Sequence record: MF327008
DNA from: Shigella phage Sf24
Reading direction: 5' to 3' (one strand)
Length of the DNA: 64,000 nt
Positions within the stretch are counted from its first letter, which is position 1, and each line of letters begins with the position of its first letter. Shown here one piece after another: positions 1 to 64,000 of this stretch. The translations under genes were made by a program, and so were the position numbers. The notes beneath the pieces were generated by a model, which searched no databases, was not told where the DNA came from, and saw nothing but the letters and a program-made list of their open reading frames with translations.

Positions 1-103
1 AAATTCTTCGGCTTCTCCCATATCGAAAAAGCGTTGAATGATTCTATATTCTCGATGAACTGCTTTATCAAAAAGTTCTAAATTTACTCTATATGATTTC
101 ATT
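1..103 (-). CDS. partial CDS, N-terminal ~34 codons, continues past window start; product unknown
   Basis: ATG near 101-103 on minus strand preceded by GAGGA; early promoter just upstream. Confidence 0.4.
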
Positions 104-125
104 TCAATATCCTCATTTGCCCAAT

Positions 126-160
126 TAATTATACCACATCCTTGTGGTAAAGTAAACTAC
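126..160 (-). promoter_or_regulatory. T4-type early promoter
   Basis: minus strand reads GTTTAC ...17 nt... TGGTATAAT; inverted repeat CCACA/TGTGG between the boxes. Confidence 0.6.
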
Positions 161-1974
161 TGGCTCATCCATTCTTTACGAAGATCAGCATTATCTCCCA
201 TGAGCATTTCAAAAAGCTCTTTCCAATTCTCAGGAAGTTTAACAACATCATATACTGGATTTTGAATCATCTCACGATATTCAGATTTTTCCAAAGAGCC
301 AAGTCCTTTAATATAACGGATGCTATGTTTAGGTAGAGCATTTTTGGCACTCTCATATTCAGCGACTGTATAAAACCATTCTTGTTTTTTACCGACCTGA
401 GCGATGATTACAGGAGTTTTGACAAAGCGAATTCGTCCTTGCTCAAACAGTTCTGGCCAATTACTAAAAAATCCAAGAAGAGAAGGATAAATGCTTCCTA
501 AACCATCATGGTCAGCATCGGTCATAATAGCAATATTATGATAATTCAAGTTTTCAGCTTTTTCACCAAGAACTAATCCAGTGATTGCGCAAATATCAAA
601 TAGTTCTTTGTTTTTAAGCATATCAGCATATGACATACCCCAACTGTTGAGAACTTTACCGCGCAATGGATAACCACCATGAAGTTCTTTATCACGAACA
701 TCAATAAGATATCCGATAGCAGAATCACCCTCAGTCAAGAAAAGAGTAGTGTCAGCATCTTTACCACAAAGATTCGCTTTGATATGTTTATGAACCTTAG
801 CTTTAGAAGCCTTTTTAGCTGCTTTAGTTTCTGCTGCTTTTTCTGCCGCCAATTTACGAGCCAACGCAGCTTCAATAATTGGCATTAAAATTGCTTCATT
901 ATTTAGAATAGCGCGTGAAATCTTTTTAGCATCAAGCTGAATATGACTACGAATTTCGCCAAATGGAGAAGTCAAACGCTCTTTAGTTTGAGAATCAAAT
1001 CGCATGTTTTTCATATCACGAACAAACATAACGATAGTCAAACATTCTTTGACACGTGCTTTAGTTACATCAATTTTGAACTTACGTTTGATTTGTGGAA
1101 TAAGGTCTTCACAAATATCATCCATAACACAGTCAATGTGATGGCCACCATTCTTAGTGTGAATGTTATTCACATAAGTTAATTGACGAAATCCATCCGG
1201 TGAACGACCAACAGCAATAGAACAATTTTCTTGTTCTTGAACGATAGCATGTTCATCATACTGTCGTGCATATTTCTTAAAATTGCCCTGAACCTTTTTA
1301 CCATTAAAGGTAAATTGAATATCAGGATAAACTACTGCAAGTGTCTGGAGACGATCGAGTGTAATGTCAAGATAAACCTGAGATAGCTCATTAGTTTCAA
1401 ATGACATAAAATCAGGAATGAAAGTAACACGAGTTCCTTTCCATTTTCCAGGAATATCTTCCCATGATTTATTTTCCATGCCGTTTGAACAACGAACTAC
1501 AATATTATTTTGACCATCACCAGTTTCACCAACAAACATCACAGAAAAAATGTTTGTCAAACTAGAACCAACACCGTTCATACCGCCGGTGACGCGTTCT
1601 TTATCATCACCGAAGTTACCACCTGCTTTTGGAATAGTCCATGCAGCAACAGGACCAGGAATTTCTTCACCGGTAGGTGTTTTAACCATCGCTTGTGGAA
1701 TACCACGACCGTTATCTTCAACTGTTACTTGATTATTTTTAATAGTAACATTAATTTTATTTGCGAATTTAAACTTAGTACGAATACCTTCATCTACTGA
1801 GTTATCAATAATTTCATCAATAAGCTTAACAAGACCAGGTACATACTGAACACTTTCCCATTTACCAAACAGAAAGCGCTCATGCATTTCATTAGCTGAA
1901 GAGCCAATGTACATGCCACTACGCTTTTTGATATGTTCAATATCGCTCAGAATTTTAATTTCATTCTTAATCAT
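157..1974 (-). CDS. 39: DNA topoisomerase II large subunit, single ORF equivalent to T4 gp39 plus gp60
   Basis: N-terminus MIKNEIKILSDIEHIKKRSGMYIGS matches T4 gp39; ~605 aa continuous; GAGGA RBS before the second Met. Confidence 0.93.
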   Translation of the reverse strand: MIKNEIKILSDIEHIKKRSGMYIGSSANEMHERFLFGKWESVQYVPGLVKLIDEIIDNSVDEGIRTKFKFANKINVTIKNNQVTVEDNGRGIPQAMVKTPTGEEIPGPVAAWTIPKAGGNFGDDKERVTGGMNGVGSSLTNIFSVMFVGETGDGQNNIVVRCSNGMENKSWEDIPGKWKGTRVTFIPDFMSFETNELSQVYLDITLDRLQTLAVVYPDIQFTFNGKKVQGNFKKYARQYDEHAIVQEQENCSIAVGRSPDGFRQLTYVNNIHTKNGGHHIDCVMDDICEDLIPQIKRKFKIDVTKARVKECLTIVMFVRDMKNMRFDSQTKERLTSPFGEIRSHIQLDAKKISRAILNNEAILMPIIEAALARKLAAEKAAETKAAKKASKAKVHKHIKANLCGKDADTTLFLTEGDSAIGYLIDVRDKELHGGYPLRGKVLNSWGMSYADMLKNKELFDICAITGLVLGEKAENLNYHNIAIMTDADHDGLGSIYPSLLGFFSNWPELFEQGRIRFVKTPVIIAQVGKKQEWFYTVAEYESAKNALPKHSIRYIKGLGSLEKSEYREMIQNPVYDVVKLPENWKELFEMLMGDNADLRKEWMSQ

Positions 1975-2026
1975 CACTTATCCTCGTTTGGTTTCGGGAA
2001 TATTATACTCCGGTAGTCATAAAGCT

Positions 2027-2044
2027 AAAGGCCCGAAGGCCTTT
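2027..2044 (-). terminator. stem-loop with UUCG loop on minus transcript
   Basis: GGCC-CGAA-GGCC palindrome flanked by A/T runs. Confidence 0.5.
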
Positions 2045-2313
2045 TATTTAAAACGAATAGTTGAATCCTTAAAGAACAGCCCAGAACATACTGTTCCTTC
2101 TACTTTCTGCCCAGTAGGTCCAACAGCACGAAATCCAGTGTGTTGGAAATCATTTTCAGAGCAACCGAACCAGTTATATCCAGTGATTTCAATATTAGTA
2201 AAACCACTTGAAGACAAAACTTTAGTTGCATTATCAGCATCAGTACATCCTACTAAAGATACTGCTAATACTAATGCTGCAATAGAACGATTAATATATT
2301 TCATAATTTTCAC
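2044..2313 (-). CDS. small lipoprotein (39.1-position ORF)
   Basis: signal peptide with lipobox LVGC; intergenic fit. Confidence 0.6.
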   Translation of the reverse strand: MKIMKYINRSIAALVLAVSLVGCTDADNATKVLSSSGFTNIEITGYNWFGCSENDFQHTGFRAVGPTGQKVEGTVCSGLFFKDSTIRFK

Positions 2314-2681
2314 TTAAATTTAATGGCTTGAAGGAGACTAATAACTCTCAAACGACTTCTTTCATCTTTAACTGTAAAAGAAAGAGGGTCACCAGATTTC
2401 ATAGTAATAGTACATTCAAAATCAAAATCTTCTGTGACTTCTTCGAAGAAGTCAAATTCTTCATCATAAATTAGAACACTACTTTGCAGACTGTGAAGAG
2501 TTTTTCCAGCATTTCCAGATGCTGTACCAATCATTGTAACATTATGACCTTTCATATCTTCAACGATAAATTCACTAGTCAATATTACAGCATTAATAGA
2601 ACTATTCCTATTACTAGCAGAAAGTAGATATTTCTGTTCTTCACCTTCACAAATGCGATATTTCTTACCAATTTTAAACAT
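2310..2681 (-). CDS. hypothetical protein (39.2-position)
   Basis: 123-aa ORF, start overlaps upstream stop. Confidence 0.55.
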   Translation of the reverse strand: MFKIGKKYRICEGEEQKYLLSASNRNSSINAVILTSEFIVEDMKGHNVTMIGTASGNAGKTLHSLQSSVLIYDEEFDFFEEVTEDFDFECTITMKSGDPLSFTVKDERSRLRVISLLQAIKFK

Positions 2682-2683
2682 AA

Positions 2684-2860
2684 TTACCCTTTAAGTAAGT
2701 CGTAAAAACCACCATTCACATGCTTAGGAGCAGAAGGCCGACGAGTAGACAAACGGTGACATTTAGGGCAAACATCATTTTCTCGTTCAGAAATCTTTTT
2801 AATTTTTTCATATTCATGCCCGCAATCTTCGGATTGGCATTTATAATCATACATTGGCAT
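2684..2860 (-). CDS. small zinc-ribbon protein (FmdB-like CxxC...CxxC), ~58 aa
   Basis: MPMYDYKCQSEDCGHEY...CPKCHRL; AAGGA RBS; fills gap between flanking ORFs; below track size cutoff. Confidence 0.5.
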   Translation of the reverse strand: MPMYDYKCQSEDCGHEYEKIKKISERENDVCPKCHRLSTRRPSAPKHVNGGFYDLLKG

Positions 2861-2862
2861 AA

Positions 2863-3288
2863 TTATTCCTTAAAGTGTGCTTTCAGCATTTGATACAAGG
2901 ACCATGCCTGTTCATTATTTTCAATAGTAACTTTCATGACTGGGAATTCTGTGAAATCTTCTATTTGTTCTTGCTCTTGCTCTTCCTGCTCTTGCTCTTC
3001 AACTGCCTGATATGGATTTTCCACTTCATCAAAGAACCCAGCTTCGTTAGTAGAAAGCCAGATAAAGTTTTCGTCAAGGATATCACCATGTGTTGCATAT
3101 CCAACTGTGCCAGTAGATGTCACAATTTTAGTAGGACGACCAAGATGGTCAACATCTAAAATTTTAAAAGGATGCATACCTAAACGGCGTGCATAGATTC
3201 CGTTATCAGTATGGTCTTTAATAAAATTTTCTTGAGCTTGTTTATTTTTAAATTGATACCATTTATTAACTTCAAATTTAATAGCCAT
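2863..3288 (-). CDS. goF: GoF-like protein (141 aa)
   Basis: size and position between 39 and cef as in T4. Confidence 0.6.
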
Positions 3289-3503
3289 TAATAAATTTCC
3301 TTCCAGTAAGTTGTACCGTCTTCAGTGATTTCACGGAATACACCATAAATCGGTTGTTTATCACCAACCTTTTCATACACATAAACCGAAGTCAAGTGAG
3401 TAAACTTAACGGTATGTTCCTTTTGAACTACTACCAAATCTGGATCGAATAATACATCTTCAAATTCGTCATTAGTGCAGTTCTGAACAATTTTACGTTT
3501 CAT
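3288..3503 (-). CDS. cef: Cef-like protein (71 aa)
   Basis: 71 aa, position after goF as in T4. Confidence 0.6.
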
Positions 3504-3516
3504 TACAATTTCCTCA

Positions 3517-3786
3517 TTAATTGAACAGTGGAGCGATGCGTTTCAGAAGAGTAGCAGCACCTTTGGCAAATTTTACATCATGAAAAACAGTTTCTTCTTC
3601 CGTTACAACACGAGCTTTAATGTTTTCACAATCCCAATTTTTGCGAACAATCTTCAAAAGCTGCAGTAAATCTTTACATTCAGCAATATCGATAACACAT
3701 CCACGAGGATCTTCCATTATCGCACGATAACCGTAAGCCATACCATAATCATTGAAAGATTGCTCGATGATAATTAAATTTTCCAT
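3517..3786 (-). CDS. hypothetical protein
   Basis: start at internal Met MENLIIIEQ preceded by GGAGAA; track N-terminal extension reads through leader. Confidence 0.55.
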   Translation of the reverse strand: MENLIIIEQSFNDYGMAYGYRAIMEDPRGCVIDIAECKDLLQLLKIVRKNWDCENIKARVVTEEETVFHDVKFAKGAATLLKRIAPLFN

Positions 3787-3810
3787 TTTATTCTCCAAGT
3801 TGTTTTCTGT

Positions 3811-3853
3811 ATCAGTAGTTGATATTGATATAGTACCATAATCAACTACTGAT
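3811..3853. repeat. perfect 13-bp inverted repeat with 17-nt spacer in the leader/promoter region
   Basis: ATCAGTAGTTGAT ... ATCAACTACTGAT; spacer contains TATAGTACCA. Confidence 0.7.
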
Positions 3854-3893
3854 GTATATAGTTTTATGAAAAAATTTTAAACTTTATGCAAAT

Positions 3894-4313
3894 TTATGCT
3901 AAAGCTGCTTCGCACCATTTTTTAATTTGGAATTCAGGAACTACCATGAACTGGCCTGCAAAAACAATATTGTAGAGCTTGACACCATCTTCTACCCAAC
4001 GGTCCGAAATAAAACCAGCGACTTGATTCGTTGTCCATGGAGTTCCATCTGTTGCTGCCGCAATTGTGAATTTATGGTCTTTTACAACTAAAACTGAAGA
4101 ACAAAGTTTCCATTTAAATGCGCTTTCTTCTGGCTCAATGAATTGGCCTGAGACGTAACCAATGTTACCATCGGAGTCACGAACTTTAACCTCGTTACGA
4201 CCAAAAACTGGATCACTTACAGAAAGAACTTCAACCAACTTTCCTGCAACTTTAGAACGAGAAGCAACGGATACATATACGTAATCACCAGTAGAGAGAT
4301 TTACAATATTCAT
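3894..4313 (-). CDS. hypothetical protein, member of local paralog family (motB region)
   Basis: C-terminal motif RWVEDGVKLYNIVFAGQF shared with the next two ORFs. Confidence 0.6.
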   Translation of the reverse strand: MNIVNLSTGDYVYVSVASRSKVAGKLVEVLSVSDPVFGRNEVKVRDSDGNIGYVSGQFIEPEESAFKWKLCSSVLVVKDHKFTIAAATDGTPWTTNQVAGFISDRWVEDGVKLYNIVFAGQFMVVPEFQIKKWCEAALA

Positions 4314-4325
4314 AATAATAATTCC

Positions 4326-4799
4326 TTAAGCTTTACGAGGAGAAGCATAACGAGTGATTTCAGATTCTTCAACAACCCGGAAGTCACCTAAGAATACGAT
4401 ATTGTAGAGCTTTTCACCATCTTCAACCCATTGGTCTGTGATGAAGCCACACATCCTATCAGTTTTACTTGGACCAACGAAATCATCAATATAATCGAAT
4501 TCTTCATCAGTTACAAATTCAACGCCTTTACACAACGCCCATTTAAATTGTGCATTAGACTCAGTGGATTCAACTTCTTCAACAGAAGCAAAATGAGAGC
4601 TAACACGAGTTTCCAGAAATTTAGGACTTACGTAAGCGTACTGAGTTTCAGTTTTTCCAGAACTAGGAATGATTCGAACTTTAACTTCTTTAACACGACC
4701 AGTACCATTAGTACGAAGTCCTACCACTTCAACTAGACGACCTGCAGCTTTAGAACGAGATGCAGATGATACACGCTTAATTTCACCGATAGTAATCAT
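4326..4799 (-). CDS. motB: MotB-like protein (157 aa), paralog family member
   Basis: position between cef and dexA; shared motif QWVEDGEKLYNIVF. Confidence 0.45.
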   Translation of the reverse strand: MITIGEIKRVSSASRSKAAGRLVEVVGLRTNGTGRVKEVKVRIIPSSGKTETQYAYVSPKFLETRVSSHFASVEEVESTESNAQFKWALCKGVEFVTDEEFDYIDDFVGPSKTDRMCGFITDQWVEDGEKLYNIVFLGDFRVVEESEITRYASPRKA

Positions 4800-4835
4800 A
4801 ATTTTTCTCTCTTTGTTGTTAAGATTTATTCTCCA

Positions 4836-4872
4836 TGAGAGCCATTATAACAGGCTCTCTATAAAGTAAACT
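4836..4872 (-). promoter_or_regulatory. T4-type early promoter with stem-loop flanking the -10
   Basis: GTTTAC then TGTTATAAT on minus strand; 7-bp inverted repeat GAGAGCC/GGCTCTC around the -10. Confidence 0.55.
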
Positions 4873-5366
4873 TAATTAAGGATATTAATTACTGCACTAC
4901 GTGGAACTACACTAAAATCACCTGCATGAACAACGTTCAGAAGTTCAACACCGTCTTCAATCCACTGATCAGTTACCCATCCACTCACTGGACCTGCGAA
5001 CGGACGTCGAATTGAAACAGCTTTACACAACAAATCAGTAGGCTCAATAGGCTTAACCAGAGTACCGTACATACAAGCGATATCCATATCAATACAGATG
5101 TCTTTAACGGGTTCTACTTCTTCAATCAACAGTTCAAAGTCGGTGCTTGGAAGGGCGGTAGTAGAAATTGTACCGTATGAATTTTTAATTTCTAAGAATA
5201 ACCAAGGGCCTTCAGCTTGTTTGATGAAGTTAACAATAGTGAAACTATTACCTTGAGTGGCGCCTAAAATTTCACAAAACTTTTCATAAGCTCGCACTGA
5301 AGCACCATACCAGTTGATTTGCTTTTCGTCTTTCAGGATGTAAGTAGCTGTAGTACTGATATTCAT
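4872..5366 (-). CDS. hypothetical protein, paralog family member (164 aa)
   Basis: shared motif QWIEDGVELLNVVHAGDF. Confidence 0.6.
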   Translation of the reverse strand: MNISTTATYILKDEKQINWYGASVRAYEKFCEILGATQGNSFTIVNFIKQAEGPWLFLEIKNSYGTISTTALPSTDFELLIEEVEPVKDICIDMDIACMYGTLVKPIEPTDLLCKAVSIRRPFAGPVSGWVTDQWIEDGVELLNVVHAGDFSVVPRSAVINILN

Positions 5367-5378
5367 GATGTTTTCCCC

Positions 5379-5882
5379 TTAATCTAAGGTAATAAAGCCT
5401 TTTAATTCGGCATGTGACTTGCGGAACATTACTTGATGACCGCCAATGATAACTTGGTCATCAGGTACTTCGTATACAGCGAGATAAAATCCTTTAGAAG
5501 CTAATTCTTCACGCTCTTCTCGTGTGAACCATCTCATCATATCATATTCGCTAGCGAAAGCAAAATGATAAAGAGCTATAAACCATCCTGGAATATAGTG
5601 ATCTACGCCTACATATTCTTCTTTCTCAAAATTAGTATTAATTGCTATATTAGCATTTTTAACTAATAATTTGTCTTCATGCGGCACAGGAATTCTTTTA
5701 TTATCATTACTATGATGCATAAAATTGGGTCTGTCATAACCTACGCGTAATAACCACTCTTCACTCCATGAATCTATTATACTCCTGTACGGAGTTATTT
5801 GAACACAAAGATCTCGACGTATTGTTATAGCATCTTCATAATTAAGAATACTAAACGATGATTCAACACGATAAATTTTCAT
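5379..5882 (-). CDS. hypothetical protein
   Basis: internal Met MKIYRV preceded by GAGGA; early promoter upstream. Confidence 0.55.
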   Translation of the reverse strand: MKIYRVESSFSILNYEDAITIRRDLCVQITPYRSIIDSWSEEWLLRVGYDRPNFMHHSNDNKRIPVPHEDKLLVKNANIAINTNFEKEEYVGVDHYIPGWFIALYHFAFASEYDMMRWFTREEREELASKGFYLAVYEVPDDQVIIGGHQVMFRKSHAELKGFITLD

Positions 5883-5907
5883 TTTATTATCCTCAGTAGC
5901 TATGGTG

Positions 5908-5940
5908 TTATAGTACCACAACTAACCGAGGAAGTAAACA
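5908..5940 (-). promoter_or_regulatory. T4-type early promoter
   Basis: GTTTAC ... TGGTACTATAA on minus strand. Confidence 0.5.
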
Positions 5941-5945
5941 ACTTT

Positions 5946-6629
5946 TTATCGTTTTGTTGGAAGAGATAGAGGATCGCAATCTTCCTCTGATGGAGCATCT
6001 TCAAGACCCATAGCATATCGCAAAGCGTACTTCATCATCAGGATGTCTTTCGCACAGTCATGAATAGAATCATGTGCAACGAATCCATCTAAAGTTCCCT
6101 TTGGAAGAGGACATGTGGTCATATCACGAACAAGCAGAAGTGCTTCAATTCTGGTACGAATATCACGCTGATTCCAAAATTTACAAGGTTCTAACTTAAA
6201 TGTATCAAGCTCATTCTCGGAAACGCCGTTAAGACGTTGAATATCGCGAATGAGATCGACTAAAATTGGAAAATCAAACGACATTCCACGGCACCAGCCT
6301 TGAGATTTCCAAGGATCGATATTATGCGCATTGATGTAATCATTAAATTTTGCAATACCATCGATAGTGCTTACATCTTCATCTGATGGCGCAATATTTT
6401 TTCGAGCTTCAGGAGATTGATTCTTCCACCATTCGATAGTGCTTTTAGTAAAAAGACGATGTCCTTTTTGGCTTTTTAAATCAAATTTGATTTTAATGCC
6501 ACGTGAAACTAATTCATCAAATGTTTCAACGACTTCTGGATTAGGGTCAAAAGCAATTACAGCCAAATCAATAACAGCTGCTTTTTCACCGCTTCCCATT
6601 GTTTCAAAATCTATAATAAAATCAAACAT
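5946..6629 (-). CDS. dexA: exonuclease A (DEDDh 3-5 exonuclease)
   Basis: 227 aa as T4 DexA; MFDFIIDFETMG motif. Confidence 0.85.
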   Translation of the reverse strand: MFDFIIDFETMGSGEKAAVIDLAVIAFDPNPEVVETFDELVSRGIKIKFDLKSQKGHRLFTKSTIEWWKNQSPEARKNIAPSDEDVSTIDGIAKFNDYINAHNIDPWKSQGWCRGMSFDFPILVDLIRDIQRLNGVSENELDTFKLEPCKFWNQRDIRTRIEALLLVRDMTTCPLPKGTLDGFVAHDSIHDCAKDILMMKYALRYAMGLEDAPSEEDCDPLSLPTKR

Positions 6630-6871
6630 TAAATTTTCCTTGCTAAATCGCGAATTTGACCTACAGTATAATCTTGGATATAAACTTTATTAATAGGCTC
6701 ATCAATAAATTTTGCCATAGATTCAATATCTTTTTGTATCTCTTCAAGACTGTATACTATCTTTAAAGCTTTTTCGCGAATAGTAATATTTTCAGGACTA
6801 GAATTTTCCTCAATGACAGCTTTAACATTTGTCATAAGAGATTTAAACTGATGCAAACTTAATTCAATCAT
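6629..6871 (-). CDS. hypothetical small protein (dexA.1-position), paralog set
   Basis: likely start at internal Met; similar C-terminal segment to next ORF. Confidence 0.5.
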   Translation of the reverse strand: MIELSLHQFKSLMTNVKAVIEENSSPENITIREKALKIVYSLEEIQKDIESMAKFIDEPINKVYIQDYTVGQIRDLARKI

Positions 6872-7124
6872 TAATAACCGCCTTATAAAGATGGCTAATT
6901 TCACCTAAAACATAATCACTGATTGTGACAGTTTTCACTTCACCACAAAAGAATTCTAACGCAATTAAATCTCGTTCAATTTCTTCTAATTGAAGCATTA
7001 ACTTGCCAGATTCAATTTTTACATTTCTACGATTTTTACTATAAGCTATTTCATAAATTTCGCTCACTTTATCTTGAAGCAGATAAAACTGGTCTTTAGT
7101 TATTTCCACGAATAGCTTCCTCAA
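6864..7124 (-). CDS. hypothetical small protein, paralog set
   Basis: 86-aa ORF; start codon uncertain (track start looks non-ATG). Confidence 0.4.
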   Translation of the reverse strand: MRKLFVEITKDQFYLLQDKVSEIYEIAYSKNRRNVKIESGKLMLQLEEIERDLIALEFFCGEVKTVTISDYVLGEISHLYKAVIND

Positions 7125-7356
7125 ATTTAATTAGTAATTTACAGACACTTTCATCTAGTGTAATTACCGTATCTGTATTACTGTGATATGATTGTTTTTC
7201 AATTCGTTTAATTGCTAATATAGTATCACTTATAAGATAAAGCTTATGAAGGAGCTCAGCTCCTGTTACCATAACATCGAGATTATCTTGCTTATTAGTA
7301 TGCTTCCTTATACCATCTATTAGACGATTTAAATATTTTGAATTGATGTTAATCAT
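7096..7356 (-). CDS. hypothetical small protein
   Basis: 86-aa ORF immediately downstream of dda. Confidence 0.5.
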   Translation of the reverse strand: MININSKYLNRLIDGIRKHTNKQDNLDVMVTGAELLHKLYLISDTILAIKRIEKQSYHSNTDTVITLDESVCKLLIKFEEAIRGNN

Positions 7357-7362
7357 ATAGCC

Positions 7363-8682
7363 TCACACATAAAACACATCATAACGACCACGTGTTACAC
7401 CAACATAAAGAAGCTGCTGAGCTAGTTCAGCATCTGCATAATGAATACAAGGCGTATAAATGAAAGCACGGTCTACAGACATACCCTGAGCTTTATGGAA
7501 TGTTGATGCAGGAAGTGCTTTCACTTTACTAAACTGTGATTTAGCATCCCAAAAATCACTCCACGGAGCCTTTCCGCCTTTATTCCAATTTTTATAAGTT
7601 TCTGCCGTTTTACCTAAAAACAGGTTAAACTTATATAGCTCTTCATCAGATGAAATTATTTTAATCTTTTCACGATAATATTCATCATCGCCGTAAGTTT
7701 CTACTGTTAAATCCCAATGACGAATTAAGTATTCTCCAGGAACACCACGAGCTTTAACAAACGTTGATGTATACTCTGCTTCTATAATACGAACTAATTG
7801 TCCATTATTAAAAATAATTTCTGATACAGGCTTTCCATCAATTTTATATGTTTTAATTAATGGTTCCTGCATTACAATAATTTCACCAACAATAAAATCT
7901 TTATCAGTTTCAAAAATCTTTTTACGAATAATATTGTTTAACTTGTCAACAGATTTATTCGTAAATGCCATTACGCGATTTTCAAACAAATCATCTAGTG
8001 ATTTGACGATTGAAAAATAATTTACCATAAAATCGCGTAAAGCGGTATCACCAGTAAATCCACGTACTCCATGCCCGTCAACAACTTTATCATAAATCCA
8101 CTTACCATTACGAACATCAGTAGCTACATCAATAATAGGAGCATTACTGCGTTTAACTTCAGTAAGTTCACACTGATAAAAATCTTTGTGTGTAAAGAAT
8201 GGACTGATATAAGCAGTATTTTCTCCTGGGTCAACAGGTCTAATTTGCTTATTATCACCTATTCCAATTATAGTACACCACGGCGGGATAGTTGAAAGCA
8301 GAATTTTAAATAGCTTTCTATCATACATTGACACTTCATCGCAGATTAATACTCTGCATTTAGCTAAATCTGGTACTTCTTTTTGTTCAAAAAGAACGTT
8401 TTCTTCATATGTTACCGGGTTAATTTTAAGAATGCTGTGAATAGTACTCGCTTCTTTCCCTGATAGTTTTGAAAGAATCTTTTTAGCTGCATGTGTAGGA
8501 GCTGCTAAAATAATACCAGTTTCACCCGTAGATATTAAAGCTTCAATGATGAATTTAGTAAGAGTAGTCTTACCGGTACCAGCAGGTCCATTAATAGTTA
8601 CATGATGTTTCTTTTCTTTAATAGCCTTCATAACAATGTTAAAGGCATTTTTCTGGCCTTCGGTCAAATCATCAAATGTCAT
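7363..8682 (-). CDS. dda: Dda DNA helicase (SF1)
   Basis: 439 aa; Walker A GPAGTGKTT; T4 Dda-like N-terminus. Confidence 0.92.
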   Translation of the reverse strand: MTFDDLTEGQKNAFNIVMKAIKEKKHHVTINGPAGTGKTTLTKFIIEALISTGETGIILAAPTHAAKKILSKLSGKEASTIHSILKINPVTYEENVLFEQKEVPDLAKCRVLICDEVSMYDRKLFKILLSTIPPWCTIIGIGDNKQIRPVDPGENTAYISPFFTHKDFYQCELTEVKRSNAPIIDVATDVRNGKWIYDKVVDGHGVRGFTGDTALRDFMVNYFSIVKSLDDLFENRVMAFTNKSVDKLNNIIRKKIFETDKDFIVGEIIVMQEPLIKTYKIDGKPVSEIIFNNGQLVRIIEAEYTSTFVKARGVPGEYLIRHWDLTVETYGDDEYYREKIKIISSDEELYKFNLFLGKTAETYKNWNKGGKAPWSDFWDAKSQFSKVKALPASTFHKAQGMSVDRAFIYTPCIHYADAELAQQLLYVGVTRGRYDVFYV

Positions 8683-8990
8683 CGGAAAGTCCCTGCAATT
8701 GGAATACTAACAATACGCCCAGTATCTAGAATTCGTTGATATAATCTTTGTGTATCTACATCAGGCTTAACATGTTTAACTTCTATTTTATTAAACCAAA
8801 ACTTGCGTGGAGTCTCAACTAGTCTTGGAATTCCCATACCTAAAGCTAGTTTATATTGGTCTTTGAGAGTAGTAAAAACTCTATCAGCAATCTCTCTTTC
8901 AAAAAACACAGCAGGACGATGTTCATCAAGTGGAACTGGCGCAGTAAATCCATCTTTGTCTCGGTAAACTATCGCATATACATAAACCAT
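8679..8990 (-). CDS. dda.1: hypothetical protein (dda.1-position)
   Basis: 103-aa ORF overlapping dda start. Confidence 0.55.
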   Translation of the reverse strand: MVYVYAIVYRDKDGFTAPVPLDEHRPAVFFEREIADRVFTTLKDQYKLALGMGIPRLVETPRKFWFNKIEVKHVKPDVDTQRLYQRILDTGRIVSIPIAGTFR

Positions 8991-8991
8991 A

Positions 8992-9738
8992 TTATCCTCG
9001 GATAAGTTTAAAAATTGAACAATTTAGCGGGTATCCTCTTTTCAGTTTAAGTTTATCAATAAAAGACAAGTTTTGATACCGCTCTACACCTTGAATAATT
9101 TTATCACACATATCATATTGCATTTCTGCTTCTGACAACTTTTTCACAATTTTCCAATCCGAGCCTTTAAGAAGAACGTTCAGTTTAACAACTTCAGCGC
9201 CTTCTGCTATGCGAGAACCATCAATACGAGCTTTAAGTGCTATAATTCTTAGCTTAATGTCAGAGGTCTGTTTTGATTTAGAAAGCTGAGAAATGTGTTC
9301 AATTCGGTTTTCACGTTTTTTCTGTATAGCTTTAATTTGATTATAAGTCTTTTTGATTTTAGCCCATTTCTTTTCATCTAAATTTAGTTTATGAACTTTT
9401 TTCGCAGATGAACGACCAATTCGCAAAGCAAATAAATCACGCTTTTCAATCAACTCTTCTAAAGTGTAATCAGAACGAAATGTATTATACTTTTTCTTTA
9501 CTGCAATAACATTCCCTTTAATGTATCCAACGTTATTATCAAAACGTTCTAATGATAATTTCTCTCCTTCAATACGATTATCAAAAGGTTCTCCCGAGTA
9601 AGCACAAACTTTCTGATCTAAAATGTTCTTAATGTAATTGAAGTCTAAGTTAAAATCTTTAGAACGTCTTTTTGCAGATGCCTGAGTATGCTCTAAACGA
9701 CGTTTAATTTTACGAATTTGGTTATTAGACAGCTTCAT
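8992..9738 (-). CDS. srd: Srd-like protein
   Basis: 248 aa, position between dda.1 and modA as in T4. Confidence 0.6.
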   Translation of the reverse strand: MKLSNNQIRKIKRRLEHTQASAKRRSKDFNLDFNYIKNILDQKVCAYSGEPFDNRIEGEKLSLERFDNNVGYIKGNVIAVKKKYNTFRSDYTLEELIEKRDLFALRIGRSSAKKVHKLNLDEKKWAKIKKTYNQIKAIQKKRENRIEHISQLSKSKQTSDIKLRIIALKARIDGSRIAEGAEVVKLNVLLKGSDWKIVKKLSEAEMQYDMCDKIIQGVERYQNLSFIDKLKLKRGYPLNCSIFKLIRG

Positions 9739-9769
9739 ATTTTTCTCACATCTTACGGACGGTTAACTA

Positions 9770-9806
9770 CTTATACTATAACATTTTTACTTTAACTTGT
9801 AAACAA
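9770..9806 (-). promoter_or_regulatory. T4-type early promoter upstream of srd
   Basis: GTTTAC and TATAGTATAA-like -10 on minus strand. Confidence 0.45.
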
Positions 9807-9861
9807 CTTTATGTAAAAATGCTTTAAAAATTTCATGGTATAATGAATCTAAGTCCTTCCG

Positions 9862-10464
9862 TTATAGATTAAATCCTTCAAAATCAAGAGTATAGATAGT
9901 GTATGTTGAATACTTTTTGTACTCATATCTATCTGCAATTCTAAATACACTTCCAGCCGGTATCATTACTTCTTGTTCATCTGAAACTAATTCCATATTA
10001 CGATAACGATGGCTATCCGGAAACTTAAAGTTTGGATTGTATTCTTTACAGCGTAGAGCTTTTATAGCATACTCCTGGAAATTGAATACCATAGGAGCTT
10101 TGAATTCAAAAATAACCTGTGTGTTATACTCTAAACCGGAAGCAAAATGTAGAGCTATATTTTTATCATATGAAGCTGATACGACTTTATCAAATGTAAT
10201 AATATCAATTCCTTGATTTAATACTTGCTTAGTCTCAGCTGGAACACCTCTCCAAAGAGGTTTATCGTTTGGAACCAAACGAGATTTGATTATTTCATTT
10301 AACCAAGTATGGTCATCTGGCTTATTAGTAATACAATGAATTAAAAGTTCAATTTCAGATAAATTAAACCCTTCAGAAAGCAATTCTTCACGAATAGAAG
10401 CACGCACCGATGCATCCATTGATTTTATTTTAAAATCTTTTAGTTGCATTACTGAGTATTTCAT
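9862..10464 (-). CDS. modA: ADP-ribosyltransferase ModA
   Basis: 200 aa, adjacent to the 207-aa ModB paralog, T4 order. Confidence 0.8.
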   Translation of the reverse strand: MKYSVMQLKDFKIKSMDASVRASIREELLSEGFNLSEIELLIHCITNKPDDHTWLNEIIKSRLVPNDKPLWRGVPAETKQVLNQGIDIITFDKVVSASYDKNIALHFASGLEYNTQVIFEFKAPMVFNFQEYAIKALRCKEYNPNFKFPDSHRYRNMELVSDEQEVMIPAGSVFRIADRYEYKKYSTYTIYTLDFEGFNL

Positions 10465-11084
10465 TCAACTACCTCAATATCATAAACTTTAAATGTTCCA
10501 AATGAATCGTGTAATTTTTCTTTTGAAATAGAAGTTATTTTATACTTTCCAATTGGAATCATCCATTCTTGTTCATGCACAATCATCATTAAGTTATCAG
10601 TACGCTCTGAATCTAATCCATCAGTATCTTCATATGTATACTTAAACTCAGTATTAGGAGAAGAAAGTATAATATCGCTGATATGGTCAGAATAATTAAA
10701 AGCTTTATCAGTTTTTAAACGAAGTATTGTTTCAGTGAAATATTCAGCATAAGAAAAAGAACACGCTGTATGCAAACTAGTAGTAAATGAATCTACTCTG
10801 TTCGTTGAAAACACTTCTCCAACTTGTAAATCTTTAATAAGTTCTTTTGTCGATTTTGATATACCACGATATAATTGATAAGGCGATTTAGTTAAATGCT
10901 TTTTAATGATTTTATTCAACTGTCTGTGAAGAGCTTCATTCTTTTTGGCTTCCATACATTGCCAAAGAACAGACTGCTCAAAGTCAGTAAATTTTTCACA
11001 GACTTTTTTATACATATCATATTGAAAATCAACGCTTTCAGCTTTTATAGATAACTGTTCAACATCTGCAGGATTAATAATCAT
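10461..11084 (-). CDS. modB: ADP-ribosyltransferase ModB
   Basis: 207 aa, paralog of ModA. Confidence 0.8.
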   Translation of the reverse strand: MIINPADVEQLSIKAESVDFQYDMYKKVCEKFTDFEQSVLWQCMEAKKNEALHRQLNKIIKKHLTKSPYQLYRGISKSTKELIKDLQVGEVFSTNRVDSFTTSLHTACSFSYAEYFTETILRLKTDKAFNYSDHISDIILSSPNTEFKYTYEDTDGLDSERTDNLMMIVHEQEWMIPIGKYKITSISKEKLHDSFGTFKVYDIEVVE

Positions 11085-11104
11085 GATAGCCTCCGTATAC
11101 TTCA

Positions 11105-11141
11105 GAAGCTATCATATCATCGTTAGAAAGGAAAGTAAACA
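11105..11141 (-). promoter_or_regulatory. T4-type early promoter upstream of modB
   Basis: GTTTAC ... TGATATGAT on minus strand. Confidence 0.5.
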
Positions 11142-11151
11142 ACTTTTTGAA

Positions 11152-11334
11152 TTATTTTGCCCAGGGAGCCCAAGGCGGAGGGTCAAGATGGTATGAAGCT
11201 AGTTCTTCTAGAAGAGCATCTGGGGCTTCAATTCCATAATTCTGTAATACTATACGGTACTCTTTCTTATAATCACTAGAATCATTCTGGTTATTCGTAG
11301 AATGATTATCTTCTAACATCTCAAATAAATCCAT
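11152..11334 (-). CDS. hypothetical small protein
   Basis: 60-aa ORF in intergenic space. Confidence 0.45.
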   Translation of the reverse strand: MDLFEMLEDNHSTNNQNDSSDYKKEYRIVLQNYGIEAPDALLEELASYHLDPPPWAPWAK

Positions 11335-11342
11335 ATTAATTC

Positions 11343-11813
11343 CTAGCGATAAAAACCAAAGTGACGATTAGCTTCAACAATCTTTCTTTCTTCTTCGGAC
11401 ATTCTCCAGCGTAGTCCAACATCAAAATGAGCCCAGACCATCTTAACAAATGCGTTTATATCTTTAATATCTTCAATAATGAATGTTTTACTTTTAGAAG
11501 GTTGACTCGCTAATTTAACTTTATCGTCTTCAAACATGTCAAAAAGACCATATTCATGAGCTCTTTTATAGCCTTTAATAGTTAAAGCTTCAGAAGAAGA
11601 AAATGGTGAATCTGTATTCTGCAAAATATCTTCAGTATGCTTTATAATTAGAATAACATTTTCTGGATATTTTCTTTCTTTTATATCTTTAATTAAAATA
11701 TCCGGATTTTCTGCTAAAGGAATAATTAACGAGCATTTTTTATCAAGTGTATTTACTGATTTACCTTCTTTAGACATAAATTCTATTGAATATAATTTTG
11801 CTACTTCAATCAT
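11343..11813 (-). CDS. hypothetical protein
   Basis: 156-aa ORF. Confidence 0.55.
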
Positions 11814-11970
11814 GTGATTTCCTTTTGCCTACTAATGGACCGTCAGGAATTTTGTTTTCCTGAATGTATTTCTCATTTTCTTCCATCATTTTACTACCGA
11901 TTTTAAGAAGCAAATCTAAGGCTTCATTTGCTTTAGCTTTAGCCTCTTCTAACGTCATGTTCTTGTTCAT
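11806..11970 (-). CDS. hypothetical small protein (~54 aa), translationally coupled
   Basis: ATG overlaps upstream stop and its stop overlaps downstream start; below track cutoff; coordinates approximate. Confidence 0.4.
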
Positions 11971-12170
11971 GATTTATCCCCATAGATATCTCTCATCAAT
12001 TTAAGTGCTGAGCGTTCTAATTTCTTTTCTTTCTCAGCACTAATCATTGATTTCATCCATTCTTCCGATTCGTTCTGCATTTCTTTATTTGCCTGTTCAA
12101 CCCAACCATCGTCAATATACATTGAGTTTGGTCTATTGAACCATTCAAACATTTTCTTCAGAACTTTCAT
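11967..12170 (-). CDS. hypothetical small protein
   Basis: 67-aa ORF. Confidence 0.5.
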
Positions 12171-12630
12171 TTATTTTACCTAAAACAACAGTAGGAGCAT
12201 CATCAAATTCATGAATTTTTAGCAAATTTGGATGTAAACTATTCCATACAGAAGAAATAAAGTATGATAAAGCATCTTCACTCACAATTATAAATTTATT
12301 TCCTTTATCTATTTTCCAGCTATATACTGAATCATACGAATAGAAAGATAGAGGATTATCATTATATTGTTCTGCGCTAACATTAATGTATTCGGATTTA
12401 GTAAATGCTTCAATTGCTCTAAATGGAATATTTGGTACAGTTTCAATAATTCCGATCTTTTTAAGTTTTATTTCAGCATCTTCTGGAACTGGCATTGAAA
12501 CAAAATTTTCTACGAGATACATTGGGTCACAATAACCCTTATCAATCATTACTGCTACGGTAATTGGAACGTCTTTAGCAAACGACATACTATTACTGCT
12601 AATATACATTTCAAACAAAATCGCTTCCAT
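12145..12630 (-). CDS. hypothetical protein
   Basis: likely start at internal Met MEAILFEMY. Confidence 0.5.
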
Positions 12631-12638
12631 AATTTTCC

Positions 12639-13133
12639 TCAATCGCAAGATGTAGATGAACAACCAGAATCACAAGAACTTCCACATGAATCACCAGTCC
12701 AAGAACTAACAGCCGTGACTGTTATAATAGGAGCGGTATCGATATAGCTTTCTGAACGTCTTGAATCTAAATGTTCTTTTAACTTTTTAGAATTCAATGG
12801 AAGCGCACCTGCACCAACATTACCAGCTTTTTCTGGTTGACGAATAATTTCTTCCATCGTATCGTCGCTCGCATAAACATTAGTATCATATGAATCAGAA
12901 CTAGACTGTGTATTAGATGATGTAGTAGGTGTTGACCAGCGCCAAGGATTTTTATAATATTCTTGGGCTTCTTCATAAGTCATAGTAACTGCTTCTACTG
13001 TTCCATCTCCCATATAAACATACTCAACTACAGTTAAAGGAAGGTAGTCATTTGAAATAGGAACTACACCTTCCCCAGGAGTCGTAGAGAAAAAATCTGT
13101 AAAGAAACTTTTAAACCAATTAAAGATAAACAT
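12639..13133 (-). CDS. hypothetical protein with Ser/Cys-rich C-terminal tail
   Basis: C-terminus [15 protein letters not shown]. Confidence 0.55.
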
Positions 13134-13339
13134 TACAAAAAGCCTCTCTTAAATTCGACTTGCTTCTCGCCATAATCATATCGAATCTCTGCATTAAATT
13201 CGACAGAACCATCTGCGTACATCATAAATGAATGCACAACAACTTCTGTAGACCATGGCTGTAGTTCATATTTCTTCATTACATGCCGTGAAATGATAAT
13301 ATCTAAATCTTCATTTGGTTTAATCCAGCGATTTAACAT
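13133..13339 (-). CDS. hypothetical small protein
   Basis: 68-aa ORF downstream of an early promoter. Confidence 0.5.
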   Translation of the reverse strand: MLNRWIKPNEDLDIIISRHVMKKYELQPWSTEVVVHSFMMYADGSVEFNAEIRYDYGEKQVEFKRGFL

Positions 13340-13363
13340 AGTGCTCTCCTCTATAAGATAATT

Positions 13364-13395
13364 CTATTATACCATACTCATTTTGGAAAGTAAAC
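13364..13395 (-). promoter_or_regulatory. T4-type early promoter
   Basis: GTTTAC ... TGGTATAATA on minus strand. Confidence 0.6.
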
Positions 13396-13410
13396 CATTT
13401 AAATGAAAAA

Positions 13411-13430
13411 AGGACTCCCGAAGGAGTCCT
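13411..13430 (-). terminator. intrinsic terminator after soc
   Basis: AGGACTCC-CGAA-GGAGTCCT hairpin followed by U-run on minus strand. Confidence 0.65.
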
Positions 13431-13435
13431 TGAAT

Positions 13436-13681
13436 TTATTCACCAGTTACTTTCCACAAATCTTCATTTGCAGCAATCCATTCAGTACGTTGATTTTCTT
13501 CATATACTGTAGAATATGCTGCTTTTTCTGAAGGGAATGTCTGATAATGAGCACCAGAAATTTTGTGAACGTCAGAATAAAGAGGGAAAGCTACAGAAAT
13601 TTCCTTTCCTTCAATTTTCTTATTTCCATCTAATTTCTGCTCAAATGTTTTGATATTAACATAACCGCGAGTACTAGCCAT
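13436..13681 (-). CDS. soc: small outer capsid protein Soc
   Basis: MASTRGYVNIKTFEQKLDGNKKIEGK... near-identical to T4 Soc as recalled. Confidence 0.93.
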   Translation of the reverse strand: MASTRGYVNIKTFEQKLDGNKKIEGKEISVAFPLYSDVHKISGAHYQTFPSEKAAYSTVYEENQRTEWIAANEDLWKVTGE

Positions 13682-13697
13682 GTAATTCTCCTTTTAT

Positions 13698-13907
13698 TTA
13701 AATTACATGATTATTTATAATAAATTCTCGCGGAACGTTAAAATACCCAATTTTAGTTAATATAACAATATCGCCGTTAATAATTACCGGAGAATAATCT
13801 TCTGGAGCATTAAATTTCCAATGGGCTCTAATATTATATCCATCAGAACCAAATGCTCGAGTAGCCGGTCTCCCGGCTTTTTGCCACGCGTAGAAATCAA
13901 ATTTCAT
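13698..13907 (-). CDS. hypothetical small protein (soc.1-position)
   Basis: 69-aa ORF. Confidence 0.5.
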   Translation of the reverse strand: MKFDFYAWQKAGRPATRAFGSDGYNIRAHWKFNAPEDYSPVIINGDIVILTKIGYFNVPREFIINNHVI

Positions 13908-14104
13908 TTTGAATGCTCTATAATTAATTTTAAGGCTTCTTCGCTGACAAAAATTTCATCAAGACCTTCTTCTATAACCCAATCAACCATACGAAGTTGA
14001 TTAGTTAAGAGCTCACATACGAGCTCCTTGTTATAATCTTTAAATAGCTGGTCAATACGTTTCTTATGGGCTTTCTTAAGCTGACGCTTATTTAAACGAG
14101 CCAT
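13904..14104 (-). CDS. hypothetical small protein (soc.2-position)
   Basis: 66-aa ORF; no segF-like homing endonuclease here. Confidence 0.5.
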   Translation of the reverse strand: MARLNKRQLKKAHKKRIDQLFKDYNKELVCELLTNQLRMVDWVIEEGLDEIFVSEEALKLIIEHSK

Positions 14105-14622
14105 TAATAACCTCGGTCTTGACGAGCGAAGTTTTCAGCATTTTTCAGGTAATAAAGTTTAAAGATTTCTTCAGCTGACATTCCAAGAGCAATAAATTTA
14201 TTCATGAAAAAGTGAAATTGGTCAATCAGTTCAAATTTAATTTCAAGCTGATCTTCGGGAGATAAATCTTGAATTTTCTTGGATTGCATTTCAGAATAAC
14301 GTTTCTTCCAAGGTTTCCATACAGCAGAAGCTTCTTTTTCACCATTACTCATACCACCAAGAGAAGTATATAGTTCGCGAGTTTCATCTGCGATATAATC
14401 GTCTTGGTTTCGCAACCAAGCAAGAACTTCTCCTGCGGTTTCAAGTGAATCAGGATGACGATTTGTTTCTGGTTTATCATTAGCCAAACGAATCTGTAAA
14501 TGCCGCTGCATGTCAAGCATAACCTGCAATGGGTCAATACTGTGCATAATATACTCAGCATATGCACGATTTGCTTTATCAACACCTTCGATCAAATGAG
14601 CACATTCATTAAAGTGAGCCAT
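14104..14622 (-). CDS. 56: dCTPase/dUTPase gp56
   Basis: MAHFNECAHLIEG N-terminus as T4 gp56; AGGA RBS. Confidence 0.88.
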   Translation of the reverse strand: MAHFNECAHLIEGVDKANRAYAEYIMHSIDPLQVMLDMQRHLQIRLANDKPETNRHPDSLETAGEVLAWLRNQDDYIADETRELYTSLGGMSNGEKEASAVWKPWKKRYSEMQSKKIQDLSPEDQLEIKFELIDQFHFFMNKFIALGMSAEEIFKLYYLKNAENFARQDRGY

Positions 14623-14682
14623 TATTTTTCCTTTCAATTCATTAATAAGTTAAATAATTATATCATTTGAGTATGTAAGCAA

Positions 14683-16022
<1,340 letters not shown>

Positions 16023-16045
16023 TATATCATCCTCAGCAATTTGTT

Positions 16046-16079
16046 TTATAATACCATAACAAGCTGAGAAAGTAAACAA
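16046..16079 (-). promoter_or_regulatory. T4-type early promoter driving nuclease-like ORF, dam and 56
   Basis: GTTTAC ... TGGTATTATAA on minus strand. Confidence 0.55.
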
Positions 16080-16115
16080 ATTTATGATAAATATTAATTT
16101 AAAGGAGGACGACGC

Positions 16116-16316
16116 ATGGTACAAAAATTAATGGCAATTGTTAATGCCATCAAAGGTAATAAAAAACGTATAGCTTTTACTATTTCTGCTATGGTAGGAA
16201 TTTTACTCTGGAACTTTATTTTATCACCTGTTGCAATTGCACATGGTATTAATATTCCAGTAGTTACTCTTGATACATTCGTAGATTTAGCATTTGCTTT
16301 AGTTGGGTTAATTTAA
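16116..16316 (+). CDS. small hydrophobic membrane protein, plus-strand gene
   Basis: AAGGAGG 7 nt before ATG; occupies the only non-coding gap between gene 61 and the nuclease-like ORF; ATAAATA late-promoter-like box ~25 nt upstream. Confidence 0.55.
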   Translation: MVQKLMAIVNAIKGNKKRIAFTISAMVGILLWNFILSPVAIAHGINIPVVTLDTFVDLAFALVGLI

Positions 16317-17341
16317 ATCTTAGCATATTTAGATAACCTCATTTTAGCCATCAACCCCTGGGCAATATTATTTTTCATATATTCCATAATTTGTTCAGGG
16401 GTTGCACCTTCCTTTCTAATCATATCATTAACATCTTTTGATTTCCAGGGAGATTTATCCCAAAACATAACTCTTTCTCCTGCATCAACTAATTTAGTCA
16501 TTCGTTTGATAGTGTCAGGGTGACGAGGTTCATTATCTAAAACCCACACTCGTCTATCTTTAAATGGAACAACTTCTAGGTCTAATTGACCACCCGTAAT
16601 AGCTATACCATTTTCAATAAAAAGTGAATCTATAGGTCCTTCTAGAACATATACATCACCATCTTTAACTCGTTCAACACCGTAAATTTTTGTTGCCTCA
16701 GGATAAGCTTTGATGGTGATATACTTTTGTGGAGCATCTTTCTTTAATGCACGTCCTTGAAAAGACTCAGCTTTTCCGTTAGCATTATAAATTGGAATAA
16801 CAAGACGAGGCTCAGAAATTTCCTTTTTGTATGTTCCCGGTGCTATGCTATTAACTAATTTAGGCCATTCGGTTGTAAACCAAAGATATTTCCATTTATC
16901 CTTTGGAATACAACGAGCTTTTACATATTTTATAATTGGATGGTCTTCCGCCAGTTTATCTAATCTAACGCATGACGGAAGAGATTTAATTATTTTCTTC
17001 TCAGGCTGTTTAGGAAGTTCTTTAGGTTTTTCTACTGGACGACTTTTACCTTTTTCTTTTCTTATTTCAAAGATATACTCACGATATAAATCAGGTTCAA
17101 ACTCCTTTAAATATATTCCGATTGGTGCATGATAGTTACAGTTATAACAATGAATATTTCCTTCATTATTATCACCATAATACCATCCACGGGCTTTATT
17201 TTGGTCGGTTTTTGAATCTCCACAAACAGGGCATCTAAACCGCAACTTAAAGGTTGAACTATTATTTACTTGTGTAAATTTAGGTAAATGAGCTAATGCA
17301 CGGTATGCAAACTCATTATCAATCCAAGGTATTGATGACAT
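16313..17341 (-). CDS. 61: DNA primase gp61
   Basis: 342 aa; zinc-binding CPVCGDSK; T4 gp61-like. Confidence 0.9.
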   Translation of the reverse strand: MSSIPWIDNEFAYRALAHLPKFTQVNNSSTFKLRFRCPVCGDSKTDQNKARGWYYGDNNEGNIHCYNCNYHAPIGIYLKEFEPDLYREYIFEIRKEKGKSRPVEKPKELPKQPEKKIIKSLPSCVRLDKLAEDHPIIKYVKARCIPKDKWKYLWFTTEWPKLVNSIAPGTYKKEISEPRLVIPIYNANGKAESFQGRALKKDAPQKYITIKAYPEATKIYGVERVKDGDVYVLEGPIDSLFIENGIAITGGQLDLEVVPFKDRRVWVLDNEPRHPDTIKRMTKLVDAGERVMFWDKSPWKSKDVNDMIRKEGATPEQIMEYMKNNIAQGLMAKMRLSKYAKI

Positions 17342-17343
17342 TT

Positions 17344-17508
17344 TTACTCTTCTTTTTCTTTAGATTCCTCTTTCTTCTTTTTAGGAATCTGTTCAGGACC
17401 TTTATTTACTACAGCACCTGACGTTGTTCCAGTAGAGATATTTTCAGGATTACCACCTGAATCTCCAGCGACCATATCTTCTTTAATAAATTCTTTATAT
17501 GTTTTCAT
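17344..17508 (-). CDS. mini-ORF with capsid-targeting-sequence-like N-terminus MKTYKEFIKE (61.1-position)
   Basis: AGAGG RBS; N-terminus resembles the internal-protein CTS; length 38-54 aa depending on an A-run I could not read unambiguously. Confidence 0.35.
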   Translation of the reverse strand: MKTYKEFIKEDMVAGDSGGNPENISTGTTSGAVVNKGPEQIPKKKKEESKEKEE

Positions 17509-17509
17509 A

Positions 17510-18136
17510 TTAACCTCTATTCATAAAAGCATTAAAAATTTGGTCATCAATAGAAACATTTACTTTAGACTGTTTTTCTGATGGTAATTCATATCCACAT
17601 ATCACAATTTTATGATCAATATCAAAATACACAGAAGCAATATGATTAATGATATTTTCAGTGAAGTCTAAATCGACATCAATATCTTTTTGACCAAAGC
17701 CCAAAGGATAAATAATGCGAGTAATTCGATTATCTTTAACAAAGATTCCACCGACATACTCTGTACTGCGTTTAAAGTCTACACGCCGACGAAATGAAAA
17801 ATATTCAGGCTCTTTATGAGCTCGGCTCATAGGACACAACGAATAACTAGAATAAGAGATGTCAAATCCTACGCCTTCAATATGAGCCAAAGTGTCATGA
17901 TTAAACCAATTATAATCGTACGCCAAATCCATTAGATTATAATATGTAAAAGGCACCGGATTAACATCATTAGTCACAAGCATGTAATTAGCAACTGCTA
18001 TAATTTCATTGTTTTTAACGAATACAAACCGTGATTGATGCGAATGACCTGGACCCGCGTTTTCACGATTAATGATATAACACTGGGCACCTTTATATTT
18101 GTATGTATCTTTGCACTTGTGCATTTGATAGAGCAT
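17510..18136 (-). CDS. hypothetical protein at the 61.2 position (possible AdfA-like anti-DarT factor)
   Basis: 208-aa ORF between 61 and sp; assignment by synteny only. Confidence 0.5.
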   Translation of the reverse strand: MLYQMHKCKDTYKYKGAQCYIINRENAGPGHSHQSRFVFVKNNEIIAVANYMLVTNDVNPVPFTYYNLMDLAYDYNWFNHDTLAHIEGVGFDISYSSYSLCPMSRAHKEPEYFSFRRRVDFKRSTEYVGGIFVKDNRITRIIYPLGFGQKDIDVDLDFTENIINHIASVYFDIDHKIVICGYELPSEKQSKVNVSIDDQIFNAFMNRG

Positions 18137-18429
18137 TATTCACCTACCACTTCAGCGATGATATTTTTGTTATTAAAGTTTTTATCGCAATACAGAACAT
18201 AATTATACTGCATTACACCACCAGACTTAAGCTGTTTTTGCACTTCAGCTTTCATTTCAGGACGATCGCGCTCAACAATATTCATAATATCCGCTTCAAT
18301 TTGAGTTTCAACCTCAGTCTGATCAGCAGTCATAGACCATTCGCACAAATCTTTATCATAACCTGCCATAGCAGGCTGAGCAGCACAAGAAGCTAAAGCA
18401 AAAATTGTAGCAAAGATAAATTTTTTCAT
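18136..18429 (-). CDS. sp: Spackle periplasmic protein
   Basis: 97 aa with signal peptide MKKFIFATIFALASCAAQPAMA; T4 sp-like. Confidence 0.85.
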   Translation of the reverse strand: MKKFIFATIFALASCAAQPAMAGYDKDLCEWSMTADQTEVETQIEADIMNIVERDRPEMKAEVQKQLKSGGVMQYNYVLYCDKNFNNKNIIAEVVGE

Positions 18430-18452
18430 GATAATCTCCTCAGTAGTTTATG

Positions 18453-18488
18453 TTTATATAGTATCTCAATTTCCAACAAAAGTAAACA
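18453..18488 (-). promoter_or_regulatory. T4-type early promoter upstream of sp
   Basis: GTTTAC and TACTATA -10 on minus strand. Confidence 0.45.
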
Positions 18489-18489
18489 G

Positions 18490-18747
18490 TTATTTTAAAA
18501 CTTCTGTGTAATCACATGTTACAAACTGTTTCTCTAGCTTGACGATTTTACGAAAGTATCTTTTACATTGACGAATCTGTCGCTTAGTAGGGCGCACAGC
18601 AAACTTAATAAATTCCACTCGACCAAATGGAGGGCTTTCTTCTGATGGAATATCTAACACCAATTCCCACGTATCTGCAATAAGTGCTTTGAATTGAGTA
18701 TTTTTCCTAACGTTATACGGAGTAGGTTTAAATAAAACAATATGCAT
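18490..18747 (-). CDS. 61.4-position protein (possible TifA-like)
   Basis: start at internal Met MHIVLF with GAGGA RBS, just after dmd stop. Confidence 0.5.
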   Translation of the reverse strand: MHIVLFKPTPYNVRKNTQFKALIADTWELVLDIPSEESPPFGRVEFIKFAVRPTKRQIRQCKRYFRKIVKLEKQFVTCDYTEVLK

Positions 18748-18748
18748 A

Positions 18749-18931
18749 TTATCCTCGGCAATCCACTTCACATACTTTCTTGTCATCAATGAAAGCTTTA
18801 ACTAATGCTTTATTAACTTCAGCATACTGAGTAGTAGCCCATTGAACGTCATCTTTCATCATTGTGGTTTCTTTAGTAAACATGCTTTCATTCTTAAACC
18901 ACCCCATAAAAACTACCTTTACCAATTCCAT
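18749..18931 (-). CDS. dmd: Dmd antitoxin (discriminator of mRNA degradation)
   Basis: 60 aa MELVKVVFMGWFKNESMFTKE... near-identical to T4 Dmd as recalled. Confidence 0.9.
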   Translation of the reverse strand: MELVKVVFMGWFKNESMFTKETTMMKDDVQWATTQYAEVNKALVKAFIDDKKVCEVDCRG

Positions 18932-18957
18932 AACAATCTCCTCATTTAACCAACAAG

Positions 18958-18990
18958 ATTACTATACCATAGTCTTGTCAGCTTGTAAAC
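18958..18990 (-). promoter_or_regulatory. T4-type early promoter upstream of dmd
   Basis: GTTTAC ... TGGTATAGT on minus strand, overlapping end of gene 41. Confidence 0.5.
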
Positions 18991-20417
18991 TAAAATTTTA
19001 ATTCATTTGCCAAAGCATCTAACTGAGCTCGAGTAGATTCATTTCTTTGATAGCGATTCTGCTCAGCCTGAATCTGTTGTGAACCTGCTACTTCGTTCAC
19101 TTCAGTTGGAGTAGAATCTTGTTCAATTTCTACCCATTTCTGATTTCCTTTTTGAACACCCATCAAAAACTTATTCCATTTATTCTTATCGCCATATCGT
19201 GATTTGATTTGCTTAATGAGTTGTTGTTCAGCAGCTGCTAGCTCCTCGGTTTCAATGACCGCAAGCATAAAATCAGCTGTTGCTGGAAGACCAGCAGATT
19301 CTGCAATATCGCTCATGTTAACATCGGAAGAGTCCCAAGCTTGTTTACCAACCTGCGCTGCGGTCCAAAGAACAGTTTCGGTTTCAACAGCAAGAGCACG
19401 CAATTCCTCTGCAATAGCTTTAACAGTTGTGTAACTATTTTCTGAATAAACTCTAATGCGGCAAGATTTACAAATACCTAGATAGTCGACAATAATGATT
19501 GTTGGAACAAAATTCTTCTTGAGCTTCAATTCATTCAAGAGAGACCTGAATGTATTAGCGTCTGCTCCACCAGTAGGATATTGCTTAACGATTAAACGAC
19601 CGAGAGTAGATTTCTCACGCCATTTTTCCATTTTTCCTTTATATTCGGCGTAAGAAATATGTCCATCATCAATATCGTCAAGAGAAACATCGAGCATGTT
19701 AGCATCAATACGTTTAGCACAGACTTCTTCTGCCATTTCCATGGAGATATAAAGAACGTTATGACCAAGCTGCAAATAATCTGCTGCTAATGAGCAAAGT
19801 CCTAATGATTTACCAACGTTAACGCCAGCCATTAAAACGTTCAGTGTTCCTGTTTCAGCTCCGCCTTTTGTAATTTTATTCAAAATACGAAGTTTAAATG
19901 GAACCTTACGAGCTTTATTCATATAAGATAGCCAGCGTGCTTCGTAGTCATCCATCCAATCATGACCAACGTAGCTATCAAATGAAATTGATAATGCTTG
20001 GCGCATGATGTCAGGAATAGCACCTACATCTGGCATTTTCTTATTTCGTTTTTCCGGAGGAAGCTCAGCATTAGTTTGAATTTCGATTATTTTAGACGTA
20101 GCATTAAACATCGCCCTTTGCTGAACATATTTTTCTGTTTCTTTTACTAACCAACTATGGTCTTCCGGAGAATCAGCTAGTTTTGAAATAAGTGTTTTTA
20201 CACCAGAATATTCTGTTTCAGTAAATGAACTATTTTCTAATGCAACATTTAACGCATTAATAGATGGAACGCTATGATACTCATTAACATGAGATTTAAT
20301 TAATTTGAATGTATTTTTAGCTGGACCACTTTCAAAATATTCTGAATCCATATATGGCCAAACTTTTGAAAAATAAGCTTGATCAAATATGAGATGAGAA
20401 AGAATAATTTCTACCAC
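18990..20417 (-). CDS. 41: replicative DNA helicase gp41
   Basis: 475 aa; Walker A GVNVGKS; DnaB-like. Confidence 0.92.
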   Translation of the reverse strand: MVEIILSHLIFDQAYFSKVWPYMDSEYFESGPAKNTFKLIKSHVNEYHSVPSINALNVALENSSFTETEYSGVKTLISKLADSPEDHSWLVKETEKYVQQRAMFNATSKIIEIQTNAELPPEKRNKKMPDVGAIPDIMRQALSISFDSYVGHDWMDDYEARWLSYMNKARKVPFKLRILNKITKGGAETGTLNVLMAGVNVGKSLGLCSLAADYLQLGHNVLYISMEMAEEVCAKRIDANMLDVSLDDIDDGHISYAEYKGKMEKWREKSTLGRLIVKQYPTGGADANTFRSLLNELKLKKNFVPTIIIVDYLGICKSCRIRVYSENSYTTVKAIAEELRALAVETETVLWTAAQVGKQAWDSSDVNMSDIAESAGLPATADFMLAVIETEELAAAEQQLIKQIKSRYGDKNKWNKFLMGVQKGNQKWVEIEQDSTPTEVNEVAGSQQIQAEQNRYQRNESTRAQLDALANELKF

Positions 20418-20426
20418 ACTTACTCC

Positions 20427-20765
20427 TTAAAAGAATTTAAATTTTTTCTTTGACCTTTTATTAAATGCATCTTGCAGTTGCATTGTAATACATTTTTCTA
20501 CATGAGGAGCTAACTCAGCTTTTCTTTCTTGGTCAAGAACAGCAAAGTCCATTACAACCTTTCCATCAACCCAATCCAGTTTAGTTACATACACTATATG
20601 TGTAGAACCATCTTCTAGTTTAATGACAATCTCCTGGATAACATTTTCCATAGCGGATTTAATTATCTTAAGAGACTCATTAAAAAGACGTTCTTTTCTT
20701 TCTTTTTCCCCCTCCGAAGAGGGGGATTCATCGATAATTTCTAAATCTAAATCATCTTTACTCAT
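20427..20765 (-). CDS. 40: gp40 head vertex assembly chaperone
   Basis: position between uvsX and 41; start at internal Met MSKDDLDLE. Confidence 0.65.
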   Translation of the reverse strand: MSKDDLDLEIIDESPSSEGEKERKERLFNESLKIIKSAMENVIQEIVIKLEDGSTHIVYVTKLDWVDGKVVMDFAVLDQERKAELAPHVEKCITMQLQDAFNKRSKKKFKFF

Positions 20766-21939
20766 TAAATTCTTCCATATCACTTAACTGCTCGAGGTCA
20801 GTTTCTAAATCAGCTGCTGATTTACTTTTACTTTCTGGAGATTTAAATTTTTCAACCTTTGAGTTAATCAATTCATCAACTTCAGCTTCAACAATTTCAT
20901 TACTATCAATAGCACCTAACTGATAAGCACGTTTAATAGCATCTCGGAATGGCTGATGCTTAAATAAAGGACCCCAGAATGTAGTGCAGTTGGTATCTTT
21001 TGCACGCCAAGATTTTTCTTCGCGAATCATCTCACCGGTTTCTTCGTCAAGAAATTCACGAGCATACCAGCCATTTTTAGGTTTTACCACAAATCCTAAT
21101 TCAAGAGCCATATCTAACAATCCAGAATAAGGATCGATGCCACCGTCAAATTTAACATCAATAAAGAATTTACTTTTTTCTTTAACGGTACGAGATTTTT
21201 CTACATTTAGAACAAATTGATACCCCTGAAGATCAGAACCATCTTTAATCTGGCGCTTACCGATAATGAATACAGTATCAGCCGAATACATTACGCCTGT
21301 ACCACCTGTCATCACGGTTTTACTAAACATTTCAATTGTTTCAATTGTATGGTTAACCGCAACACATGGAATATTTTTAATGCTAAAGTAAGGAGTAACA
21401 ATACGGAATAATGACTTCAGTGATTTAGCACGAGTCATATCTGCCACAGATTTTTCATTCAAGGCATCTTCAGTTTCTTTCTTAGAAGCCATATTACCGA
21501 TTGAGTCGATGAATACAATAACTTTTTCACCGCGCTCAATAGCTTCAAGCTGATTCACCATATCAATTTTTAGCTGTTCAACTGACTGAATCGGCGTATG
21601 AATTACTCGTTCTGGGTCAACCCCCATGGATCGCAAATAAGCTGGAGTAATACCAAATTCGCTATCATAGAATAGACAAACCGCGTCAGGATATTTGTTC
21701 AAATATGCCGCAACCATAGTCAAAGACATATTTGATTTAAAGTGTTTAGAAGGCCCTGCGAAAATAGTTAAACCAGACTGCATACCGCCATCAATCGCAC
21801 CAGAAATAGCAATATTAAGCATTGGAATTTTTGTACGAATTACATCCTTTTCATTAAAGAATTTAGATGTAGTCAGTTCAGCAGTCATTTTAGAAGTGGA
21901 AGCTTTAATCAAACGGGATTTTAAATCTGCAATAGACAT
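20758..21939 (-). CDS. uvsX: UvsX recombinase (RecA-like)
   Basis: 393 aa; GPSKHFKS Walker A; T4 UvsX-like. Confidence 0.93.
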   Translation of the reverse strand: MSIADLKSRLIKASTSKMTAELTTSKFFNEKDVIRTKIPMLNIAISGAIDGGMQSGLTIFAGPSKHFKSNMSLTMVAAYLNKYPDAVCLFYDSEFGITPAYLRSMGVDPERVIHTPIQSVEQLKIDMVNQLEAIERGEKVIVFIDSIGNMASKKETEDALNEKSVADMTRAKSLKSLFRIVTPYFSIKNIPCVAVNHTIETIEMFSKTVMTGGTGVMYSADTVFIIGKRQIKDGSDLQGYQFVLNVEKSRTVKEKSKFFIDVKFDGGIDPYSGLLDMALELGFVVKPKNGWYAREFLDEETGEMIREEKSWRAKDTNCTTFWGPLFKHQPFRDAIKRAYQLGAIDSNEIVEAEVDELINSKVEKFKSPESKSKSAADLETDLEQLSDMEEFNE

Positions 21940-22016
21940 TCATTTTTTCCATAGGCATCATTATATTTTCCTCACTGGTTAAAGATAGAGTAATTATAAC
22001 ACAATAAATTTAGGCA

Positions 22017-22865
22017 TTAATCAACTGCTATTGGATGAATAACATTAAACTTATGAAATGCTTCTGATTTTTCTTTACGTGAAACGCACATGCGAAGAAC
22101 CTTTAATGGTTCGTCTTCTTCACCCAACGATTTTCGTTTTTCAATATTAGAAGTTTTCCAACGAGCTTGCTCTGGAAACTCTCTATTGATTTGCTCAAGC
22201 GCTCTATTATGTTTAGAATTACTACGAATTGAACTGCACCCGCCAGGAGCTTGTGCTTTTCCAGATACAACCAGATATTTGAACAAGGCCAAATGCGGAT
22301 AACCTTGATTAATTAAATTGAGAAATGCATACATATCTTCGCACAAATCAATTTTTCCATACCCAATTTGTTCTGTCGTAAGTTTTCCAAGGTCATACCA
22401 TGTATTCGTGAATCCATATGAATTTTCACGATAATTACCCCAAGATGAAGTAATTTTAAAAATTGGTAGGCGAGCATGACCATGATAATACCCGCAATCC
22501 ATGGCATCCTCAACGTATTGAATCAATTCATAGAACTGTTCACGGGTTAATTGATTAATTTTATCTACGCAGCGACGATCATCTTTCTTTCGCATTGAGC
22601 TCATACGAATAGTAGTATCATCGTCAATCATCCAGATTCGTTGACCTGCATACATATCAGTAATTGCTTTACGAGTACCGGCAATTCCGTTTACATCATC
22701 AGGAATAGTTATAATTTTAGCTCTAGACCCATAGGCATCATAATAAGCTTTTTCTTCATGTTCACGCACTACAATATGGGGTTCATAATCAGTCGGAAAC
22801 ATATCAAGGGCAGAAACTGCCCCGACACGCTGATAACTTGGAATTACGAATTGAATCATTTCCAC
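22017..22865 (-). CDS. GT-A fold glycosyltransferase, likely beta-glucosyl-HMC-alpha-glucosyltransferase
   Basis: DDD (DXD) motif WMIDDDTTIR; sits where T4 has beta-gt, between uvsX and 42. Confidence 0.6.
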   Translation of the reverse strand: MEMIQFVIPSYQRVGAVSALDMFPTDYEPHIVVREHEEKAYYDAYGSRAKIITIPDDVNGIAGTRKAITDMYAGQRIWMIDDDTTIRMSSMRKKDDRRCVDKINQLTREQFYELIQYVEDAMDCGYYHGHARLPIFKITSSWGNYRENSYGFTNTWYDLGKLTTEQIGYGKIDLCEDMYAFLNLINQGYPHLALFKYLVVSGKAQAPGGCSSIRSNSKHNRALEQINREFPEQARWKTSNIEKRKSLGEEDEPLKVLRMCVSRKEKSEAFHKFNVIHPIAVD

Positions 22866-23596
22866 TCACCTTTATAGTCTTTTTTCACAATATGAGTTTC
22901 GCCAGTATTCCACCAATGATCAACCAAGTAAAAATGACGAGAATATACATGAAGACTTCCGACATTCCATATAATAGAACCTGCTTTATACTGACGAGTT
23001 GAATCGCCTGCATTCAAATCAGATACTAATTTATCTAATACGTATTTTTGCCATGCATAATCATTACGGAATCCGAAGACCACGTCATTTGAGCGCATGC
23101 TTACTACTGCATTGACTTTCTTATCACGAATCAGGTACTGTACTGTATTAGTACACATGAAATCTGACATACCATCTTTATTGTAGTCAAATTGCATGGA
23201 TGGACGAGTATAAATCATGATACCACGTCGAGAATCAGGATTTTGACCAAGTTCAGCTAAACACATATCATACTGGGCATAGTTATCTTCTGACCAAATA
23301 GCCCAACCATAATTCGAGTTAATTTCGCCTTTAGAAGATGCTACTTGTTGCCAAATCTTCGGTGTTTCACCTGGAATATCTTTAACAAACAAACTCTTAG
23401 ATTTATACCATTCAAGTTCGCGCTGAATGTATTCATCATTAAGAGCGCCAAAAATAAACGGTTCATCTGCTACAAATGATGCGCCAATAATTTCAATAGT
23501 TTTAACACCGGTTTTATCAACTACGAAATCTTTTTCCTTTAATGCAAGCCCCAAATGAAGACGGATTTCTCCAACTGTCATATAATCGTTAATCAT
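22856..23596 (-). CDS. 42: dCMP hydroxymethylase gp42
   Basis: 246 aa; thymidylate-synthase-like; T4 gp42-like. Confidence 0.92.
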   Translation of the reverse strand: MINDYMTVGEIRLHLGLALKEKDFVVDKTGVKTIEIIGASFVADEPFIFGALNDEYIQRELEWYKSKSLFVKDIPGETPKIWQQVASSKGEINSNYGWAIWSEDNYAQYDMCLAELGQNPDSRRGIMIYTRPSMQFDYNKDGMSDFMCTNTVQYLIRDKKVNAVVSMRSNDVVFGFRNDYAWQKYVLDKLVSDLNAGDSTRQYKAGSIIWNVGSLHVYSRHFYLVDHWWNTGETHIVKKDYKGEWK

Positions 23597-23749
23597 TTAA
23601 ACCTCAATTGATGCATTCATATTTAATTTGTAACAGTAATAAACTCCAACCTATAATAAGTGGCGGAATCATAAGAGGAACTGTTACGCTATAGTATATA
23701 CTTATTATAATCATCAAGATTAAAAGCAACACTGCTATAATTTTGCTTT

Positions 23750-24001
23750 TCATTCCTTCTCTCTGATGATAATTACCTGATTTGGTTGTGCAGACTTTTT
23801 AGTTTCACCCGCAATTGACCAAATAAATGTAATAAACCAACCAATAATTGACCAGTTAAACAGTAAAGATGTGAAAAAGATTCCTACTGTCGATTTTGAC
23901 CCACGCATCAAGGCGATAAACCATGGAAGCATGTATATAATAATAGCCAACACACCTGAAACTAAAACCATAAAAATTGAACCTGCTACTAAAGTTTCCA
24001 T
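23750..24001 (-). CDS. imm: immunity to superinfection membrane protein Imm
   Basis: 83 aa, two TM helices, METLVAGSIFMVLVSGVLAIIIYMLPWF. Confidence 0.88.
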   Translation of the reverse strand: METLVAGSIFMVLVSGVLAIIIYMLPWFIALMRGSKSTVGIFFTSLLFNWSIIGWFITFIWSIAGETKKSAQPNQVIIIREKE

Positions 24002-24008
24002 GTTTTCC

Positions 24009-24389
24009 TCACTTAGTCAAATTTTTTACACATGAATTATAAGAATTCACTACATACTCCATCGGAGCATTTTTACCGGTACGCCATTGGTAATTATTAG
24101 CCCAATTAGCCCAAATTTCGGCGCAGTAGTTTTCAATTTTTTCTTCGCGTGTAATTACATCAGAATTACGATATGCTTGAGCAGATTCATCTGGACGAAT
24201 AGCTTCGTCAAAATTCGCCTGCATTTGTTCGACTGTTTGCTTTGGAGCTTCTTTATAACACTTGACATTAGGATTATAAAATTTGCTTGAACAGTTTACA
24301 ATTTTTCCTACATCAGACTGATTTACTACCGGTCCTTGAGCTACACAACCAGTAAGACCTAATGCAATAACCAAAATAGCGATTTTCAT
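24009..24389 (-). CDS. lipoprotein (imm.1-position)
   Basis: signal peptide with lipobox LTGC. Confidence 0.6.
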   Translation of the reverse strand: MKIAILVIALGLTGCVAQGPVVNQSDVGKIVNCSSKFYNPNVKCYKEAPKQTVEQMQANFDEAIRPDESAQAYRNSDVITREEKIENYCAEIWANWANNYQWRTGKNAPMEYVVNSYNSCVKNLTK

Positions 24390-24399
24390 AATAATTTCC

Positions 24400-24636
24400 T
24401 CAAATGCAAGTAGTAATTACTCCAGTAGTGCTTATGCAGGTATTACCCATTTGCACACCTAAAGATCCATTTGTATTCACATGAAGATTATCATCAATTT
24501 TAACTGATATTTTACCATTAGTGTGAATAACGGTGCTAGATTCAATCACAGGTTGAGTATCATTTTCAACACTAACAAATGGAACTGCTGCTAATGCAAC
24601 TAAACAAACTGCTAAGCATCCCATAACAATTTTCAT
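24400..24636 (-). CDS. small secreted protein
   Basis: signal peptide; GGAGAA RBS; shared leader cassette. Confidence 0.55.
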   Translation of the reverse strand: MKIVMGCLAVCLVALAAVPFVSVENDTQPVIESSTVIHTNGKISVKIDDNLHVNTNGSLGVQMGNTCISTTGVITTCI

Positions 24637-24667
24637 TTTATTCTCCAAATCCGTATTAGTTGATAGT

Positions 24668-24700
24668 TGTATAGTACCATGGAAGAACAGGGATGTAAAC
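24668..24700 (-). promoter_or_regulatory. T4-type early promoter within repeated promoter cassette
   Basis: GTTTAC ... TGGTACTATAC; cassette sequence recurs at four other sites. Confidence 0.5.
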
Positions 24701-24787
24701 AGTTTTGTGAAAAATTTTTAATGAATTTACAGGACCTAGAATCATCTGTTTTTCATAAGTATAGATTTATATTACTTGTATGAAAAA

Positions 24788-24803
24788 GGGACCAGGAGGT
24801 CCC
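24788..24803 (-). terminator. intrinsic terminator after gene 43
   Basis: GGGACC-AGGA-GGTCCC hairpin followed by U-run on minus strand. Confidence 0.6.
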
Positions 24804-24816
24804 TAGATTTATTCTA

Positions 24817-27513
24817 TCAGCCAAACAGGAAGTCTAACGAAGCTTTTTCTTCATAGTCCATACCAGCCGATTCACACATGCCTGCAAGCGGTTTAACAAA
24901 CGATTTTTGGAACAAAGTTGAGTAGTCAATCCAAGACAGTACGTCAGAACGAATTTCTTTTGGAAGTTCTGTACCCGACGGCCAAGCAATGCATTTGTCA
25001 CCAAATGGATTTCCTTCACGCAATGGAAGAACCATTACTTTATTTCCATCCAAAATTGGAGCTACACCTAAACCGCTAACAGCTCGACGATAAGTTAGCA
25101 CACCACGAATATGGAACGGACATTTAAATCCTGGCCAACCTTTATCATCATATTTCGCTATATCGTTCGCAGTTTTTACTTCAGCAATAACTTTATAGTC
25201 AAGTTGACGATATTCTTTCTCGAAGTTCTTGTAATATTCTTGGACAGACTCTTCACCTTCCTGAAGAATACGACGAATACTTTCTTCGAGAGCTTCTTGG
25301 ACCGCTTTAGGCGTTGAACTCTGCTGAGTTTCCATACCCATGATTTTTAGATGCGGTTCAGCAAATCGCTTATCTTCCATATCATAAACGTTCAGAGCAT
25401 AACGCTTTTTCGCTTTCCAAAATCCACCAACGCCCTTTGAACCAAGTGGAGGGCAAGAAATAGCTTCACGGTCCATATGCATCAGATGCTCGCGGTTATT
25501 CATATAATCACATAACTCACGATATGCAACATCAATCATAGGTTCCATCTTTTTCTTACCAAACTGATTCATGAATTCAACTAAATCATTTTGTTCTTTA
25601 AAGCGATCAAGACCTACTTTTTCAATAACTTTATCTACACAAACATATACCGAATCAGTATCACCTGCTGCGATGAAATCTTCACCATTAGTTCCACATA
25701 CTTTATTCAGATATTCATTAATTTTGCGAGCAATCCACTGAATACCGACTTGACCGAAAATTGTGATAGCAGTAGCATTTCGCAAATCATAGTAGCGGAA
25801 ATGAATATTACCAAGAGCACCATAAAGACTGTTAATAAGAATTTTACGGTTCAGCTGATTTGTGTTAGCAAGTGTAGCTGCTTTTTCACATTCTTCAATC
25901 AGACTATTGAGAACAGATTCGGTGTAATTCGATAATTCATTTAAGAAATCATCACTGAACTTAACATATCGTTCAACTTCTGGTTTAGTTGAGCAAGACC
26001 CTGCACCTTTCATAATAATCTTTTTAATAGCTTCGGCATTCATTTCTTCCGCGAACATTTTCTTTTTCCAATCTTTACGCTGGAAAAATACTTTAGCGAT
26101 TTCCTTTGGAATGATACCTTCTTGGTGCTTATCATACATCCATCCATTCGGAGAGCAAGAATATTCATCACTTGGCTTAGGAGCTGTTCCTGTGATATAT
26201 TCATGAATTGGATGAACTTTAAACTGCCCGCGAATAGTCTCAGGACTAATGTTAACCTGACGAATAATGCTAGGATACAGAGACGTCAAGTCAAAACTCA
26301 TAATGTATCGACGAGCAATCGGTTTAGGTTCAAACACAAATGCACCTGGAAAACTCTGTTTAACATGCGAACCTTGTTGAGGAATAACCTTATGTTCACC
26401 TTTAAGTGAGTTAAAAATAATAGCGTCCCAAGTTTTAATAGGACTCATTACACCAGAAAAAGGCATTTTAGCGTAATAAGACATACTTAAAACTAGATCG
26501 ATAAACCCACGAATTTTATCAATTGCTTGAACTGATTCTACGTCAATGATGTTATAACTAATGTATCGTTGATGATTAGTCTCACGAAGTTTATTAATAG
26601 GACCATCGTACGGCAATTTACCTTTTTTGGTTTCATGTTGAGCAACTGATTCCAAAGAGAACGATGGCAAATTAGTAAATGCGAATTTCTTGTACAAATC
26701 TAAATAATCAAGAATAGACACGCCATCAATAGAATAAATTTCTTTGCTACCGTACATATTTTGAATTAGTTTAGATTTTACCCGACCGATTGGAGAGAAG
26801 CGTTTCATACTACGTTCACCGAGAACCATTTTAACGCGATTCATGATATACGGAACGTCAAATCCCTCAATATTCCAACCAGTAAAAATAGCAGGTCGTT
26901 TCTGTTCCCAGAGATTAATATATTCCATGAGCATATCGCGCTCATTATCAAATGGCATATAAATTACTCGGTCAAGAATTTCTTGAGGAACTTCATCACC
27001 ACCTTCACAGTCAAGCTTAGCAGCTAACTTTGCATCCCATTTTGATACTGAACCATACATTGAATTCAAAAGGTCGAAAACATAAAAACGATCATCAATT
27101 GAATCGTAATGAGTGATAGCATCAATTTCATATTCAGCTTTCATTGGGTCAGGAAATTTATCACCAGTAACCTCAATGTCACAGTTAGCTACACGAACAA
27201 ATTTTCGGTCATAAACAATTTCTGAACCGTATGTATCACTGATATAAGCGAGTTTAAAATCGTTCATACCGAGAGCTTCGAGACCGATGTCTTCCATTCG
27301 TTTCATCCAATCTCGAGCATCTTTCATTGATGGAAATTTTTGAGGAGCGCAGTTTTTACCATAGATGTCTTTGTATTTTGACTCTTCCTTACAATGCCTA
27401 AACATAGTCGGAAGATATTCTACTTCACGAGTACGTTCCTTTCCGTTTTCATCAATATAACGTTCAACAATGTTATTTCCAACTGTTTCGATAGAGATAT
27501 AAAATTCTTTCAT
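24817..27513 (-). CDS. 43: DNA polymerase gp43 (family B)
   Basis: 898 aa; T4 gp43-like N-terminus MKEFYISIETVGNNIVERY. Confidence 0.95.
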   Translation of the reverse strand: MKEFYISIETVGNNIVERYIDENGKERTREVEYLPTMFRHCKEESKYKDIYGKNCAPQKFPSMKDARDWMKRMEDIGLEALGMNDFKLAYISDTYGSEIVYDRKFVRVANCDIEVTGDKFPDPMKAEYEIDAITHYDSIDDRFYVFDLLNSMYGSVSKWDAKLAAKLDCEGGDEVPQEILDRVIYMPFDNERDMLMEYINLWEQKRPAIFTGWNIEGFDVPYIMNRVKMVLGERSMKRFSPIGRVKSKLIQNMYGSKEIYSIDGVSILDYLDLYKKFAFTNLPSFSLESVAQHETKKGKLPYDGPINKLRETNHQRYISYNIIDVESVQAIDKIRGFIDLVLSMSYYAKMPFSGVMSPIKTWDAIIFNSLKGEHKVIPQQGSHVKQSFPGAFVFEPKPIARRYIMSFDLTSLYPSIIRQVNISPETIRGQFKVHPIHEYITGTAPKPSDEYSCSPNGWMYDKHQEGIIPKEIAKVFFQRKDWKKKMFAEEMNAEAIKKIIMKGAGSCSTKPEVERYVKFSDDFLNELSNYTESVLNSLIEECEKAATLANTNQLNRKILINSLYGALGNIHFRYYDLRNATAITIFGQVGIQWIARKINEYLNKVCGTNGEDFIAAGDTDSVYVCVDKVIEKVGLDRFKEQNDLVEFMNQFGKKKMEPMIDVAYRELCDYMNNREHLMHMDREAISCPPLGSKGVGGFWKAKKRYALNVYDMEDKRFAEPHLKIMGMETQQSSTPKAVQEALEESIRRILQEGEESVQEYYKNFEKEYRQLDYKVIAEVKTANDIAKYDDKGWPGFKCPFHIRGVLTYRRAVSGLGVAPILDGNKVMVLPLREGNPFGDKCIAWPSGTELPKEIRSDVLSWIDYSTLFQKSFVKPLAGMCESAGMDYEEKASLDFLFG

Positions 27514-27529
27514 AGATATTCCTTAGTTT

Positions 27530-27552
27530 ATAGCCCGAGTTATTAGGCTCTT
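27530..27552 (-). promoter_or_regulatory. gene 43 translational operator-like hairpin
   Basis: minus strand GAGCC-UAAUAACU-CGGGCU just upstream of AAGGA RBS of gene 43. Confidence 0.45.
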
Positions 27553-27571
27553 GATATATTATACTCCAAAT

Positions 27572-27589
27572 AAGGGGCCGAAGCCCCTT
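27572..27589 (-). terminator. cUUCGg hairpin
   Basis: GGGGC-CGAA-GCCCC; a GAGTATAAT -10-like box follows on minus strand. Confidence 0.5.
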
Positions 27590-27593
27590 TGCT

Positions 27594-27830
27594 TTAAATT
27601 TCTACTGTACAACGCGATATAACGGACTTGCCATCTTTATTTGTGGTTTTGATAATCGCATGAAATGCGCGTTGGCGTGGGTAAACTAATCGTTGGAATT
27701 CTTTTTGGAATTCTATTTGTTTATCTTCCGGGAGGTCAAAAACCAGTTGGGTAGAAGACAGACCATATGTTTGTTTTAGATTTTCGAATATTAGAAAAGC
27801 TTCGGTAAACTGAATCTCTGATTGTGTCAT
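27594..27830 (-). CDS. hypothetical protein between regA and 43 (~78 aa)
   Basis: internal Met MTQSEIQF with AAGGT RBS. Confidence 0.45.
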   Translation of the reverse strand: MTQSEIQFTEAFLIFENLKQTYGLSSTQLVFDLPEDKQIEFQKEFQRLVYPRQRAFHAIIKTTNKDGKSVISRCTVEI

Positions 27831-27840
27831 ATAATTTACC

Positions 27841-28209
27841 TTAATTACCAATCGTATATTTAGGAACGAGTTTCCATTCATGTTTTTGTTTAAAAGAAAT
27901 AACTCGGAAGTTATTAGTTAAATCTTTCATAAAAGTTCTTTGACCAGGAACGATTTCAATCAGTCCCCAATCTTCTAACAGCCATGCAATCGAATCACGA
28001 CGAACTTCATCTTCTTCTGTCATTTCAACTTGACGGCCATCCATACGAAGCATTTCTTTAAAATGAACGATATAGTATAGTCCTTTTTTCTGAAGAATAT
28101 GACAGGACTGATACAGAACTTTATCTTTATTATTAGCAATTCCCATACGAGTCAAAGTTTCTTTTACTTTCAGAAAATCTTCAGGTTTTTTAAGAGTAAT
28201 TTCAATCAT
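27841..28209 (-). CDS. regA: translational repressor RegA
   Basis: 122 aa MIEITLKKPEDFLKVKETLTRMG, T4 RegA-like. Confidence 0.92.
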   Translation of the reverse strand: MIEITLKKPEDFLKVKETLTRMGIANNKDKVLYQSCHILQKKGLYYIVHFKEMLRMDGRQVEMTEEDEVRRDSIAWLLEDWGLIEIVPGQRTFMKDLTNNFRVISFKQKHEWKLVPKYTIGN

Positions 28210-28210
28210 T

Positions 28211-28774
28211 TTACCATTCCAATGCTAGTTTTTTGAGTTGTTTCTGTTCTTTTACGTTCTTAGTCACTTCTTTCAAAAAATCATCCGTGACTAATCCTTT
28301 AAGTTCTTTTAATACTAAAGGTAGTTTTCCATTTTTAGTAAGAATTGATTTATAGTTAATTGCATCATTTGTATTAACTTGATACCGCTTAGCAAGTAAC
28401 TTAATAATCAATACTTCGGTGGAATCTTCGACCAGTTTTGCCCATTTACCATATCTTTTACCCCGAGGAACTGCAGCCATCAGATAATTAAAATGAGCTT
28501 CATCACTTAAGCCTGATCCAATTAAATTCATAGCATATACAGCTGGCATGCACTCTGGAAATTGTGATAATGCATTTTCAACCATGAATTTTGAATAATC
28601 TTTTTGAGCAATAGAGCATTTAGTTTTATTATTAATAGCTCCAATTATTTCAAAAAATTCATTTTCAGCTTTTTCTTTAAAAGAATCAGCAGCAGATTGG
28701 ACAGCTGTCCAATCTTTTGAATACCAAGCAACTTGATGCTCGTTTAATTGAATATCATCTTCAAATAAGCTCAT
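28211..28774 (-). CDS. 62: clamp loader subunit gp62
   Basis: start [14 protein letters not shown] as T4 gp62. Confidence 0.88.
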
Positions 28775-28775
28775 A

Positions 28776-29735
28776 TCACTTCCACTGCATTTCACATGCT
28801 AATTGAATGAAAAGATAAGCTAAATGTAATTCAGTGTTAGCTGCAATACCATGATACTGATTATTTTCACCAACAATTTCGTACATACGAATAATACTTT
28901 GCGGAGTTACACGTGAATAGATTTCTTCGGCAAGTTTACCCACGAACCACGAATAATCAGCTGCATATTTTGGTGCTAAAGCTCTGAGTTGTTTAACATC
29001 TTTATTTTTGAGAGACTCAAGAACATCATCAATAGCACCACGATCGTTAGTAACCAGTGATAAAATACCAGCATCCAAAACACCTTTAGATGAATAACTA
29101 TCGAGCTCACCAATAGTTTTACGAAAATCAGGAAAATTCTTTTTAACCAAAGCTGCTACAACTTTCATATCAGCTATAGCAATTCCTTCATGCTTGCAGA
29201 TTTCAGTCAATCGACGAATCATCTGCTTCATCATTTCAATTTTATCTTCATCGGTCGGTTGACCGAATGTAATAACTCGGCAGCGTGACTGGAGAGGTTT
29301 AATAATACCATCAATATTGTTAGCAGTAATAATAATACTACAGTTTGAACTATAAGCTTCCATAAAGGAACGAAGATGTCGCTGAGACTCTGCTAACCCT
29401 GAGCGGTCAAATTCATCAATAACGATTACTTTTTGACGACCATCAAATGAAGCGGCGCTGGCAAAATTAGTCAAAGGACCACGAACGAAATCAATTTTAC
29501 AATCTGACCCATTCACAAACATCATATCAGCATTTACATCATGACACAATGCTTTCGCTACAGTTGTTTTACCTGTTCCTGGAGAAGGAGAATGAAGAAT
29601 AATATGTGGAATCTTACCTTTACTTGTAATAGATTTAAAGGTTTCTTTATCAAAGGCGGGAAGAATACATTCATCGATAGTAGATGGACGATATTTCTGT
29701 TCAAGAATGTGTTCTTTTTCATTTACGGTAATCAT
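28776..29735 (-). CDS. 44: clamp loader ATPase gp44
   Basis: Walker A SPGTGKTT; start MITVNEKEH as T4 gp44. Confidence 0.92.
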
Positions 29736-29767
29736 AATTTCCTCATTCAAGTTTTAGTGTAAATTAT

Positions 29768-29786
29768 AAAGGGCCGAAGCCCTCTA
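29768..29786 (-). terminator. cUUCGg hairpin between genes 45 and 44
   Basis: GGGC-CGAA-GCCC. Confidence 0.5.
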
Positions 29787-30473
29787 TTAAAAATCGTGGG
29801 TAGAATCAGCTTCAAGAGCTACTACATAATTCGCATGTTCACCTTCAAATTTAGCAGCGCCTTGTTTACCTTTTGCCCAAAGCAGAAGTTTATAATTTCC
29901 TGGTTGCATTTTCATATTTGCCATATTGATAATGAAATTAAATGTATTTTCACCATCATAATCACCAAGAGTCAAAGAATATTTAACACGGGTAAGAGCA
30001 GAATCTTCTACTTTATTAAAACCGTTAATTACGATTTTACCTTCTTTTACCGTGATAGCAATTGTATCAATTTGCAGACCACGAGATACACGCAACAGCT
30101 GTTGAAGGTCTTCAGCTTTAATTTCAGTAACAACAGATGCTACCGGGAATGGAATTGGTTTATTAGGAGCAACTACTGTACTCGGATCGGCTGCTGGCCA
30201 AAAAATTGTTGAACGAGCATCAGCAATTTTAATATTTCCATCTTCTGACTGGGAAATTTCTGCATCATCATTAACTAGAGACAGAATACCGAGAAAACCG
30301 TTCAAATCGTAAATTGCTACATCAAAATCAATAACGTCAGAAATATTTGCTTCCGCATAAGTTGTACCATTAACTGCGCGAGTCATAATAAATTGACCGG
30401 ATTTAAGCATAATACCGGAGTTAATAGTAGCGAAATTTTTAAGCAGAGCAGTAGTATCTTTAGACAGTTTCAT
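29787..30473 (-). CDS. 45: sliding clamp gp45
   Basis: 228 aa MKLSKDTTALLKNFATINSGIML, T4 gp45-like. Confidence 0.93.
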   Translation of the reverse strand: MKLSKDTTALLKNFATINSGIMLKSGQFIMTRAVNGTTYAEANISDVIDFDVAIYDLNGFLGILSLVNDDAEISQSEDGNIKIADARSTIFWPAADPSTVVAPNKPIPFPVASVVTEIKAEDLQQLLRVSRGLQIDTIAITVKEGKIVINGFNKVEDSALTRVKYSLTLGDYDGENTFNFIINMANMKMQPGNYKLLLWAKGKQGAAKFEGEHANYVVALEADSTHDF

Positions 30474-30528
30474 GTAATTTCCTTCAATTCAAATGAGATT
30501 TAATTTTATAACTAATTTAATAAAGCAA

Positions 30529-30918
30529 TTAACGATTAAAATCAGCCGCAATTGTTTCAGCAACAATTTGAGCAGCAACAATTAGGCGTTCATCTGCATT
30601 ACCGCAATATTCATCTTCTAAACGTTCACCGCATGAAGTCATAATAAATTTAGCACCGGCGTTTAGGGATTCTGCAGTATGTTTGCGCATTAGTTCAATC
30701 CATTTATTACTTACTTCACGATCGATAGCTTCATAATACGCATGACGAGCAGGTGCAGATTTAATTTTGTTCTGAATAACTTCCATTGCGTTATCAGAAA
30801 GAGACAAAACCCATGCGCGACGAATTTTATTTTGGTTTTGCGGATTTGAGTCAGAACGCACGTGTTTTGGCTGAATATCTTTTACATCAACAGTATAATT
30901 CACAGTAATTTTAGTCAT
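30529..30918 (-). CDS. rpbA: RNA polymerase binding protein RpbA
   Basis: 129 aa, position after gene 45. Confidence 0.7.
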
Positions 30919-30927
30919 AATACACCT

Positions 30928-31116
30928 TTAGTCATAATAATCAGTAACAGTCCAAGCTTCATTTCTATTGGACATTATTTTTGTATATTCTGCTTTAAAT
31001 GCATTCCTAAGCATAGATTCAGTAACTATATGCTCTTCATTAGAAAAATTATTTCTCAGAATATATCGTTTTATTTCAGGAAAAGTTAATAGATGCTGTC
31101 CAGTTGAATATTCCAT
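30928..31116 (-). CDS. hypothetical small protein (45.2-position)
   Basis: 62-aa ORF. Confidence 0.5.
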   Translation of the reverse strand: MEYSTGQHLLTFPEIKRYILRNNFSNEEHIVTESMLRNAFKAEYTKIMSNRNEAWTVTDYYD

Positions 31117-31171
31117 GTTTTTCCTCCATAGAGATTATACTCTAATAAATTAAAGCATAATCTCTTATAAA

Positions 31172-32854
31172 TTAAACCATTACAGTAAATCGACCAACTT
31201 TCTTCATTTGAAGATGCTGACCATATTCTTGCGGGTCATGGTCTTTATGCGAAATTATAAAAACATTAGTGTTTTTCATTGAATTTATAATATTAGCTAC
31301 ACCTTTAATACCTTCGGCATCAAATGACCCATCAAACACTTCATCGAGTATTAACGTACTAATACTAACACCAGATACAATAGAAGCAATATCACGCCAA
31401 GTAAATAAAAGAGCAATATCAATTCGTGCTTTTTCACCTTCACTAAATGAAGCATAACTAAAATCTTCACGACCACGGGATTTAATTGTCTCATTAAATT
31501 CTTCATCTAATGTAAACACATAATCCGCTTCCATTATTTTAAGATAATGGTTAATCTGCTTATTAAATAATGGAACGTACTTTTTAATAATAGCACCTTT
31601 AATACCAGAATCTTTGAGCATATCAGTCAAAATTCCTCGGTGGTATTTTTCCATTACTAAATTAGTTTTTGTCTTAACAATTTTATCAAGTTCTTCTTGA
31701 AGCAGTGCTATTTCATCAGCATGGTCAATAAACTCAGAAGATGCTTTTTCTATAGCTGCTTTAACTTTTTTAGCTTTATCTACCGTCGTGATTAGAGATT
31801 GCTTTTTATTGCGAATATCATTTGCCAACGACTGCTGAGTTTTAATATTATCTCGGTATTCATCAACAAGAACTTTTAAATTATCACGGTGTGTTGAAAG
31901 CTGTTCAAACGAATGCGTACATTCAGAAACTTTATCTTTAATTTTAGAAACAACTTTATCACCGGAACTTAATTGTGACAAACAGGTTGGACATAATCCA
32001 CCTTCGTGATACATATTAATGACTTTATTATACGAGTCAATTTTTGATTTAATTAAAACTGCTTCTTGACCGATTTTATTAAATGCATCAGTCGGGTCTT
32101 CATCCAAAACAATATTAACTAATCTTTCGTTAGCTTCTTCTATTTCCGATTTTAGCGTTCTAGCTTCTTTTGCCAAATCATCATACATATTTTGTAGACG
32201 TGTAAGGTTGTCACCCGTTAATTTTTTCTGGCGTTCAACGTTATCATTATATATTTTAATTTGTTGGATAATACTATCTTTTTTAACATCAAGCACTTGG
32301 TTCTGCGAATTTAATTCACGTATTAGTGCTTTATTAAGCTTATCCATTTCAGCTAATGTTCCTACCTCAAGCAGGTCTTCCACAAGCTTTCTTCGCGCAG
32401 GGGTCGACAAACCCATGAAAGGGGTATACCCTGCTGTACCAAGGACAACAATCTGCTTGAAACTGGCATATGACATTCCGATAAGCTGTTCAAATTCTGC
32501 TTGGAAATCTTTACTGCTGGCAGATTCATTAAGACGTGTACCGTTAACGGTGATTTCGAAAACGTTTGGTTTTTGTCCTCTTTTGATATAGTACTTTTTC
32601 TCATCATATTCCATCCACAGTTCAACTAAAAGTTCTTTCTTATTTGTGCTGTTTATTAATTGACCTTTCTTTACATCACGAAATGGCTTGCCAAAAAGCC
32701 CAAATGTGATGGCTTCTAACATAGTAGACTTACCACCGCCATTTCGGCCAGTAATAAGAGTTTTTTGAACCTTATCTAATTGAATGTCAATAGGATTTCC
32801 ACCTACTGACATTATATTTTGATACCTAACTCGGTTTAGTTTAAAATTCTTCAC
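31172..32854 (-). CDS. 46: recombination endonuclease subunit gp46 (SbcC/Rad50-like)
   Basis: 560 aa; Walker A GRNGGGKST; coiled-coil middle. Confidence 0.92.
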   Translation of the reverse strand: MKNFKLNRVRYQNIMSVGGNPIDIQLDKVQKTLITGRNGGGKSTMLEAITFGLFGKPFRDVKKGQLINSTNKKELLVELWMEYDEKKYYIKRGQKPNVFEITVNGTRLNESASSKDFQAEFEQLIGMSYASFKQIVVLGTAGYTPFMGLSTPARRKLVEDLLEVGTLAEMDKLNKALIRELNSQNQVLDVKKDSIIQQIKIYNDNVERQKKLTGDNLTRLQNMYDDLAKEARTLKSEIEEANERLVNIVLDEDPTDAFNKIGQEAVLIKSKIDSYNKVINMYHEGGLCPTCLSQLSSGDKVVSKIKDKVSECTHSFEQLSTHRDNLKVLVDEYRDNIKTQQSLANDIRNKKQSLITTVDKAKKVKAAIEKASSEFIDHADEIALLQEELDKIVKTKTNLVMEKYHRGILTDMLKDSGIKGAIIKKYVPLFNKQINHYLKIMEADYVFTLDEEFNETIKSRGREDFSYASFSEGEKARIDIALLFTWRDIASIVSGVSISTLILDEVFDGSFDAEGIKGVANIINSMKNTNVFIISHKDHDPQEYGQHLQMKKVGRFTVMV

Positions 32855-33114
32855 AAAAGATTCCTTTTAATGTATCTTTTAGACCATTCTATCATATCAT
32901 CATAATCTAAAAAGTATTCATCAAATTCAGCCATGCAAACAACACCTTGTACTGTTTTTGATGTAATATAAATTATTCCAACATATCTGGAATCTTCTTC
33001 GGTGTAATCAATATTTGCTACGAATTCATCGTTAATGTCAAATGTCGAAAACTTCACAGTATGCATCCTTAATACAAGATACAGCCATATCTCGTAATGA
33101 TTTAGGTGTGTCAT
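32851..33114 (-). CDS. hypothetical small protein (46.1-position)
   Basis: 87-aa ORF; start uncertain. Confidence 0.45.
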   Translation of the reverse strand: MTHLNHYEIWLYLVLRMHTVKFSTFDINDEFVANIDYTEEDSRYVGIIYITSKTVQGVVCMAEFDEYFLDYDDMIEWSKRYIKRNLL

Positions 33115-33301
33115 TATCTAAAATGTTGAAGTTAAAAGATACAGCCCAGTCAGTGCAGACCGTAACCTTTTTAATACAATCATCTTCAACCTCTAGCGGT
33201 TCAAACCAATATTCAATAATTTCTTTATTCCCAATATCATCTTTTACTTCGCATTCAAAATGCTGACTCATCATAACATTTTTAAATTCATCAAAAGTCA
33301 T
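33038..33301 (-). CDS. hypothetical small protein (46.2-position)
   Basis: 87-aa ORF. Confidence 0.5.
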   Translation of the reverse strand: MTFDEFKNVMMSQHFECEVKDDIGNKEIIEYWFEPLEVEDDCIKKVTVCTDWAVSFNFNILDNDTPKSLRDMAVSCIKDAYCEVFDI

Positions 33302-34317
33302 TGTGTTGCCTCTACATATAACTGATTTGCATATTGAATAAGTGCTTCGCGATCAGAATCAGTGATGTCTGGAATTGCATTAATGTATTCTTCCATCAAC
33401 GTCTGAAGAGATTGAACTTCCACTTCTTCGCTATCATCTGACTCAACAGAGTTATCAATCTTTGACACAACTCGTAATGAATGCACAACTTTTTCTAGTT
33501 CAGATTCGAACTTCGTTAAATTTTTGTCTACTTCAGTTACTATAACACGCACTGATAGATTTGTAAAATCTTTATAGTCAATTTTTCCCTTAAATGGATA
33601 TTGAATTCGACGATGCCAGGTAGTGTTGTTTGGAATAAATTCCATTCGTTCTGTTTCTGTATCAAACATCCAGAACCCGCGAGGGTCATTCTCGTCACCT
33701 GCAGTTAGTGTCCATGGTGTCCCAATATATCTGACGTTAGCAGCCTCAGAGATAGTATGGAAGTGACCAGACCACACTTCTTTATAAGTCTTAAGGAAAT
33801 CAGGTTCAAGACCATGAGATTTCATTCCTTTATAAAAATAAAATCCGTTCAGTTCCCAGTGACCAACGCAAAAAGAAGCAGATGAAGTTTTGATGTGTTC
33901 AAGAATTTCACCAGTATTTTCTTCGCACATCCAAGGAATTAAATCAATCAAACATCCGTCAAAATCTACTGTAGTAGGCTTATCATATACTTTAACATTA
34001 GAATATTTAGCCAAAAGCTCAGTAGAAGCATTTGGAGTTAAAGTATTTTTAAAGTGCATATCATGGTTTCCTACAACAGTATGTAGGGTAATACCAGCAT
34101 CATCAAGCATTTGAACTATTTCACGGGCGAACTCCATAGTTTTATGTGTGATTGCTTTTCGCACATCAAAAATATCGCCGTATTGAATCCATGTAGTAAT
34201 TCCATTTTTCTTAGAATATTCTATTGCTTGTTTAATTCCATCCAACTGAATGGATTGAACCCACTCATCATCGGCTTTAACACCTAAATGCCAATCACCT
34301 AAATTTAAAATTTTCAT
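33298..34317 (-). CDS. 47: recombination nuclease subunit gp47 (SbcD/Mre11-like)
   Basis: 339 aa; phosphoesterase motifs GDWHLG, GNHD. Confidence 0.92.
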   Translation of the reverse strand: MKILNLGDWHLGVKADDEWVQSIQLDGIKQAIEYSKKNGITTWIQYGDIFDVRKAITHKTMEFAREIVQMLDDAGITLHTVVGNHDMHFKNTLTPNASTELLAKYSNVKVYDKPTTVDFDGCLIDLIPWMCEENTGEILEHIKTSSASFCVGHWELNGFYFYKGMKSHGLEPDFLKTYKEVWSGHFHTISEAANVRYIGTPWTLTAGDENDPRGFWMFDTETERMEFIPNNTTWHRRIQYPFKGKIDYKDFTNLSVRVIVTEVDKNLTKFESELEKVVHSLRVVSKIDNSVESDDSEEVEVQSLQTLMEEYINAIPDITDSDREALIQYANQLYVEATQ

Positions 34318-34454
34318 ATATCAAGAACCGTCATTGAAATGCAAAATAAAATTATTGAAATAAATCCATCTGGAGTGCTAAAGAACCCAATCCAACATGC
34401 TCTAGTGAATAGATAAAATGCGAGAAAAAGTATCACATATCCAAGAAATATCAT
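34314..34454 (-). CDS. small hydrophobic peptide (~46 aa) coupled to gene 47
   Basis: MIFLGYVILFLAFYLF...; stop overlaps gene 47 ATG; coordinates approximate. Confidence 0.4.
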   Translation of the reverse strand: MIFLGYVILFLAFYLFTRACWIGFFSTPDGFISIILFCISMTVLDI

Positions 34455-34477
34455 TATATCAAACTCCGTATAAAGCT

Positions 34478-34496
34478 AAAGGGCCGAAGCCCTTTA
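34478..34496 (-). terminator. cUUCGg hairpin after a-gt
   Basis: AAAGGGC-CGAA-GCCCTTT. Confidence 0.55.
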
Positions 34497-35696
34497 TTTT
34501 GTAATAATGTCAAACTGTTCTTTAAAGCAGAAGCTTGAATCTTGATGCTGATACAAAAATTCATAAGCTTTTTCGCGTTCACGGTCATAAAGAGTTCGGT
34601 CAGATGACAGTTCTTTAATACGCTCAAATGTTGATTCCATGTCATTTTCATCAAACCAAACGATACCGCTATCATGAGAAATTAACGGAGTATTATCAAC
34701 ACGGAATTTTAAATTTTCGCCAGTAGATTTCCAAAATACCGGAATTGTTCCACATGCACCAAGCTCGAGATGAGTATATTCTAAAGAACGTTGTAGATAT
34801 TTTTTGTCCAACTTACTCAGCTGATAACCAAATCCGGATTTACTCATGCGTTCAAGCATTTCGCTATTTACATAACGGTCAAGAATTTGCGTTGGCAAAT
34901 TAGGAGCAATTTTAATTTGGTCTACTTGATGAAGACGATAATACTCGTATGGAATTCCTTTTTCTTTAATAGGAATGAACGCTGGAGAACGTTCCAGACC
35001 TTCCATAATAGTACTTAGTCCTGCAGGTTTAAGATGTTTTTCATGAAAATCAAACATCTGATAAAAACCTTTCCATGTAGTCGTACGACCAATCCAACGG
35101 TTGATATTCATGTTAATTTCAGAAACATCTTTCCAGTAGGTTGACCGAACCTTCGCAATATCCATAGGAGGCTGAAAGTTATATACTGTCGGTGCTTCTT
35201 CAATATCATCAAACAGAGAAACTGTTTCAGGATACCATTCTTTCATCAGAACTTTATTAAAATCACCATTATCAGAATGGCTAAAAATAACATCAGCTCG
35301 ACGAACAGTTTCTTCTAATCCCAAATTTCGGCGCAAAGAAAGAGAAGAATGGTCATGTTGATAAACTACAACACGAACAGAAGGTTTAATGTTATCAATA
35401 ATTTTTTTATAGTTATTAATAGTGTCTTCTTCAACCGAAGTAGCAGGAACTGAATTGATAATTAGAATATCACAATCATTTACCAGCTTAAGTGTTTTAT
35501 CATATTCTTTTGCCAATAAAACCGGAATTGAAAATGATTTATAATCATGCGCGCAATTACGAGTAAATGATTTATCTTTAGCATAAACCAAAGTTACTTC
35601 ATGACCATTCTTAATAAACCAATCACGTTGCTCAAGAGAAAATTTAGTTACACCACAACCTTCAAGACCTCGAGCCATAAAAATACATACTTTCAT
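34494..35696 (-). CDS. a-gt: alpha-glucosyltransferase
   Basis: 400 aa; MKVCIFMARGLEGCGVTKFSLEQRDWFIKNGHEV near-identical to T4 a-gt as recalled. Confidence 0.93.
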   Translation of the reverse strand: MKVCIFMARGLEGCGVTKFSLEQRDWFIKNGHEVTLVYAKDKSFTRNCAHDYKSFSIPVLLAKEYDKTLKLVNDCDILIINSVPATSVEEDTINNYKKIIDNIKPSVRVVVYQHDHSSLSLRRNLGLEETVRRADVIFSHSDNGDFNKVLMKEWYPETVSLFDDIEEAPTVYNFQPPMDIAKVRSTYWKDVSEINMNINRWIGRTTTWKGFYQMFDFHEKHLKPAGLSTIMEGLERSPAFIPIKEKGIPYEYYRLHQVDQIKIAPNLPTQILDRYVNSEMLERMSKSGFGYQLSKLDKKYLQRSLEYTHLELGACGTIPVFWKSTGENLKFRVDNTPLISHDSGIVWFDENDMESTFERIKELSSDRTLYDREREKAYEFLYQHQDSSFCFKEQFDIITK

Positions 35697-35745
35697 TTAA
35701 TATCCTCTTTGTTTTGGTTTATTTTACCAAAAATTTATAAAGCAA

Positions 35746-35765
35746 TATAGGAGCCGAAGCTCCTA
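35746..35765 (-). terminator. cUUCGg hairpin
   Basis: ATAGGAGC-CGAA-GCTCCTAT. Confidence 0.55.
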
Positions 35766-35939
35766 TCCACATAATACGCCATACAGAGGCTCATTAGAAC
35801 TTTTAAATTTTATGCGCTTATATTTTATAGTTCCTTCTGCTTTAGCTTTATCATGAGACGCTTTAAAGAGTCTCATCATTTCCTCTTTAGAGGAACGAAT
35901 TTTATTATAATCTATTTCAGAAGTCTGGGTGTTCATCTT

Positions 35940-36146
35940 TCATAACTGCCACCATTTTTTGACTTGATAAGAATCAACCCACACTTTCATATTAGGGTCT
36001 GCTCTTACAATAGGAGGATTAACTTCTTTAATTGAACTATCATGGTATTCTTTTTCAGAAATTTTCACACAAAGATGACCATTCAAAGATTCAGTAAATC
36101 CTGCATTAATTTTAAGACGCTTGAATTTTACGTGTGTAAGCATCAA
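35940..36146 (-). CDS. hypothetical small protein
   Basis: 68-aa ORF. Confidence 0.45.
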   Translation of the reverse strand: MMLTHVKFKRLKINAGFTESLNGHLCVKISEKEYHDSSIKEVNPPIVRADPNMKVWVDSYQVKKWWQL

Positions 36147-36429
36147 TCATATCCTCAATTTGCGATCTAGTAGTCTTCCAAAGAATACTGATGAGTTCAT
36201 CGTTATATGGCTGTTTTAGAATATCCCGACTTTTCTTGATAGCATATTCGTATTGAGCAAAATTATTATTTTCAGCTGCGATCTGAGCGTGCTTATAAAG
36301 ACGATTCAGTTCGCGTTTGTTTTTAGACAATAACTTATTTGCTTTTCTTTCTGCTTCAAGACGGTTCTTTTCTTCAATAGAAGAAATAAGCTTTTCCACT
36401 TCATCATTAATTTCGGGTTTATCAGTCAT
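36112..36429 (-). CDS. hypothetical protein
   Basis: 105-aa ORF. Confidence 0.5.
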   Translation of the reverse strand: MTDKPEINDEVEKLISSIEEKNRLEAERKANKLLSKNKRELNRLYKHAQIAAENNNFAQYEYAIKKSRDILKQPYNDELISILWKTTRSQIEDMIDAYTRKIQAS

Positions 36430-36430
36430 A

Positions 36431-36649
36431 TTATTTCTCTAATATAAAATAAAAATCATCATCTGTTAAATGATACCGATAGTTTAATTCTACACCATTA
36501 GATTTAAAAGCGGTATCATACGGATTTTCTGGATCAATATCAATGTCAAGAGCTAAAACTTCCCTGAGATACATTTTAAGTAAATAGGGAATAGCTTCAA
36601 CTTCAGGTATTTCTTCCAAGAATCCGGAGAGGTTAATCGTTAGCCTCAT
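36431..36649 (-). CDS. hypothetical small protein
   Basis: 72-aa ORF. Confidence 0.5.
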
Positions 36650-37190
36650 ATAAAAAATCCAAACTAGGAGAATCGTCTACAACACTTTTCTTTTCAGCCC
36701 CCGGTGTTCTATAGGTTGATTCTTCGTAATGCGTCATTTTATCATAGATGTCTTGAATAAAAGTTTCATCTACTAACGCAACCATATCGTCGTCACGACT
36801 GTCATAGACATTGTGAACGAAGTAACTATATTTCTTTGCAACTTCCTTACGTTCTTTTTTAATACGCTGGACGAATGCATTAAAACAAGCTTGAGTTATA
36901 TACGCATGTGGGTTTTTATATTTCGTTTCATCAAAATTATGAAGCCCCTTAATAGAAGCTTCTATACCATCTGCAATCATTTCTTGTTTCCAAGACTGGG
37001 TGTATCCTGAAAAGTTGAAACGTTTAGATAAGCCTTCTGCAATAAGCATAATGGCTAATCCAATAGTATCATTTTGACGAACTACTTTATTTGGGTCTTT
37101 ATTATTTGCTAATTCTGTTTTCCAATCAATAATAGCTTGTAAAAGCTCTTTATTGTTTACGTAATTATATTTAGGCTTAGTTTCTGACAT
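36633..37190 (-). CDS. 55: late sigma factor gp55
   Basis: [23 protein letters not shown] as T4 gp55. Confidence 0.92.
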
Positions 37191-37268
37191 TTTCACCTCT
37201 TAGCTCAATTCATAGATCTATTATATCATAATATTTGAAGATCTATCTTAAAGCATAGAGGATATCAG

Positions 37269-37538
37269 TTATCTAAGTAAACAGTATGCTTGGAATACTT
37301 TTTCCATCATCCTTTTAAATTCATGAATATCTATATAATGACTAGTTAAATCAGCATGATATAAAAAGTCTAAAAACTTTTCATGTGTACTAACATATTC
37401 GCTTTCATTTAATTCAGAAACATGGCTTTCCCAATATCCAACACCAGTCTTATTTGGGAAAAATGAAATTTTCATGTATTGGTCAACATAGAAAATGCCA
37501 TAATTTTCAATAGTAATAGAAATATTAATAAATTTCAT
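37269..37538 (-). CDS. hypothetical small protein
   Basis: 89-aa ORF. Confidence 0.5.
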   Translation of the reverse strand: MKFINISITIENYGIFYVDQYMKISFFPNKTGVGYWESHVSELNESEYVSTHEKFLDFLYHADLTSHYIDIHEFKRMMEKVFQAYCLLR

Positions 37539-37750
37539 ACATTCATCAACTTAGCCGCTTCAAGAGCTGCATCTAGTGAATCAAATTGGTCAACATATTC
37601 AATCAATTCGCCATAATTGGCATATAACCACCATTGGCTAAATTCATACTCAAGGATGAATCCATTTCCTTCAATTTGAGTTAAACCATTGCCGTTTGTA
37701 TTTACTTCATATCCGGCAAGACGCAAATCGTTAATAAGAGCTTCGTTCAT
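37535..37750 (-). CDS. hypothetical small protein
   Basis: 71-aa ORF. Confidence 0.5.
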   Translation of the reverse strand: MNEALINDLRLAGYEVNTNGNGLTQIEGNGFILEYEFSQWWLYANYGELIEYVDQFDSLDAALEAAKLMNV

Positions 37751-37752
37751 AA

Positions 37753-38079
37753 TTATACCTTAGTAATTTTCAGGTCTGCAAATTTTTTCTTGCGTTGATT
37801 TTTCATGCGACGAATAGTTTTATCGGAAATTTCATGCTTTTGATAAGCTTTAGATTCTACACCAAAAGCTTTAACATCAAATTCTGACAAGATATATTGA
37901 ACCAACAATTCACGGACAGTATTGCGTCCAATCTTCTGATTATTCTGTTTCATCGTTTGATGAAGCTCTTTTTCCCATTTATCCAAACTTTGAGGAGTTA
38001 CAATATCGCCTTTTTCTAGCAAAGAAACTACTTTATCATATGCGTAAGAATTGATGGCGTTTTTAATTTGAATAGTCAT
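37753..38079 (-). CDS. hypothetical protein
   Basis: 108-aa ORF. Confidence 0.5.
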   Translation of the reverse strand: MTIQIKNAINSYAYDKVVSLLEKGDIVTPQSLDKWEKELHQTMKQNNQKIGRNTVRELLVQYILSEFDVKAFGVESKAYQKHEISDKTIRRMKNQRKKKFADLKITKV

Positions 38080-38117
38080 ACATTATCCTCAATTGCGTTA
38101 AAATTTTATTATCCAAA

Positions 38118-38133
38118 AAGGGCCGAAGCCCTT
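38118..38133 (-). terminator. cUUCGg hairpin
   Basis: AAGGGC-CGAA-GCCCTT. Confidence 0.55.
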
Positions 38134-38332
38134 AGCTAAACTTTTTGGCACCCTTCCAGCCTTCATACATCATTGCGGCTGATATTAATATTGCTCCTGA
38201 GCATTTTGAATATTTGGTATTCCAAAACCAGTTTAGAAAAACTTCGTCATCAATACCTTGGGCTATCATGTTTTCAAAGAACTGACGACGAGCTTCAGCA
38301 ATTCGTTGTGATAATTTAGATTCAGGATTCAT
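38132..38332 (-). CDS. hypothetical small protein
   Basis: 66-aa ORF. Confidence 0.5.
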   Translation of the reverse strand: MNPESKLSQRIAEARRQFFENMIAQGIDDEVFLNWFWNTKYSKCSGAILISAAMMYEGWKGAKKFS

Positions 38333-38464
38333 TTAAATTTTCCAGTTACCGTTTTCATCAATAAATTCAATCCAGTCATTTACTGACCACTTAGTTGTAT
38401 CGCCTTTGGGGGCAGAATTTAAAGTGTATAACCCCTGCTTAAAAAGCATTCGTTTGATATTCAT
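38333..38464 (-). CDS. hypothetical small protein (~43 aa)
   Basis: internal Met MNIKRMLF with GAGGA RBS. Confidence 0.4.
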   Translation of the reverse strand: MNIKRMLFKQGLYTLNSAPKGDTTKWSVNDWIEFIDENGNWKI

Positions 38465-38471
38465 ATTTTCC

Positions 38472-38765
38472 TCAACTGTAACGATAACATTTGTTTGATT
38501 TACGTTTTGCAACACGATGAGAAGTATTGTAATCCAAATCATCCTCAACGTATACATCTTTTTTCAACTGACGAACTTCTTTACGCAGTTGACGATTCAT
38601 CTCATTCTTGACTTCTGAATCAACGCCATAAAAACGTTTCCATTTGTCCGAACGGAAGATATTTTTATTCAAAGTTTCTTCTGATACACCGTCAGGTGCT
38701 TTACGTCTAGCCATGCAATTAAAATCTTTAGAAGACAATTCTTTACGACGATACGTTTTACCCAT
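38472..38765 (-). CDS. hypothetical basic protein
   Basis: internal Met MGKTYRRKELS. Confidence 0.45.
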   Translation of the reverse strand: MGKTYRRKELSSKDFNCMARRKAPDGVSEETLNKNIFRSDKWKRFYGVDSEVKNEMNRQLRKEVRQLKKDVYVEDDLDYNTSHRVAKRKSNKCYRYS

Positions 38766-38940
38766 GGAGTTTAATTTCCTTAGCAACTGAACTAAATGCA
38801 GCACGATCGCAAATCATGCGTTTATGTAACTTGAGTATAATATAGCAAACTTCAAAACTATTTACATGAGTAACACGAACAGCATTACCATTAATGAGAT
38901 AATACTGTCCCTTTTTAATTTCTTTATCAACCACAACCAT
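38758..38940 (-). CDS. hypothetical small protein
   Basis: 60-aa ORF after early promoter. Confidence 0.5.
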   Translation of the reverse strand: MVVVDKEIKKGQYYLINGNAVRVTHVNSFEVCYIILKLHKRMICDRAAFSSVAKEIKLHG

Positions 38941-38968
38941 ATCAATTCCTCAAAGGTAATTCATATGT

Positions 38969-39001
38969 TAATAATACCACGGTTTGAACTTGTTGTAAAC
39001 A
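38969..39001 (-). promoter_or_regulatory. T4-type early promoter
   Basis: GTTTAC ... TGGTATTATTA on minus strand. Confidence 0.55.
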
Positions 39002-39078
39002 ACTTTGTGAAAATATTTTAGGGAATGACAAGAAGGGAACGATAGCTTAGAATGGTAATATACAGAATGCGAGAAAGA

Positions 39079-39098
39079 AAGGCCCAGAGGGCCCGTCT
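39079..39098 (-). terminator. intrinsic terminator after nrdH
   Basis: GGCCC-AGAG-GGCCC hairpin with U-rich tail on minus strand. Confidence 0.55.
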
Positions 39099-39406
39099 TA
39101 ATCTTCTATGATATCTCTATCATATCCAAGTGAAATGAGAGTTTCTTTGAAGTGTTTAATGTTCTTTTGCCTAGAATCATTAATGAAAATGACCGGATAC
39201 CGAATATTAAGAGATGTGAATCCGGCGCGTTTGGCAAGAGATACAATCAGTGGACGATCATACTCAATCTTACCATTATTAGTAAGAACTTTATAGAAAG
39301 TAAAAGGAGCATTGAGCTCCTTTAGAAGTTTTGTAACTGATTGACATCCAGGACAACGACCTACTTCATCTGGAATTCCATAGACTTCAATCTTATTTTG
39401 TTTCAC
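39098..39406 (-). CDS. nrdH: glutaredoxin-like NrdH
   Basis: CPGC redox motif; position next to nrdG. Confidence 0.65.
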   Translation of the reverse strand: MKQNKIEVYGIPDEVGRCPGCQSVTKLLKELNAPFTFYKVLTNNGKIEYDRPLIVSLAKRAGFTSLNIRYPVIFINDSRQKNIKHFKETLISLGYDRDIIED

Positions 39407-39408
39407 AA

Positions 39409-39621
39409 CTATTCCTTACTAAGAGCAGCATTCAGCTTGTTAGTAATTTTATCCAGACGCTCATTGAACTCACTAGAAGATAAGCCCTTTTCTGGAGAAA
39501 TCAAACTAATCACGAAAAATATAGCAATAAAAGGAATAAGGAAAATAGCTCCAACTGCCATAAACAGAAAGAATGTTACAGTTGTAAGAAAATCAGCTAA
39601 ACCTTTACGAAATTTATACAT
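39409..39621 (-). CDS. small membrane protein
   Basis: 70 aa with hydrophobic helix. Confidence 0.5.
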   Translation of the reverse strand: MYKFRKGLADFLTTVTFFLFMAVGAIFLIPFIAIFFVISLISPEKGLSSSEFNERLDKITNKLNAALSKE

Positions 39622-39736
39622 ATTTTACCCTTAATTAATTAACCAAGCATTGATAAGCACTAAACTATATTGGGAATAAAATTCTGGACCAAAATGAAAA
39701 ATCATATCATTTATAGTATCCATAATGTAATTCAAT

Positions 39737-40207
39737 TTAATCATGTTTCCACACCCCATCGGTATTTGACCAAAGTCGCTGATTATCTGATCCTCGCCAC
39801 AGCTTTTTGGTCGGAAGATTTTTCTCATACTTCCCATCAATAATAACATCAACATATTTAAGCATTTCTAGTTGTTTAATATCTTCAAATTTATATCCTG
39901 TCCACAACCAAATGCTTTTATTGGGATAAAGATTTTTTACTGTTTGAACAATGCAATGAACAACATCTCGGTTATCAGGATAGAGAGGGTCTCCTCCAGT
40001 TATAGTTAATCCTTCTATATAATCATTATTCAAACATTCAATTAATTGCTCTAGTGTTTCACCAGTGAATGGAACACCGTTTCTAGCGTTCCATGTTGAT
40101 TTATTATAACACCCTTCGCATTTATGCAAACAACCTGTAACGAAAAGAACGACCCTGCAACCAGGGCCATTCACAAAATCACAAGGATAAAATCTATCAT
40201 AATTCAT
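39737..40207 (-). CDS. nrdG: anaerobic ribonucleotide reductase activating protein NrdG
   Basis: 156 aa; radical-SAM cysteine cluster CLHKCEGC. Confidence 0.88.
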   Translation of the reverse strand: MNYDRFYPCDFVNGPGCRVVLFVTGCLHKCEGCYNKSTWNARNGVPFTGETLEQLIECLNNDYIEGLTITGGDPLYPDNRDVVHCIVQTVKNLYPNKSIWLWTGYKFEDIKQLEMLKYVDVIIDGKYEKNLPTKKLWRGSDNQRLWSNTDGVWKHD

Positions 40208-42021
40208 TGATGCTTAACCCTATGCATGATTTCTTTATTTTTACCGAGATTAAATCCGCGCTCGTTAGGATTTCCCAAATAACCGCATGTTCTTCTTATA
40301 GTATTCATCTTTTTGGGATCAGTTTCTCCACAAATAGAACAAACAAATCCGTTTTCAGTAGGAGTCATTTCATGAGTGCTTCCACACGTAAAACATTTAT
40401 CTACTGGCATGTTAACACCAAAATAATCTAAATGTTGTGCAGCATAATCCCATACAGCCTCAAGACCTTTTAGGTTATTTTTCATATCAGGAAGTTCAAC
40501 ATAAGAAATGTGACCACCTGTCGCAATGAAATGATATGGTGCTTCACGAGAAATCTTTTCAAACGGAGTGATATTTTCTTCTACTGAAACATGGAAACTA
40601 TTAGTGTACCAACCTTTATCAGTAACATCTTTTACGCTTCCATATTTTTCAGTATCAAGTTTACAGAAGCGATAGCAAAGGTTTTCAGCAGGAGTAGAAT
40701 ACAAGCTAAAAGCAAAACCGGTTCTTTCGGTCCACTGCTTAAGACGAGCATTCATTTTAGTTAAAATTTCCTGTCCAATATCACGACCGACAAGAATATT
40801 CAATTCGTGAATACCAATGTATCCTAAGGACACTGAACTTCTACCGTTTTTAAATAACTCAATTATATCGTCATCAGGTTTAAGACGAACCCCGAATGCA
40901 CCTTCTTGGTAAAGAATAGGAGCAACAGTAGCTTTAACTCCTTTTAAGGAACTAATTCTACACATCAATGCTTCAAAACATAAATCCATTCTCTCATTGA
41001 ACAATTCGGCAAATTTCTGTTCATTGAACTGTGTTCCAATATAAGAATCTAGCGCAATGCGAGGAAGATTCAGTGTTACAACACCAAGATTATTACGTCC
41101 ATCAAGAATTTCATTACCAGTCGAATCTTTCCATACGCTCAAGAAACTACGGCATCCCATCGGAGAAACAGGAACAGATGAACCAGTGATAGCTTTATTG
41201 TTCTTAGCTGAAATAATATCAGGATACATCCTTTTGCTTGCACACTCTAGAGCAAGCTTCTTAATATCATAGTTCGGATCATCTTTATAAAGATTAACAC
41301 CTTCTTCGACGAACATAACAAGCTTAGGGAAAATAGGAGTTATCCCATCACGACCAAGACCTTTAATACGATTTTTCAGAATTGCTTTCTGAATCATTCG
41401 TTCAGTCCAGTCAGTTCCCGTACCAAATGTAATTGTTACAAAAGGCGTTTGTCCGTTTGAACTAAAGAGAGTATTTACTTCATATTCATAAGCTTGGAAT
41501 GCATCGTATACGTCTTTTTCTGTTTTAGATTGAGCATAATTTAACGCATCAGCGATTTGCCATTTTTCTGCATCCTCAATATGTTTTGCATAGGTGCGTT
41601 TAACATAAGGAGAAAGTACTTTATCTACATTCGCAAAAGTCGTTCCGCCATATTGATGGGAAGCAACTTGCGCAGTAATTTGTGCCATAATTGCAGTAGC
41701 AACACCGATTGATTTAGGAGTTTCAATCTGCGCATTACCAAGCTTAAATCCGTTCTCAAGCATTCCTTTTAAATCTACTAAACAACAATTAGTAAATGGA
41801 AGAGCAGGGGAATAATCAATATCATGGAAATGAATAATTCCGCTTTCATGCGCTTTCATAATAAAAGACGGGACCATATTTTTGGCAATGTGTTTAGACA
41901 CAATACCAGCCATAAGGTCCCGTTGAGTTGGAAAAACACGAGAATCTTTATTAGCATTCTCGTTTAAAAGGTCTTTATTAGTTTTATGAATCAATCCTTC
42001 AATTTCTTTTTCAATTGTCAT
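40204..42021 (-). CDS. nrdD: anaerobic ribonucleoside-triphosphate reductase NrdD, intronless
   Basis: 605-aa continuous ORF; C-terminal glycyl-radical region and Zn-ribbon. Confidence 0.92.
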   Translation of the reverse strand: MTIEKEIEGLIHKTNKDLLNENANKDSRVFPTQRDLMAGIVSKHIAKNMVPSFIMKAHESGIIHFHDIDYSPALPFTNCCLVDLKGMLENGFKLGNAQIETPKSIGVATAIMAQITAQVASHQYGGTTFANVDKVLSPYVKRTYAKHIEDAEKWQIADALNYAQSKTEKDVYDAFQAYEYEVNTLFSSNGQTPFVTITFGTGTDWTERMIQKAILKNRIKGLGRDGITPIFPKLVMFVEEGVNLYKDDPNYDIKKLALECASKRMYPDIISAKNNKAITGSSVPVSPMGCRSFLSVWKDSTGNEILDGRNNLGVVTLNLPRIALDSYIGTQFNEQKFAELFNERMDLCFEALMCRISSLKGVKATVAPILYQEGAFGVRLKPDDDIIELFKNGRSSVSLGYIGIHELNILVGRDIGQEILTKMNARLKQWTERTGFAFSLYSTPAENLCYRFCKLDTEKYGSVKDVTDKGWYTNSFHVSVEENITPFEKISREAPYHFIATGGHISYVELPDMKNNLKGLEAVWDYAAQHLDYFGVNMPVDKCFTCGSTHEMTPTENGFVCSICGETDPKKMNTIRRTCGYLGNPNERGFNLGKNKEIMHRVKHQ

Positions 42022-42491
42022 TTTAAACTCTTTCTAAGCTGCTTCTTAAATGAAGCTATTAACTGTGTTTTAGTGTCAGATTCATTATATTCAAATCCTC
42101 TTTGAAGCATCTCGGCCATCATTTCCTCTTTTCCTAAACGAGAAAATTCCTTTGATTTATCTCCAACAAAGTTAGGGTGAATATTATTTTGGGTGTAATC
42201 GGATTTTAAATAAGTAAGTAAATTTTCTAACCATTCAAGATAATCAACGCCTTGTCCCTTTAAGCCAGAACGATTAAATTTGTGCTTCATTTGACCTTCT
42301 GTGGCATTGCAGAGATTACAAAGCAATCCACGTACTTTTCCTGCTTTTGGTCCATTTAATTCATGGTCATGGTCGAGGTGATTAGCTTGAACGTCAGGAT
42401 TTAGTTCTCGTTGGCAAATTAAGCATTTACCGTTTTGTGCATCATAAAATTTCTGTTTTTCTTCTTTATATAATTTGCCAGTCAATAACAT
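42018..42491 (-). CDS. 49: endonuclease VII gp49
   Basis: 157 aa; T4 endo VII-like zinc motif CLICQ...HLDHDH. Confidence 0.9.
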   Translation of the reverse strand: MLLTGKLYKEEKQKFYDAQNGKCLICQRELNPDVQANHLDHDHELNGPKAGKVRGLLCNLCNATEGQMKHKFNRSGLKGQGVDYLEWLENLLTYLKSDYTQNNIHPNFVGDKSKEFSRLGKEEMMAEMLQRGFEYNESDTKTQLIASFKKQLRKSLK

Positions 42492-42496
42492 AATAA

Positions 42497-42525
42497 AACC
42501 CTTACCTTAAATAGATAAGGGTATT
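42497..42525 (-). terminator. stem-loop between pin and gene 49
   Basis: ACCCTTA/TAAGGGT 7-bp stem with T-run. Confidence 0.4.
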
Positions 42526-42533
42526 TATTATTT

Positions 42534-43019
42534 TCAAGTATTGTAAAACATTTGATTCAATCGCTTATATTGCCGAATCTTTTGGTCAGAAAAAGAAATT
42601 TGAGTTTCAAGCCATTCAATATATTCTGCCGCAGCTTGCATCAAATTTCCTTCATAGCCATCGTTATTTTCTTGTGCAGCTAATTTAGCTAATGCATATG
42701 AAATACGTTCACCTTGAAAATCGGCTTTAGGCTTCTGAACAACTTGATTAGTTCGCTCTACAACTTCTTCAATTTCGCCATTTTCGACTGATTCAGTATT
42801 CCACAAGCACCAATACGTAATTGGCTTATCGTAGATGTTAATAATCTTTCCATCAGAAAGTTCAATTTCAATAATTCCAGTGTCAGGCTCTATATCATCT
42901 TCACATTCTTTTGCAAGTTCACGAACTTTAAAGACAGTACCTGCACTAAGTTCCGGCCAGTAATTACACAGCCCTTTATCAGCACGATTAATTCTAAACC
43001 ACTTATTTACTGCAATCAT
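42534..43019 (-). CDS. pin: Pin-like protease inhibitor
   Basis: ~161 aa from internal Met, position after gene 49. Confidence 0.55.
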   Translation of the reverse strand: MIAVNKWFRINRADKGLCNYWPELSAGTVFKVRELAKECEDDIEPDTGIIEIELSDGKIINIYDKPITYWCLWNTESVENGEIEEVVERTNQVVQKPKADFQGERISYALAKLAAQENNDGYEGNLMQAAAEYIEWLETQISFSDQKIRQYKRLNQMFYNT

Positions 43020-43142
43020 GTCCCATCTCCATATCAATTAAGTCATTTATTGTTGGTTCATTATATACTGTTTCTTCATCAGTGTAAACCGGTTCTTCCG
43101 GCTCTGGCTCTACAGTTTCCCATCTAGCCGCCCACCAAGGTT

Positions 43143-43463
43143 TTATAGCGTAATCCATTCTCGTACTGTCTGAGTTACTACACGTTCACGGGGCTCGACT
43201 AGTTCAACAGTCGGAACTGCATAATACCAGTCAGAATGATAAGAACCTGAGCGAGTTTCATTTACGGAAACATGTACATTGTGTTTTGGACTAAAATAAA
43301 CACACTGACGATATTGGCATTTACCATCTTGCACCCAGTCTTCTATTTCGATAGGTTTAAGATAATCCGAAAAATCGAAATCATAATTTTCTGAAAATGC
43401 ATCATGGTCTTCGATGATTTCACTCAGAACTGCATCAACATCTAATTTATTTTCAATATTCAT
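43143..43463 (-). CDS. hypothetical protein
   Basis: 106-aa ORF. Confidence 0.5.
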   Translation of the reverse strand: MNIENKLDVDAVLSEIIEDHDAFSENYDFDFSDYLKPIEIEDWVQDGKCQYRQCVYFSPKHNVHVSVNETRSGSYHSDWYYAVPTVELVEPRERVVTQTVREWITL

Positions 43464-43473
43464 TTTTCACCAA

Positions 43474-43644
43474 TTAATTTCGCAATTTATTAAGTTCTTC
43501 ATAATCAATCCATGATTCTAGTCCTGATGGCAAATCAGATTCAATTTCCCAAAGAAGTTCTTCAATTTTCTGAAGACGATCTAGTTCTTCAGCAGGAATA
43601 GTAACCATTGACGGAGTTCTTGATACGCTAATATCGTAAATCAT
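43474..43644 (-). CDS. hypothetical small protein
   Basis: start likely at internal Met. Confidence 0.4.
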   Translation of the reverse strand: MIYDISVSRTPSMVTIPAEELDRLQKIEELLWEIESDLPSGLESWIDYEELNKLRN

Positions 43645-43646
43645 AT

Positions 43647-43862
43647 TTACCCCAGTTTGACCATACAATCGCCGTATTTCCATTTAGAAATAGACTTTTC
43701 ACCATTAGAATAATAAACTTCGAGTTTAGCACGGTTATTTTTAATTTGAATAACTTTGGCTGTCATCAAAGTTCCATAACCATAGTAAACTGCGACTTCA
43801 TCACCTACATATACCGCGCTTCCGCGGTAGTCATGGATATAATCAGTTCCTTCGAGCATCAT
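43647..43862 (-). CDS. hypothetical small protein
   Basis: 71-aa ORF. Confidence 0.5.
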   Translation of the reverse strand: MMLEGTDYIHDYRGSAVYVGDEVAVYYGYGTLMTAKVIQIKNNRAKLEVYYSNGEKSISKWKYGDCMVKLG

Positions 43863-44122
43863 TTAAAGTATTCCCGCAATTGGTCAAATCCACCAATATG
43901 ACTTCCATCAGGAGCAAATACTTGTGGCATCGTCAAACCAATTTGAGTATCACGACCTAGTTTCGTCAGAAGCTCAGCAATTTTCTCATCATCAAAAACA
44001 CCTTTTTCCGGCATAATGTTGATAAATTCAAACGGCTGTTTCTTTACAGTCAAAAGACGTTTTGCATTATCGCAATACACACATTTATGGATGTTGCTAT
44101 TATAACCATATACTTTAAACAT
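43859..44122 (-). CDS. nrdC: thioredoxin/glutaredoxin NrdC
   Basis: 87 aa; CVYC redox motif; T4 NrdC-like. Confidence 0.88.
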   Translation of the reverse strand: MFKVYGYNSNIHKCVYCDNAKRLLTVKKQPFEFINIMPEKGVFDDEKIAELLTKLGRDTQIGLTMPQVFAPDGSHIGGFDQLREYFK

Positions 44123-44123
44123 A

Positions 44124-44366
44124 TTATTCCTTAATTCCTAGTACTTGTTTAAAAGTCTCGTCGTAATCAAGACTTTGACCCGTTTGTTCTTTATGTTTGT
44201 ATATAATATCACTTACTTCTGATAGCATATTTTTATATGAACGAGTTAAAGCAGATTTAAGCACGCTGTATCTATCAGGAAATTTACCATGTTCATTATA
44301 ATAAGCTATTGCTAATTCACGGACTGCCTTTTCAGCAGCCTCCATATATTCTTTACGCTTGGTCAT
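44124..44366 (-). CDS. hypothetical protein (nrdC.1-position)
   Basis: 80-aa ORF. Confidence 0.5.
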
Positions 44367-44368
44367 TT

Positions 44369-44758
44369 TTAATCCAAAATATTATTAGGCATTGGTTGAA
44401 CACTCACAAGTTCTTTAAAGAACTCAGTAGAGTCAGGCAATTTAACCATTTCCGGAGCATGCTTACTGAATTTATGTTTACATTGACGGCATTTATATTC
44501 AAGCTCTGGTTTACGCCAGTTAATCAATTGAACTTGTTCAGTACCGCATTCAGGGCAATTAGGAACGTTTTTAGAAGCTCTTTCACGTCGTTCAACCATA
44601 GCCATAATAGCATCCCATGCTGGAGGTTTAAAATCTAAATCGTCGCAGCCGTGAATCTTTCCACGCATTTCCATATCATCTTCCTCACCAGCCATAATAA
44701 TTTTAATTAGACTGGAATTACTTGAAGCTGCAATGTCTTCTAATAGACGCTTTTTCAT
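44369..44758 (-). CDS. zinc-ribbon protein
   Basis: CPECG...CRQC motifs. Confidence 0.5.
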
Positions 44759-45684
44759 TTCAATACCTCAATAGCATTGCGTAAACCATTTGCTTTTGCA
44801 TTAAGAGCTTTTAACAATTTGGTGTGTTCTGCAATTTGGGCTTCAACTTCAATCAAACGGGCATTGAGATATTCACGTTCTTCACTCAGATTATCAACCT
44901 TTTCTACTTTAGGCTCTTTTACAACTGTCTTATATGTATTAGGGTTCTTCAGTTTAATTAGAATGCGTGAACTGTATAACATTGAACCATTATCTTCGGT
45001 TTCGTCATACATTTCCACTACGTCCATAATTTTTAACATCATGCGGAGTTTATAAGACAACGAACGAATAGTTTTGTTGTGCTTATTAATTTCTTTAGCT
45101 GTCATGGTGCCAAGATTACGTGAGTAATAATAAGGAACCTGGATATTAATTAATACTGATGAACCACCTGGCTTGTGTGTTACTTCATCAGCAATAACCC
45201 AGTCCTTAACATGAACTGTATTTGTACGGTCATCGCCCGCGGTAAATAGTTTGCGAGCATGCTTAAAAAGCATATTCACTTGGTCATTGAATTGACAAGC
45301 AAATTTATCAGCAAATTTAGTTTCAGGAATGGTAGATAACCAATCAGCCAAATGGGTCTTTTTAACATCGTTAACAATAGTAAATTCAACCAAATCAGTT
45401 ATAGATGTCGCAGATTTAATGAAGCTCGGCTTCATAAAGTTTTTAATGTTATCACGAGCTACAGTAGAAGATAACATACGAGAACGTTTAAACCATTCAA
45501 GCAAATTGCCTAACGAATGAGAATAAGCGTTTTGAGTATCTTTACAGATATGATTTTCCTGACCAACATATTGAAGGAAATCACGAAGAATATTATTGAT
45601 TACTGCTCTGTGTCCTATCTGATAATTACGATGTTTAGTAATAAGACTGTCAAAATAATCAATATAATGTTTACGAGTTTTCAT
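44755..45684 (-). CDS. hypothetical protein, coiled-coil-tailed paralog 1
   Basis: 309 aa; N-terminus MKTRKHYIDYF; C-terminal heptad-like tail. Confidence 0.6.
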   Translation of the reverse strand: MKTRKHYIDYFDSLITKHRNYQIGHRAVINNILRDFLQYVGQENHICKDTQNAYSHSLGNLLEWFKRSRMLSSTVARDNIKNFMKPSFIKSATSITDLVEFTIVNDVKKTHLADWLSTIPETKFADKFACQFNDQVNMLFKHARKLFTAGDDRTNTVHVKDWVIADEVTHKPGGSSVLINIQVPYYYSRNLGTMTAKEINKHNKTIRSLSYKLRMMLKIMDVVEMYDETEDNGSMLYSSRILIKLKNPNTYKTVVKEPKVEKVDNLSEEREYLNARLIEVEAQIAEHTKLLKALNAKANGLRNAIEVLK

Positions 45685-45736
45685 GTTCTTCTCACTTGGT
45701 TAATGATTTATGCTCCGAGCCATCCTTGGCTTTAAA

Positions 45737-46738
45737 TTACTTAATTAACTGTAAAGCTTGTTCAAGACGATCCAAGCGATTGACAGATTCTTCCCAAATC
45801 TTTTTAGCCTGCTCATATTCTTTCTGCGCTTTATTAGAAATTTCTAGAACTTCTTTATAAGCTTTTTCTAATGCAATAACTTCTGGACGAATTTCTATCG
45901 GTTCAGGTGAATCATCAAGACATTCCATTAGTTCCTCAAGAGTAGTTTCTTCTTTAGGAGTATTCACAATTTCCTCACATTTTTGTTGATAAATTTCTTT
46001 ATCAGTAGGTGAATAAGCACATTTCACTTCACGAAGACTAATTACAATTTTATATCCTTCCCATCCGCATATATTCTTAAAAGGATATGTATGAATATTT
46101 TCTACTGTTTCCATACAAAGTAATGCAGTCTCTAACTGACGAGTTATAGTGCTAGCAATTGAGAAAAATTTATTAATATTCTTTTGGTTAGCGTTTGGTG
46201 TAAAAAATCCATAATTCACAAAAATAGCTACTTTATTTTCATCAAGCTCATATTCTTTTACGATAATCATATCAGAAGCCAAAGGATGAATTTGACGATA
46301 ATCGCCATAACATAATTTAGAAGCTGATTTTAGAATTTGTCCTTTGAAAAGTCTGAAATTACTAATCCAACGACGAGTAAAAATATTCTCAGGGTCTTCT
46401 TTATTATTAAGATGATAAGAATTAACATCACCGAACCAATTATATCCTACTACATCTTTGGTTCGTTTAATTTCTTTCCCAAAATTACCAAGAATATCCC
46501 GATTAACCAAATATGAAAGAAGACGAGACTCTTTAAAGGTTTTCTTGATATTATCTTTATCTACACGGCTAGAAATTTTACGAATTTCATGAATAAATTT
46601 AGTAGAAGAAACAATACTTGCATCAACACTATTGAGCCATTGATTGATAATAGAAATCACACTATTCTGACTAGACATAGGTTTAACTTTATCATCAATA
46701 ACGCTATTGAATGATTTGATATATTCGTTACGAGTCAT
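45737..46738 (-). CDS. hypothetical protein, coiled-coil-tailed paralog 2
   Basis: start MTRNEYIKSF with GAGGAG RBS; C-terminal coiled coil. Confidence 0.6.
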   Translation of the reverse strand: MTRNEYIKSFNSVIDDKVKPMSSQNSVISIINQWLNSVDASIVSSTKFIHEIRKISSRVDKDNIKKTFKESRLLSYLVNRDILGNFGKEIKRTKDVVGYNWFGDVNSYHLNNKEDPENIFTRRWISNFRLFKGQILKSASKLCYGDYRQIHPLASDMIIVKEYELDENKVAIFVNYGFFTPNANQKNINKFFSIASTITRQLETALLCMETVENIHTYPFKNICGWEGYKIVISLREVKCAYSPTDKEIYQQKCEEIVNTPKEETTLEELMECLDDSPEPIEIRPEVIALEKAYKEVLEISNKAQKEYEQAKKIWEESVNRLDRLEQALQLIK

Positions 46739-46765
46739 ATTAATCTCCTCAGTAGAAAGTAAGAA

Positions 46766-46800
46766 CATTATACCACATCCTTGTGGCAAAGTAAACTAGT
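46766..46800 (-). promoter_or_regulatory. T4-type early promoter, copy of the promoter at 126-160
   Basis: TTATACCACATCCTTGTGG(C/T)AAAGTAAACTA shared with window start. Confidence 0.6.
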
Positions 46801-47821
46801 TTAGTGCATTTAGTGCATTGTTCAGTTTAGAACGTTGCTTCGTAAGATTTTTGACTTTTTCTTGAGCTTTTTCTAGCATCTTTTCAGCTTCTAACACTTC
46901 ATTGGTCGCTTTAACGAGTTCATCATCTACTGCCTTGATAGACTTCTCAATCGCATCGGCATGCCATTTTTCAACAGGTTTAAGACTCGGATTTTCAACA
47001 GGAAGAAAATTCACTTTATTGAATTTCCATGCATCTTTATTACCTGAACTATACATCCAAAATTTAGGATCGTTTGATGAGTAATTGGATAAATTTAAAT
47101 TTAAGTTATCTTGCACTTCTTGCTTTTTCTCTTGCGTGACTTCGTCCTTTCTCAAAAAATCGTATTTAAATGAAACGATCATATCAAGTTCATATGTTGT
47201 TGTGTCTAATTTAAATCGTTCGAAATGCTGTGAAATCTTAGACTGAACAGCAGCAACAACATCCATATACTTAAATGCTTCTGTCAACTGCGATTTAAGA
47301 CATTCGCAAATTGAAAGAGAATTTTTTGTATTAGGTTTAAAGCTAATTCGTGCAGTTCTATTATTTTCTTTTAATGGTCTTACTTCCATCTGAAGAGTAT
47401 AACCATCAAATTTCAGGTTCTTTAAGTTAATATCAGAACCTTTTAATCGACTCGCAGTTGATAAAATTTGCTTTAATTGTCTACGGAATAGAGCAATAAA
47501 TCTCCATTCAATACGATAATGATTTGGATTGAAAAATCCAGATGATAAATCGACCTTACTTTGACCAACGCCTTGAACAAATAGAGGATTTTTATAATCA
47601 ATAGTTTTACAGAAATCGGTGAGCTGCTCACGAGCAGTCATTTGTGTAATATACCCCGCTTTACTAAAATGACGTAACCATTCACTGCTATTCATATATT
47701 TAAAGTGAATATCACGATTAACTTTATCAGGGTCTAAATTATTTTGGCACAAAAATGTCATAACATCACGAGTATAGCTGGCATTACGAACCATATCTTC
47801 AATTTGAGAACGAGTTTTCAT
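46796..47821 (-). CDS. hypothetical protein, coiled-coil-tailed paralog 3
   Basis: 341 aa; N-terminus MKTRSQIEDMV. Confidence 0.6.
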   Translation of the reverse strand: MKTRSQIEDMVRNASYTRDVMTFLCQNNLDPDKVNRDIHFKYMNSSEWLRHFSKAGYITQMTAREQLTDFCKTIDYKNPLFVQGVGQSKVDLSSGFFNPNHYRIEWRFIALFRRQLKQILSTASRLKGSDINLKNLKFDGYTLQMEVRPLKENNRTARISFKPNTKNSLSICECLKSQLTEAFKYMDVVAAVQSKISQHFERFKLDTTTYELDMIVSFKYDFLRKDEVTQEKKQEVQDNLNLNLSNYSSNDPKFWMYSSGNKDAWKFNKVNFLPVENPSLKPVEKWHADAIEKSIKAVDDELVKATNEVLEAEKMLEKAQEKVKNLTKQRSKLNNALNALN

Positions 47822-47829
47822 GGTGTTCC

Positions 47830-48738
47830 TTAAGATTTAAGTAAATCAACAATTTTAATTAACTTTTCACGCTCGGATTTAGCTTTACTACTCAGTCCAG
47901 ATAGTCTGAAAATTTCATCATCATATTGTTGAATAGAAATATTCAGCTCTTCAATCTGTTTATTAAAATAATCAATTTGTTCAGAATGTTTTTCGTTACT
48001 ACGAACTGGTACAGGTTTTGTAGGCAATTTAGTTGAACTGGATTCATCCGGGCGATAAATTAAAATACAACTTGAACCAATAGGGCATTTTGCACCAGAT
48101 GAATATTCTAATGTTCCAGCTTCTTTTAAAACTTCAAAAGCTAAACAGAGATGATGCCCCATATTAACATAATCTGTAGAGTGAGCTCTGACGTAATAAT
48201 CATCGCCGCGAATACTAAATTTAAAGCATTTAAGGTCTTCTGTATTATTGGTCTTAAAAATCATTTGTTTATCTAGACCTTTAGCTAATCGAGCGCCTAA
48301 TGCTAATAATCGTCGTTGATTTTCCCACAAATCTGCGATCATTTGGTCAAATGATAATTTCGGCATTAGTCGACCGTAAAGATCATAGCCTTTATTATAA
48401 TTGCGAAGAATTTCACTTGCATTAATACGAGACAATGCTCCAATTTTATTAAGGGCTTTCATAATGCGATTAGATAAACCCATTCCAGACCCGTTTGTTC
48501 GCTGTAAATGTTTTTCTAATCCAAATCCAATATCAACTTTAAACTTATCTAAAATTTCTGCATGAACATCTCTGTCAATAACATTCAAATCCAAAGTTGG
48601 GTTAAATCTATGAAAAAATTTATCTGGCTCTCCACGACGAAGTACAGTCCATTCATTCAATTTTTTATTAACTAAAGATTTAATTACTGCATTGACATTA
48701 TTAATTACTACTGACATATTTTCCTCACTCAATTTCAA
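47830..48738 (-). CDS. hypothetical protein, coiled-coil-tailed paralog 4
   Basis: 302 aa; C-terminal coiled coil. Confidence 0.6.
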   Translation of the reverse strand: MKLSEENMSVVINNVNAVIKSLVNKKLNEWTVLRRGEPDKFFHRFNPTLDLNVIDRDVHAEILDKFKVDIGFGLEKHLQRTNGSGMGLSNRIMKALNKIGALSRINASEILRNYNKGYDLYGRLMPKLSFDQMIADLWENQRRLLALGARLAKGLDKQMIFKTNNTEDLKCFKFSIRGDDYYVRAHSTDYVNMGHHLCLAFEVLKEAGTLEYSSGAKCPIGSSCILIYRPDESSSTKLPTKPVPVRSNEKHSEQIDYFNKQIEELNISIQQYDDEIFRLSGLSSKAKSEREKLIKIVDLLKS

Positions 48739-49132
48739 TTTTACTAAATACGCAGAATATGATGGAAAAGACTATATAAGCACCGCATACAGATTGAACT
48801 AATACCATTCCAAAGAACCAAACAATATTATCAAACAATGTCTGTTTTACGTCGAAAGGACGTAAACTTACAGTAATATTATCGCCTTTTTCTATTGATG
48901 AATACATCTCTGGGGAAATATATTCGCTAAATCTATAACCGTCTTTGAGTTCATATACGGCAATAAACGATAAACTAGACCCCTTTCCTTGAGTTCCTGC
49001 AAGGGTATTAACTACAGTAACATCATAATCTTTATAATGCATATAATCATTAATTGCGTAATAACCATATGCAATTACTATACATAAACAACATATCAAT
49101 AAATTCAATCTTTTAATTATCAACTGTTTCAT
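48725..49132 (-). CDS. membrane protein
   Basis: N- and C-terminal hydrophobic helices. Confidence 0.55.
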   Translation of the reverse strand: MKQLIIKRLNLLICCLCIVIAYGYYAINDYMHYKDYDVTVVNTLAGTQGKGSSLSFIAVYELKDGYRFSEYISPEMYSSIEKGDNITVSLRPFDVKQTLFDNIVWFFGMVLVQSVCGAYIVFSIIFCVFSKIEIE

Positions 49133-49187
49133 AATAATCTCAATTAAAAGGGCTTAGAACCATTATACCATCCTTGGTATAAAGCGG

Positions 49188-49715
49188 TTATGCGAGTACC
49201 GTCTTTAACCGTTCTTCAAACTTCCGAAGAGTATTCTGGCGTTCAGCTCTTTGCTTTTTATAAGTTTCAATACGCTCTGAAATGAGAGTGTATCGTTCAT
49301 TTACTGATTCTTTCATAAAATCAGGAATTTCACGAGAAGCTTTAATCTCGTCAAATTTATCAATAACAGCTTGCTCTTCAACAATTAAGTTATCATACAT
49401 CAAAATATCTTTCTTGATGAACTCAATATCTTCTTGAGTTACACGAGATAATTTAGATGCTTTATCCTTTTTGTACTGTTCATTAGTATCACGAGACCAG
49501 TGTAATGTACGATTTTTATTCGTATTTTTGTAAATTTCTACAATACCAATCTCATCGATAATAACGATCCAATTCCAACGAGATTTGTAAATTTGTCCTC
49601 CGTCAACCGTGATTTCACCTCCGATTGAGATGTCATTAAAGAACTTGCTTTGTGCTTCAGATTTAAATTTACCATCATTGTAGTTTACCAAGTTGAAAAT
49701 ATCTTTAGCATTCAT
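49188..49715 (-). CDS. hypothetical protein
   Basis: start MNAKDIF with GGAGGA RBS; track extension reads through promoter. Confidence 0.55.
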   Translation of the reverse strand: MNAKDIFNLVNYNDGKFKSEAQSKFFNDISIGGEITVDGGQIYKSRWNWIVIIDEIGIVEIYKNTNKNRTLHWSRDTNEQYKKDKASKLSRVTQEDIEFIKKDILMYDNLIVEEQAVIDKFDEIKASREIPDFMKESVNERYTLISERIETYKKQRAERQNTLRKFEERLKTVLA

Positions 49716-49740
49716 TTTCTGTTCCTCCGTAGTTGATAGT

Positions 49741-49775
49741 TGTATAGTACCACAGAGGAACGGTCTTGTAAACAA
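49741..49775 (-). promoter_or_regulatory. T4-type early promoter in repeated cassette
   Basis: GTTTAC ... TGGTACTATACAACTATCAAC. Confidence 0.5.
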
Positions 49776-50090
49776 CTAAAAGAAACTTCTTTCACAATTT
49801 TTTCCACTGAACCAAGCGCTCACTGCTTTCTTAGTCTCAGGAGCAGTGTTATCCATAAACCATTCAAAAGCAGCCTTTTTATGATTCTGGAGGGCTTCTC
49901 GGGCTTTAATCTGCTCACGGTCTATTAACACTAACATATGAGCCTTTCTTGTCACCAAGGGCTTCTTATGATTTTTTGAATACTCCCAATCATTTGTCCA
50001 TCGCATCGTTGTTGCGAACTGAAATACTGCTTCTTTAATTTTAGTTTCGTAAATTTCACGAGCCTTTGAGTATAACATCATTACCTCCAT
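49776..50090 (-). CDS. hypothetical protein
   Basis: 104-aa ORF. Confidence 0.5.
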   Translation of the reverse strand: MEVMMLYSKAREIYETKIKEAVFQFATTMRWTNDWEYSKNHKKPLVTRKAHMLVLIDREQIKAREALQNHKKAAFEWFMDNTAPETKKAVSAWFSGKNCERSFF

Positions 50091-50179
50091 TTACCAGTTT
50101 AATTCTAGTCATCTTTTTGATGGCAGTCCATATAATCTATTTCTGAACTGCCTTTTTATCTTAGAAGGCCTCTTATGAA

Positions 50180-51148
50180 TTATTTCAGAAGAGTAACCTC
50201 AGCGATTTCTTCCCAACCGTTTTTGTCGGTCATAATAAAGTCAGCAAGATAAAGAGCAGTACGCAGTGAAACATTGCGTAAACGATTAACATTGACTTTC
50301 ATCCATGATAATGCTTTATAAGTTTCTTCATCAGAAAGACCGCGCTTTTGCATCATGTCAGTTGAAAGAATAACATCTTCAACCCTGACCATAATTTCTT
50401 CATTAGTGTGAACACCCAAATCCAAATAAACTGAGCGGGACACTAATGCTTGTAAGTGTGGGGCAAGTTTAGTACCACGGTCTAATTCGCGGTCAATGTC
50501 AACGTTTGTGATAAAAACAATCGTTCCTTTAAATTCAAACTCACGCTCAATGCCTTTTTCTTCTAAGTAAGAAGATGCAGTGCTCCAGCAGACTTTACGG
50601 GTCTCTCCAGTGTCCAGAGCAGCTTTTAGAAGATTAAGAATGTCCATATCAGAGAAAACATCCACATCATCAATCAAAAGGACAGAATTCTCTTCACGAT
50701 TATTCCAAAGCTGTTCATAAAGACCAATACCAGAGATTTTACCATTAATGCTTTTATACTCAATGTATCCAATATCATTTGCTTTATTTAAAGCTTTATC
50801 TAAAGAATACGTTTTACCAATACCTGCTGCTCCCGAGATAATTAATGAACGAATGTTTCCGTTAATAATACCATTCGTCATCATTCCCATAACATTAAAT
50901 CTTTTATTAATGCGGGTTTTCATATCTTCATACGATTCTTTAACTTCTTCAACTTTTACACCATCATATGAAATGTCTGATTTGTAAACCCAAACACCGC
51001 GACGTTTACCGTCAATTTCAACAAAAACTTTACCATCTCCTTGTGCATCTACCGGAGCATTATCCGGGAACCATTCGCCTAAGAGCTCAAAAGTTCCAGA
51101 GATTTCTTTACCGAAGTAGATACCCTTATTGATAGTTACAGTTTTCAT
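50180..51148 (-). CDS. AAA+/P-loop ATPase
   Basis: Walker A GAAGIGKT, Walker B VLLIDDVD; start MKTVTINKG with GGAGAA RBS. Confidence 0.65.
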   Translation of the reverse strand: MKTVTINKGIYFGKEISGTFELLGEWFPDNAPVDAQGDGKVFVEIDGKRRGVWVYKSDISYDGVKVEEVKESYEDMKTRINKRFNVMGMMTNGIINGNIRSLIISGAAGIGKTYSLDKALNKANDIGYIEYKSINGKISGIGLYEQLWNNREENSVLLIDDVDVFSDMDILNLLKAALDTGETRKVCWSTASSYLEEKGIEREFEFKGTIVFITNVDIDRELDRGTKLAPHLQALVSRSVYLDLGVHTNEEIMVRVEDVILSTDMMQKRGLSDEETYKALSWMKVNVNRLRNVSLRTALYLADFIMTDKNGWEEIAEVTLLK

Positions 51149-51180
51149 TTTATTCTCCAAATCCGTATCAGTTGATAGTT

Positions 51181-51216
51181 GTATAGTACCACAAAGCTTT
51201 ATGCTTGTAAACAGTT
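51181..51216 (-). promoter_or_regulatory. T4-type early promoter in repeated cassette
   Basis: GTTTAC ... TGGTACTATAC. Confidence 0.5.
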
Positions 51217-51243
51217 TTGTGAAAAATTTTTGAAATAAAAAAA

Positions 51244-51261
51244 AGGGAGCCCGAAGGCTCC
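51244..51261 (-). terminator. intrinsic terminator
   Basis: GGGAGCC-CGAA-GGCTCCC hairpin with U-run on minus strand. Confidence 0.65.
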
Positions 51262-51264
51262 CTA

Positions 51265-52278
51265 TCATTTATAATAACTTCGGTGGTTTTCAAGATAGAC
51301 CTTCTCAAGGAAGTCATCCCAAAAACTCATGTCTACTTTTTGCTGCATACCGTTCTTAGAAGCTTCAGTAGATGCTGCTTCTACTTGATCGACCACATCT
51401 TCCAAAAACTCTTGAACCGTTTTAAATGGATGCTTACCCAACTTCACGTCGAGAATAAAGGGAGCATCTTTGAGTGGATAAATCAAGTCGCCAGTTTTGT
51501 AAATTTCCAATAGTTGAAGTCCACCACGACAAGCATGACTCAGAGCTTTCCAATCAATACCTTCATTAGCTTCGGCTTTACGAGCACGTTCACCATATTC
51601 AGCATCTAATTTGTTCAGTGACTGCTTAAGCTCAATAAGAGAAAGCGTTGTCTGATATTTACGACCCAATACAGTGTAGAACGTTTGTGGGCCTGTTTTC
51701 TTATGATTATGGAACACCCATTCACAGAATTCGTTTTCTGGAAGACGATGCTTAATATCTTCAACTTTAGTGCGACGCTGCTTAATAGAACCATCTTCTT
51801 GGTAATCAACCCATTGCTCAGGGATTTGATTAACTACTTTCAATACATCGCGTAATGCAGCCAAACGAGAACCCTTGACACCATATTTAGAAGCTTGCTT
51901 GCGAACATATCCTAAATAGGATTTCATGTTAGTCGTATAAAAACGAGAACGGTTGTCTTGAATAAACTTCCACACATCAGGCAAATCAGATTTAACCACT
52001 AGTTCAGGTGGAGTGTGAAGCATATCCAATGCTACAGTTTCACCATCTGCTGCTAATTTAAAGAAATATTTAAGACTGTATAGTTCATGGTCAATATCAT
52101 CTTTAGTGTTTTTAGATGATGTGTTATTAGTGTTTTTACTCATGTGCTCTTTGACATTTCCGATAAGAATATCACGAGCAGGAGGAACAAAAATTTCTTT
52201 AAAATCTACATCAGATTCTGGGGTAGAAGTTCCATAAAGATGACTACCAAAATAGCTTTTCATTACTGTTTTCATCAT
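51265..52278 (-). CDS. nucleotidyltransferase-fold protein
   Basis: GSHLYGTSTPESDVD matches pol-beta-type GS...DxD signature. Confidence 0.55.
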   Translation of the reverse strand: MMKTVMKSYFGSHLYGTSTPESDVDFKEIFVPPARDILIGNVKEHMSKNTNNTSSKNTKDDIDHELYSLKYFFKLAADGETVALDMLHTPPELVVKSDLPDVWKFIQDNRSRFYTTNMKSYLGYVRKQASKYGVKGSRLAALRDVLKVVNQIPEQWVDYQEDGSIKQRRTKVEDIKHRLPENEFCEWVFHNHKKTGPQTFYTVLGRKYQTTLSLIELKQSLNKLDAEYGERARKAEANEGIDWKALSHACRGGLQLLEIYKTGDLIYPLKDAPFILDVKLGKHPFKTVQEFLEDVVDQVEAASTEASKNGMQQKVDMSFWDDFLEKVYLENHRSYYK

Positions 52279-52736
52279 TCAGCCTTATATTCAATAACAG
52301 GACATACTTTAGCTTTACGAGCTTTTAAAAATTCAACGATAATCGATTTCTTGGGTTGAATAGGAGGTAAACCTTTATACGCCCTATCAATATTTTCTAT
52401 GTGTAAAGCATAATCCTTTTTCCATTTATAATCTTTATATTTTTCATGCAAATGTGCAGGAATAACAAATGAACCGATAATAAGTAAAACAACCAAAAGC
52501 GCAAGTATAAATGCTGATGGAATAAGAGTCCATAAACTACCAAAAATAAGCCATTTCTGCATGATTTCTGCGCAGATAATAGTTAGACCTGCGAGTATAG
52601 TACATCCGAAAAAAGAAACGAAAAATGTAGGAATAACAACAGACCAAAAATATGCACACAGTGTCTTAGGTCGTTTCCATTCATCATTAAACATTTTGAA
52701 TAATTTATAGTGCCAAGAGTTTTCATTAATAATCAT
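52275..52736 (-). CDS. membrane protein co-transcribed with the nucleotidyltransferase
   Basis: three predicted TM helices; stop overlaps downstream start. Confidence 0.55.
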   Translation of the reverse strand: MIINENSWHYKLFKMFNDEWKRPKTLCAYFWSVVIPTFFVSFFGCTILAGLTIICAEIMQKWLIFGSLWTLIPSAFILALLVVLLIIGSFVIPAHLHEKYKDYKWKKDYALHIENIDRAYKGLPPIQPKKSIIVEFLKARKAKVCPVIEYKAE

Positions 52737-52738
52737 AA

Positions 52739-53260
52739 TTATCCTTTCATTGAAGGTGTAACAGTTGTTAAATACTTAATCATAGCTTCAGCTTCTGATT
52801 TTGATAATGAAATTTCTCCATTGTTTTGACGAATAGAAATAAAATCCGGATGACGGTCACCACCAGCTTTTAAAATACACATATAAGTATCAGTTTCATC
52901 TTCAATATCTGAAATGATTGAAGCAGTTCCGCATGAATGTGGTTTTTGATAAATCAATGCAGCTTTTCTTCCGCCATTTGACTGTTCATAAACTTTTAAT
53001 ACATCAAACAAATCACTTCTTTTATCAATAGCTAAAATGTTATTTTCATCTTCAATGTTAAATCCTTCGGATACTTCATAAAGTGTCACCCATAAATCGC
53101 CAATATCAATAACAGCGTTCACTTTTCCATGACTTTCAAGAGCATGACAAATTTTCTTGATTTCGTCATAACTCATTTTAATAATATCATCTCCTTGACT
53201 AAGGAAGATGTCATTTTTAAATTCAACACGAATTAAACCGCTTCCACTTGAAATAAACAT
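52739..53260 (-). CDS. hypothetical protein, paralog pair member
   Basis: C-terminal ISLSKSEAEAMIKYLTTVTPSM resembles next ORF. Confidence 0.55.
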   Translation of the reverse strand: MFISSGSGLIRVEFKNDIFLSQGDDIIKMSYDEIKKICHALESHGKVNAVIDIGDLWVTLYEVSEGFNIEDENNILAIDKRSDLFDVLKVYEQSNGGRKAALIYQKPHSCGTASIISDIEDETDTYMCILKAGGDRHPDFISIRQNNGEISLSKSEAEAMIKYLTTVTPSMKG

Positions 53261-53266
53261 ATTTCC

Positions 53267-53812
53267 TCACTTTGAAATCATAGTTGGAATAACAGAATCA
53301 AGATAAATCTTTAGCGCAATAGCTTCGTCTTTGTTTAATGTAATGATATGTGATCGAAAATCGTCAATTTGACGAATAGATACTACATCTCCCTCTTCAT
53401 AGCATTTTGAAACATTTAAAATAGTTTCATCATTCTGATTACAGGAGTTAGTAATAATAGCATTACATTTTTTAAACCATTTTAAACTATGTTTTCTTTC
53501 ATTAGAATAATAAAAATATTTAATCTTATCTATAAAACTATCCCAATGGATAACTGATAAGCATATTGACTCGCTTTCAATATTAAATCCTGGGCATGAA
53601 GAATAAAAATGAATTTTATGCTCATCATTAATGCTTACAATTTTATCAGTATAAGGATTTTCAATTTTGGTTAAATGAATGATTTCACTAGGCGTAAAAT
53701 ACAGCATATCGTCTTCTTGTGTCAAACGATACATATTATTTACTTTTTCTATAGCCAATTCACCAAAAAGTGAACTAACTTCTAATACTAATCGTTTCGC
53801 CGCTACCGTCAT
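53267..53812 (-). CDS. hypothetical protein, paralog pair member
   Basis: C-terminal ITLNKDEAIALKIYLDSVIPTM. Confidence 0.55.
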   Translation of the reverse strand: MTVAAKRLVLEVSSLFGELAIEKVNNMYRLTQEDDMLYFTPSEIIHLTKIENPYTDKIVSINDEHKIHFYSSCPGFNIESESICLSVIHWDSFIDKIKYFYYSNERKHSLKWFKKCNAIITNSCNQNDETILNVSKCYEEGDVVSIRQIDDFRSHIITLNKDEAIALKIYLDSVIPTMISK

Positions 53813-53940
53813 TACATACTCCTCTGAATCATATCAATAATGGTGTTCACCAGATTATAAGTAAACATTGGGTAATTATATTGAATCACCACATACACAA
53901 CAAACAAAACTTTCATTCTCTTCTCCTTGGCAGTTGACAA

Positions 53941-53976
53941 GATTACTATACCATAACCTTGCCAACTTGTAAACCA
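53941..53976 (-). promoter_or_regulatory. T4-type early promoter
   Basis: GTTTAC ... TGGTATAGTAAT with flanking imperfect inverted repeat. Confidence 0.45.
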
Positions 53977-54150
53977 TTAAATGACGTTTTCAATAAAATT
54001 CTGAAGCTTTGTGTGAGCATCAACCATGATTTTCATTTCTTCTTTTGCGAAAGCTGTACCTCTTTCCCGAGCAGAATACTCATAGTCAGAAACTGCATTA
54101 GCATATTCTTCAATTAGCTTCATTAAAAACATCTGCTTTTCAGTTTTCAT
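53977..54150 (-). CDS. small acidic helical protein (~57 aa), paralog family
   Basis: MKTEKQMFLMKLIEEYANAV; GGTGG RBS; coordinates approximate. Confidence 0.4.
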   Translation of the reverse strand: MKTEKQMFLMKLIEEYANAVSDYEYSARERGTAFAKEEMKIMVDAHTKLQNFIENVI

Positions 54151-54334
54151 TATTCCACCTAATCATTTCAAGATATTGAACTAACTTAGCTTTGGATTTA
54201 TCCAAATCTCTTTTAGCTGCTTCTATACCGTCGTATGAATATCCTTCACAATGCTCAACTGCTAATTGATATGAATCTATTTCAATATCACGTGCTAATT
54301 TAATGATTTTTTCAAACTGTTCACGTGTTAGCAT
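54140..54334 (-). CDS. small acidic helical protein, paralog family
   Basis: MLTREQFEKIIKLARDIE. Confidence 0.5.
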   Translation of the reverse strand: MLTREQFEKIIKLARDIEIDSYQLAVEHCEGYSYDGIEAAKRDLDKSKAKLVQYLEMIRWNNEN

Positions 54335-54336
54335 AA

Positions 54337-54540
54337 TTAAACTCTCGTATTATGATCGATAATTTCATCAAGAAACATATCTAACGCTTCTAAAGCATTA
54401 TCAACTTTAGCTTCAAGTTCTTCAATACTTTTATTTGCAATGCCTGACGAAAACCAAGCAAAGTCACTAAGTTCCTCATCTGCTTTACGAATTAAAGCTA
54501 CCAATTCCTTAATTTTATCCGCTTGTTCGATACTAATCAT
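54337..54540 (-). CDS. small acidic helical protein, paralog family
   Basis: [24 protein letters not shown]. Confidence 0.5.
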   Translation of the reverse strand: MISIEQADKIKELVALIRKADEELSDFAWFSSGIANKSIEELEAKVDNALEALDMFLDEIIDHNTRV

Positions 54541-54728
54541 TATTCCACCACATATGAAAGAGAGAATATTGCACACGCCATGTGAGTTGCAACTTCATCA
54601 CACATATTATAACGTTTCTTAAGAAATTCTACAAGTTCTTCACTAGTAACTTCATCCATGTCGACGAAAAAATCACCATTAATGATGACGTAGATATTTC
54701 CTTCTTGATTGAGTGCTTCAATTTTCAT
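54540..54728 (-). CDS. hypothetical small protein
   Basis: start MKIEALNQ with GAGGAG RBS after promoter cassette. Confidence 0.5.
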
Positions 54729-54754
54729 GATGTTCTCCTCTTTATCCGATAGTT

Positions 54755-54787
54755 GTATAGTACCACAGCTCAAACGGAAAGTAAACC
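54755..54787 (-). promoter_or_regulatory. T4-type early promoter in repeated cassette
   Basis: GTTTAC ... TGGTACTATAC. Confidence 0.5.
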
Positions 54788-54802
54788 GGTAAAATGAAAA
54801 AA

Positions 54803-54818
54803 GTCTCCCGAAGGAGAC
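54803..54818 (-). terminator. intrinsic terminator
   Basis: GTCTCC-CGAA-GGAGAC hairpin followed by U-run on minus strand. Confidence 0.65.
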
Positions 54819-54823
54819 TAATG

Positions 54824-55210
54824 TTATTCGAGGGAAAGAAGATATTTACTCTGGTAAAACATTCCAGTAATATCATCTATCGTGCTTTGAATGGCTGGAG
54901 GCATTTCTTTATAAATGCTGTTAGATTGGTCTAGTATACGATCAATCATTTTAATTGTGTCGGTAGGAAGTTTACTAGCATCTGGAGTTGAAGGTGTGTA
55001 TTTTCTACCAGAATACCCCAAATATTGCTCACCAAATTTATCAATCAAATCTGGCAACTCGGAGAAAATAAAATCGTATGCTTTGTGTCTAGCATAACTT
55101 TTAGTTTCAAAATGTGCAGAATGAAAATAAGCTTGTGCAGCCATTAATAAACCTAAGTATTCATCTGCCTTTGAAGGTTTTCCACTTTGTGAAAAGTCGC
55201 TGAATTTCAT
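54824..55210 (-). CDS. hypothetical protein (rI.-1-position)
   Basis: 128-aa ORF adjacent to rI. Confidence 0.55.
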
Positions 55211-55500
55211 TCAGTCTCCAATTTAATGTTCATAATTCTAGCGTATGATTGTGCCATCTCCGCGCCTCGTTCTATACATTCAAAATCAGAAGAGCACGGG
55301 TCATTTTTATAGGTCGTTCTCATAAAACTATAGAATTGTTCAGACGATTCTACGCTTTTATTTTCAAAAAGCATATAAACGTGCCTAATACCAGATTCCA
55401 TAAATTTATCAAAATGAGGATCGACATTCGCTTCAATCGATGGAGATAAAACAAATGACAATCCTAGCATGGCAAAAAGTGCCGTTGCTTTTAAGGCCAT
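55207..55500 (-). CDS. rI: lysis inhibition regulator RI
   Basis: 97 aa MALKATALFAMLGLSFVLSPSIEA signal-anchor, T4 RI-like. Confidence 0.88.
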   Translation of the reverse strand: MALKATALFAMLGLSFVLSPSIEANVDPHFDKFMESGIRHVYMLFENKSVESSEQFYSFMRTTYKNDPCSSDFECIERGAEMAQSYARIMNIKLETE

Positions 55501-55512
55501 AAAGGCCTCCTA

Positions 55513-55725
55513 TCATTTTTGTCCTGTATTTACTTTATGCCGATGCACGGCCTTAACTTTATCAAGGTATTTTTCAAAATTTCGCAATCTAGTATAGTCT
55601 GCCGGAGATTGGTTGAGTGATACTTCTCGACGCAAAGCTGAAATGATATTTCCAACTTCCCTACGAATTTCATCTAATTGAAGAACAGTAAGATTGCGAA
55701 GTTGCTTTTCAGTTAATTGTAGCAT
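55513..55725 (-). CDS. hypothetical small protein (rI.1-position)
   Basis: 70-aa ORF. Confidence 0.5.
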
Positions 55726-55767
55726 ATATACCCCTTTAGTTAGATAAACCTATTTATAACTTTTGCA

Positions 55768-56349
55768 CTAACCGAGCTTTTTAGTTAATTCATTCCAATG
55801 TTTTCTACACAAAGAAACATAAATTTCATCACCAATACAGATTTGATTACCTTCTTTAACTGGTGTTCCATCTTCCATTAATCGAGCTGTCATAATCGCT
55901 TTTTTACCACAATGACAAACTGCCTTTAGTTCAATAAGTTTATCTGCAATCGCTAAAAGTTCTTTAGAACCTTCAAACAATTTTCCAGCGAAATCAGTCC
56001 TTAATCCATAAGCCATAACAGGAACATTATATGTATCAACAATTCGGCTCAATTGATGTACTTGTTCAGTTTTTAAAAATTGGGCTTCATCTACAAATAC
56101 GCAATGAATATCTTTTTGTGCTTCAGCCCATTTATAGAACTCGAAAATATCCATATCATCTGTAATAATATTCGCTTCCTGTTTAATTCCAATGCGAGAA
56201 ACAACTTCACAGACAGAATCGCGAGTATCAATAGCAGGCTTAAGAACTAATACACTCATTCCGCGTTCTTTATAATTATGTGCAGCAGTTAAAAGAGAAG
56301 CAGATTTTCCAGCATTCATTGCTGCATAAGTAAAAATTAAACTCGCCAT
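55768..56349 (-). CDS. tk: thymidine kinase
   Basis: 193 aa; P-loop MNAGKSASLL; T4 Tk-like. Confidence 0.92.
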   Translation of the reverse strand: MASLIFTYAAMNAGKSASLLTAAHNYKERGMSVLVLKPAIDTRDSVCEVVSRIGIKQEANIITDDMDIFEFYKWAEAQKDIHCVFVDEAQFLKTEQVHQLSRIVDTYNVPVMAYGLRTDFAGKLFEGSKELLAIADKLIELKAVCHCGKKAIMTARLMEDGTPVKEGNQICIGDEIYVSLCRKHWNELTKKLG

Positions 56350-56350
56350 T

Positions 56351-56539
56351 TTAGTCCTTAGTTAAATTTTCTAAATATGTTTCTAAATCATTTTCAGCTT
56401 TATCGATAGATTTTACTAATTCGTAATATGTTTCGGCATCTCCATAATCAGAAGATAATTCAAAAGACAAATCCTTTTCTAAACTAATAATTTCACCAAC
56501 TAAAAATAATATTTCGTTCTTTTGTTCACGAGTAATCAT
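56351..56539 (-). CDS. small acidic helical protein, paralog family
   Basis: MITREQKNEILFLVGEIISLEKDL. Confidence 0.5.
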   Translation of the reverse strand: MITREQKNEILFLVGEIISLEKDLSFELSSDYGDAETYYELVKSIDKAENDLETYLENLTKD

Positions 56540-56721
56540 AAAGAATTTATATAATCAATGAGTTCTTGTTCTTTATTATCGAATTCTTTAGAAAGTTCTT
56601 CGTATTCATTTGCATTAAAAGGACCGCATTCATCACAAACTTTTTCCAATTCACTGTTTTTATCCATAACTTCGTGGATAAGAGAAAAGAGTTTGTCTTT
56701 TTGTTCTTTGCTTAAACTCAT
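56536..56721 (-). CDS. small acidic helical protein, paralog family
   Basis: MSLSKEQKDKLFSLIHEVMDKNSEL. Confidence 0.5.
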   Translation of the reverse strand: MSLSKEQKDKLFSLIHEVMDKNSELEKVCDECGPFNANEYEELSKEFDNKEQELIDYINSL

Positions 56722-56887
56722 ATATTAATTTCCAAAAGTTTTAAAATAATTCGCTTTTGCTTAAATATTTCCACAGTTAAATGATCAGTATCTTTTTGAC
56801 CAATTCCAATGGCAAAACCTTTATTAACAGCGAGTTCAATTAAATTATCAAGTTCACGTAACACTTCATATTGTAACTCAGAACTAT

Positions 56888-57094
56888 TCATTTCGGTTTA
56901 CCTTCTTTAACGAAATCTGGATAAGGATAAAATCCCGAATAAAATCCTTCACCTTTATGATTGATGCATCCTTTATTAGAACAATAGCACCAATAATCGA
57001 AATCACAAGCCATTTCATCGTTGCATAAAGCAAAAACAACCGGCCATTTACACTTTTCACAGTGGGCATTTTTAAGAATACTAGTTTGGCTCAT
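56888..57094 (-). CDS. Cys-rich small protein
   Basis: CEKCKW...CYCSNKGC pattern. Confidence 0.45.
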   Translation of the reverse strand: MSQTSILKNAHCEKCKWPVVFALCNDEMACDFDYWCYCSNKGCINHKGEGFYSGFYPYPDFVKEGKPK

Positions 57095-57303
57095 AACCAT
57101 GTAACCTTTAAGCAATATTCTTCTACATGTTGTTTACGACCTTTCTTATCAATAAAGGTATATTCAACGAATGTCCCAATGTAGTCTTTATCTACATCAT
57201 GTGGACTATTAATTGGACATTTAGTACGGCAAATGCGTTCCCATTGACGAATAATTACTGCTTTGTTTTTAGGATCAAACGGATGTGGGTAATGCACTTT
57301 CAT
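57091..57303 (-). CDS. hypothetical small protein
   Basis: 70-aa ORF. Confidence 0.45.
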   Translation of the reverse strand: MKVHYPHPFDPKNKAVIIRQWERICRTKCPINSPHDVDKDYIGTFVEYTFIDKKGRKQHVEEYCLKVTWL

Positions 57304-57754
57304 AATCCACCACTATTAAATCAATATCAGGAGTAAACATGTCGATTAATTTAGAAACCTTATCCCAATCGCCGCCAGCAATACCACAACCTATGCGTGG
57401 AATGTAAATTACCGGTTTAAACAAAAGGGTTTCTGCCTGTAGATTTAATTCTATCATGCAGTTTACTAAAGCACCATAATCAAGATTAGGACCTGGTTCG
57501 TATTGCGTATACAGGTTATAGCATATACCAAATCCCGTAGGACTATGTTTAAAAACAATAGACATATCGCCTAATTTATCGCGAGAACCGTACTCAGTAG
57601 TGGTTTTATCTATTTCTAAAATTTTGGGATAGGCTCTGGCTAATTGACCCGCTACACCTGAACCCATAGTATGAAAACAATTGCACCCGTGCGCAATAAT
57701 ATTACCTTGAAGAAATAGGGCGACAATATCGCCCTTGATATATTTTACAATCAT
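57275..57754 (-). CDS. macro-domain protein (ADP-ribose binding/hydrolase fold)
   Basis: GDIVALFLQGNIIAHGCNC...MGSGVAGQLARAYP and IGCGIAGGDW resemble the macro-domain glycine-rich loops. Confidence 0.6.
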   Translation of the reverse strand: MIVKYIKGDIVALFLQGNIIAHGCNCFHTMGSGVAGQLARAYPKILEIDKTTTEYGSRDKLGDMSIVFKHSPTGFGICYNLYTQYEPGPNLDYGALVNCMIELNLQAETLLFKPVIYIPRIGCGIAGGDWDKVSKLIDMFTPDIDLIVVDYESALPTSV

Positions 57755-58092
57755 CTAGTACTCAATCCTCGATTATAAGAATCTACCAAACGGTCAACCA
57801 TTGAATGACAAGCGGCTTTATCTTTCTCCTCCGCAACTGAACATTCTAAGGTATTCCACTTTTTAGCATATCGTTTTAACAATGTATCATTTTTGTATCT
57901 GCTTGATTTATCTCTTTCTCCGTCTTTATATGCATATATTAATTTCTGCGCAAATTCAGCTTGGCATGCTTTATTTTTCCCGCAATAATCCGCTGCAGTA
58001 CGGTTTACATACTCTCTAATTTCAGTATATGATGTATCTGCTAACGCAGAAAATGAAATTAATCCTATACATAAAACCAAAATTTTAGTCAT
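57751..58092 (-). CDS. secreted Cys-containing protein
   Basis: signal peptide MTKILVLCIGLISFSALA. Confidence 0.5.
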   Translation of the reverse strand: MTKILVLCIGLISFSALADTSYTEIREYVNRTAADYCGKNKACQAEFAQKLIYAYKDGERDKSSRYKNDTLLKRYAKKWNTLECSVAEEKDKAACHSMVDRLVDSYNRGLSTR

Positions 58093-58630
58093 TTACTATT
58101 TCCAAAAGTTTATTATTTTTAAGGTAATTAGCCTTTTCTAGGACTTCAGAAGCATATTTAGAACCTGCTTTAACATTCCATCCCGAATTATAAGAGGATA
58201 TTGCTTTTCTTATATCGCCCTTATGTATATTTAACCAATAAGAAAGTTCAATGTACGCCCAGGAAGCTGAATTGGACCGTTTATTCAACATTCTTTTTAT
58301 TTCAGCATCGGTCATATTATAACCAAGTTCCTTAACTCTTGCTCGCATAGTAGGCAAATAATTTTGGAACATTCCGTAGGCGTGATGCTTTGGTTTAGAT
58401 TTTAAATTAACTCCGCCAGAGCTTTCTTGCCATAAAATAGCAGCCATTATATGACCTAATCCGCTCTTGTGGATATTTTTGTGTGTTTTATATTTTCCAT
58501 CCTTAGAAAATTGTTCCCCGAATTGATACGCGTAACGCATGTTATCGAGTTGGACATTACTGAAAGTATGCTCGGAGCTATGTGCCATCATTGAAATGGC
58601 CAATAGACCAGCGAGTAGTGCTTTTCTCAT
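58085..58630 (-). CDS. periplasmic lytic transglycosylase (SLT domain)
   Basis: signal peptide; motifs ILWQESSGG, AYGMFQ, SYNSG. Confidence 0.65.
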   Translation of the reverse strand: MRKALLAGLLAISMMAHSSEHTFSNVQLDNMRYAYQFGEQFSKDGKYKTHKNIHKSGLGHIMAAILWQESSGGVNLKSKPKHHAYGMFQNYLPTMRARVKELGYNMTDAEIKRMLNKRSNSASWAYIELSYWLNIHKGDIRKAISSYNSGWNVKAGSKYASEVLEKANYLKNNKLLEIVND

Positions 58631-58637
58631 GCTTACC

Positions 58638-59099
58638 TCATTGAGTTTTAATTACTGCTTTAGAAGCCTTTCCTGGTAAACGACGACTGTTGATAATTGC
58701 CATCCTGCATTGAAGTGACGGGTTTTTGAACTTCTCATTAGGCTTACAAACCGTAAATCCAAGCCAAAGATTTCCATCTGTGATTTCTAAACGTCCAGGA
58801 CGATATTCAACCCCATCAATAAAATCCTCGTCAATGTCAGGACGCGGAGGCATACTCAGGAATTCATTAACTTCTAAAACATGGTCTTTTATTTTATGGA
58901 ATAATTCAAAAACATATGTCTCATCAATCTCCCGTTGAATTGCACGATCAAGAAGATGTTGAGAATATTTTAGATGAAACGATGAGACTCCTGCTGCCTT
59001 TGATGCCTCACGAATCTCATTGTTAATTTGACGAAACTCCGACTCAAAGTGACGACGAAGCTTATTTCGACGGATAAAAACTTCTGTATTGATAGTCAT
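58638..59099 (-). CDS. regB: endoribonuclease RegB
   Basis: 153 aa MTINTEVFIRRNKLRRHFESEFRQ, T4 RegB-like. Confidence 0.9.
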   Translation of the reverse strand: MTINTEVFIRRNKLRRHFESEFRQINNEIREASKAAGVSSFHLKYSQHLLDRAIQREIDETYVFELFHKIKDHVLEVNEFLSMPPRPDIDEDFIDGVEYRPGRLEITDGNLWLGFTVCKPNEKFKNPSLQCRMAIINSRRLPGKASKAVIKTQ

Positions 59100-59126
59100 G
59101 TTATTCTCCTCTTAACTGATAGAAAA

Positions 59127-59157
59127 ATTATACCACAGTCAAGAGGAAAAGTAAACA
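59127..59157 (-). promoter_or_regulatory. T4-type early promoter upstream of regB
   Basis: GTTTAC ... TGTGGTATAAT on minus strand. Confidence 0.6.
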
Positions 59158-59158
59158 A

Positions 59159-59437
59159 TTATTCTTTAAATCTAATCAATTTATTCATAGACTTTGAAAC
59201 TTCTGCACGAACCTCATGCAAGTTTTTAAGCTGTTCAAGACGCTGTTCATAGTAAGCAATTTCATCTTCTTCGAGACAGTCCTGTGAATCTTCTTTAAGA
59301 TAACGTGCATAGTCCTGGAAAGCTTTACGGACTACTTCCTGGAAGTCATCAAGACTTTGAATTTTCTTAGGAGCAACAGATACACGACGAGGGGCAGTAT
59401 AATACTCATAACCAAACCCTGCACTTAATTGAGCCAT
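59159..59437 (-). CDS. hypothetical protein
   Basis: start likely at internal Met. Confidence 0.45.
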
Positions 59438-59703
59438 TAGTATTTTTCCTCTGGTTGGAACACTGCACGACAAGCCCACATACTGGCTTCTTTGAGTTTC
59501 GTTTTAGCAATAGTTAACTGATCGAGGCTTTCAGCATAATTCTTCGCGAGTTCATCATCTTCACAATTATCTAGTGCTTCCCAGAATTCATCGTATAAAG
59601 CGTCAAAGATAAGTCCTAAACGAACTTCAGCGTCTTTAATAGCATTCACTTTACCGATTTTCTCTTCAGTATGCGGCTTATAACCTTTAATGTCTTCAAT
59701 CAT
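59437..59703 (-). CDS. hypothetical protein
   Basis: start likely at internal Met MIEDIKG. Confidence 0.45.
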
Positions 59704-59917
59704 ATTTGACTTCCTCACCAGTACATAAATTATATTCAACTAAACGAATAGGTTCATGAATGCCATATCCTTGAACAGAAATTTCTGTTGTAGGATAAAT
59801 TCCATCAATACCACCCATATTCCATGCTTCATTAAATTGCTGTTCGCCTGAATTACTAAACCACTCGGCGAAAGCATTTAACACATCTTTAGAACCTTCA
59901 ATAATTATCTTTGCCAT
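59696..59917 (-). CDS. hypothetical small protein
   Basis: 73-aa ORF. Confidence 0.5.
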   Translation of the reverse strand: MAKIIIEGSKDVLNAFAEWFSNSGEQQFNEAWNMGGIDGIYPTTEISVQGYGIHEPIRLVEYNLCTGEEVKYD

Positions 59918-60279
59918 TACAAACTCTCAGTAAAGGTACGAGCGATAACGTCGCGCTGCTGTTCCGGAGTCAGAGAGTTAAAGCGAACTGCATAACCGGA
60001 TACACGGATGGTCAGCTGCGGATATTTTTCCGGATGCTTAACTGCATCTTCCAGAGTTTCACGACGCAGAACGTTAACATTCAGGTGTTGACCACCTTCA
60101 ATTTTAACCGTAGGCTGTGGTTCAATTTCAATTTCACGGGCATGCAAACCGTAGAAAATTTCCGGGTCTACAAAAGAGTCCTCTTTAAAGGTTTTAGAGA
60201 CAATAATTCGTGCTTGAATACCATCTTCAAAATAAATAGTACCTTTATGCGTGCCTTCAAGAATTTGATATGCTTTCAT
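59917..60279 (-). CDS. autonomous glycyl radical cofactor, GrcA/YfiD-like (T4 Y06I-like)
   Basis: C-terminus [59 protein letters not shown] with glycyl-radical motif RVSGYAV; GC-richer, host-like composition. Confidence 0.85.
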
Positions 60280-60285
60280 ATAACC

Positions 60286-60615
60286 TCAATTAGAAAATAA
60301 ATTTATCCAAGATTGTTCTTTAATTAAAAATGGCTCAGAATCATATGCCATTAAACTTTGGGTGATTAGTCCTTTAAAAGGTCCATCAATAAATTCCATG
60401 GTAAAATATGGAATTTTATTCATTAATCTTGCATTAGGAGCAGTGCACAAAACTCTGCATCCTTTGAATACGCCTTTTTGTAATTTGTATTGCTTAGGAT
60501 AAAATTCGCTCAAGACGTTGTTATTTGCCAAAATTTCAAAATGATTCACCAATTTATTTTTAATAGTTTTTGGCGAAAAATAAAGATATTCGAAAAGTTG
60601 CGTGTCTGTCATCAT
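60286..60615 (-). CDS. hypothetical protein
   Basis: start likely at internal Met. Confidence 0.45.
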   Translation of the reverse strand: MMTDTQLFEYLYFSPKTIKNKLVNHFEILANNNVLSEFYPKQYKLQKGVFKGCRVLCTAPNARLMNKIPYFTMEFIDGPFKGLITQSLMAYDSEPFLIKEQSWINLFSN

Positions 60616-61115
60616 TGCATTCCGATTATGAAAAACTGTGGACGAGTAATACCACCAATGCAACATTTAATATTACAGCAGCAGTGTACAGTGTCAATAT
60701 GGACACTATAAATCTTATCCATATCAGGAGATTTGACAGGCTCGTCAATTATATACAAAATTCGCGAAAGCGATAAACCTCTGAACTTACTTCCTTTATT
60801 ACCGATAAAACTACGGACAGAATCGGTAAATAAACGGAATCGAATATCATCGCTAGAATAACGAGAAAATTCTTTTTTAATGTGGCCTGCAGAAATTTTA
60901 GCGTAAGCTGAAGTATTAGAAAGAACAATAACTGTTCCACCGTCATACAACCAATTAGCGGCAAAATTAGTTACTGCAGTTGATTTACCAGATTGACGTC
61001 CACCATCTAGTCGAAGTGTGCAGTACTGTTTAAGTAATTCTTCAAATGGCGGGATATATTCGTTTTTACAAATTTCTTCTACTCTAGCGTCAGAATGGTG
61101 TGTAAAAGCATTCAT
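60612..61115 (-). CDS. small P-loop NTPase
   Basis: Walker A GGRQSGKST; Walker B-like IIDEP. Confidence 0.55.
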   Translation of the reverse strand: MNAFTHHSDARVEEICKNEYIPPFEELLKQYCTLRLDGGRQSGKSTAVTNFAANWLYDGGTVIVLSNTSAYAKISAGHIKKEFSRYSSDDIRFRLFTDSVRSFIGNKGSKFRGLSLSRILYIIDEPVKSPDMDKIYSVHIDTVHCCCNIKCCIGGITRPQFFIIGMQ

Positions 61116-61303
61116 CAGGATAGATAAGGACCAGTTAAAAATGTTCTCATTTTATTCTCTCTAAATTTGGGCCATTCCGTGGCGCATGAATTGTCCATTT
61201 CTGTATTTACCCATTACCGCACTCAGGCTCGACCTTATTACAGGTTGGCGGGAATCCCTCATAGAATCATGAGGTCCAGGTTGTTCCCATATTTCTTATT
61301 TGC

Positions 61304-61777
61304 TTATTTGAATGATTTGACGTACTGAATAGAGCCTTTGCTATTCACGAAAGCGATTTTACCATTTTTGTTATACATGGTAGCAGTACGCTGATAGCCA
61401 TAAGTTTGCTTACCAGATTGATAACCAACTAATGCAAAATTATCTTCACCCATTTTATTCTGTTTGGCGCGGATACGTTCATGACCGTGCGCCATAAGAA
61501 CCTTAGCATCGCCAGTTGAAATTGATCTACGAGTTTTTTCATCTTCAACTGTATTAACAAAGTCGTCAAATGAATCAAATTTAGCGTGAGATTTATTATA
61601 CAGTTTTCCATCTACTGCATAATTATATCCCTGTACATCCATCTCAACTTCTGTACCATCATCCAATACAGCAGTGATTTTTTGACCTTTTTTAAATTTC
61701 AAAAGATCAGTAAAAGATTCAGCAATAATTTGAGAATTAATAGCTGCTTCAGTGATAAATTCTTGATATGTTTTCAT
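61304..61777 (-). CDS. internal protein (IP) with capsid targeting sequence
   Basis: N-terminus MKTYQEFITEA matches the T4 IP CTS consensus MKTYQEFIAEA. Confidence 0.75.
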   Translation of the reverse strand: MKTYQEFITEAAINSQIIAESFTDLLKFKKGQKITAVLDDGTEVEMDVQGYNYAVDGKLYNKSHAKFDSFDDFVNTVEDEKTRRSISTGDAKVLMAHGHERIRAKQNKMGEDNFALVGYQSGKQTYGYQRTATMYNKNGKIAFVNSKGSIQYVKSFK

Positions 61778-61786
61778 ATGTTTCCT

Positions 61787-62203
61787 TTAAATGTAAATAT
61801 TTTTACCGTAATACTTATACCAGTGTGGTTTCATTAAAATTTTTTCATCAAGTCGTTGTTGACTCAATTTAATAGCTGATTTGCATGGATTATAATCATT
61901 TTTCCATTCTACTGGAATATCGCTGATGTCAGGAACTTCAGTATCTTTTATACTGAACCCTCGTTTTAAGCATTCCGTTATAATGTCTAATTGACGCTTT
62001 CGCAAAAATTCTAACTTATCGTAAAAGAACGTAACATGACCAGAACCTAAAATAAACTCGGAAGATATTTTAAAATCTTTAACGCGCTTACCGTTTGCCA
62101 CATGCTTACGAACTATACCAAAAACACGCGGCAATTCACGGTATTCTGCGATTAAATGTTGATCAGCAAGTTCAGATACTAAAGTCAAATTAATACGAGT
62201 CAT
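61787..62203 (-). CDS. denV: endonuclease V, pyrimidine dimer glycosylase DenV
   Basis: 138 aa [30 protein letters not shown]4 DenV-like. Confidence 0.93.
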
Positions 62204-62225
62204 TTTATCCCTCCAAGTAACTGTG

Positions 62226-62259
62226 AATATACTATCACAATTCTAGGAGAAAGTAAACA
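62226..62259 (-). promoter_or_regulatory. T4-type early promoter upstream of denV
   Basis: GTTTAC and TGTGATAGTAT on minus strand. Confidence 0.45.
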
Positions 62260-62262
62260 ACT

Positions 62263-62793
<531 letters not shown>

Positions 62794-63249
62794 TTAAAAG
62801 AGGCTGTTCATTATTCGGTAAAGTGAAGGACCCATCACATATTGCCACTGAGTACGAGGAATAAGGGCAAAAGCATCCATCTCTGGAATCATAACACCAT
62901 CTTTATTTTCAAAATAAGACTCGCAATGGCAATTTCTGAACATCTCATGCTCTACTGGAATCGTATAATAAAATAACTGTAAGTCTTTATTACTAGAATA
63001 TTTAAATACACCTAGGTCTTCTAGAAGGTCTGGATTATAATTGTTAAAACCAGTCTCTTCTGAGCATTCTCTTCGTGCTGCATCTAATGCGCTTAAATCA
63101 GAATTTTCTACACGCCCCTTTGGAATATCCCAGCGATGTGCCATCATTCCAGGCTTACGAGAACCAGTAACTCGTCCCATAAATAAATCTTTATCTTCTG
63201 TCATAAAGATAATACCAGCTGATAATGTTTTCATTTTAATTTCCTGCAT
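62794..63249 (-). CDS. nudE: Nudix hydrolase NudE
   Basis: Nudix box GRVENSDLSALDAARRECSEETGF. Confidence 0.85.
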   Translation of the reverse strand: MQEIKMKTLSAGIIFMTEDKDLFMGRVTGSRKPGMMAHRWDIPKGRVENSDLSALDAARRECSEETGFNNYNPDLLEDLGVFKYSSNKDLQLFYYTIPVEHEMFRNCHCESYFENKDGVMIPEMDAFALIPRTQWQYVMGPSLYRIMNSLF

Positions 63250-63719
63250 TCAGTGATAAAATTATTTAAATTTTGAGTATATTTCTTTTCATCAAAAATC
63301 TTTTGCTGCCTACGTAACCGCCATGGCATTTCAATGAACACGCACCATATTCCTGATAGTACTGCTGCTGTAAAAATATTAACAAGTATAATTAAAAGAA
63401 TCCAATCTTCCGTTCTGCCTACTGGACTTTCTCCAAAGAAGCAAAATACAAATGATGTCACAGGAAAACTAATAATATACCACAGAATAACCTTCTTATC
63501 TGTGAACCAATCAGCGTTCGTTAACTTAGCACGACCATTTTGAATACACACGAATTTATCATCTGTTACAGTAGATGGCTTAACTGCTTGATATCCCATT
63601 CTAAACTCCCTAATTAATCGTTTCTTTGTATCTTTAGAACAGCCACTCCAATCAACTCTATCAACTGAAATGCCATCGTCCCCATCATCTAAATCATACC
63701 AGCGAGTTTTTAAAATCAT
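63231..63719 (-). CDS. membrane protein, paralog pair
   Basis: two TM helices; C-terminus NFITECRKLK. Confidence 0.5.
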   Translation of the reverse strand: MILKTRWYDLDDGDDGISVDRVDWSGCSKDTKKRLIREFRMGYQAVKPSTVTDDKFVCIQNGRAKLTNADWFTDKKVILWYIISFPVTSFVFCFFGESPVGRTEDWILLIILVNIFTAAVLSGIWCVFIEMPWRLRRQQKIFDEKKYTQNLNNFITECRKLK

Positions 63720-63985
63720 TTAATTTTCCTACAATCACTCACAAACTCTTCCATTGATTCTTTTTCAATATAAGACATGTAGTTATTATATTCATTTAAT
63801 TGTATTTTGTAATCCTTTTTTCTTTGCCAATTTATTTTAAAATTATCATAATGAAAATATAACATGGTACCAAAGAATGAAAATAATGAAATCGCTATAG
63901 TATAACGAAGTTCACTCCAAACTTCTATTATATCTACTATACCGCTGACGTTACTGCGGATGTTTAAAATAATACAGTCAATCAT
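63716..63985 (-). CDS. membrane protein, paralog pair
   Basis: hydrophobic core; C-terminus EFVSDCRKIK. Confidence 0.5.
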   Translation of the reverse strand: MIDCIILNIRSNVSGIVDIIEVWSELRYTIAISLFSFFGTMLYFHYDNFKINWQRKKDYKIQLNEYNNYMSYIEKESMEEFVSDCRKIK

Positions 63986-64000
63986 TAATCCAATAAGACT

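Follow-up and report, generated by a model that had tools for sequence, protein, structure and literature searches.

Repeated early promoter-leader cassettes, probably paralogous, in the early-gene region of Shigella phage Sf24

Introduction

Several short blocks, each combining an early promoter with a translation leader, recur in the early region of Shigella phage Sf24. Are they related by descent and do they take part in gene shuffling, or are they alike only in the way that all strong promoters are alike? The DNA that was analysed (the window) is a stretch of 64,000 nucleotides from record MF327008. It covers the early-gene region of this Tequatrovirus from rIIA.1 to e, in which the minus strand encodes the early genes. 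The window is 96-98% identical to KRT47, Aplg8 and similar phages, and Sf24 is a Tequatrovirus isolate different from T4.

With a probability of about 0.85, judged from the sequence comparisons described below, the repeats are early promoter-leader cassettes of a T-even phage that are paralogous to one another. We demonstrate here their sequence anatomy, copy number and mosaicism, as well as their junctions in related genomes. The repeats are real, yet already known, as the concept has been published (Repoila 1994; Arbiol 2010; Comeau 2014, for T4/PST).

Anatomy of the repeats

Every repeat listed in the earlier note was recovered at the positions given there, far above chance. All elements lie on the minus strand, whereas that note had quoted the plus-strand complement. 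The sequence GTTGATAGTTGTATAGTACCAC is found at 24659, 49732, 51171 and 54745 with 1, 0, 0 and 3 mismatches, respectively (0 expected from 100 shuffles), and TTTCATTTTATTCTCCAAAT is exact at 24631 and 51143 with a two-mismatch version at 3781 (0.12 expected by chance). A repeat search of the window gave a 72-nt family with members at 3816, 24657, 38957, 49730 and 51169 and a 54-nt family whose members at 24626 and 51138 are 96% identical.

The minus strand of the window contains 18 GTTTAC-N18-TAnnnT sites upstream of a ribosome-binding site and an ATG. Their consensus, ...AaaatttttcAtAaA.TtGTTTAC...TgTGGTAttATA, agrees with the UP/-35/TGn/-10 description of T4 early promoters (Hinton 2010 review, PMC2988021) and with the PeSL consensus of PST/T4 (TTTACW-N17-TAYWAT, PMC4122927), and the general layout consists of a UP-like A/T tract, GTTTAC, a TGn-extended -10, an unstructured leader, a GGAG ribosome-binding site and ATG. 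The T4 GenBank records NC_000866 and AF158101 carry no annotated promoter features. Lists of T4 early promoters are reportedly found in Wilkens & Ruger and in Miller et al. 2003.

A distinct sub-family that shares TGGTACTATACAACTATC comprises four copies, located upstream of the imm.1-proximal ORF, nrdC.8, nrdC.10 and mobD.5; TACTATACAACTATC is exact at 4 sites. All four copies read GTTTAC-N18-TACTAT with TGG preceding the -10. Over the 15 nt after the -10 hexamer, they are 73-93% identical pairwise, compared with 40% ± 15% for other pairs of early promoters in the window, so the identity extends past the generic hexamers, to which, as the earlier note had allowed, it might have been confined.

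The cassette of nrdC.10 (51146..51265, minus strand) has orthologous copies in T4, T2, T6 and RB51. It contains a terminator hairpin at 51263-51244 (AGGGAGCC-TTCG-GGCTCCCT and a T-run), which is followed by the UP-like tract TTTCAAAAATTTTTCACAAAACT, the -35 GTTTAC at 51212-51207, an 18-nt spacer with TGG at its end, the -10 TACTAT at 51188-51183 and the leader ACAACTATCAACTGATACGGATTT, in which GGAGAATAAAA occupies 51158-51148 and the ATG 51148-51146. The imm.1-site cassette (24634..24728, minus strand) precedes a 78-aa ORF that itself precedes imm.1. Its -35 is at 24700-24695, its -10 at 24676-24671, and its leader ACAACTATCAACTAATACGGATTT carries GGAGAATAAAA at 24646-24636 and the ATG at 24636-24634. 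The A/T-rich UP-like tract AAAAATTTTTCACAAAACT is found at both of these copies, which differ only in the spacer, at a single base of the leader and in the outermost 8 nt of the UP tract.

The nrdC.8 cassette (49713..49801, minus strand) has its -35 GTTTAC at 49773-49768, the -10 TACTAT at 49749-49744, the leader ACAACTATCAACTACGGAGGAACAGAAA and the ATG at 49715-49713. Its -35 begins 2 nt past the nrdC.9 stop codon (49778-49776), and its UP tract is weaker because it is located in the 3' end of the nrdC.9 coding sequence. In the mobD.5 cassette (54726..54819, minus strand), a hairpin at 54819-54802 (AGTCTCC-TTCG-GGAGACT and a T-run) precedes a -35 at 54786-54781, a -10 at 54762-54757, the leader ACAACTATCGGATAAAGAGGAGAACATC and an ATG at 54728-54726. 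The upstream half of this cassette is like the promoter at 13395, and its downstream half belongs to the TACTATACAACTATC family.

A terminator hairpin is present just upstream of the nrdC.10, mobD.5 and 13395 promoters and absent at 49773, whereas that of the 24700 copy probably lies about 100 nt upstream, judging from the partial window sequence and the RB51 orthologue. The earlier note had described the blocks as PeSL-like promoter-leader cassettes. They do consist of early promoter, leader, ribosome-binding site and ATG, but the stem-loop that defines a PeSL lies directly upstream in only two of the four copies (51212 and 54786).

The relative that had been placed at 3786-3881 is present and diverged. 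It spans 3784..3887 (minus strand), precedes a small ORF (RB51ncORF009c homologue) next to cef, and comprises the UP tract TTTAAAATTTTTTCATAAAACT, TGG TACTAT at 3835-3830 and the leader ATCAATATCAACTACTGATACAG...TTGGAGAATAAAATG with an ATG at 3786; this is the copy that matches TTTCATTTTATTCTCCAAAT with two mismatches. Its -35 at 3859-3854 is ATATAC instead of the GTTTAC of a T4-type early promoter, and ATATAC is conserved in T4, T2, T6 and RB51.

The proposed duplication of the promoter at 126-160 at 46766-46800 corresponds to a 32-nt minus-strand pair, namely the early promoters of rIIA.1 (128..159, GTTTACTTTACCACAAGGATGTGGTATAAT) and nrdC.4 (46767..46798, GTTTACTTTGCCACAAGGATGTGGTATAAT). 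They are 97% identical, spacer included, with unrelated flanks, and the sole A/G difference between them follows the locus in T4, T2, T6 and the window.

The copies are mosaics, put together from upstream, spacer, -10 and leader modules that are exchangeable. The assembly of the TACTATACAACTATC sub-family from such modules is mildly new, in a descriptive sense only.

An invariant module near the transcription start

The TGGTACTATACAACTATC(AAC) module, which extends roughly from -16 to +6, might be more than a part of the promoter: it could be an operator, or another recognition element, that sets apart a co-regulated subclass of early promoters and serves in Alt-dependent stimulation or early shut-off, in addition to its promoter role and not necessarily in place of it. 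The spacers and leaders around it vary, while the module itself is a discrete block that stays unchanged at 4-5 loci in five genomes, and the basis of both Alt stimulation and early shut-off is not understood according to reviews (PMC2988021, PMC3014915). However, the module has no dyad symmetry, no candidate binding protein was found, and the conservation is explained equally well if the copies are identical by descent and selection acts on the discriminator and start site. In addition, RB69 has a single match, upstream of e.8, which is only 76% identical. We consider an operator unlikely, and it is slightly less likely still that the invariant block defines a separately regulated subclass of T-even early promoters. 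If it did, the TGGTACTATACAACTATC block and the exact RegB/S1 sites of some copies would make up a 'fire hard, then silence' module that acts at the DNA and RNA levels.

Junctions in related genomes

Four reference genomes (T4, T2, T6 and RB51) were compared with the window for insertions and deletions. At the nrdC.10 site, T2 has an extra gene, ORF097, which is flanked by two copies of the terminator-promoter unit (hairpin, UP tract and -35). In T6, the junction of a 3.1-kb deletion falls within the -35 of two promoters, at TTGTTTACTTT, and the product consists of the upstream half of the 62258 promoter and the downstream half of the 59156 promoter. The imm.1 site has three alleles across T4, T6, T2 and RB51: the promoter is kept, the downstream ORF is absent, of type A or of type B, and the leader type switches.

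About 20% of the roughly 31 indel events in this comparison touch a promoter cassette. Homing-endonuclease genes account for a comparable or larger share, and the remainder are indels of promoter-less ORFs. Breakpoint edges fall in cassettes in 7 of 69 cases although cassettes make up 3.4% of the sequence (P = 0.009 under a uniform null; against a gene-junction null the enrichment would be weaker). The PeSL-like gene shuffling suggested in the earlier note is partly supported by cassettes at real junctions in T2, in T6 and at the imm.1 site, but most indels of the region are elsewhere.

The four reference genomes show no indels at the 49773 or 54786 copies. Recombination between neighbouring PeSLs is expected to yield deletions or mini-circles. 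None of 796 matching phage records, however, covers at least 80% of a chimeric 165-nt query that represents the predicted deletion (nrdC.10-nrdC.9) between the 51212 and 49773 promoters, the two copies at the ends of the interval 49715-51225. The phage collection likewise contains no junction of the 54786 and 51212 promoters: 491 records reach at least 80% coverage, but they align at ~86% identity as the ordinary mobD.5 locus and are not recombinants. Two other candidates were rejected. The deletion of 3578-3777 in T4 and T6 is internal to an ORF, occurred at an AAAATT microhomology and is unrelated to the cassette. Beside the 16077 promoter, the edge of an insertion falls at the start of a divergent ORF, 9-30 nt before the -35, and outside the promoter homology.

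In summary, early cassettes are occasional crossover points for the gain, loss or swap of small genes in T-even phages, as was previously known.

Common descent versus convergence

The cassette is carried by 556 phage records, nearly all of them Tequatrovirus, mostly in 6-9 copies per genome. Such a family could in principle be produced by functional convergence on an information-rich promoter and ribosome-binding site consensus, with no shared descent and no role in recombination. The T4 early promoter consensus is known to extend beyond the hexamers (PMC2988021), and the 24700 and 51212 copies agree in all functional elements and differ in the spacer. Function also explains a part of the leader identity. 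The RegB/S1 strong-site consensus is GG*AGRAYARAA (Durand et al. 2006, as relayed in PMC3014915), and in the window GGAGRAYARAA is exact only at 3786-3796, 24636-24646 and 51148-51158, with 0.35 matches expected by chance. These are the three leaders that carry GGAGAATAAAA, and this 11-nt consensus covers part of what they have in common. That the GGAGAATAAAA leaders of the TACTATACAACTATC sub-family are exact RegB/S1 consensus sequences is again mildly new and purely descriptive.

However, the leader identity of ~30 nt is above any known requirement, and particular copies also agree in their spacers, for which no constraint is known. In the window, this applies to the promoter pairs 157/46796 (97%) and 18990/53974 (89%). 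The T2 promoter at the imm.1 site is nearly identical to that of T2 nrdC.8 from the -35 to the ATG, spacer included (24964/50278), and the T6 copies at 24.5 kb and 65.2 kb (24549/65179) have 68 identical nt in common. Furthermore, the indel junctions of T2 ORF097 and of the T6 deletion lie inside shared tracts, and such mosaic junctions argue against convergence. Convergence as the whole explanation is quite improbable, and the similarities point strongly to common descent with recombination.

Exchange between copies must be rare because orthologous copies are more alike than paralogous ones. For the same reason, concerted evolution between paralogues was rejected: no convincing gene conversion was found, and the only candidates are single-base ones, a G to A change in the RB51 nrdC.4 promoter and AATCTTGT in the window's 18990 promoter.

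It is very doubtful that the cassettes are autonomous MITE-like or integron-like elements that a dedicated recombinase mobilises. Each genome has several copies (6-9), one gene cassette in T2 sits between two copies, and mini-circles have been detected in RB49/phi1 (Arbiol 2010, PMC2839356); against this, the copies occupy orthologous positions in all five genomes, neither terminal inverted repeats nor target-site duplications were seen at the inspected junctions (T2, imm.1 site, T6), the cassettes have no associated recombinase gene, and the crossover points vary inside the shared tract as homology-driven exchange would have it.

Least credible of all is a structured cis-regulatory RNA (riboswitch, thermosensor or translational operator hairpin), for which the conservation of the 5' UTR across paralogues would speak: five leaders fold no better than their shuffles (MFE 0 to -2.7 kcal/mol, z from -0.5 to +1.1), and an Rfam scan of the whole window returned no family at gathering score.

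Proposed mode of action

Promoter activity, RegB cleavage and the recombination pathway are carried over here from established T4 biology. By orthology with T4 and according to the reviews, host sigma-70 RNA polymerase would be recruited immediately after infection by the UP-like tract, the GTTTAC -35 and the TGn-extended -10 TGGTACTAT, and the conserved discriminator and start region ACAACTATC would contribute to this. The transcript would begin with a short unstructured leader containing a GGAG Shine-Dalgarno sequence. Because this sequence is an exact RegB/S1 consensus in three copies, the corresponding early mRNAs are predicted to be well translated and then inactivated by RegB cleavage. 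An unstructured site is required for such cleavage according to the review PMC3014915. Where a terminator hairpin is found just upstream (nrdC.10, mobD.5), the downstream gene would be insulated transcriptionally, and this arrangement is that of the published PeSL. Since the cassettes share tracts of 20-75 nt, the phage's own homologous recombination would occasionally cross over between them.

The repeats confirm a textbook T-even feature, namely that very strong, information-rich early promoters are reused as portable expression units. The window offers clean cases, drawn from public genomes, in which accessory genes are added or removed by a promoter-to-promoter crossover, among them an ADP-ribosyltransferase-like gene in T2. 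These help with the annotation of the window and with catalogues of accessory-gene flux in Tequatrovirus, and leave the current understanding unchanged.

Comparison with known systems

There is no essential difference between the cassettes and the T4 early promoters (Pe), and the TACTATACAACTATC sub-family is a subset of them, not a separate class. In both, the -35 is GTTTAC, the -10 is TGn-extended, an A/T UP-like tract is present, the spacing is 17 bp as conventionally counted, and the promoters precede early genes of the counter-clockwise strand. Orthologous copies occur in T4 itself, in front of imm.1, nrdC.8, nrdC.10 and mobD.5.

The leaders resemble RegB/S1 strong sites in that GGAGAATAAAA overlaps the Shine-Dalgarno sequence and the ATG in three of them; these are predicted cleavage sites. 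The nrdC.8 and mobD.5 leaders have GGAG without the full 11-nt consensus.

In T-even phages, the IP locus has shuffling elements (Repoila et al. 1994, cited through PMC2839356), which are early promoters with adjacent or overlapping dyad symmetry on either side of the variable internal-protein genes found between e and denV. They include the 62258 promoter of the window, where T4 has ipII and ipIII inserted behind similar promoters. Unlike the TACTATACAACTATC family, these elements have a TAGTAT... -10/leader module and a palindromic spacer.

PeSLs have been reported in RB49/phi1 (Arbiol et al. 2010, PMC2839356) and in PST/T4 and nt-1/KVP40 (Comeau et al. 2014, PMC4122927), with the consensus TTTACW-N17-TAYWAT in T4/PST (Comeau et al. 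2014, PMC4122927). All four copies described here read TTTACA/TTTACT-N17-TACTAT followed by a GGAG-type Shine-Dalgarno sequence and ATG, which fits that promoter consensus. They differ from PeSLs in that the nrdC.8 copy has no stem-loop, that of the imm.1-site copy probably lies about 100 nt upstream, and most indels in this region are not PeSL-linked. The assignment of the cassettes to the class termed PeSLs in T4/PST by Comeau et al. 2014 is partly supported by their sequences: they combine an AT-rich tract, an early promoter, a Shine-Dalgarno sequence and ATG, with an upstream terminator hairpin at the nrdC.10, mobD.5 and 13395 copies, and, like PeSLs, they are multi-copy and located in hyperplastic early regions, at indel or replacement junctions of close relatives.

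Repeated early promoter cassettes in the window

A 3-kb stretch surrounding the interval 49715-51225 matched 829 phage records, 494 of them at 95-99% identity. The matching records belong to Tequatrovirus (T2, KRT47 and others), where the flagged region is annotated as nrdC.7 to nrdC.11. Matches to the first 8 kb start at rIIA.1 and the topoisomerase gene, with window position 1 lying near RB51 coordinate 2291, and by the annotations of RB51, T4, T2 and T6 the window spans rIIA.1 to e/nudE. Nearly all window genes are on the minus strand. Hence, the motifs quoted in the earlier note, which had reported repeated promoter-leader blocks here, have to be reverse-complemented to give the functional strand.

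In minus-strand orientation the parts of each copy are, in order, an A/T-rich tract, GTTTAC, 18 nt of spacer with TGG at its end, TACTAT, ACAACTATC..., a Shine-Dalgarno sequence of the GGAG type and ATG. The window contains 18 sites of this kind, every one on the minus strand and upstream of a ribosome-binding site and start codon, with the consensus AaaatttttcAtAaA.TtGTTTAC...TgTGGTAttATA. The four flagged minus-strand copies, named here by their -35 positions, precede the 78-aa ORF before imm.1 (24700), nrdC.8 (49773), nrdC.10 (51212) and mobD.5 (54786). A diverged relative at 3859, upstream of a small ORF adjoining cef, has the non-consensus -35 ATATAC, which is kept in T4, T2, T6 and RB51. 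This small ORF carries an internal deletion in T4 and T6 (window 3578-3777) at AAAATT microhomology, and in T4 the promoter, leader and first codons remain as an unannotated remnant at about 6483-6652. The nearby direct repeats 3925-4017/4357-4449 and 4228-4275/4726-4773 (71-77% identity, 432-498 nt apart) are motB and an adjoining motB paralogue (RB51ncORF010c, annotated 'similar to motB'), a tandem gene duplication absent from T4 and T2.

The 22-mer GTTGATAGTTGTATAGTACCAC is found at 24659, 49732, 51171 and 54745 with 1, 0, 0 and 3 mismatches, respectively (chance expectation, none), and the 20-mer TTTCATTTTATTCTCCAAAT at 24631, at 51143 and, with 2 mismatches, at 3781. An unbiased repeat search of the window returned the same loci and the pair 128-159/46767-46798 at 97% identity, which represents the rIIA.1 and nrdC.4 promoters (157 and 46796). 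Both the recurring blocks and the duplicated promoter claimed earlier are therefore present. Their identity extends beyond the generic hexamers, as an exact TACTATACAACTATC is common to all four flagged copies and the 15 nt after the -10 hexamer are pairwise 73-93% identical, versus 40% ± 15% for other pairs of early promoters in the window.

The 24700 and 51212 copies differ in the spacer, one leader base and the outer 8 nt of the UP-like A/T tract, and agree in the proximal 22 nt of this tract, the -35, the -10, the rest of the 34-nt leader and ATGAAAA. A spacer is also shared within the pairs 157/46796 and 18990/53974, between the imm.1-site and nrdC.8 promoters of T2, and between the 24.5-kb and 65.2-kb copies of T6, which have 68 identical nt. 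The hairpin/UP/-35 half of the 54786 copy is that of the 13395 promoter, and its -10 half is that of the nrdC.10 promoter. These shared and exchanged parts indicate that the family consists of mosaics assembled from a small number of modules (upstream, spacer, -10 and leader). The invariant TGGTACTATACAACTATC block is very unlikely to be the mark of an early-promoter subclass under separate regulation.

A functional reason can be given for some of the leader identity. The shared GGAGAATAAAA conforms exactly to the published RegB/S1 strong-site consensus GG*AGRAYARAA (PMC3014915), and the 64 kb contain no exact match beyond the three leader copies spotted in the earlier note. Early mRNAs with GGAGAATAAAA leaders are thus predicted to be efficient RegB targets. 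The cassette leaders are unstructured upon folding, and no Rfam family matched anywhere in the 64-kb window.

Stem-loops

The proposed likeness to promoter-early stem-loops (PeSLs) holds strictly for two of the four copies, the other two being early promoter-leader cassettes without an adjacent stem-loop. A G+C-rich hairpin with a TTCG loop followed by a T-run lies directly upstream of the promoters at 51212, 54786 and 13395 (hairpins at 51244-51263, 54802-54819 and 13407-13426, with a common C-TTCG-G tetraloop core). Two of these hairpins have CTCCTTCGGGAG in common, followed by TTTTTTCATTT..GGTTTACTTTCC. The similarity of the hairpins and the shared sequence that follows suggest that the hairpin/UP/-35 half is a repeated module itself. 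No stem-loop is present upstream of the 49773 copy, since the UP region there is formed by the 3' end of the nrdC.9 coding sequence. Judging by partial window sequence and the RB51 orthologue, the terminator nearest to the 24700 copy is probably about 100 nt upstream.

Gene gain, loss and exchange at the cassettes

Junctions were inspected in alignments of the window to T4, T2, T6 and RB51. T2 has an additional 486-nt ORF between nrdC.11 and nrdC.10 (cassette at LC348380.1 6148-6884, corresponding to window 51196-51263), flanked on both sides by a terminator hairpin, TTTTATTTCAAAAATTTTTCACAAA and GTTTAC. At its nrdC.10 site the window contains exactly one such unit and lacks the ORF. The 161-aa product is ADP-ribosyltransferase-like, about 29% identical to ModA/ModB-type genes, and about 44 phage records besides T2 carry the ORF, among them Citrobacter phage Moon (94% amino acid identity).

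In T6 a 3.1-kb segment between e and regB is missing; by the RB51-based annotation it comprises denV, an Ip4-like gene and vs.3 to vs.8. The T6 junction (window 59127-59158 and 62228-62274; T6 MH550421.1 about 60990-61060) is a hybrid of the denV promoter (62258), which supplies the upstream half, and the regB promoter (59156), which supplies the downstream half, with the crossover inside TTGTTTACTTT, which is common to both. In T4, ipII and ipIII are inserted at the site of the 62258 promoter and lie behind similar promoters; this is the case of Repoila et al. 1994 as summarised in PMC2839356.

At the imm.1 site the promoter is kept in all compared genomes. The leader continues directly into imm.1 in T4 and T6. 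In the window an nrdC.10-type leader is followed by a 78-aa ORF, and in T2 and RB51 an nrdC.8-type leader is followed by an unrelated 83-aa ORF, with the point within the promoter at which the leader type switches differing between T2 and RB51. The window's allele is common (324 phage records, one place each). Its 78-aa ORF (24400-24636) begins with a signal-peptide-like or lipoprotein-like sequence (MKIVMGCLAVCLVALAAV...).

Of the 69 distinct breakpoint edges counted across the comparisons, 7 lie within cassettes, whose share of the window is 3.4% (binomial test with a uniform null, P = 0.009; this null flatters the enrichment because indels favour gene boundaries anyway). The suggested role in gene shuffling is supported by independent junction evidence at the T2 nrdC.10 site, the T6 deletion and the imm.1 site, as rare events only.

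By our own grouping, the breakpoint intervals represent about 31 distinct indel events, of which roughly 6-7 are linked to promoters. Homing-endonuclease genes (mobA, segF, segA, mobB, mobC/segH, I-TevII, mobD and seg-like genes) are involved in about 9 of these 31, and the remainder are small ORF indels at promoter-less gene boundaries. The deletion predicted from recombination between the 51212 and 49773 copies, which delimit the flagged interval, was absent among 796 matching records, and the predicted 54786/51212 junction was likewise absent from phage records. Orthologous copies are more alike than paralogous ones, so exchanges are rare in evolutionary terms and the copies are not being homogenised at present. 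As a separate observation, a 1.44-kb segment (14662-16106) is shared by the window and T2; it carries dam plus a 546-nt ORF behind the 16077 early promoter. RB51 and T6 lack this segment, and T4 has dam only. The upstream edge of the segment coincides with the start of a small divergent ORF on the plus strand and lies outside promoter homology.

Comparison with known elements

The 101-nt nrdC.10 cassette matched 3,838 places in 556 phage records, typically 6-9 per Tequatrovirus genome, and some depositors annotated 'promoter' or 'terminator' at these places. RB69 has one match (76%, upstream of e.8). The cassette is a genus-wide feature and is not peculiar to the window.

Dyad symmetry within or around the spacer and -10 is seen in two promoter pairs, 128-159/46767-46798 and 18953-18990/53937-53974, one with CCACAAGGATGTGG and the other with ACAAGAnTA...TAnTCTTGT. 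Unlike the TACTATACAACTATC family, these pairs recall the palindromic promoters of the IP locus.

The window sites have the same 'UP/-35/TGn/-10' architecture as that described for T4 early promoters (PMC2988021) and also fit the PST/T4 PeSL consensus TTTACW-N17-TAYWAT (PMC4122927). PeSLs were defined in RB49/phi1 by Arbiol et al. 2010, who demonstrated mini-circles and noted analogous elements built on T4 early promoters at T-even IP loci (PMC2839356). The concept was extended to the PST/T4 pair, with the 43-51 kb region among the regions covered, by Comeau et al. 2014, who proposed that PeSLs mediate exchange (PMC4122927). In summary, the finding was already known, as the PeSL concept has been published for RB49/phi1 and PST/T4; the observation of the earlier note is confirmed and, within the limits described, its interpretation is essentially the published one.

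What the first reader, a model, noticed from the sequence alone, without database searches (positions are those of the whole stretch)
53977..54576. Family of small acidic helical proteins at two loci
At least five ~57-80 aa proteins share an N-terminal pattern M-x-(T/S)-x-E-Q-x-x-K-I/L and acidic helical composition: three in tandem here and two at 56351-56721 on the far side of tk. Small acidic helical phage proteins are often inhibitors of host enzymes or nucleic-acid mimics.
Basis: seen in the sequence. Interest (0 to 1): 0.5.

Follow-up and report, generated by a model that had tools for sequence, protein, structure and literature searches.

The report
Five paralogous T4 helical-hairpin mini-proteins
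The five small genes are real relatives of one another, the T4-type genes mobD.2a, mobD.3, mobD.4, tk.1 and tk.2, and form a catalogued family of about 60-residue two-helix proteins (Pfam DUF7438) that phages of the T4 group make early in infection, can lose in laboratory hosts, and whose function nobody has determined.

Summary
The window is a Tequatrovirus (T4-like) genome segment. The five ORFs are the homologues of T4 MobD.2a, MobD.3, MobD.4, Tk.1 and Tk.2.

**Observation confirmed.**
- All five exceed the Pfam DUF7438 threshold (55-69 bits against 25).
- My leave-one-subfamily-out profiles recover each one as the top non-training ORF of 940 (E 6e-7 to 2e-13). No sixth member lies in the window.
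- AlphaFold2 gives a two-helix hairpin for Tk.2 and MobD.2a (pLDDT 91 and 96).

**Corrections.**
- MobD.4 starts at the ATG at 54540 (67 aa), not the GTG at 54576.
- Only three of the five are strongly acidic.
- MobD.2a carries a variant of the motif.

**What is known about the family.**
- It is tiny: 41 clusters among 1.84 billion representatives.
- It is confined mainly to enterobacterial T4-like phages and varies from 0 to 5 copies around tk.
- At least three of the five paralogues are under purifying selection.
- In T4 the genes are transcribed early, four proteins are detected, and each gene is individually dispensable.

No function is published and no fold or sequence match is informative. 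My best inference (confidence 0.4) is that they are small binding modules that each sequester a different host or defence protein. The locus also holds proven anti-defence genes. The family is already known, and interest is modest.

The parts
53977..54150 (-). MobD.2a homologue, 57 aa. It is the most divergent family member, with net charge -2 and variant N-terminal motif MKTEKQ.
   Evidence: ORF. Pfam DUF7438 59.8 bits. PHROG 2758. Leave-out profile E 6e-7. AF2 hairpin H4-30/H32-55, pLDDT 95.8. pN/pS 0.05. Its start overlaps the mobD.3 stop by 11 nt, and its GGTGG Shine-Dalgarno lies inside mobD.3.
54140..54334 (-). MobD.3 homologue, 64 aa, net charge -3, N-terminus MLTREQFEKI.
   Evidence: ORF. 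DUF7438 63.3 bits. PHROG 653. Leave-out E 4e-13. pN/pS 0.08. The T4 orthologue has early RNA and early protein.
54337..54540 (-). MobD.4 homologue, 67 aa from the ATG at 54540, net charge -9, N-terminus [10 protein letters not shown]. The 79-aa GTG form reaching 54576 is probably not used.
   Evidence: ORF. DUF7438 55.5 bits starting at residue 2 of the ATG form. slur07 annotates the 204-nt form. GGTGG Shine-Dalgarno 5 nt upstream of the ATG. Leave-out E 2e-13. pN/pS 0.32, with indels in the loop among orthologues.
56351..56539 (-). Tk.1 homologue, 62 aa, net charge -10, N-terminus MITREQKNEI. It ends 1 nt before the tk start.
   Evidence: ORF. DUF7438 56.2 bits. PHROG 653. Leave-out E 5e-13. 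100% identical to T2 Tk.1. Present in only 193 phage records.
56536..56721 (-). Tk.2 homologue, 61 aa, net charge -9, N-terminus MSLSKEQKDKL. Its stop overlaps the tk.1 start (ATGA).
   Evidence: ORF. DUF7438 68.8 bits. Leave-out E 2e-10. AF2 hairpin H5-30/H37-60, pLDDT 90.7. pN/pS 0.11. 100% identical to RB14 Tk.2.
54757..54786 (-). Early-promoter-like site, GTTTAC - 18 nt - TGgTACTAT. It lies upstream of mobD.5 and heads the unit mobD.5 > mobD.4 > mobD.3 > mobD.2a.
   Evidence: Read directly from the sequence. A mobD.5 promoter and transcript in T4 are described in PMC1702504. That this site drives the three downstream family genes is my inference.
54802..54819 (-). Terminator-like hairpin (AGTCTCC-TTCG-GGAGACT followed by T-run) just after rI.-1. 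It separates the rI unit from the mobD.5-mobD.2a unit.
   Evidence: Consensus scan and sequence. Function not tested.

Best explanation
The five genes are diverged paralogues of one phage-specific mini-protein family (Pfam DUF7438; PHROG 653, 2758 and 4859). Each encodes a soluble antiparallel two-helix hairpin of about 60 residues.

Shown:
- They are homologous.
- Three of the five (MobD.2a, MobD.3, Tk.2) are under clear purifying selection.
- In T4 they are transcribed early, and four of the proteins are detected.
- Each is individually dispensable on laboratory E. coli.
- Copy number and allele type vary among T4-like phages.

Inferred mechanism: the invariant positions only build the scaffold. 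These are an N-terminal capping box (T/S-x-E-Q) and an a/d heptad seam (I/L2, I/L10, L13, I/V14, I17, L24 in helix 1; Y/I39, V/L46, L53, Y/F56, L/I57, L/I60 in helix 2). The seam is widest at the end where both termini meet, so the hairpins probably pair into four-helix bundles or dock onto a partner helix. The paralogue-specific, mostly acidic exposed residues and the variable loop give each copy its own target. I therefore think they act stoichiometrically as small binders that sequester or block different host proteins of enterobacteria. The most plausible targets are components of anti-phage defence or host-takeover targets, not phage replication itself.
For: **Homology and fold:**

**No catalytic or nucleic-acid-binding domain, and no informative structural relative:**
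- Pfam and NCBIfam gave only DUF7438.
- Foldseek against PDB gave a best E of 0.8, all generic oligomerising hairpins such as Rop, CsoR/FrmR and ZraP.
- BFVD returned only uncharacterised phage proteins.
- A PDB sequence search gave a best E of 0.05.

**Conservation pattern:** the only columns at least 84% hydrophobic are the heptad seam, and Ala predominates at the two mid-helix positions. T/S (93%), E (91%) and Q (84%) form the N-cap. All other positions vary between paralogues.

**Real, maintained genes:** pN/pS is 0.05, 0.08 and 0.11 for MobD.2a, MobD.3 and Tk.2, against 0.03 for tk.

**Expression in T4:** early RNA; MobD.3 and MobD.4 are early proteins and Tk.1 and Tk.2 middle proteins (PMC9697503 supplement). 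An early-type promoter precedes mobD.5.

**Accessory nature:**
- CRISPRi-ART knock-downs of all five are 'Not Fit'.
- Transposon insertions are tolerated in all five in T4 and in the three Bas37 orthologues.
- The nrdC.11-mobD.3 block is deletable.

**Host-linked distribution:**
- Only 41 clusters were found in an exhaustive search of 1.84 billion representatives.
- Hits in GenBank phages are T4-like phages of Escherichia, Shigella, Salmonella, Yersinia and Citrobacter.
- There are 0-5 copies within 5 kb of tk in 40 tk-bearing loci.
- Tk.2 has two discrete allele lineages: 167 records at >=80% identity, 573 below 60%, none between.
- Recombinant Tk.2-N/Tk.1-C chimeras exist.

**Neighbourhood:** tk.4, a few genes upstream on the same strand, is AdfM (anti-DarTG2). 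nrdC.1 is anti-Septu. A Bas37 gene of the nrdC block is anti-Druantia III.
Against: - No partner, phenotype or toxicity is known for any member.
- In HIDEN-SEQ screens of T4 against RexAB, RnlAB, CBASS, DarTG1 and DarTG2, only the expected genes were hits, and no DUF7438 gene is named among hits on clinical isolates. This could reflect redundancy between paralogues or untested targets.
- Within Tequatrovirus, most paralogues are highly conserved, not fast-evolving. That fits a stable conserved target as well as or better than an arms race.
- Guilt by association is weak in T4 hyperplastic regions, which mix many functions.
- Oligomerisation is inferred from sequence only. I could not run multimer predictions.
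Confidence: 0.4

Rival explanations
1. Nucleic-acid mimics: the acidic hairpins, probably as dimers, imitate the phosphate backbone of DNA or RNA. They would block DNA-binding host enzymes such as restriction or recombination nucleases, in the manner of T7 Gp5.9 or Ocr, T4 Arn, or phi29 p56.
For: - Tk.1, Tk.2 and MobD.4 have net charge -10, -9 and -9 over about 62 residues, with pI 4.15-4.34.
- The family median net charge is -8, and 78% of members are <= -5.
- The proteins are small, early and dispensable.
Against: - MobD.2a and MobD.3 are only -2 and -3, and family members reach +1 and +4. Acidity is therefore not a defining trait.
- No sequence or fold match to any known mimic.
- Acidic residues are not at conserved columns: no column outside the N-cap Glu exceeds about 62% acidic.
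Confidence: 0.12
2. Phage-directed accessory subunits: the hairpins bind phage proteins. For example, they could modulate thymidine kinase or the dNTP-synthesising complex, or act as assembly or chaperone adaptors. They would be dispensable because the effect is only kinetic.
For: - A family member abuts the tk start codon in 18 of 40 tk-bearing loci, including divergent genera.
- Translational coupling tk.2 > tk.1 > tk.
- Strong purifying selection within the genus.
- Tk.1 and Tk.2 protein timing equals that of Tk: early RNA, middle protein.
Against: - 14 of 40 tk loci have no member within 5 kb, and others have one separated from tk by another gene.
- The mobD-side copies are in a separate early transcription unit.
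- The family is absent from most T4-like lineages that share the conserved replication and nucleotide machinery: only 41 clusters worldwide.
Confidence: 0.2
3. Rop-like RNA-binding four-helix bundles: hairpin dimers that bind structured RNA and tune stability or translation of early transcripts.
For: - Rop is also about 63 aa and an acidic helical hairpin. Foldseek aligns Tk.2 to Rop mutants with TM 0.82-0.88 and rmsd 1.7.
- Conserved K/R at helix-1 positions 5 and 10 (53% and 64% basic).
Against: - The Foldseek E-values of 3.8-4.6 are not significant, at 12-14% identity, and any hairpin gives such scores.
- No Pfam Rop hit at E <= 1.
- The overall strongly negative charge disfavours RNA binding.
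Confidence: 0.05
4. Largely functionless duplicated ORFs that drift in a hyperplastic region and persist through linkage and homing-endonuclease-driven shuffling.
For: - No knock-down or insertion phenotype.
- Frequent loss, chimeras and a frameshifted mobD.2a in the T4 reference record.
- pN/pS is 0.32 for MobD.4 and 0.61 for Tk.1, the latter from only 22 differences.
Against: - pN/pS of 0.05-0.11 for three members.
- The heptad seam is retained across paralogues that share only 11-29% identity.
- The proteins are detected in infected cells.
- Orthologues are kept intact in several hundred genomes.
Confidence: 0.08

Closest known systems
Pfam DUF7438 (PF24219), equal to PHROG 653, 2758 and 4859; T4 proteins MobD.2a, MobD.3, MobD.4, Tk.1, Tk.2
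   Same: The window proteins are members. Full-length matches score 55-69 bits, with 95-100% identity to orthologues in T2, RB14, T4 and others. Gene order is the same as in T4.
   Different: Nothing substantive. mobD.2a is intact here, whereas the T4 RefSeq record carries a frameshift. The MobD.4 loop is 7 residues longer than in T4.
Rop/ROM of ColE1 plasmids (63-aa hairpin, homodimeric four-helix bundle, binds RNA kissing complexes)
   Same: Size, antiparallel two-helix hairpin topology, small Ala-rich mid-helix packing and acidic pI. TM 0.82-0.88.
   Different: No sequence relationship: no Pfam hit, and Foldseek E 3.8-4.6 at 12-14% identity. Dimerisation and RNA binding are untested. The genetic context differs: phage early operon versus plasmid copy control.
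Small acidic phage inhibitors and DNA mimics (T7 Gp5.9 and Ocr, T4 Arn, phi29 p56). Comparison from my own knowledge of these proteins.
   Same: Small, early, dispensable, acidic phage proteins without enzymatic domains.
   Different: No detectable sequence or fold similarity. Acidity is not conserved over the family. No target is known.
Neighbouring T4 accessory anti-defence genes: Tk.4/AdfM (anti-DarTG2), NrdC.1 (anti-Septu)
   Same: Same hyperplastic genome region and strand, early or middle expression, dispensable on E. coli K-12.
   Different: Unrelated folds: AdfM is a macrodomain enzyme. A defence-specific phenotype was found for those genes but not reported for any DUF7438 gene in the same screens.

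Membership tests
Pfam DUF7438 (PF24219) | Whole-protein HMM score above the curated gathering cut-off (25 bits) | tested here: met
   59.8, 63.3, 55.5, 56.2 and 68.8 bits for MobD.2a, MobD.3, MobD.4, Tk.1 and Tk.2.
Pfam DUF7438 (PF24219) | Match covers the whole 57-position model in a protein of about 57-67 aa | tested here: met
   Model positions 1-56/57 or 1-57/57 are matched in all five.
Pfam DUF7438 (PF24219) | Homology independent of the Pfam model (own profiles with the tested subfamily left out) | tested here: met
   E 6e-7 to 2e-13, against >= 0.07 for unrelated ORFs. MobD.2a was only marginal with narrower profiles.
Rop/ROM family | Sequence match to the Rop family model | tested here: not met
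   No Rop hit among Pfam matches at E <= 1. No Rop chain in the PDB sequence search at E <= 10.
Rop/ROM family | Significant fold match to Rop | tested here: inconclusive
   TM 0.82-0.88 but E 3.8-4.6, the same as for many unrelated hairpins.
Rop/ROM family | Homodimeric four-helix bundle that binds RNA loop-loop complexes | not testable with these tools
   No multimer prediction or binding assay is available.
DNA-mimic proteins (functional class) | Strong, conserved net negative charge | tested here: inconclusive
   -9, -10 and -9 for three members but -2 and -3 for two. Family range -11 to +4, median -8.
DNA-mimic proteins (functional class) | Carboxylate pattern matching DNA phosphate spacing, and binding to a DNA-binding protein | not testable with these tools
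Molybdopterin-guanine dinucleotide biosynthesis protein 'MobD' (name carried by RefSeq records for MobD.3 and MobD.4 homologues) | Match to a molybdenum-cofactor biosynthesis domain | tested here: not met
   Only DUF7438 in Pfam and nothing above cut-off in NCBIfam. The name appears to derive from the gene symbol mobD.x, which refers to the mobD homing endonuclease locus.
Helicase loader (label of PHROG 4859, applied to a sixth paralogue in phage ACG-C40) | Similarity to a helicase-loader domain such as T4 gp59 (217 aa) | tested here: not met
   The 61-aa ACG-C40 protein hits DUF7438 at 57.8 bits and no loader family. T4 gp59 is a separate 654-nt gene.

The most novel reading that the evidence does not exclude
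DUF7438 is a diversifying family of hairpin decoys. Each paralogue, alone or as hetero-oligomers with its neighbour, would neutralise a different enterobacterial immune or stress-response protein. Redundancy between copies would have hidden them from single-gene screens. That would make this a new multi-copy anti-defence family in the best-studied phage.
Probability: 0.2. Interest if true: 0.6.

Novelty: already known. Interest (0 to 1): 0.27.

Why it matters
T4 is the reference lytic phage, yet roughly half of its genes still have no function. A five-copy family that is expressed early, kept under purifying selection and confined mainly to enterobacterial T4-like phages is a compact, tractable target. 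One multi-deletion mutant and a handful of pull-downs could assign a function to five T4 genes and several hundred orthologues at once.

If the proteins prove to be inhibitors of host immunity or host enzymes, their minimal 60-residue scaffold would also interest people designing binders. As things stand, the finding re-discovers a catalogued domain of unknown function.

Tried and rejected

- Literature: full-text searches for mobD.2a, mobD.3, mobD.4, tk.1, tk.2, DUF7438, UniProt P39237, P39238, P13306, P13307 and RefSeq ids found no functional study. The genes appear only in supplementary tables.
- A 2026 preprint on a Mosigvirus early peptide (Emp) appeared in a search but could not be opened. 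It does not contain 'DUF7438'.
- Fold and sequence searches gave nothing informative: PDB Foldseek, BFVD, PDB sequences, NCBIfam.
- The search for related loci with the family alignment failed because no stretch was conserved enough. I anchored on Tk instead.
- The listing of cluster members timed out, so the hosts of the most distant members were sampled only through three contig look-ups.

**Leads tested and rejected or left unconfirmed**
- I tested whether the new anti-Druantia III gene bas37_0203 is a family member. It is a 528-nt gene in the nrdC block, so it is not.
- The profile-profile test of the MobD.2a subfamily against the rest was weak: P 0.0045 over 20 columns, because that subfamily alignment is nearly invariant. 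The broader leave-out profile settled the question.
- T4 PseT.1 scored E 0.002 with my profile but has no Pfam DUF7438 hit. I leave it as an unconfirmed candidate.
- Neighbouring small ORFs (mobD.5, rI.1, 56718-56891) were tested as possible members and rejected.

**Correction to my own analysis**
- The first pN/pS run was contaminated by gapped or frameshifted alignments and was redone with ungapped intact ORFs only.
Full report
**Identity of the region.** The 3.1-kb stretch around the finding matches 548 phage records. Of these, 494 are at least 95% identical, and all are T4-like phages of Escherichia, Shigella, Yersinia, Salmonella and related hosts. The best match is Escherichia phage slur07 at 98.6%. 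Alignment with the annotated T4 genome and slur07 shows the following gene order on the minus strand... tk.4 (macro domain) - [extra ORFs] - tk.2 - tk.1 - tk - rI.1 - rI - rI.-1 - mobD.5 - mobD.4 - mobD.3 - mobD.2a - mobD.2 - mobD.1 ....
- MobD.2a, 53977-54150
- MobD.3, 54140-54334
- MobD.4, 54337-54540
- Tk.1, 56351-56539
- Tk.2, 56536-56721

**Checking the observation.** All five proteins match Pfam DUF7438 (PF24219) over its full 57 positions at 55.5-68.8 bits, against a cut-off of 25. The neighbouring small proteins MobD.5, rI.1 and the 57-aa ORF at 56718-56891 do not match. PHROGs puts four of the five in phrog_653 and MobD.2a in phrog_2758.

The Pfam seed may already contain these T4 proteins, so I made an independent test.
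- An exhaustive HMMER search of 1.84 billion representatives with an 18-sequence alignment returned 41 clusters. Nearly all were 57-65 aa and matched end to end.
- From 45 diverse members I built profiles, leaving out one subfamily at a time, and searched all 940 six-frame ORFs of the window.
- The omitted protein was always the top non-training hit: MobD.2a 6e-7, MobD.3 4e-13, MobD.4 2e-13, Tk.1 5e-13, Tk.2 2e-10. The next ORF scored E >= 0.07.
- Narrower profiles had given only E 0.26 for MobD.2a, and a profile-profile comparison was weak. MobD.2a is therefore the outlier of the family, but it is linked through intermediates that share its 'ERGT' loop.
- The N-terminal motif [ST]-x-E-Q-x-x-[KE]-[IL] occurs five times in the whole six-frame translation. 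Four of those are the N-termini of MobD.3, MobD.4, Tk.1 and Tk.2. Shuffles give a mean of 0.27.
- No sixth member lies in the window.

- The 79-aa form of MobD.4 is a GTG extension that overlaps mobD.5. The family alignment, the slur07 annotation and a GGTGG Shine-Dalgarno place the start at the ATG at 54540, giving 67 aa.
- Net charges are -2, -3, -9, -10 and -9, so only three members are strongly acidic.

**Structure.** AlphaFold2 predicts an antiparallel two-helix hairpin for both proteins modelled:
- Tk.2: helices 5-30 and 37-60, pLDDT 90.7.
- MobD.2a, the most divergent member: helices 4-30 and 32-55, pLDDT 95.8.

Column statistics over 45 members show the following.
- The only positions that are at least 84% hydrophobic form an a/d heptad seam: Tk.2 residues L3, L11, L14, I15, V18 and L25 in helix 1, and F47, L54, Y57, I58 and L61 in helix 2.
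- Ala predominates at the two mid-helix positions.
It is essentially a helix capping box followed by the first heptad.
- The hydrophobic stripe is widest where the two termini meet. I take this as a hint of dimerisation or partner docking. This is inference only.

Searches for structural or sequence relatives found nothing informative.
- Foldseek against PDB found nothing below E = 0.8, only generic oligomerising hairpins such as ZraP, FrmR/CsoR and Rop.
- BFVD returned only uncharacterised phage proteins.
- A profile search of PDB sequences gave a best E of 0.05.
- NCBIfam gave nothing.

**Distribution and evolution.** The following table gives tblastn hits (E <= 1e-3) among 50,697 GenBank phages.

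| Protein | Records with a hit |
|---|---|
| MobD.2a | 642 |
| MobD.3 | 587 |
| MobD.4 | 503 |
| Tk.1 | 193 |
| Tk.2 | 740 |

- All hits are in enterobacterial T4-like phages.
- Tk.2 shows two discrete lineages: 167 records at >=80% identity, 573 below 60%, and none between. Phage ACG-C40 carries the second type alone, without Tk.1.
- In 40 IMG/VR loci anchored on Tk, members number 0-5 within 5 kb and are always on the tk strand. They lie directly upstream of tk (18 loci abut its start), further upstream, or 0.5-2.7 kb downstream. Fourteen loci have none.
- ACG-C40 has a sixth subfamily between mobD.1 and mobD.2. It is annotated 'helicase loader' and scores 57.8 bits on DUF7438.
- Natural Tk.2-N/Tk.1-C chimeras exist (P0027 and P0076).
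- The T4 RefSeq mobD.2a is split by a frameshift, although a re-sequenced T4 stock lists an intact 174-nt gene.
- A few distant members lie outside T4-like contexts, for example next to an AAA_25 primase-helicase-like gene and a Cro/CI-type HTH gene.

The next table gives pN/pS within Tequatrovirus, from ungapped intact ORFs in 5-9 genomes.

| Gene | pN/pS | Note |
|---|---|---|
| MobD.2a | 0.05 | |
| MobD.3 | 0.08 | |
| Tk.2 | 0.11 | |
| MobD.4 | 0.32 | |
| Tk.1 | 0.61 | only 22 differences |
| tk | 0.03 | comparison gene |
| rI | 0.12 | comparison gene |

At least three members are clearly maintained as proteins.

**Expression and dispensability (published T4 and Bas37 data).**
- A terminator-like hairpin (54819-54802) follows rI.-1. 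An early-type promoter (GTTTAC-18-TGgTACTAT, 54786-54757) precedes mobD.5. A mobD.5 promoter and transcript are documented in T4 (PMC1702504).
- The genes are tightly packed or overlapping, which suggests translational coupling.
- In the time-resolved T4 omics data set, mobD.3 and mobD.4 are 'early RNA, early protein' and tk.1 and tk.2 are 'early RNA, middle protein'. MobD.2a has early RNA but no protein class (PMC9697503 supplements).
- CRISPRi-ART knock-down of each of the five gave 'Not Fit', meaning no fitness effect (PMC11879866 supplement).
- HIDEN-SEQ transposon mapping scored all five as non-essential in T4, with 8/8, 19/19, 20/20, 20/22 and 15/16 TA sites hit. The three Bas37 orthologues are also non-essential (bioRxiv 10.1101/2025.11.20.689424).
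- Genome reduction removed nrdC.11-mobD.3 (PMC9825161).
- In the same HIDEN-SEQ study, tk.4 was the single hit against DarTG2 and was named AdfM. nrdC.1 inhibits Septu, and a 175-aa Bas37 gene of the nrdC block inhibits Druantia III. No DUF7438 gene is reported as a hit against RexAB, RnlAB, CBASS, DarTG1, DarTG2 or on clinical isolates.

**Interpretation.** The evidence fits early, soluble, non-enzymatic accessory proteins. Their conserved residues only build a hairpin scaffold, and their surfaces differ between paralogues. Several features lead me to favour stoichiometric binding of host or defence proteins, one target per paralogue (confidence about 0.4):
- restriction mainly to phages of enterobacteria;
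- variable copy number;
- cassette-like alleles;
- residence in a region now known to hold several anti-defence genes.

A role as partners of phage enzymes, particularly Tk, is the main rival (0.2). It is supported by adjacency to tk but weakened by the many tk loci that have no member. Nucleic-acid mimicry (0.12) fits three of the five proteins but not the near-neutral or basic members. A Rop-like RNA-binding role (0.05) rests only on a non-significant fold resemblance. Drift without function (0.08) conflicts with the purifying selection and with protein detection.

**Novelty.** The family is already catalogued (Pfam DUF7438, PHROG 653), and the genes have long been annotated in T4. The window's proteins are up to 100% identical to database entries. 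The function is still unknown, and no held paper addresses it. The finding is correct but not new, and its value lies in being a cheap, well-defined experimental target.

Noticed in passing
window 56718-57094 (-): ORFs 56718-56891 (57 aa) and about 56888-57094 (68 aa from ATG): Two small genes lie between tk.2 and the T4 tk.3 orthologue (57091-57303) and are absent from T4. They are present in slur07 and ACG-C40. The second is Cys-rich (CEKCKW...CNDEMAC...CYC...C) and may bind zinc. The first hits only PHROG 3452, which has no known function.
   Followed up: partly
L001 3997-4178 (T4 NC_000866 about 57996-58177) versus window 53977-54150: The T4 RefSeq mobD.2a (38 aa) is a frameshifted version of the intact 57-aa gene seen here and in most relatives. 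A re-sequenced T4 stock (HIDEN-SEQ supplement) lists an intact 174-nt mobD.2a, so the reference may hold a strain-specific mutation or an old sequencing error.
   Followed up: partly
L003 1320-1505 (phage ACG-C40, NC_019399 55273-55458): A sixth DUF7438 subfamily (PHROG 4859) sits between mobD.1 and mobD.2 in some Tequatroviruses. RefSeq and PHROGs label it 'helicase loader', which is an evident misannotation. RefSeq likewise names MobD.3 and MobD.4 homologues 'molybdopterin-guanine dinucleotide biosynthesis protein MobD', apparently from the gene symbol.
   Followed up: yes
L007 15909-16136 (T4 pseT.1, outside the window): T4 PseT.1 (75 aa) starts MISWHQFEHLKGLI and ends DLHDYIQSLVEKK. It scores E 0.002 with my family profile but has no Pfam DUF7438 hit. 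It is possibly a distant relative with a longer loop, at a third locus.
   Followed up: partly
proteins P0027 and P0076 (e.g. phage UFV-AREG1): Natural in-register chimeras join the Tk.2 N-terminal helix to the Tk.1 C-terminal helix. This implies unequal recombination between the tandem paralogues that collapses two genes into one.
   Followed up: no
window 53945-53973 (-): A strong sigma-70-like site (TTTACA-17-TATAGT with upstream TG, 10 of 12 matches) lies immediately downstream of mobD.2a. It is probably another early promoter, serving mobD.2 and mobD.1.
   Followed up: no
window 57275-57754 (-): The tk.4 homologue (159 aa, macro domain) is the gene recently named adfM, shown in T4 to counter the DarTG2 defence system. 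It lies four genes upstream of tk.2 on the same strand.
   Followed up: partly
window 54148-54162 and 54538-54552 (-): mobD.2a and mobD.4 share an identical translation-initiation context (GGTGGAATAATG). This may be a remnant of the duplication that created them, or convergence on the same Shine-Dalgarno spacing.
   Followed up: no

Follow-up and report, generated by a model that had tools for sequence, protein, structure and literature searches.

The open reading frame at 57275..57754 (minus strand) of the window, i.e., of the whole 64,000-nucleotide stretch of DNA analyzed here, encodes a 159-aa single-domain macrodomain protein, which is identified by its Pfam Macro match, its synteny with T4 and its structural model as the orthologue of T4 tk.4 (adfM). 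By analogy with the T4 orthologue and with the macrodomain class, from which the mechanism is inferred, this allele probably counters DarTG2 by de-ADP-ribosylating DNA. The tk.4 gene, its macro (A1pp) domain and its anti-DarTG2 role in T4 are already known, and an identical sequence of this allele is present in GenBank. Modestly new are the putative Gln-type active site in a T-even AdfM, and the deeply diverged allele that recombination has placed at this locus.

That the product of 57275..57754 is a macrodomain is virtually certain. It matches Pfam Macro (PF01661) over profile positions 2-117 of 118 with 32 bits (E=1.3e-7), well placed above the curated gathering threshold of 22 bits, as well as PHROG 335 (E=1e-71), and a search of a large protein collection yields 777 homologues with E<=1e-5. 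The AlphaFold2 model, calculated from a 115-sequence family alignment, is confident (pLDDT 94.3, pTM 0.89) and displays the three-layer alpha/beta/alpha macro fold, with both glycine-rich loops present and conserved. The sequence-only reading of this DNA had called a macro domain from a set of short motifs, all of which are indeed found in the 159-aa frame: GDI at residues 8-10, the glycine-rich loop MGSGVAGQLARAYP at residues 30-43, and IGCGIAGGDW at residues 121-130. This call, and the macro fold on which it depended, are thus borne out by the Pfam match, the model and the class of the nearest neighbors. Both glycine-rich loops presumably serve to bind ADP-ribose, as they do in the class.

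The genomic context leaves hardly any doubt about orthology. At the nucleotide level, the segment is 100% identical to that of Escherichia phage Kelasse, a Tequatrovirus; megablast matches it to 562 phage records, and the window is itself a Tequatrovirus. Gene order is collinear with T4 (NC_000866), i.e., rI.-1, rI, rI.1, tk, tk.1, tk.2, a 367-bp insertion in the window, tk.3, tk.4, vs, vs.1, and regB, and the slot of the gene between tk.3 and vs therefore makes it the positional orthologue of tk.4. The protein is 58% identical to T4 Tk.4 over 155 aa without gaps (E=1e-70), while the flanking proteins are 95-100% identical to their T4 counterparts. The upstream neighbors vs, vs.1 and regB (57751..59099, minus strand; 99-100% amino acid identity to T4, with PHROG matches) are co-oriented with tk.4, which directly follows the regB-vs.1-vs genes. 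The stop codon of vs and the start codon of tk.4 share an ATGA overlap (57751..57754, minus strand), read from the sequence and likewise present in T4, and translational coupling of the two genes through this overlap is likely. Downstream lies tk.3 (57091..57303, minus strand; 70 aa, phrog_2008, assigned by T4 comparison and PHROG), whose overlap with the 3' end of tk.4 amounts to 29 nt (57275..57303) in the window and to 4 nt in T4. The window allele is extended at its C terminus by four residues (PTSV), which also occur in the 76%-identical relative P0007. A promoter scan detected a strong sigma-70-like match upstream of regB (TTTACT-17-TATAAT with an extended -10 TG; 59127..59155, minus strand), which may serve the regB-vs-tk.4 run as an early promoter; promoter-like matches are not enriched in the region (13 vs. 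14.0 in shuffled sequences).

Several features of this neighborhood are recorded as separate observations. The 367-bp insertion that separates tk.2 from tk.3 and is missing in T4 (56723..57089) carries two small frames on the minus strand, one of 57 aa (56718..56891; phrog_3452) and one of about 68-75 aa (56888..57115; phrog_2306), and the Cys-rich product of the latter (CxxC...C...C...C...CxC) possibly binds zinc. Codons 7-13 of tk.4 (57717..57735) contain a perfect 8-bp hairpin rich in G+C (AGGGCGAUAUUGUCGCCCU), with a U-rich run after it. The element is identical in T4, and a "terminator" is annotated under the match in some GenBank records (fPS-90, ECML-123-2); when folded, the 101 nt around it are not significantly more stable than shuffled sequences (z = -1.3). 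The product of vs.1 (58085..58630, minus strand) is 100% identical to that of T4, begins with a signal-like segment, and weakly matches families of lytic tail proteins and endolysins, fitting the SLT transglycosylase match reported for vs.1 in 2006 (PMC1524935).

The connection between tk.4 and DarTG2 comes from work on T4. An A1pp domain was reported in tk.4 orthologues in 2006 (Virol J, PMC1524935), and the T4 record NC_000866 reads "Tk.4; contains A1pp phosphatase motif". In HIDEN-SEQ, a transposon sequencing approach applied to T4, tk.4 emerged as the one significant hit in hosts expressing DarTG2, and T4 became sensitive to DarTG2 when the gene was cleanly knocked out; it was renamed adfM, its likeness to the M. 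tuberculosis DarG macrodomain was noted, and the enzymatic step of T4 AdfM was put forward as a proposal by the authors (preprint, bioRxiv 10.1101/2025.11.20.689424). The sequence-only reading had suggested a counter to DarT-type DNA ADP-ribosylation, which matches these genetic data. In vitro, gp104 of the nucleus-forming phage PhiKZ, a further protein that was independently named AdfM, frees DarT2-modified DNA of its ADP-ribose, and its N23A variant is less active (PMC13309987). Reversal of thymine-ADPr is common to DarG, TARG1 and SCO6735 (PMC9411070, PMC13036486, PMC12879935), and hydrolysis of thymine-N3-linked ADP-ribose would thus be expected of a Tk.4-family protein from its class.

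The resulting model is that tk.4 would be transcribed with the regB-vs block and that, upon infection of DarTG2-carrying E. coli, DarT2 would ADP-ribosylate thymidines in single-stranded phage DNA and thereby block replication. The macrodomain might then bind the ADP-ribose via its two glycine-rich loops and hydrolyze the N-glycosidic bond between thymine N3 and ribose, which would release free ADP-ribose and leave intact DNA. In this scheme Q84, held by N25, would position the distal ribose for a water-mediated cleavage, taking the place of the Lys that DarG and TARG1 use for catalysis. The template is SCO6735, in which an essential Gln85 is found where these enzymes have their Lys: Q85A is dead and N27S nearly so, and the mechanism proposed for it relies on water, the Gln placing the distal ribose and Asn27 locking the Gln (PMC9411070). 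Some observations weigh against a simple transfer of the mechanism to the window allele: the T4 protein that was tested and the window allele share only 58% identity and differ in their second loops, and PhiKZ gp104, the sole phage AdfM with in vitro data, is of the Lys-type, DarG-like lineage. The lack of a BT1257-like insertion after Q84 and one discordant alignment, both described below, weigh in the same direction.

The assignment to a class is clear. The nearest neighbors in both sequence and structure belong to the TARG1/DarG/SCO6735/Poa1p (ALC1-like) class, with the MacroD, viral and PARG classes clearly apart, and the model of the window protein is confidently that of a TARG1/DarG/Poa1p/BT1257-class macrodomain. 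In PDB searches with the window protein, BT1257 and SCO6735 outscore DarG. The PADLOC DarG model gives 27.4 bits for the window protein, 36 bits for T4 Tk.4 and 132.9 bits for PhiKZ gp104, and the NCBIfam DarG equivalog NF048014 gives 27.6 bits for the window protein, which is below its cut-off of 250; only positions 2-145 of the 329-338-position DarG models are aligned. The C-terminal DarT-binding domain of DarG is absent from the 159-aa protein, and no darT gene adjoins its reading frame, the neighbors being tk.3 and vs. Homology to Poa1p (E=1.6e-9) resides mainly in the N-terminal half, where H22 aligns with H23 of Poa1p and T29 stands at the position of S30, residues that are common to the whole class and hence non-discriminating.

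The catalytic residues can be placed within this framework. In the 115-sequence family alignment, the residues H22, G23, N25, C26, G33, A35, D49, N80, Y82, Q84, P119 and W130 are invariant. H22 to A35 of this set belong to the first ADP-ribose-binding loop (codons 22-36, HGCNCFHTMGSGVAG; 57647..57691, minus strand), while N80, Y82 and Q84 belong to the segment NLYTQ (codons 80-84; 57503..57517, minus strand), which was placed by HMMER and MAFFT alignments. The second glycine-rich, diphosphate-binding loop (codons 119-130, PRIGCGIAGGDW; 57365..57400, minus strand) is, by alignment, the counterpart of the PRIGCGLAGGxW loop in BT1257 and SCO6735. The HMMER profile-to-TARG1 alignment places Q84 on the catalytic K84 of TARG1 and A126 on its D125. 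A MAFFT alignment of the window protein, T4 Tk.4, TARG1, BT1257, two DarGs and gp104, including sequences from solved structures, equates NLYTQ (window and T4) with NMIGQ (BT1257), YLITK (TARG1), NFPTK (both DarGs) and MFPTK (PhiKZ gp104). The column of Q84 is that of the catalytic Lys of DarG (K80), and Gln is invariant in the family, so that the Lys expected of a DarG is not found. One of the three alignments disagrees on this register: hhalign, run with the family profile against PhiKZ gp104 as a single sequence (probability 95.8%), shifts Q84 by 2 residues within a low-confidence stretch, and was set aside for the concordant HMMER and MAFFT registers. N25 falls into the same column as N23 of PhiKZ AdfM in the multiple alignment and would be, via TARG1, the counterpart of N27 in SCO6735. 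By transitivity through TARG1 K84 and the structure-based alignment in PMC9411070, Q84 would likewise correspond to Q85 of SCO6735, a correspondence supported by the Gln of BT1257. SCO6735 (5E3B) itself was aligned through the second loop alone in a single-sequence search with residues 61-159, and ranked 8th in the profile search. After Q84, the MAFFT alignment shows no insertion in the window protein relative to TARG1 and DarG, and 6 extra residues in BT1257; the mobile loop of SCO6735 exceeds those of DarG and TARG1 by five residues and aids DNA binding (PMC9411070). The register of Q84, the Gln85 of SCO6735 and the pattern of scores together argue that T-even Tk.4 proteins carry a Gln-type site, as do SCO6735 and BT1257, and are no orphan DarGs. 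On this sequence evidence, the two proteins that are both named AdfM, T4 Tk.4 and PhiKZ gp104, represent different macrodomain lineages.

The window allele of tk.4 lies in an island of divergence from T4 (57270..57726), delimited by sliding and per-gene identity. Nucleotide identity is 47-82% inside the island as opposed to 88-100% on both sides, and for tk.4 amounts to 70% over the whole gene and 47-67% in its middle. Nei-Gojobori estimates for tk.4 of the window vs. T4 are dS 1.25 and dN 0.376 (dN/dS 0.30), whereas dS of the flanking genes is 0.02-0.19. Rapid evolution in situ was considered as the cause of the island and rejected, with dS near saturation in tk.4 and at the stated low values in the flanks. 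Because positive selection in place cannot lift synonymous divergence tenfold or more, these values indicate that the window carries an old allele acquired by recombination. The first 38 nt of tk.4 and the N-terminal 13 residues are identical between window and T4, and the crossovers lie within this shared 5' stretch of tk.4 and near where tk.3 begins. Within tk.3, dS to T4 is 0.46 despite 96% amino acid identity, which suggests that the recombination tract or its edge reaches into this gene.

Overall, the window allele is under purifying selection, as judged from its dN/dS, with tight constraint in the motif segments and looser constraint at codons 46-78 and 132-155 (dN/dS near 0.5-0.8). Of the 48 well-conserved positions (conservation of 70% or more within the family), 47 carry the consensus residue in the window allele and 42 in T4. 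The two alleles differ from each other at five of these 48, none of them invariant, and the second-loop changes from window to T4 include A126G, G127K and D129N. Nothing in these comparisons points to decay of the window allele. Both allele classes are found within Tequatrovirus and are common: 311 phage records encode a protein at least 90% identical to that of the window, whereas 224 records are at least 90% identical to T4 Tk.4 and a further 159 are at 80-90%. A more far-reaching interpretation, which we consider speculative and rather unlikely, is that tk.4/adfM is an allele-exchange hotspot, at which ancient, diverged and functionally non-equivalent alleles are swapped between near-identical T-even genomes, at least two classes being maintained in the genus with comparable frequencies. 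If so, the alleles might differ in the DarT2 variants or ADP-ribose linkages that they handle (thymine in DNA, uracil in RNA, or others) or, alternatively, in whether they can be sensed or inhibited by a host system. Separately, the T-even AdfM would be a Gln-type enzyme with a catalytic mechanism other than that of the Lys-type DarG and PhiKZ AdfM.

Three other functions have to be weighed against DNA de-ADP-ribosylation, each of which might also exist as a secondary activity. The main effect on DarT2 might stem from binding of the toxin, or the protein might act on RNA by removing uracil-ADPr, in which case the divergence of alleles would reflect the tracking of toxin variants. Indeed, the dead Q85A variant of SCO6735 still inhibits DarT, and does so more strongly than the DarG or TARG1 mutants (PMC9411070), TARG1-class enzymes including SCO6735 also cleave U-ADPr in RNA (PMC13036486), and tk.4 possesses the two looser segments described above. 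However, the catalytic-site positions are all invariant across homologues down to 40% identity, which argues that catalysis, and not binding alone, is selected. Moreover, the toxin-binding C-terminal domain of DarG is missing (159 aa vs. DarG models of 329-338 positions), and the high dS speaks for an old allele and not for fast recent adaptation. We therefore regard this alternative as improbable.

Little more than a slim chance is given to the idea that the substrates are small ADP-ribose derivatives and not DNA, be it in a Poa1p-like activity as ADP-ribose-1''-phosphate phosphatase or by degrading or binding immune signals made from NAD, for instance in Thoeris. The name "phosphatase" derives from the old name of the A1pp domain and not from an assay, T4 tk.4 was a hit specifically under DarTG2 (10.1101/2025.11.20.689424), and a link of tk.4 to Thoeris or another signaling system was not found in the literature searched; in the CmdTAC paper and in the Migulavirinae/Thoeris preprint, macrodomains appear in the references or for host ThsA only, with no link to tk.4.

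T4 ADP-ribosyltransferases modify arginine, a linkage that is removed by ARH/DraG-type enzymes and typically not by TARG1-class macrodomains. It is very improbable that the protein erases the products of the phage's own Alt, ModA and ModB, thereby resetting host proteins or removing RNAylation, even though modA (9862..10464, 200 aa) and modB (10461..11084, 207 aa), tandem ADP-ribosyltransferase genes on the minus strand, are encoded in the same window, so that substrate and eraser would coexist. The macro family comprises 2788 phage records (Escherichia 971, Klebsiella 369, Salmonella 293, Pseudomonas 184, Vibrio 137, Acinetobacter 93, Aeromonas 86) and ModB homologues 1009, mostly of enterobacterial phages (Salmonella 30); given these numbers and the differing hosts, most carriers of the macro family lack a detectable Mod enzyme. 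The same distribution argues against the suggestion of the sequence-only reading that the protein regulates ModA/ModB. A bacterial homologue (Pelagimonas, 40% identity), albeit a single case, also stands alone, with neither DarT nor another ADP-ribosyltransferase as a neighbor, and fits a free-standing lineage.

The main value of the analysis lies in annotation. GenBank names tk.4 "phosphatase" or "hypothetical protein" in many records, and "Macro domain protein" in several records of the window allele, and wrong names are at times given to its neighbors; a fitting label would be tk.4/adfM-family macrodomain, probable anti-DarTG2 ADP-ribosylglycohydrolase. In the Kelasse record (MW749001, 2941..7425, corresponding to about 56700..61200 of the window), several product names look wrong: tk.3 is named "ABC transporter ATP-binding protein", vs.1 "endoribonuclease", tk.4 "hypothetical protein", and small frames of the mobD region "molybdopterin-guanine dinucleotide biosynthesis protein". 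The presence of adfM would predict resistance to DarTG2-carrying E. coli, which might be used in phage therapy and host-range prediction. Experiments could be guided by the observation that the name AdfM now spans two distinct macrodomain lineages, with Gln or Lys at the catalytic position, and by the apparent movement of deeply diverged alleles at the tk.4 locus through recombination.

Among known systems, T4 Tk.4/AdfM is the closest, with the same slot (tk.3 / tk.4 / vs), near-equal length, a single domain, and the invariant residues including Q84 and N25. It differs in that the window allele is deeply diverged from it (70% nucleotide identity, dS 1.25) amid 95-100% identical neighbors, in its second loop (GAGIGKGNW in T4, GCGIAGGDW in the window), and in the four additional C-terminal residues and the 29-nt overlap with tk.3 of the window. 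SCO6735 of Streptomyces coelicolor (5E3B) and BT1257 (2AFC/2FG1) resemble the window protein as free-standing, Gln-type, TARG1-like macrodomains. However, they are associated with protection of the bacterial genome, whereas the window protein would act in phage counter-defense; in addition, BT1257 has six residues inserted behind the Gln that are absent from the window protein, and the mobile loop of SCO6735 is reportedly longer and contains Lys.

The remaining relatives are more distant. In the DarG macrodomain (5M3I, 5M31; DarTG2), Lys80 stands where the window protein has Gln, and the window protein has neither the C-terminal DarT-binding domain nor an adjacent darT. PhiKZ gp104 "AdfM" (Cell Rep 2026, PMC13309987) is likewise a stand-alone phage macrodomain directed against DarTG2 and shares the conserved Asn (N23 in gp104, N25 in the window). 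It is DarG-like, however, with E=9e-25 to the DarG of M. tuberculosis, an FPTK Lys motif, and marginal BLASTP similarity to the window protein, and it is imported into the phage nucleus (PMC13309987). Human TARG1/OARD1 uses a K84/D125 dyad in place of Q84 and A126, and yeast Poa1p is known as an Appr-1''-p phosphatase. AdfN (T4 30.3), finally, provides a functional parallel as an orphan antitoxin-like hydrolase of T-even phages that undoes DarT damage, but its NADAR fold is unrelated, and its substrate is guanine-ADPr generated by DarT1, not thymine-ADPr generated by DarT2 (Nat Commun 2025, PMC11825919).

Follow-up and report, generated by a model that had tools for sequence, protein, structure and literature searches.

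A patch identical to Escherichia coli grcA within the vs.6 gene of a T4-type phage suggests gene conversion from host to phage

The window analysed here, a stretch of 64,000 nucleotides from Shigella phage Sf24 (MF327008), is a segment of a T4-type (Tequatrovirus) genome in which the whole vs.6 region is located on the minus strand (Table 1). The 2.2 kb around vs.6 are 96-97% identical to many Tequatrovirus genomes, where the corresponding ORF is labelled vs.6 or "autonomous glycyl radical cofactor GrcA", and the encoded protein is 100% identical to T4 vs.6/Y06I. The stop codon of vs.6 overlaps the ATG of the gene at the vs.5 position (TAATG), which is also where the host homology ends. A Pfam search with the product of the vs.5-position gene gave no match. 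Upstream of vs.7, a sigma-70-like hexamer pair represents a candidate promoter for vs.7 and vs.6; the number of matches in the promoter scan was not above that of shuffled controls.

Table 1. Features of the vs.6 region, with positions in the window and identity to E. coli grcA for the three segments of vs.6
Feature	Position	Strand	Basis or remark
vs.6/Y06I CDS (phage GrcA homolog)	59917..60279	-	120 aa plus stop; ATG-to-TAA ORF
vs.6 5' half, phage lineage	60102..60279	-	gene nt 1-178 (codons 1-59 plus first base of codon 60); 79/178 (44%) identity
Patch in vs.6, host-derived	59927..60101	-	gene nt 179-353; 175/175 identity
GGT codon for Gly95 in the RVSGYAV motif	59995..59997	-	sequence plus GrcA/PflB alignments
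Final 10 nt of vs.6, putatively unconverted phage sequence marking the 3' junction	59917..59926	-	gene nt 354-363; 7/10 identity, the 3 synonymous differences clustered
Downstream gene, vs.5 position	59696..59917	-	ORF, 73 aa; gene order as in T4
Upstream gene, vs.7 position	60286..60666	-	ORF
Candidate promoter for vs.7 and vs.6 (sigma-70-like hexamer pair)	60697-60670	-	consensus match only
T4 lysozyme gene e	62263-62757	-	same region
denV	61787-62203	-	same region

The vs.6 protein contains a Gly_radical domain (Pfam PF01228) at residues 61-101, with a score of 66.8 bits against a cutoff of 22.2. The best match among solved structures is E. coli YfiD/GrcA (6OWR, E 8.6e-42), which aligns residues 22-120 to YfiD 28-127, and the next PDB match aligns residues 58-120 to positions 697-759 of PflB (E 5.2e-26). 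The motif RVSGYAV is placed at residues 92-98, and its glycine, Gly95, is equivalent to G102 in GrcA and G734 in PflB; the radical role of this glycine is described in PMC8683613. The first-pass annotation had noted that roughly the last 57 residues match GrcA. This match is real, but it extends over 60 residues, since vs.6 61-120 and E. coli GrcA 68-127 have the same sequence. The NCBIfam model TIGR04365 aligns to residues 20-120 with a score of 153.3 bits, which is under the equivalog cutoff of 170 because the N-terminal half of vs.6 has diverged, and RefSeq names the phage protein GrcA despite the sub-cutoff score. In its size, domain and motif, vs.6 is a member of the GrcA/YfiD family (TIGR04365 / IPR011140).

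The gene is a known GrcA homolog, as had been recognized at the outset. The T4 protein Y06I is reported to be activated by PFL-AE and to restore oxygen-cleaved PFL (Wagner et al. 2001, BBRC 285:456, as cited in PMC8683613), and this work on the identical T4 protein indicates that vs.6 serves as the phage's own autonomous glycyl-radical cofactor GrcA. The host activase PflA would install the radical on Gly95, and the C-terminal domain would then replace the lost C-terminus of oxygen-cleaved host pyruvate formate-lyase. The repaired PFL would keep the fermentative output of acetyl-CoA, ATP and formate going during low-oxygen infection. The functional pairing with the phage NrdD that was originally proposed is not sustained. 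If vs.6 were a spare radical domain for NrdD rather than for the host PFL, this would agree with the presence of a Pfam Gly_radical domain in both proteins, with the location of a vs.6 homolog next to nrdD/nrdG in Aeromonas phage PX29 and Yersinia phage fHe-Yen9-04, and with an early comparative paper that suggested a role in nucleotide metabolism (PMC1524935). However, the radical domain copies the C-terminus of PflB/GrcA (PflB E 5e-26), and none of the 33 PDB matches at E<=0.001 includes a chain named anaerobic ribonucleotide reductase. A BLASTP comparison with the NrdD protein of the window (40204-42021, Pfam NRDD 572 bits) gave no significant similarity (E 2.6), with an alignment off the radical site. 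The biochemistry summarised in PMC8683613 shows rescue of PFL, and vs.6 is located 18 kb from nrdD in the window. We find such a role very improbable.

The DNA alignment to E. coli grcA (L001:402-785) divides vs.6 into three segments, of which the middle one matches the host gene at every base. The maximum chi-square breakpoint falls at gene nt 179 (window 60101), and the observed value was reached in 0/2000 permutations. This 5' junction at phage codon 60/61, corresponding to GrcA 67/68, is positioned at the start of the structured radical domain and coincides with the onset of alignable DNA between phage and host. At its other end, vs.6 terminates with GAG AGT TTG TAA, while the host gene terminates with GAA AGC CTG TAA, and all three differences are synonymous. 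With this second junction, about 10 nt short of the stop codon, the host DNA is an internal patch bounded on both sides. The patch encodes almost the whole structured glycyl-radical domain, with phage residues 60-118 corresponding to GrcA 67-125. The segment is matched at 95-99% identity by all 5,426 of 5,426 complete E. coli genomes. A megablast search of the whole window against these genomes gave a match at positions 59913-60101 only, plus a weaker match of the same segment to pflB, and no match for positions 1-25000 or 25001-50000. The window also holds nrdD and a gene for a DnaB-like helicase, both of which have host counterparts.

The composition changes at the same place. The GC content of the patch is 0.486, compared to 0.343 for the window, and only 0.064% of the 175-nt windows reach the value of the patch. 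The GC content is 0.36 in the 5' half of vs.6 and 0.48 in the 3' half, while GC3 increases from 0.25 to 0.41, the latter of which equals that of E. coli grcA. When codon typicality was scored against the phage's own codon usage in 61-codon chunks of its ORFs, the 3' half was placed in the lowest 4.6% of the chunks and the 5' half at the 42nd percentile; the signal is only moderate because host and phage have several preferred codons in common. Codons in the patch that are rare in the phage include CTG, used five times (phage frequency 0.07), and CCG, used three times (0.14). The GC-rich, host-like shift and the junction expected from an alignment at the DNA level were both confirmed in this way. 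Identity to the host is higher here than for other phage genes, and the composition is not uniform.

The N-terminal residues, about 60 in number, had been described as phage-specific, but they are not an unrelated phage module. In the alignments obtained with BLASTP, with the sequence of the YfiD structure and with the TIGR04365 profile, the similarity reaches back to phage residue 20-22, and the N-terminal half aligns to GrcA 28-67 and to TIGR04365 positions 25 onwards. Its sequence pattern is common to Jiaodavirus, Karamvirus, Slopekvirus and Pseudotevenvirus, and more diverged forms are present in Krischvirus, Aeromonas phages, T5-like phages and jumbo phages. The 3' halves in Karamvirus, Slopekvirus, Pseudotevenvirus, Krischvirus, T5-like phages and jumbo phages are not near-identical to any host among 81 grcA genes (a scan of GTDB provided 80 host loci, without K. 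pneumoniae, K. oxytoca and K. aerogenes). They show 63-85% DNA identity to the hosts while encoding almost the same amino acids. Since full-length homologs with 3' halves that are not host-like occur in other genera, the phage gene predates the E. coli-identical DNA. According to PMC8683613, residues 1-60 of YfiD are disordered, residues 61-127 share the fold of PFL 693-759, and the N-terminal half helps in binding and activation. The N-terminal half of vs.6 thus appears to be an old, diverged homolog, belonging to the phage lineage, of the disordered N-terminus of GrcA. Of the mosaic acquisition proposed initially, the host origin of the 3' half and the sharp junction stand, but not the fusion of a host fragment to a phage leader.

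The direction of the transfer is evident from a comparison with the host gene. GC3 in E. coli grcA is uniform (0.42 and 0.41 in its two halves), and its 3' half is normal among Enterobacteriaceae, with 92% identity to Citrobacter and 85% to Salmonella. In a neighbor-joining (NJ) tree based on 156 patch positions, Tequatrovirus and Mosigvirus were placed inside Escherichia with a bootstrap value of 0.88, and the window was placed next to E. coli. The window also carries the E. coli state at 3/3 sites where Escherichia sp. MOD1-EC7003 (L002) differs. Transfer from phage to host was rejected given that GC3 is uniform in the host gene and jumps in the phage gene, and that the patch nests inside Escherichia. 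These patterns show that the DNA moved from host to phage.

The Klebsiella phages of the genus Jiaodavirus provide a second case. The 5' half of their vs.6 is the same phage gene, with 46-49/177 nucleotides that differ from the window, while GC3 increases from 0.19 to 0.59 in the 3' half, compared to 0.49-0.64 in the Klebsiella-group hosts, and the 3' half encodes Klebsiella-type residues (RRETLLDAVEHPEKYPQ). With the GTDB host set alone, which contains no K. pneumoniae, the 3' halves were only 82-88% host-like. The grcA gene of K. pneumoniae (L176) was obtained from PLSDB, from a chromosome mislabelled as a plasmid, and showed 96-99% identity to the 3' halves in Jiaodavirus. In phage Shinkou, the identity to this gene is 96.0% across nt 4-176 of a 3' half of 186 nt. 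Phage 15882-6-2 departs from it at 2 positions out of about 156, and an IMG/VR contig (L173) has 0 differences over the approximately 85 nt that are present. All three diverge from K. pneumoniae grcA in the last ~25 nt. The NJ tree groups K. pneumoniae with three Jiaodavirus sequences (bootstrap 0.90), whereas the 5' halves follow the phage lineages. On its 5' side, the Jiaodavirus patch begins at the same codon as the E. coli-type patch. In 15882-6-2, however, the breakpoint is located a few bases further upstream, which results in V60 like in the host and thereby indicates separate tract ends. Phage PKO111 differs from K. pneumoniae at >=13 patch sites, in a comparison with a host sample that holds no K. 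oxytoca. The patch in Jiaodavirus represents an independent conversion from host to phage, with Klebsiella grcA as the source. As for other hosts, there are hints of a relation to Haemophilus grcA, and one phage has a PflB-type C-terminus.

Within the phages of E. coli, the patch is far less diverged than its surroundings. Between the window and the JK45/Mosigvirus lineage, the divergence is 28-29% in vs.7, 28% in vs.5 and 28-31% in vs.4, but 10-11% in the 5' half of vs.6 and 0.6-4% in the patch (1/175 for L101), suggesting that the patch is much younger than the split of the two E. coli phage lineages. The grcA gene of E. coli is polymorphic for T/C at nt 222 (L001 vs L181), and the identity bands are consistent with roughly half of the E. 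coli genomes carrying each allele. Both alleles are present in the phages, with T in the window and C in T4 and most others. The window differs from the T4 record at 8 nucleotides across vs.6, one of which is the site that is polymorphic in E. coli. Furthermore, the 5' half in the window differs from its closest relatives at 3-6/177 nucleotides, while the patch has no difference from E. coli. Phage homologs of vs.6 number roughly 1,500. Compared to the E. coli query allele, 626 phage records showed 95-99% identity, 19 showed 90-95%, and the others at most 87%; none was 100% identical over the full 185 nt. Phage-specific bases are kept at both edges of the patch in every patch-bearing phage that was aligned. 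Repeated conversion is therefore probable in the phages of E. coli. The shared state at nt 222 could be a parallel mutation, and the sequences support a firm minimum of two host-to-phage events, one from E. coli and one from Klebsiella, not three.

We consider it highly probable that host grcA overwrote part of a pre-existing phage homolog by gene conversion, with recurrence by host genus. The T4-like phages have long carried a full-length, diverged grcA homolog, and very strong constraint on the protein sequence of the radical domain has kept stretches of DNA homology to the host gene in the 3' half. The phage 3' half may have been overwritten in infected cells, by homologous recombination or recombination-primed repair templated on host grcA. 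Because conversion needs alignable homology at both ends, the tract would be limited to the segment between codon 60/61 and a position about 10 nt before the stop codon, past which phage and host share no sequence, and this confinement by homology would explain why independent events share the 5' limit and leave the last bases unconverted. The first conversion event would have crossed sequence of about 80% identity, while perfect homology after the first patch would ease further conversion and keep the patch close to the host. A host fragment may have served as the template, in recombination of the UvsX type. The terminal GAG and CTA states are common to the E. coli phages of the window type, the JK45-type lineage and Jiaodavirus. 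Selection on translation of the overlapping gene downstream could have produced the three terminal differences at a later time, but their presence in Jiaodavirus as well speaks for ancestry.

T4 degrades host DNA early in infection, and the opportunity for host-templated recombination should therefore be limited, which argues against the mechanism. In terms of the protein, the non-converted phage Cronuts is identical to E. coli GrcA over residues 61-119 despite about 17% DNA divergence. Conversion thus barely alters the protein, and the process may be largely neutral. The host-type residues 77 and 81 are matched in the converted Jiaodavirus and also in the non-converted Slopekvirus, which leaves room for selection.

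Other histories could also give a phage gene with a host-like 3' half. A host radical-domain fragment might have been joined a single time to an unrelated phage N-terminus in the ancestor of the T-even phages, followed by vertical descent, and the sharp 5' junction, the composition shift and the presence of the patch in 626 related phage records would all fit with this. Nevertheless, we regard a single capture as very unlikely: the N-terminal half is itself GrcA-like, the full-length homologs with non-host-like 3' halves in many phage genera indicate that the gene predates the patch, and the patch has a further junction close to the stop codon. Moreover, the divergence of the patch is far under that of its flanks between the lineages, and those Klebsiella phages whose 5' half is the same have a patch derived from Klebsiella, not from E. 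coli. A single capture is thereby largely refuted, and the alignments also contradict the idea that the non-converted homologs are separate captures with unrelated N-termini. There may also have been no transfer at all, with purifying selection and a shared codon preference keeping the sequences identical, given that all phages and hosts have almost the same amino acids in the radical domain and that the host-preferred codons CGT, GTT, GGT and GAA are also preferred by the phage. This is refuted by the non-converted phage lineages, and we give it practically no credence. In Cronuts, Miller and 05F, the encoded amino acids are unchanged or almost so, yet 17-25% of the bases differ from E. coli. 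In addition, the patch uses the phage-rare codons CTG and CCG, and the Klebsiella phages match the codons of Klebsiella.

An assembly chimera or contamination by host reads would be conceivable for phage stocks grown on E. coli, the libraries of which contain host reads. However, the same junctions are present in hundreds of phages sequenced independently in many laboratories, as well as in IMG/VR contigs, the reading frame of vs.6 is intact, and phage-specific synonymous variants are conserved at both edges of the patch, which makes an artefact exceedingly improbable. More weight is due to the proposal that there was one conversion per host genus, after which the patch spread by recombination between phages inside the conserved 3' half of vs.6, with no ongoing conversion from the host. 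Recombination among T-even phages is free, and no other stretch of the region, which elsewhere shows 28% divergence, is as similar as the conserved 3' half. Such spread could also leave the two lineages of E. coli phages with a patch of low divergence. The 5' boundary base and the terminal GAG and AGT variants are the same in all E. coli phages, although identical boundaries are equally expected from homology limits. Spread between phages would also agree with the lack of a phage record 100% identical to the E. coli query allele over 185 nt, but less well with the occurrence of both nt-222 alleles in phages, or with a patch in the window that is closer to E. coli (0/175) than the 5' half is to its closest relatives (3-6/177). 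It would still need conversion from host to phage at least twice, and we judge this history possible but unlikely. The reading preferred here remains gene conversion from host grcA into a pre-existing phage gene, with recurrence by host genus.

Whether the radical domain keeps evolving in concert with grcA of its current host, with the host chromosome being used recurrently as a recombination template, is a further proposition, which we put forward tentatively and with somewhat more doubt than belief. If true, lytic T-even phages use host DNA despite shredding it, with tract limits set purely by homology, and the process may be adaptive, either by matching the domain to the PflA/PflB of the host or by purging mutations (as in phage Nami). 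In broader terms, vs.6 preserves an unusually clean natural trace of gene conversion from host to phage, in the lytic phage group that has been studied best, and the Klebsiella phages supply an independent replicate. It suggests that the gene pools of T-even phages and their hosts are not sealed apart, even for short homologous segments, and the vs.6/grcA pair could serve as a ready natural assay for rates of host-phage recombination. It also calls for caution, as a phage metabolic gene with host-like DNA may have been converted recently and need not have been captured whole in recent times. As a marker of host genus, the patch sequence could be of use in linking uncultured T4-like contigs to their hosts. 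Although neither the gene nor its biochemical role is new, we found no paper on the DNA identity between vs.6 and host grcA or on its recurrence; an earlier remark in the T4 genome review (PMC150520) is possible.

Similar to GrcA/YfiD of E. coli, vs.6 is a small stand-alone protein with the radical glycine in an RVSGY motif, a C-terminus that copies PflB 697-759 and a weakly homologous N-terminus. It differs in being 7 residues shorter and in having an N-terminal half that is only ~30% identical and follows the phage-lineage pattern. The host gene is located between ung and eamB, while vs.6 belongs to an early-region gene cluster of a lytic phage. Compared to T4 vs.6 (Y06I), the protein is identical and the gene has the same position between vs.7 and vs.5, near regB and denV; besides the 8 nucleotide differences, nothing functional differs. 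In T4 marker rescue and plasmid-phage recombination, as used in laboratory insertion/substitution methods, cytosine-containing homologous DNA of non-phage origin is copied into progeny by the phage recombination system. Those experiments are engineered, with long perfect homology and multicopy plasmids, whereas the template for vs.6 would have been a single-copy chromosomal gene in nature. The patch appears to be an unusually clean case of a known type of event, for which the nearest precedent is the intragenic host-phage recombination in psbA and psbD of cyanophages (Zeidner et al. 2005; Sullivan et al. 2006, PMC1484495). Both concern a host-like metabolic gene in T4-like phages, with patchy GC content, segments exchanged with the host, and a phage copy that tracks the host group. 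However, unlike psbA and psbD, vs.6 contains a single clean tract, with both junctions within a few bases and up to 100% identity to a named host. Its direction is clearly indicated as host to phage, in enterobacterial T-even phages that destroy the DNA of their host, and the phage gene that received the tract is a homolog that diverged long ago, not one that was captured whole in recent times.

The E. coli-type patch, the 3' part of vs.6 (the phage GrcA homolog gene) that matches E. coli grcA, is found at 97-98% identity in the phage collection also in Tequatroviruses recorded from Salmonella, Yersinia, Hafnia, Proteus, and even Pseudomonas. Because these phages keep an E. coli-type patch despite having been isolated on other bacteria, the patch may be a better guide to the long-term host of a phage than the strain on which it was isolated. 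The two E. coli grcA alleles compared differ only at a synonymous T/C site, nt 222 (L001:623 vs L181:273), and both the T and the C allele are found in Tequatrovirus vs.6. The identity bands suggest that E. coli genomes are split roughly half and half between the two alleles. The patch is more divergent in the Tequatrovirus Escherichia phage vB_EcoM_Nami (L178:421-783), where it differs from E. coli at about 13 sites, including two that change amino acids of the radical domain, N66H and I91S; this looks like a copy of the patch that is older or in decay.

Other donors may have contributed to vs.6 homologs in two IMG/VR contigs. In a 163-kb T4-like contig (L127:1501-1902), the C-terminus of the homolog is of the PflB type rather than the GrcA type (NVMNREMLLEAMEDPTKYPQ...LTKEQQRDVISRTFTEAM), and the GC content at third codon positions rises abruptly from 0.19 to 0.40; the 3' part may be a patch derived from pflB or tdcE of a host. 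The homolog in a human-associated contig (L116:1492-1893) has exact runs of 53-56 nt in common with Haemophilus grcA, namely the genes of H. parainfluenzae (L074) and of an uncultured Haemophilus MAG (L073). In the stretch where L116 is identical to Haemophilus grcA, several positions are different in its sister contigs, L114 and L117. The runs may represent a short conversion tract, with a third host group as the donor.

Two of the Klebsiella reference records have peculiarities of their own. The source of the K. pneumoniae grcA sequence (CP125156.1) is a 5.37-Mb chromosome entered in PLSDB as a plasmid, and grcA of K. aerogenes NCTC10006 (LR134122.1) contains a one-base frameshift in an A-run, which is most likely a sequencing error.

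Only two further 175-nt stretches in the window equal the vs.6 patch in GC content, and no match to E. coli DNA was obtained for either of them with megablast. One (~19223-19412) falls within a DnaB-like helicase ORF (18990-20417), and the other (~43079-43256) covers the gap between the ORFs at 42534-43037 and 43143-43463 and extends into the latter.

The gene content near denV also differs from that of T4. An ORF with a DUF7412 domain is placed between denV and vs.8, and since no gene is present there in the T4 record, it represents a lineage-variable insertion. On the other side, denV and lysozyme e adjoin directly (junction 62203-62263), whereas the T4 genes for internal proteins, ipIII and ipII, are located immediately upstream of denV; both therefore appear to be missing from this locus.

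Features near denV and lysozyme e in the window
Feature	Position	Strand	Length	Evidence
DUF7412 ORF	61304-61777	-	157 aa	Pfam DUF7412 match, 318 bits
denV	61787-62203			
lysozyme e	62263-62757			

The position of vs.6 relative to the anaerobic reductase genes varies among the phages. In Aeromonas phage PX29 the homolog (L094:1501-1878) immediately follows nrdD and nrdG, and in Yersinia phage fHe-Yen9-04 (L095:995-1357) it is separated from the gene for the anaerobic reductase large subunit by one unannotated gene. While the genes lie side by side or nearly so in these distant phages, vs.6 and nrdD are 18 kb apart in the T4-type genomes.
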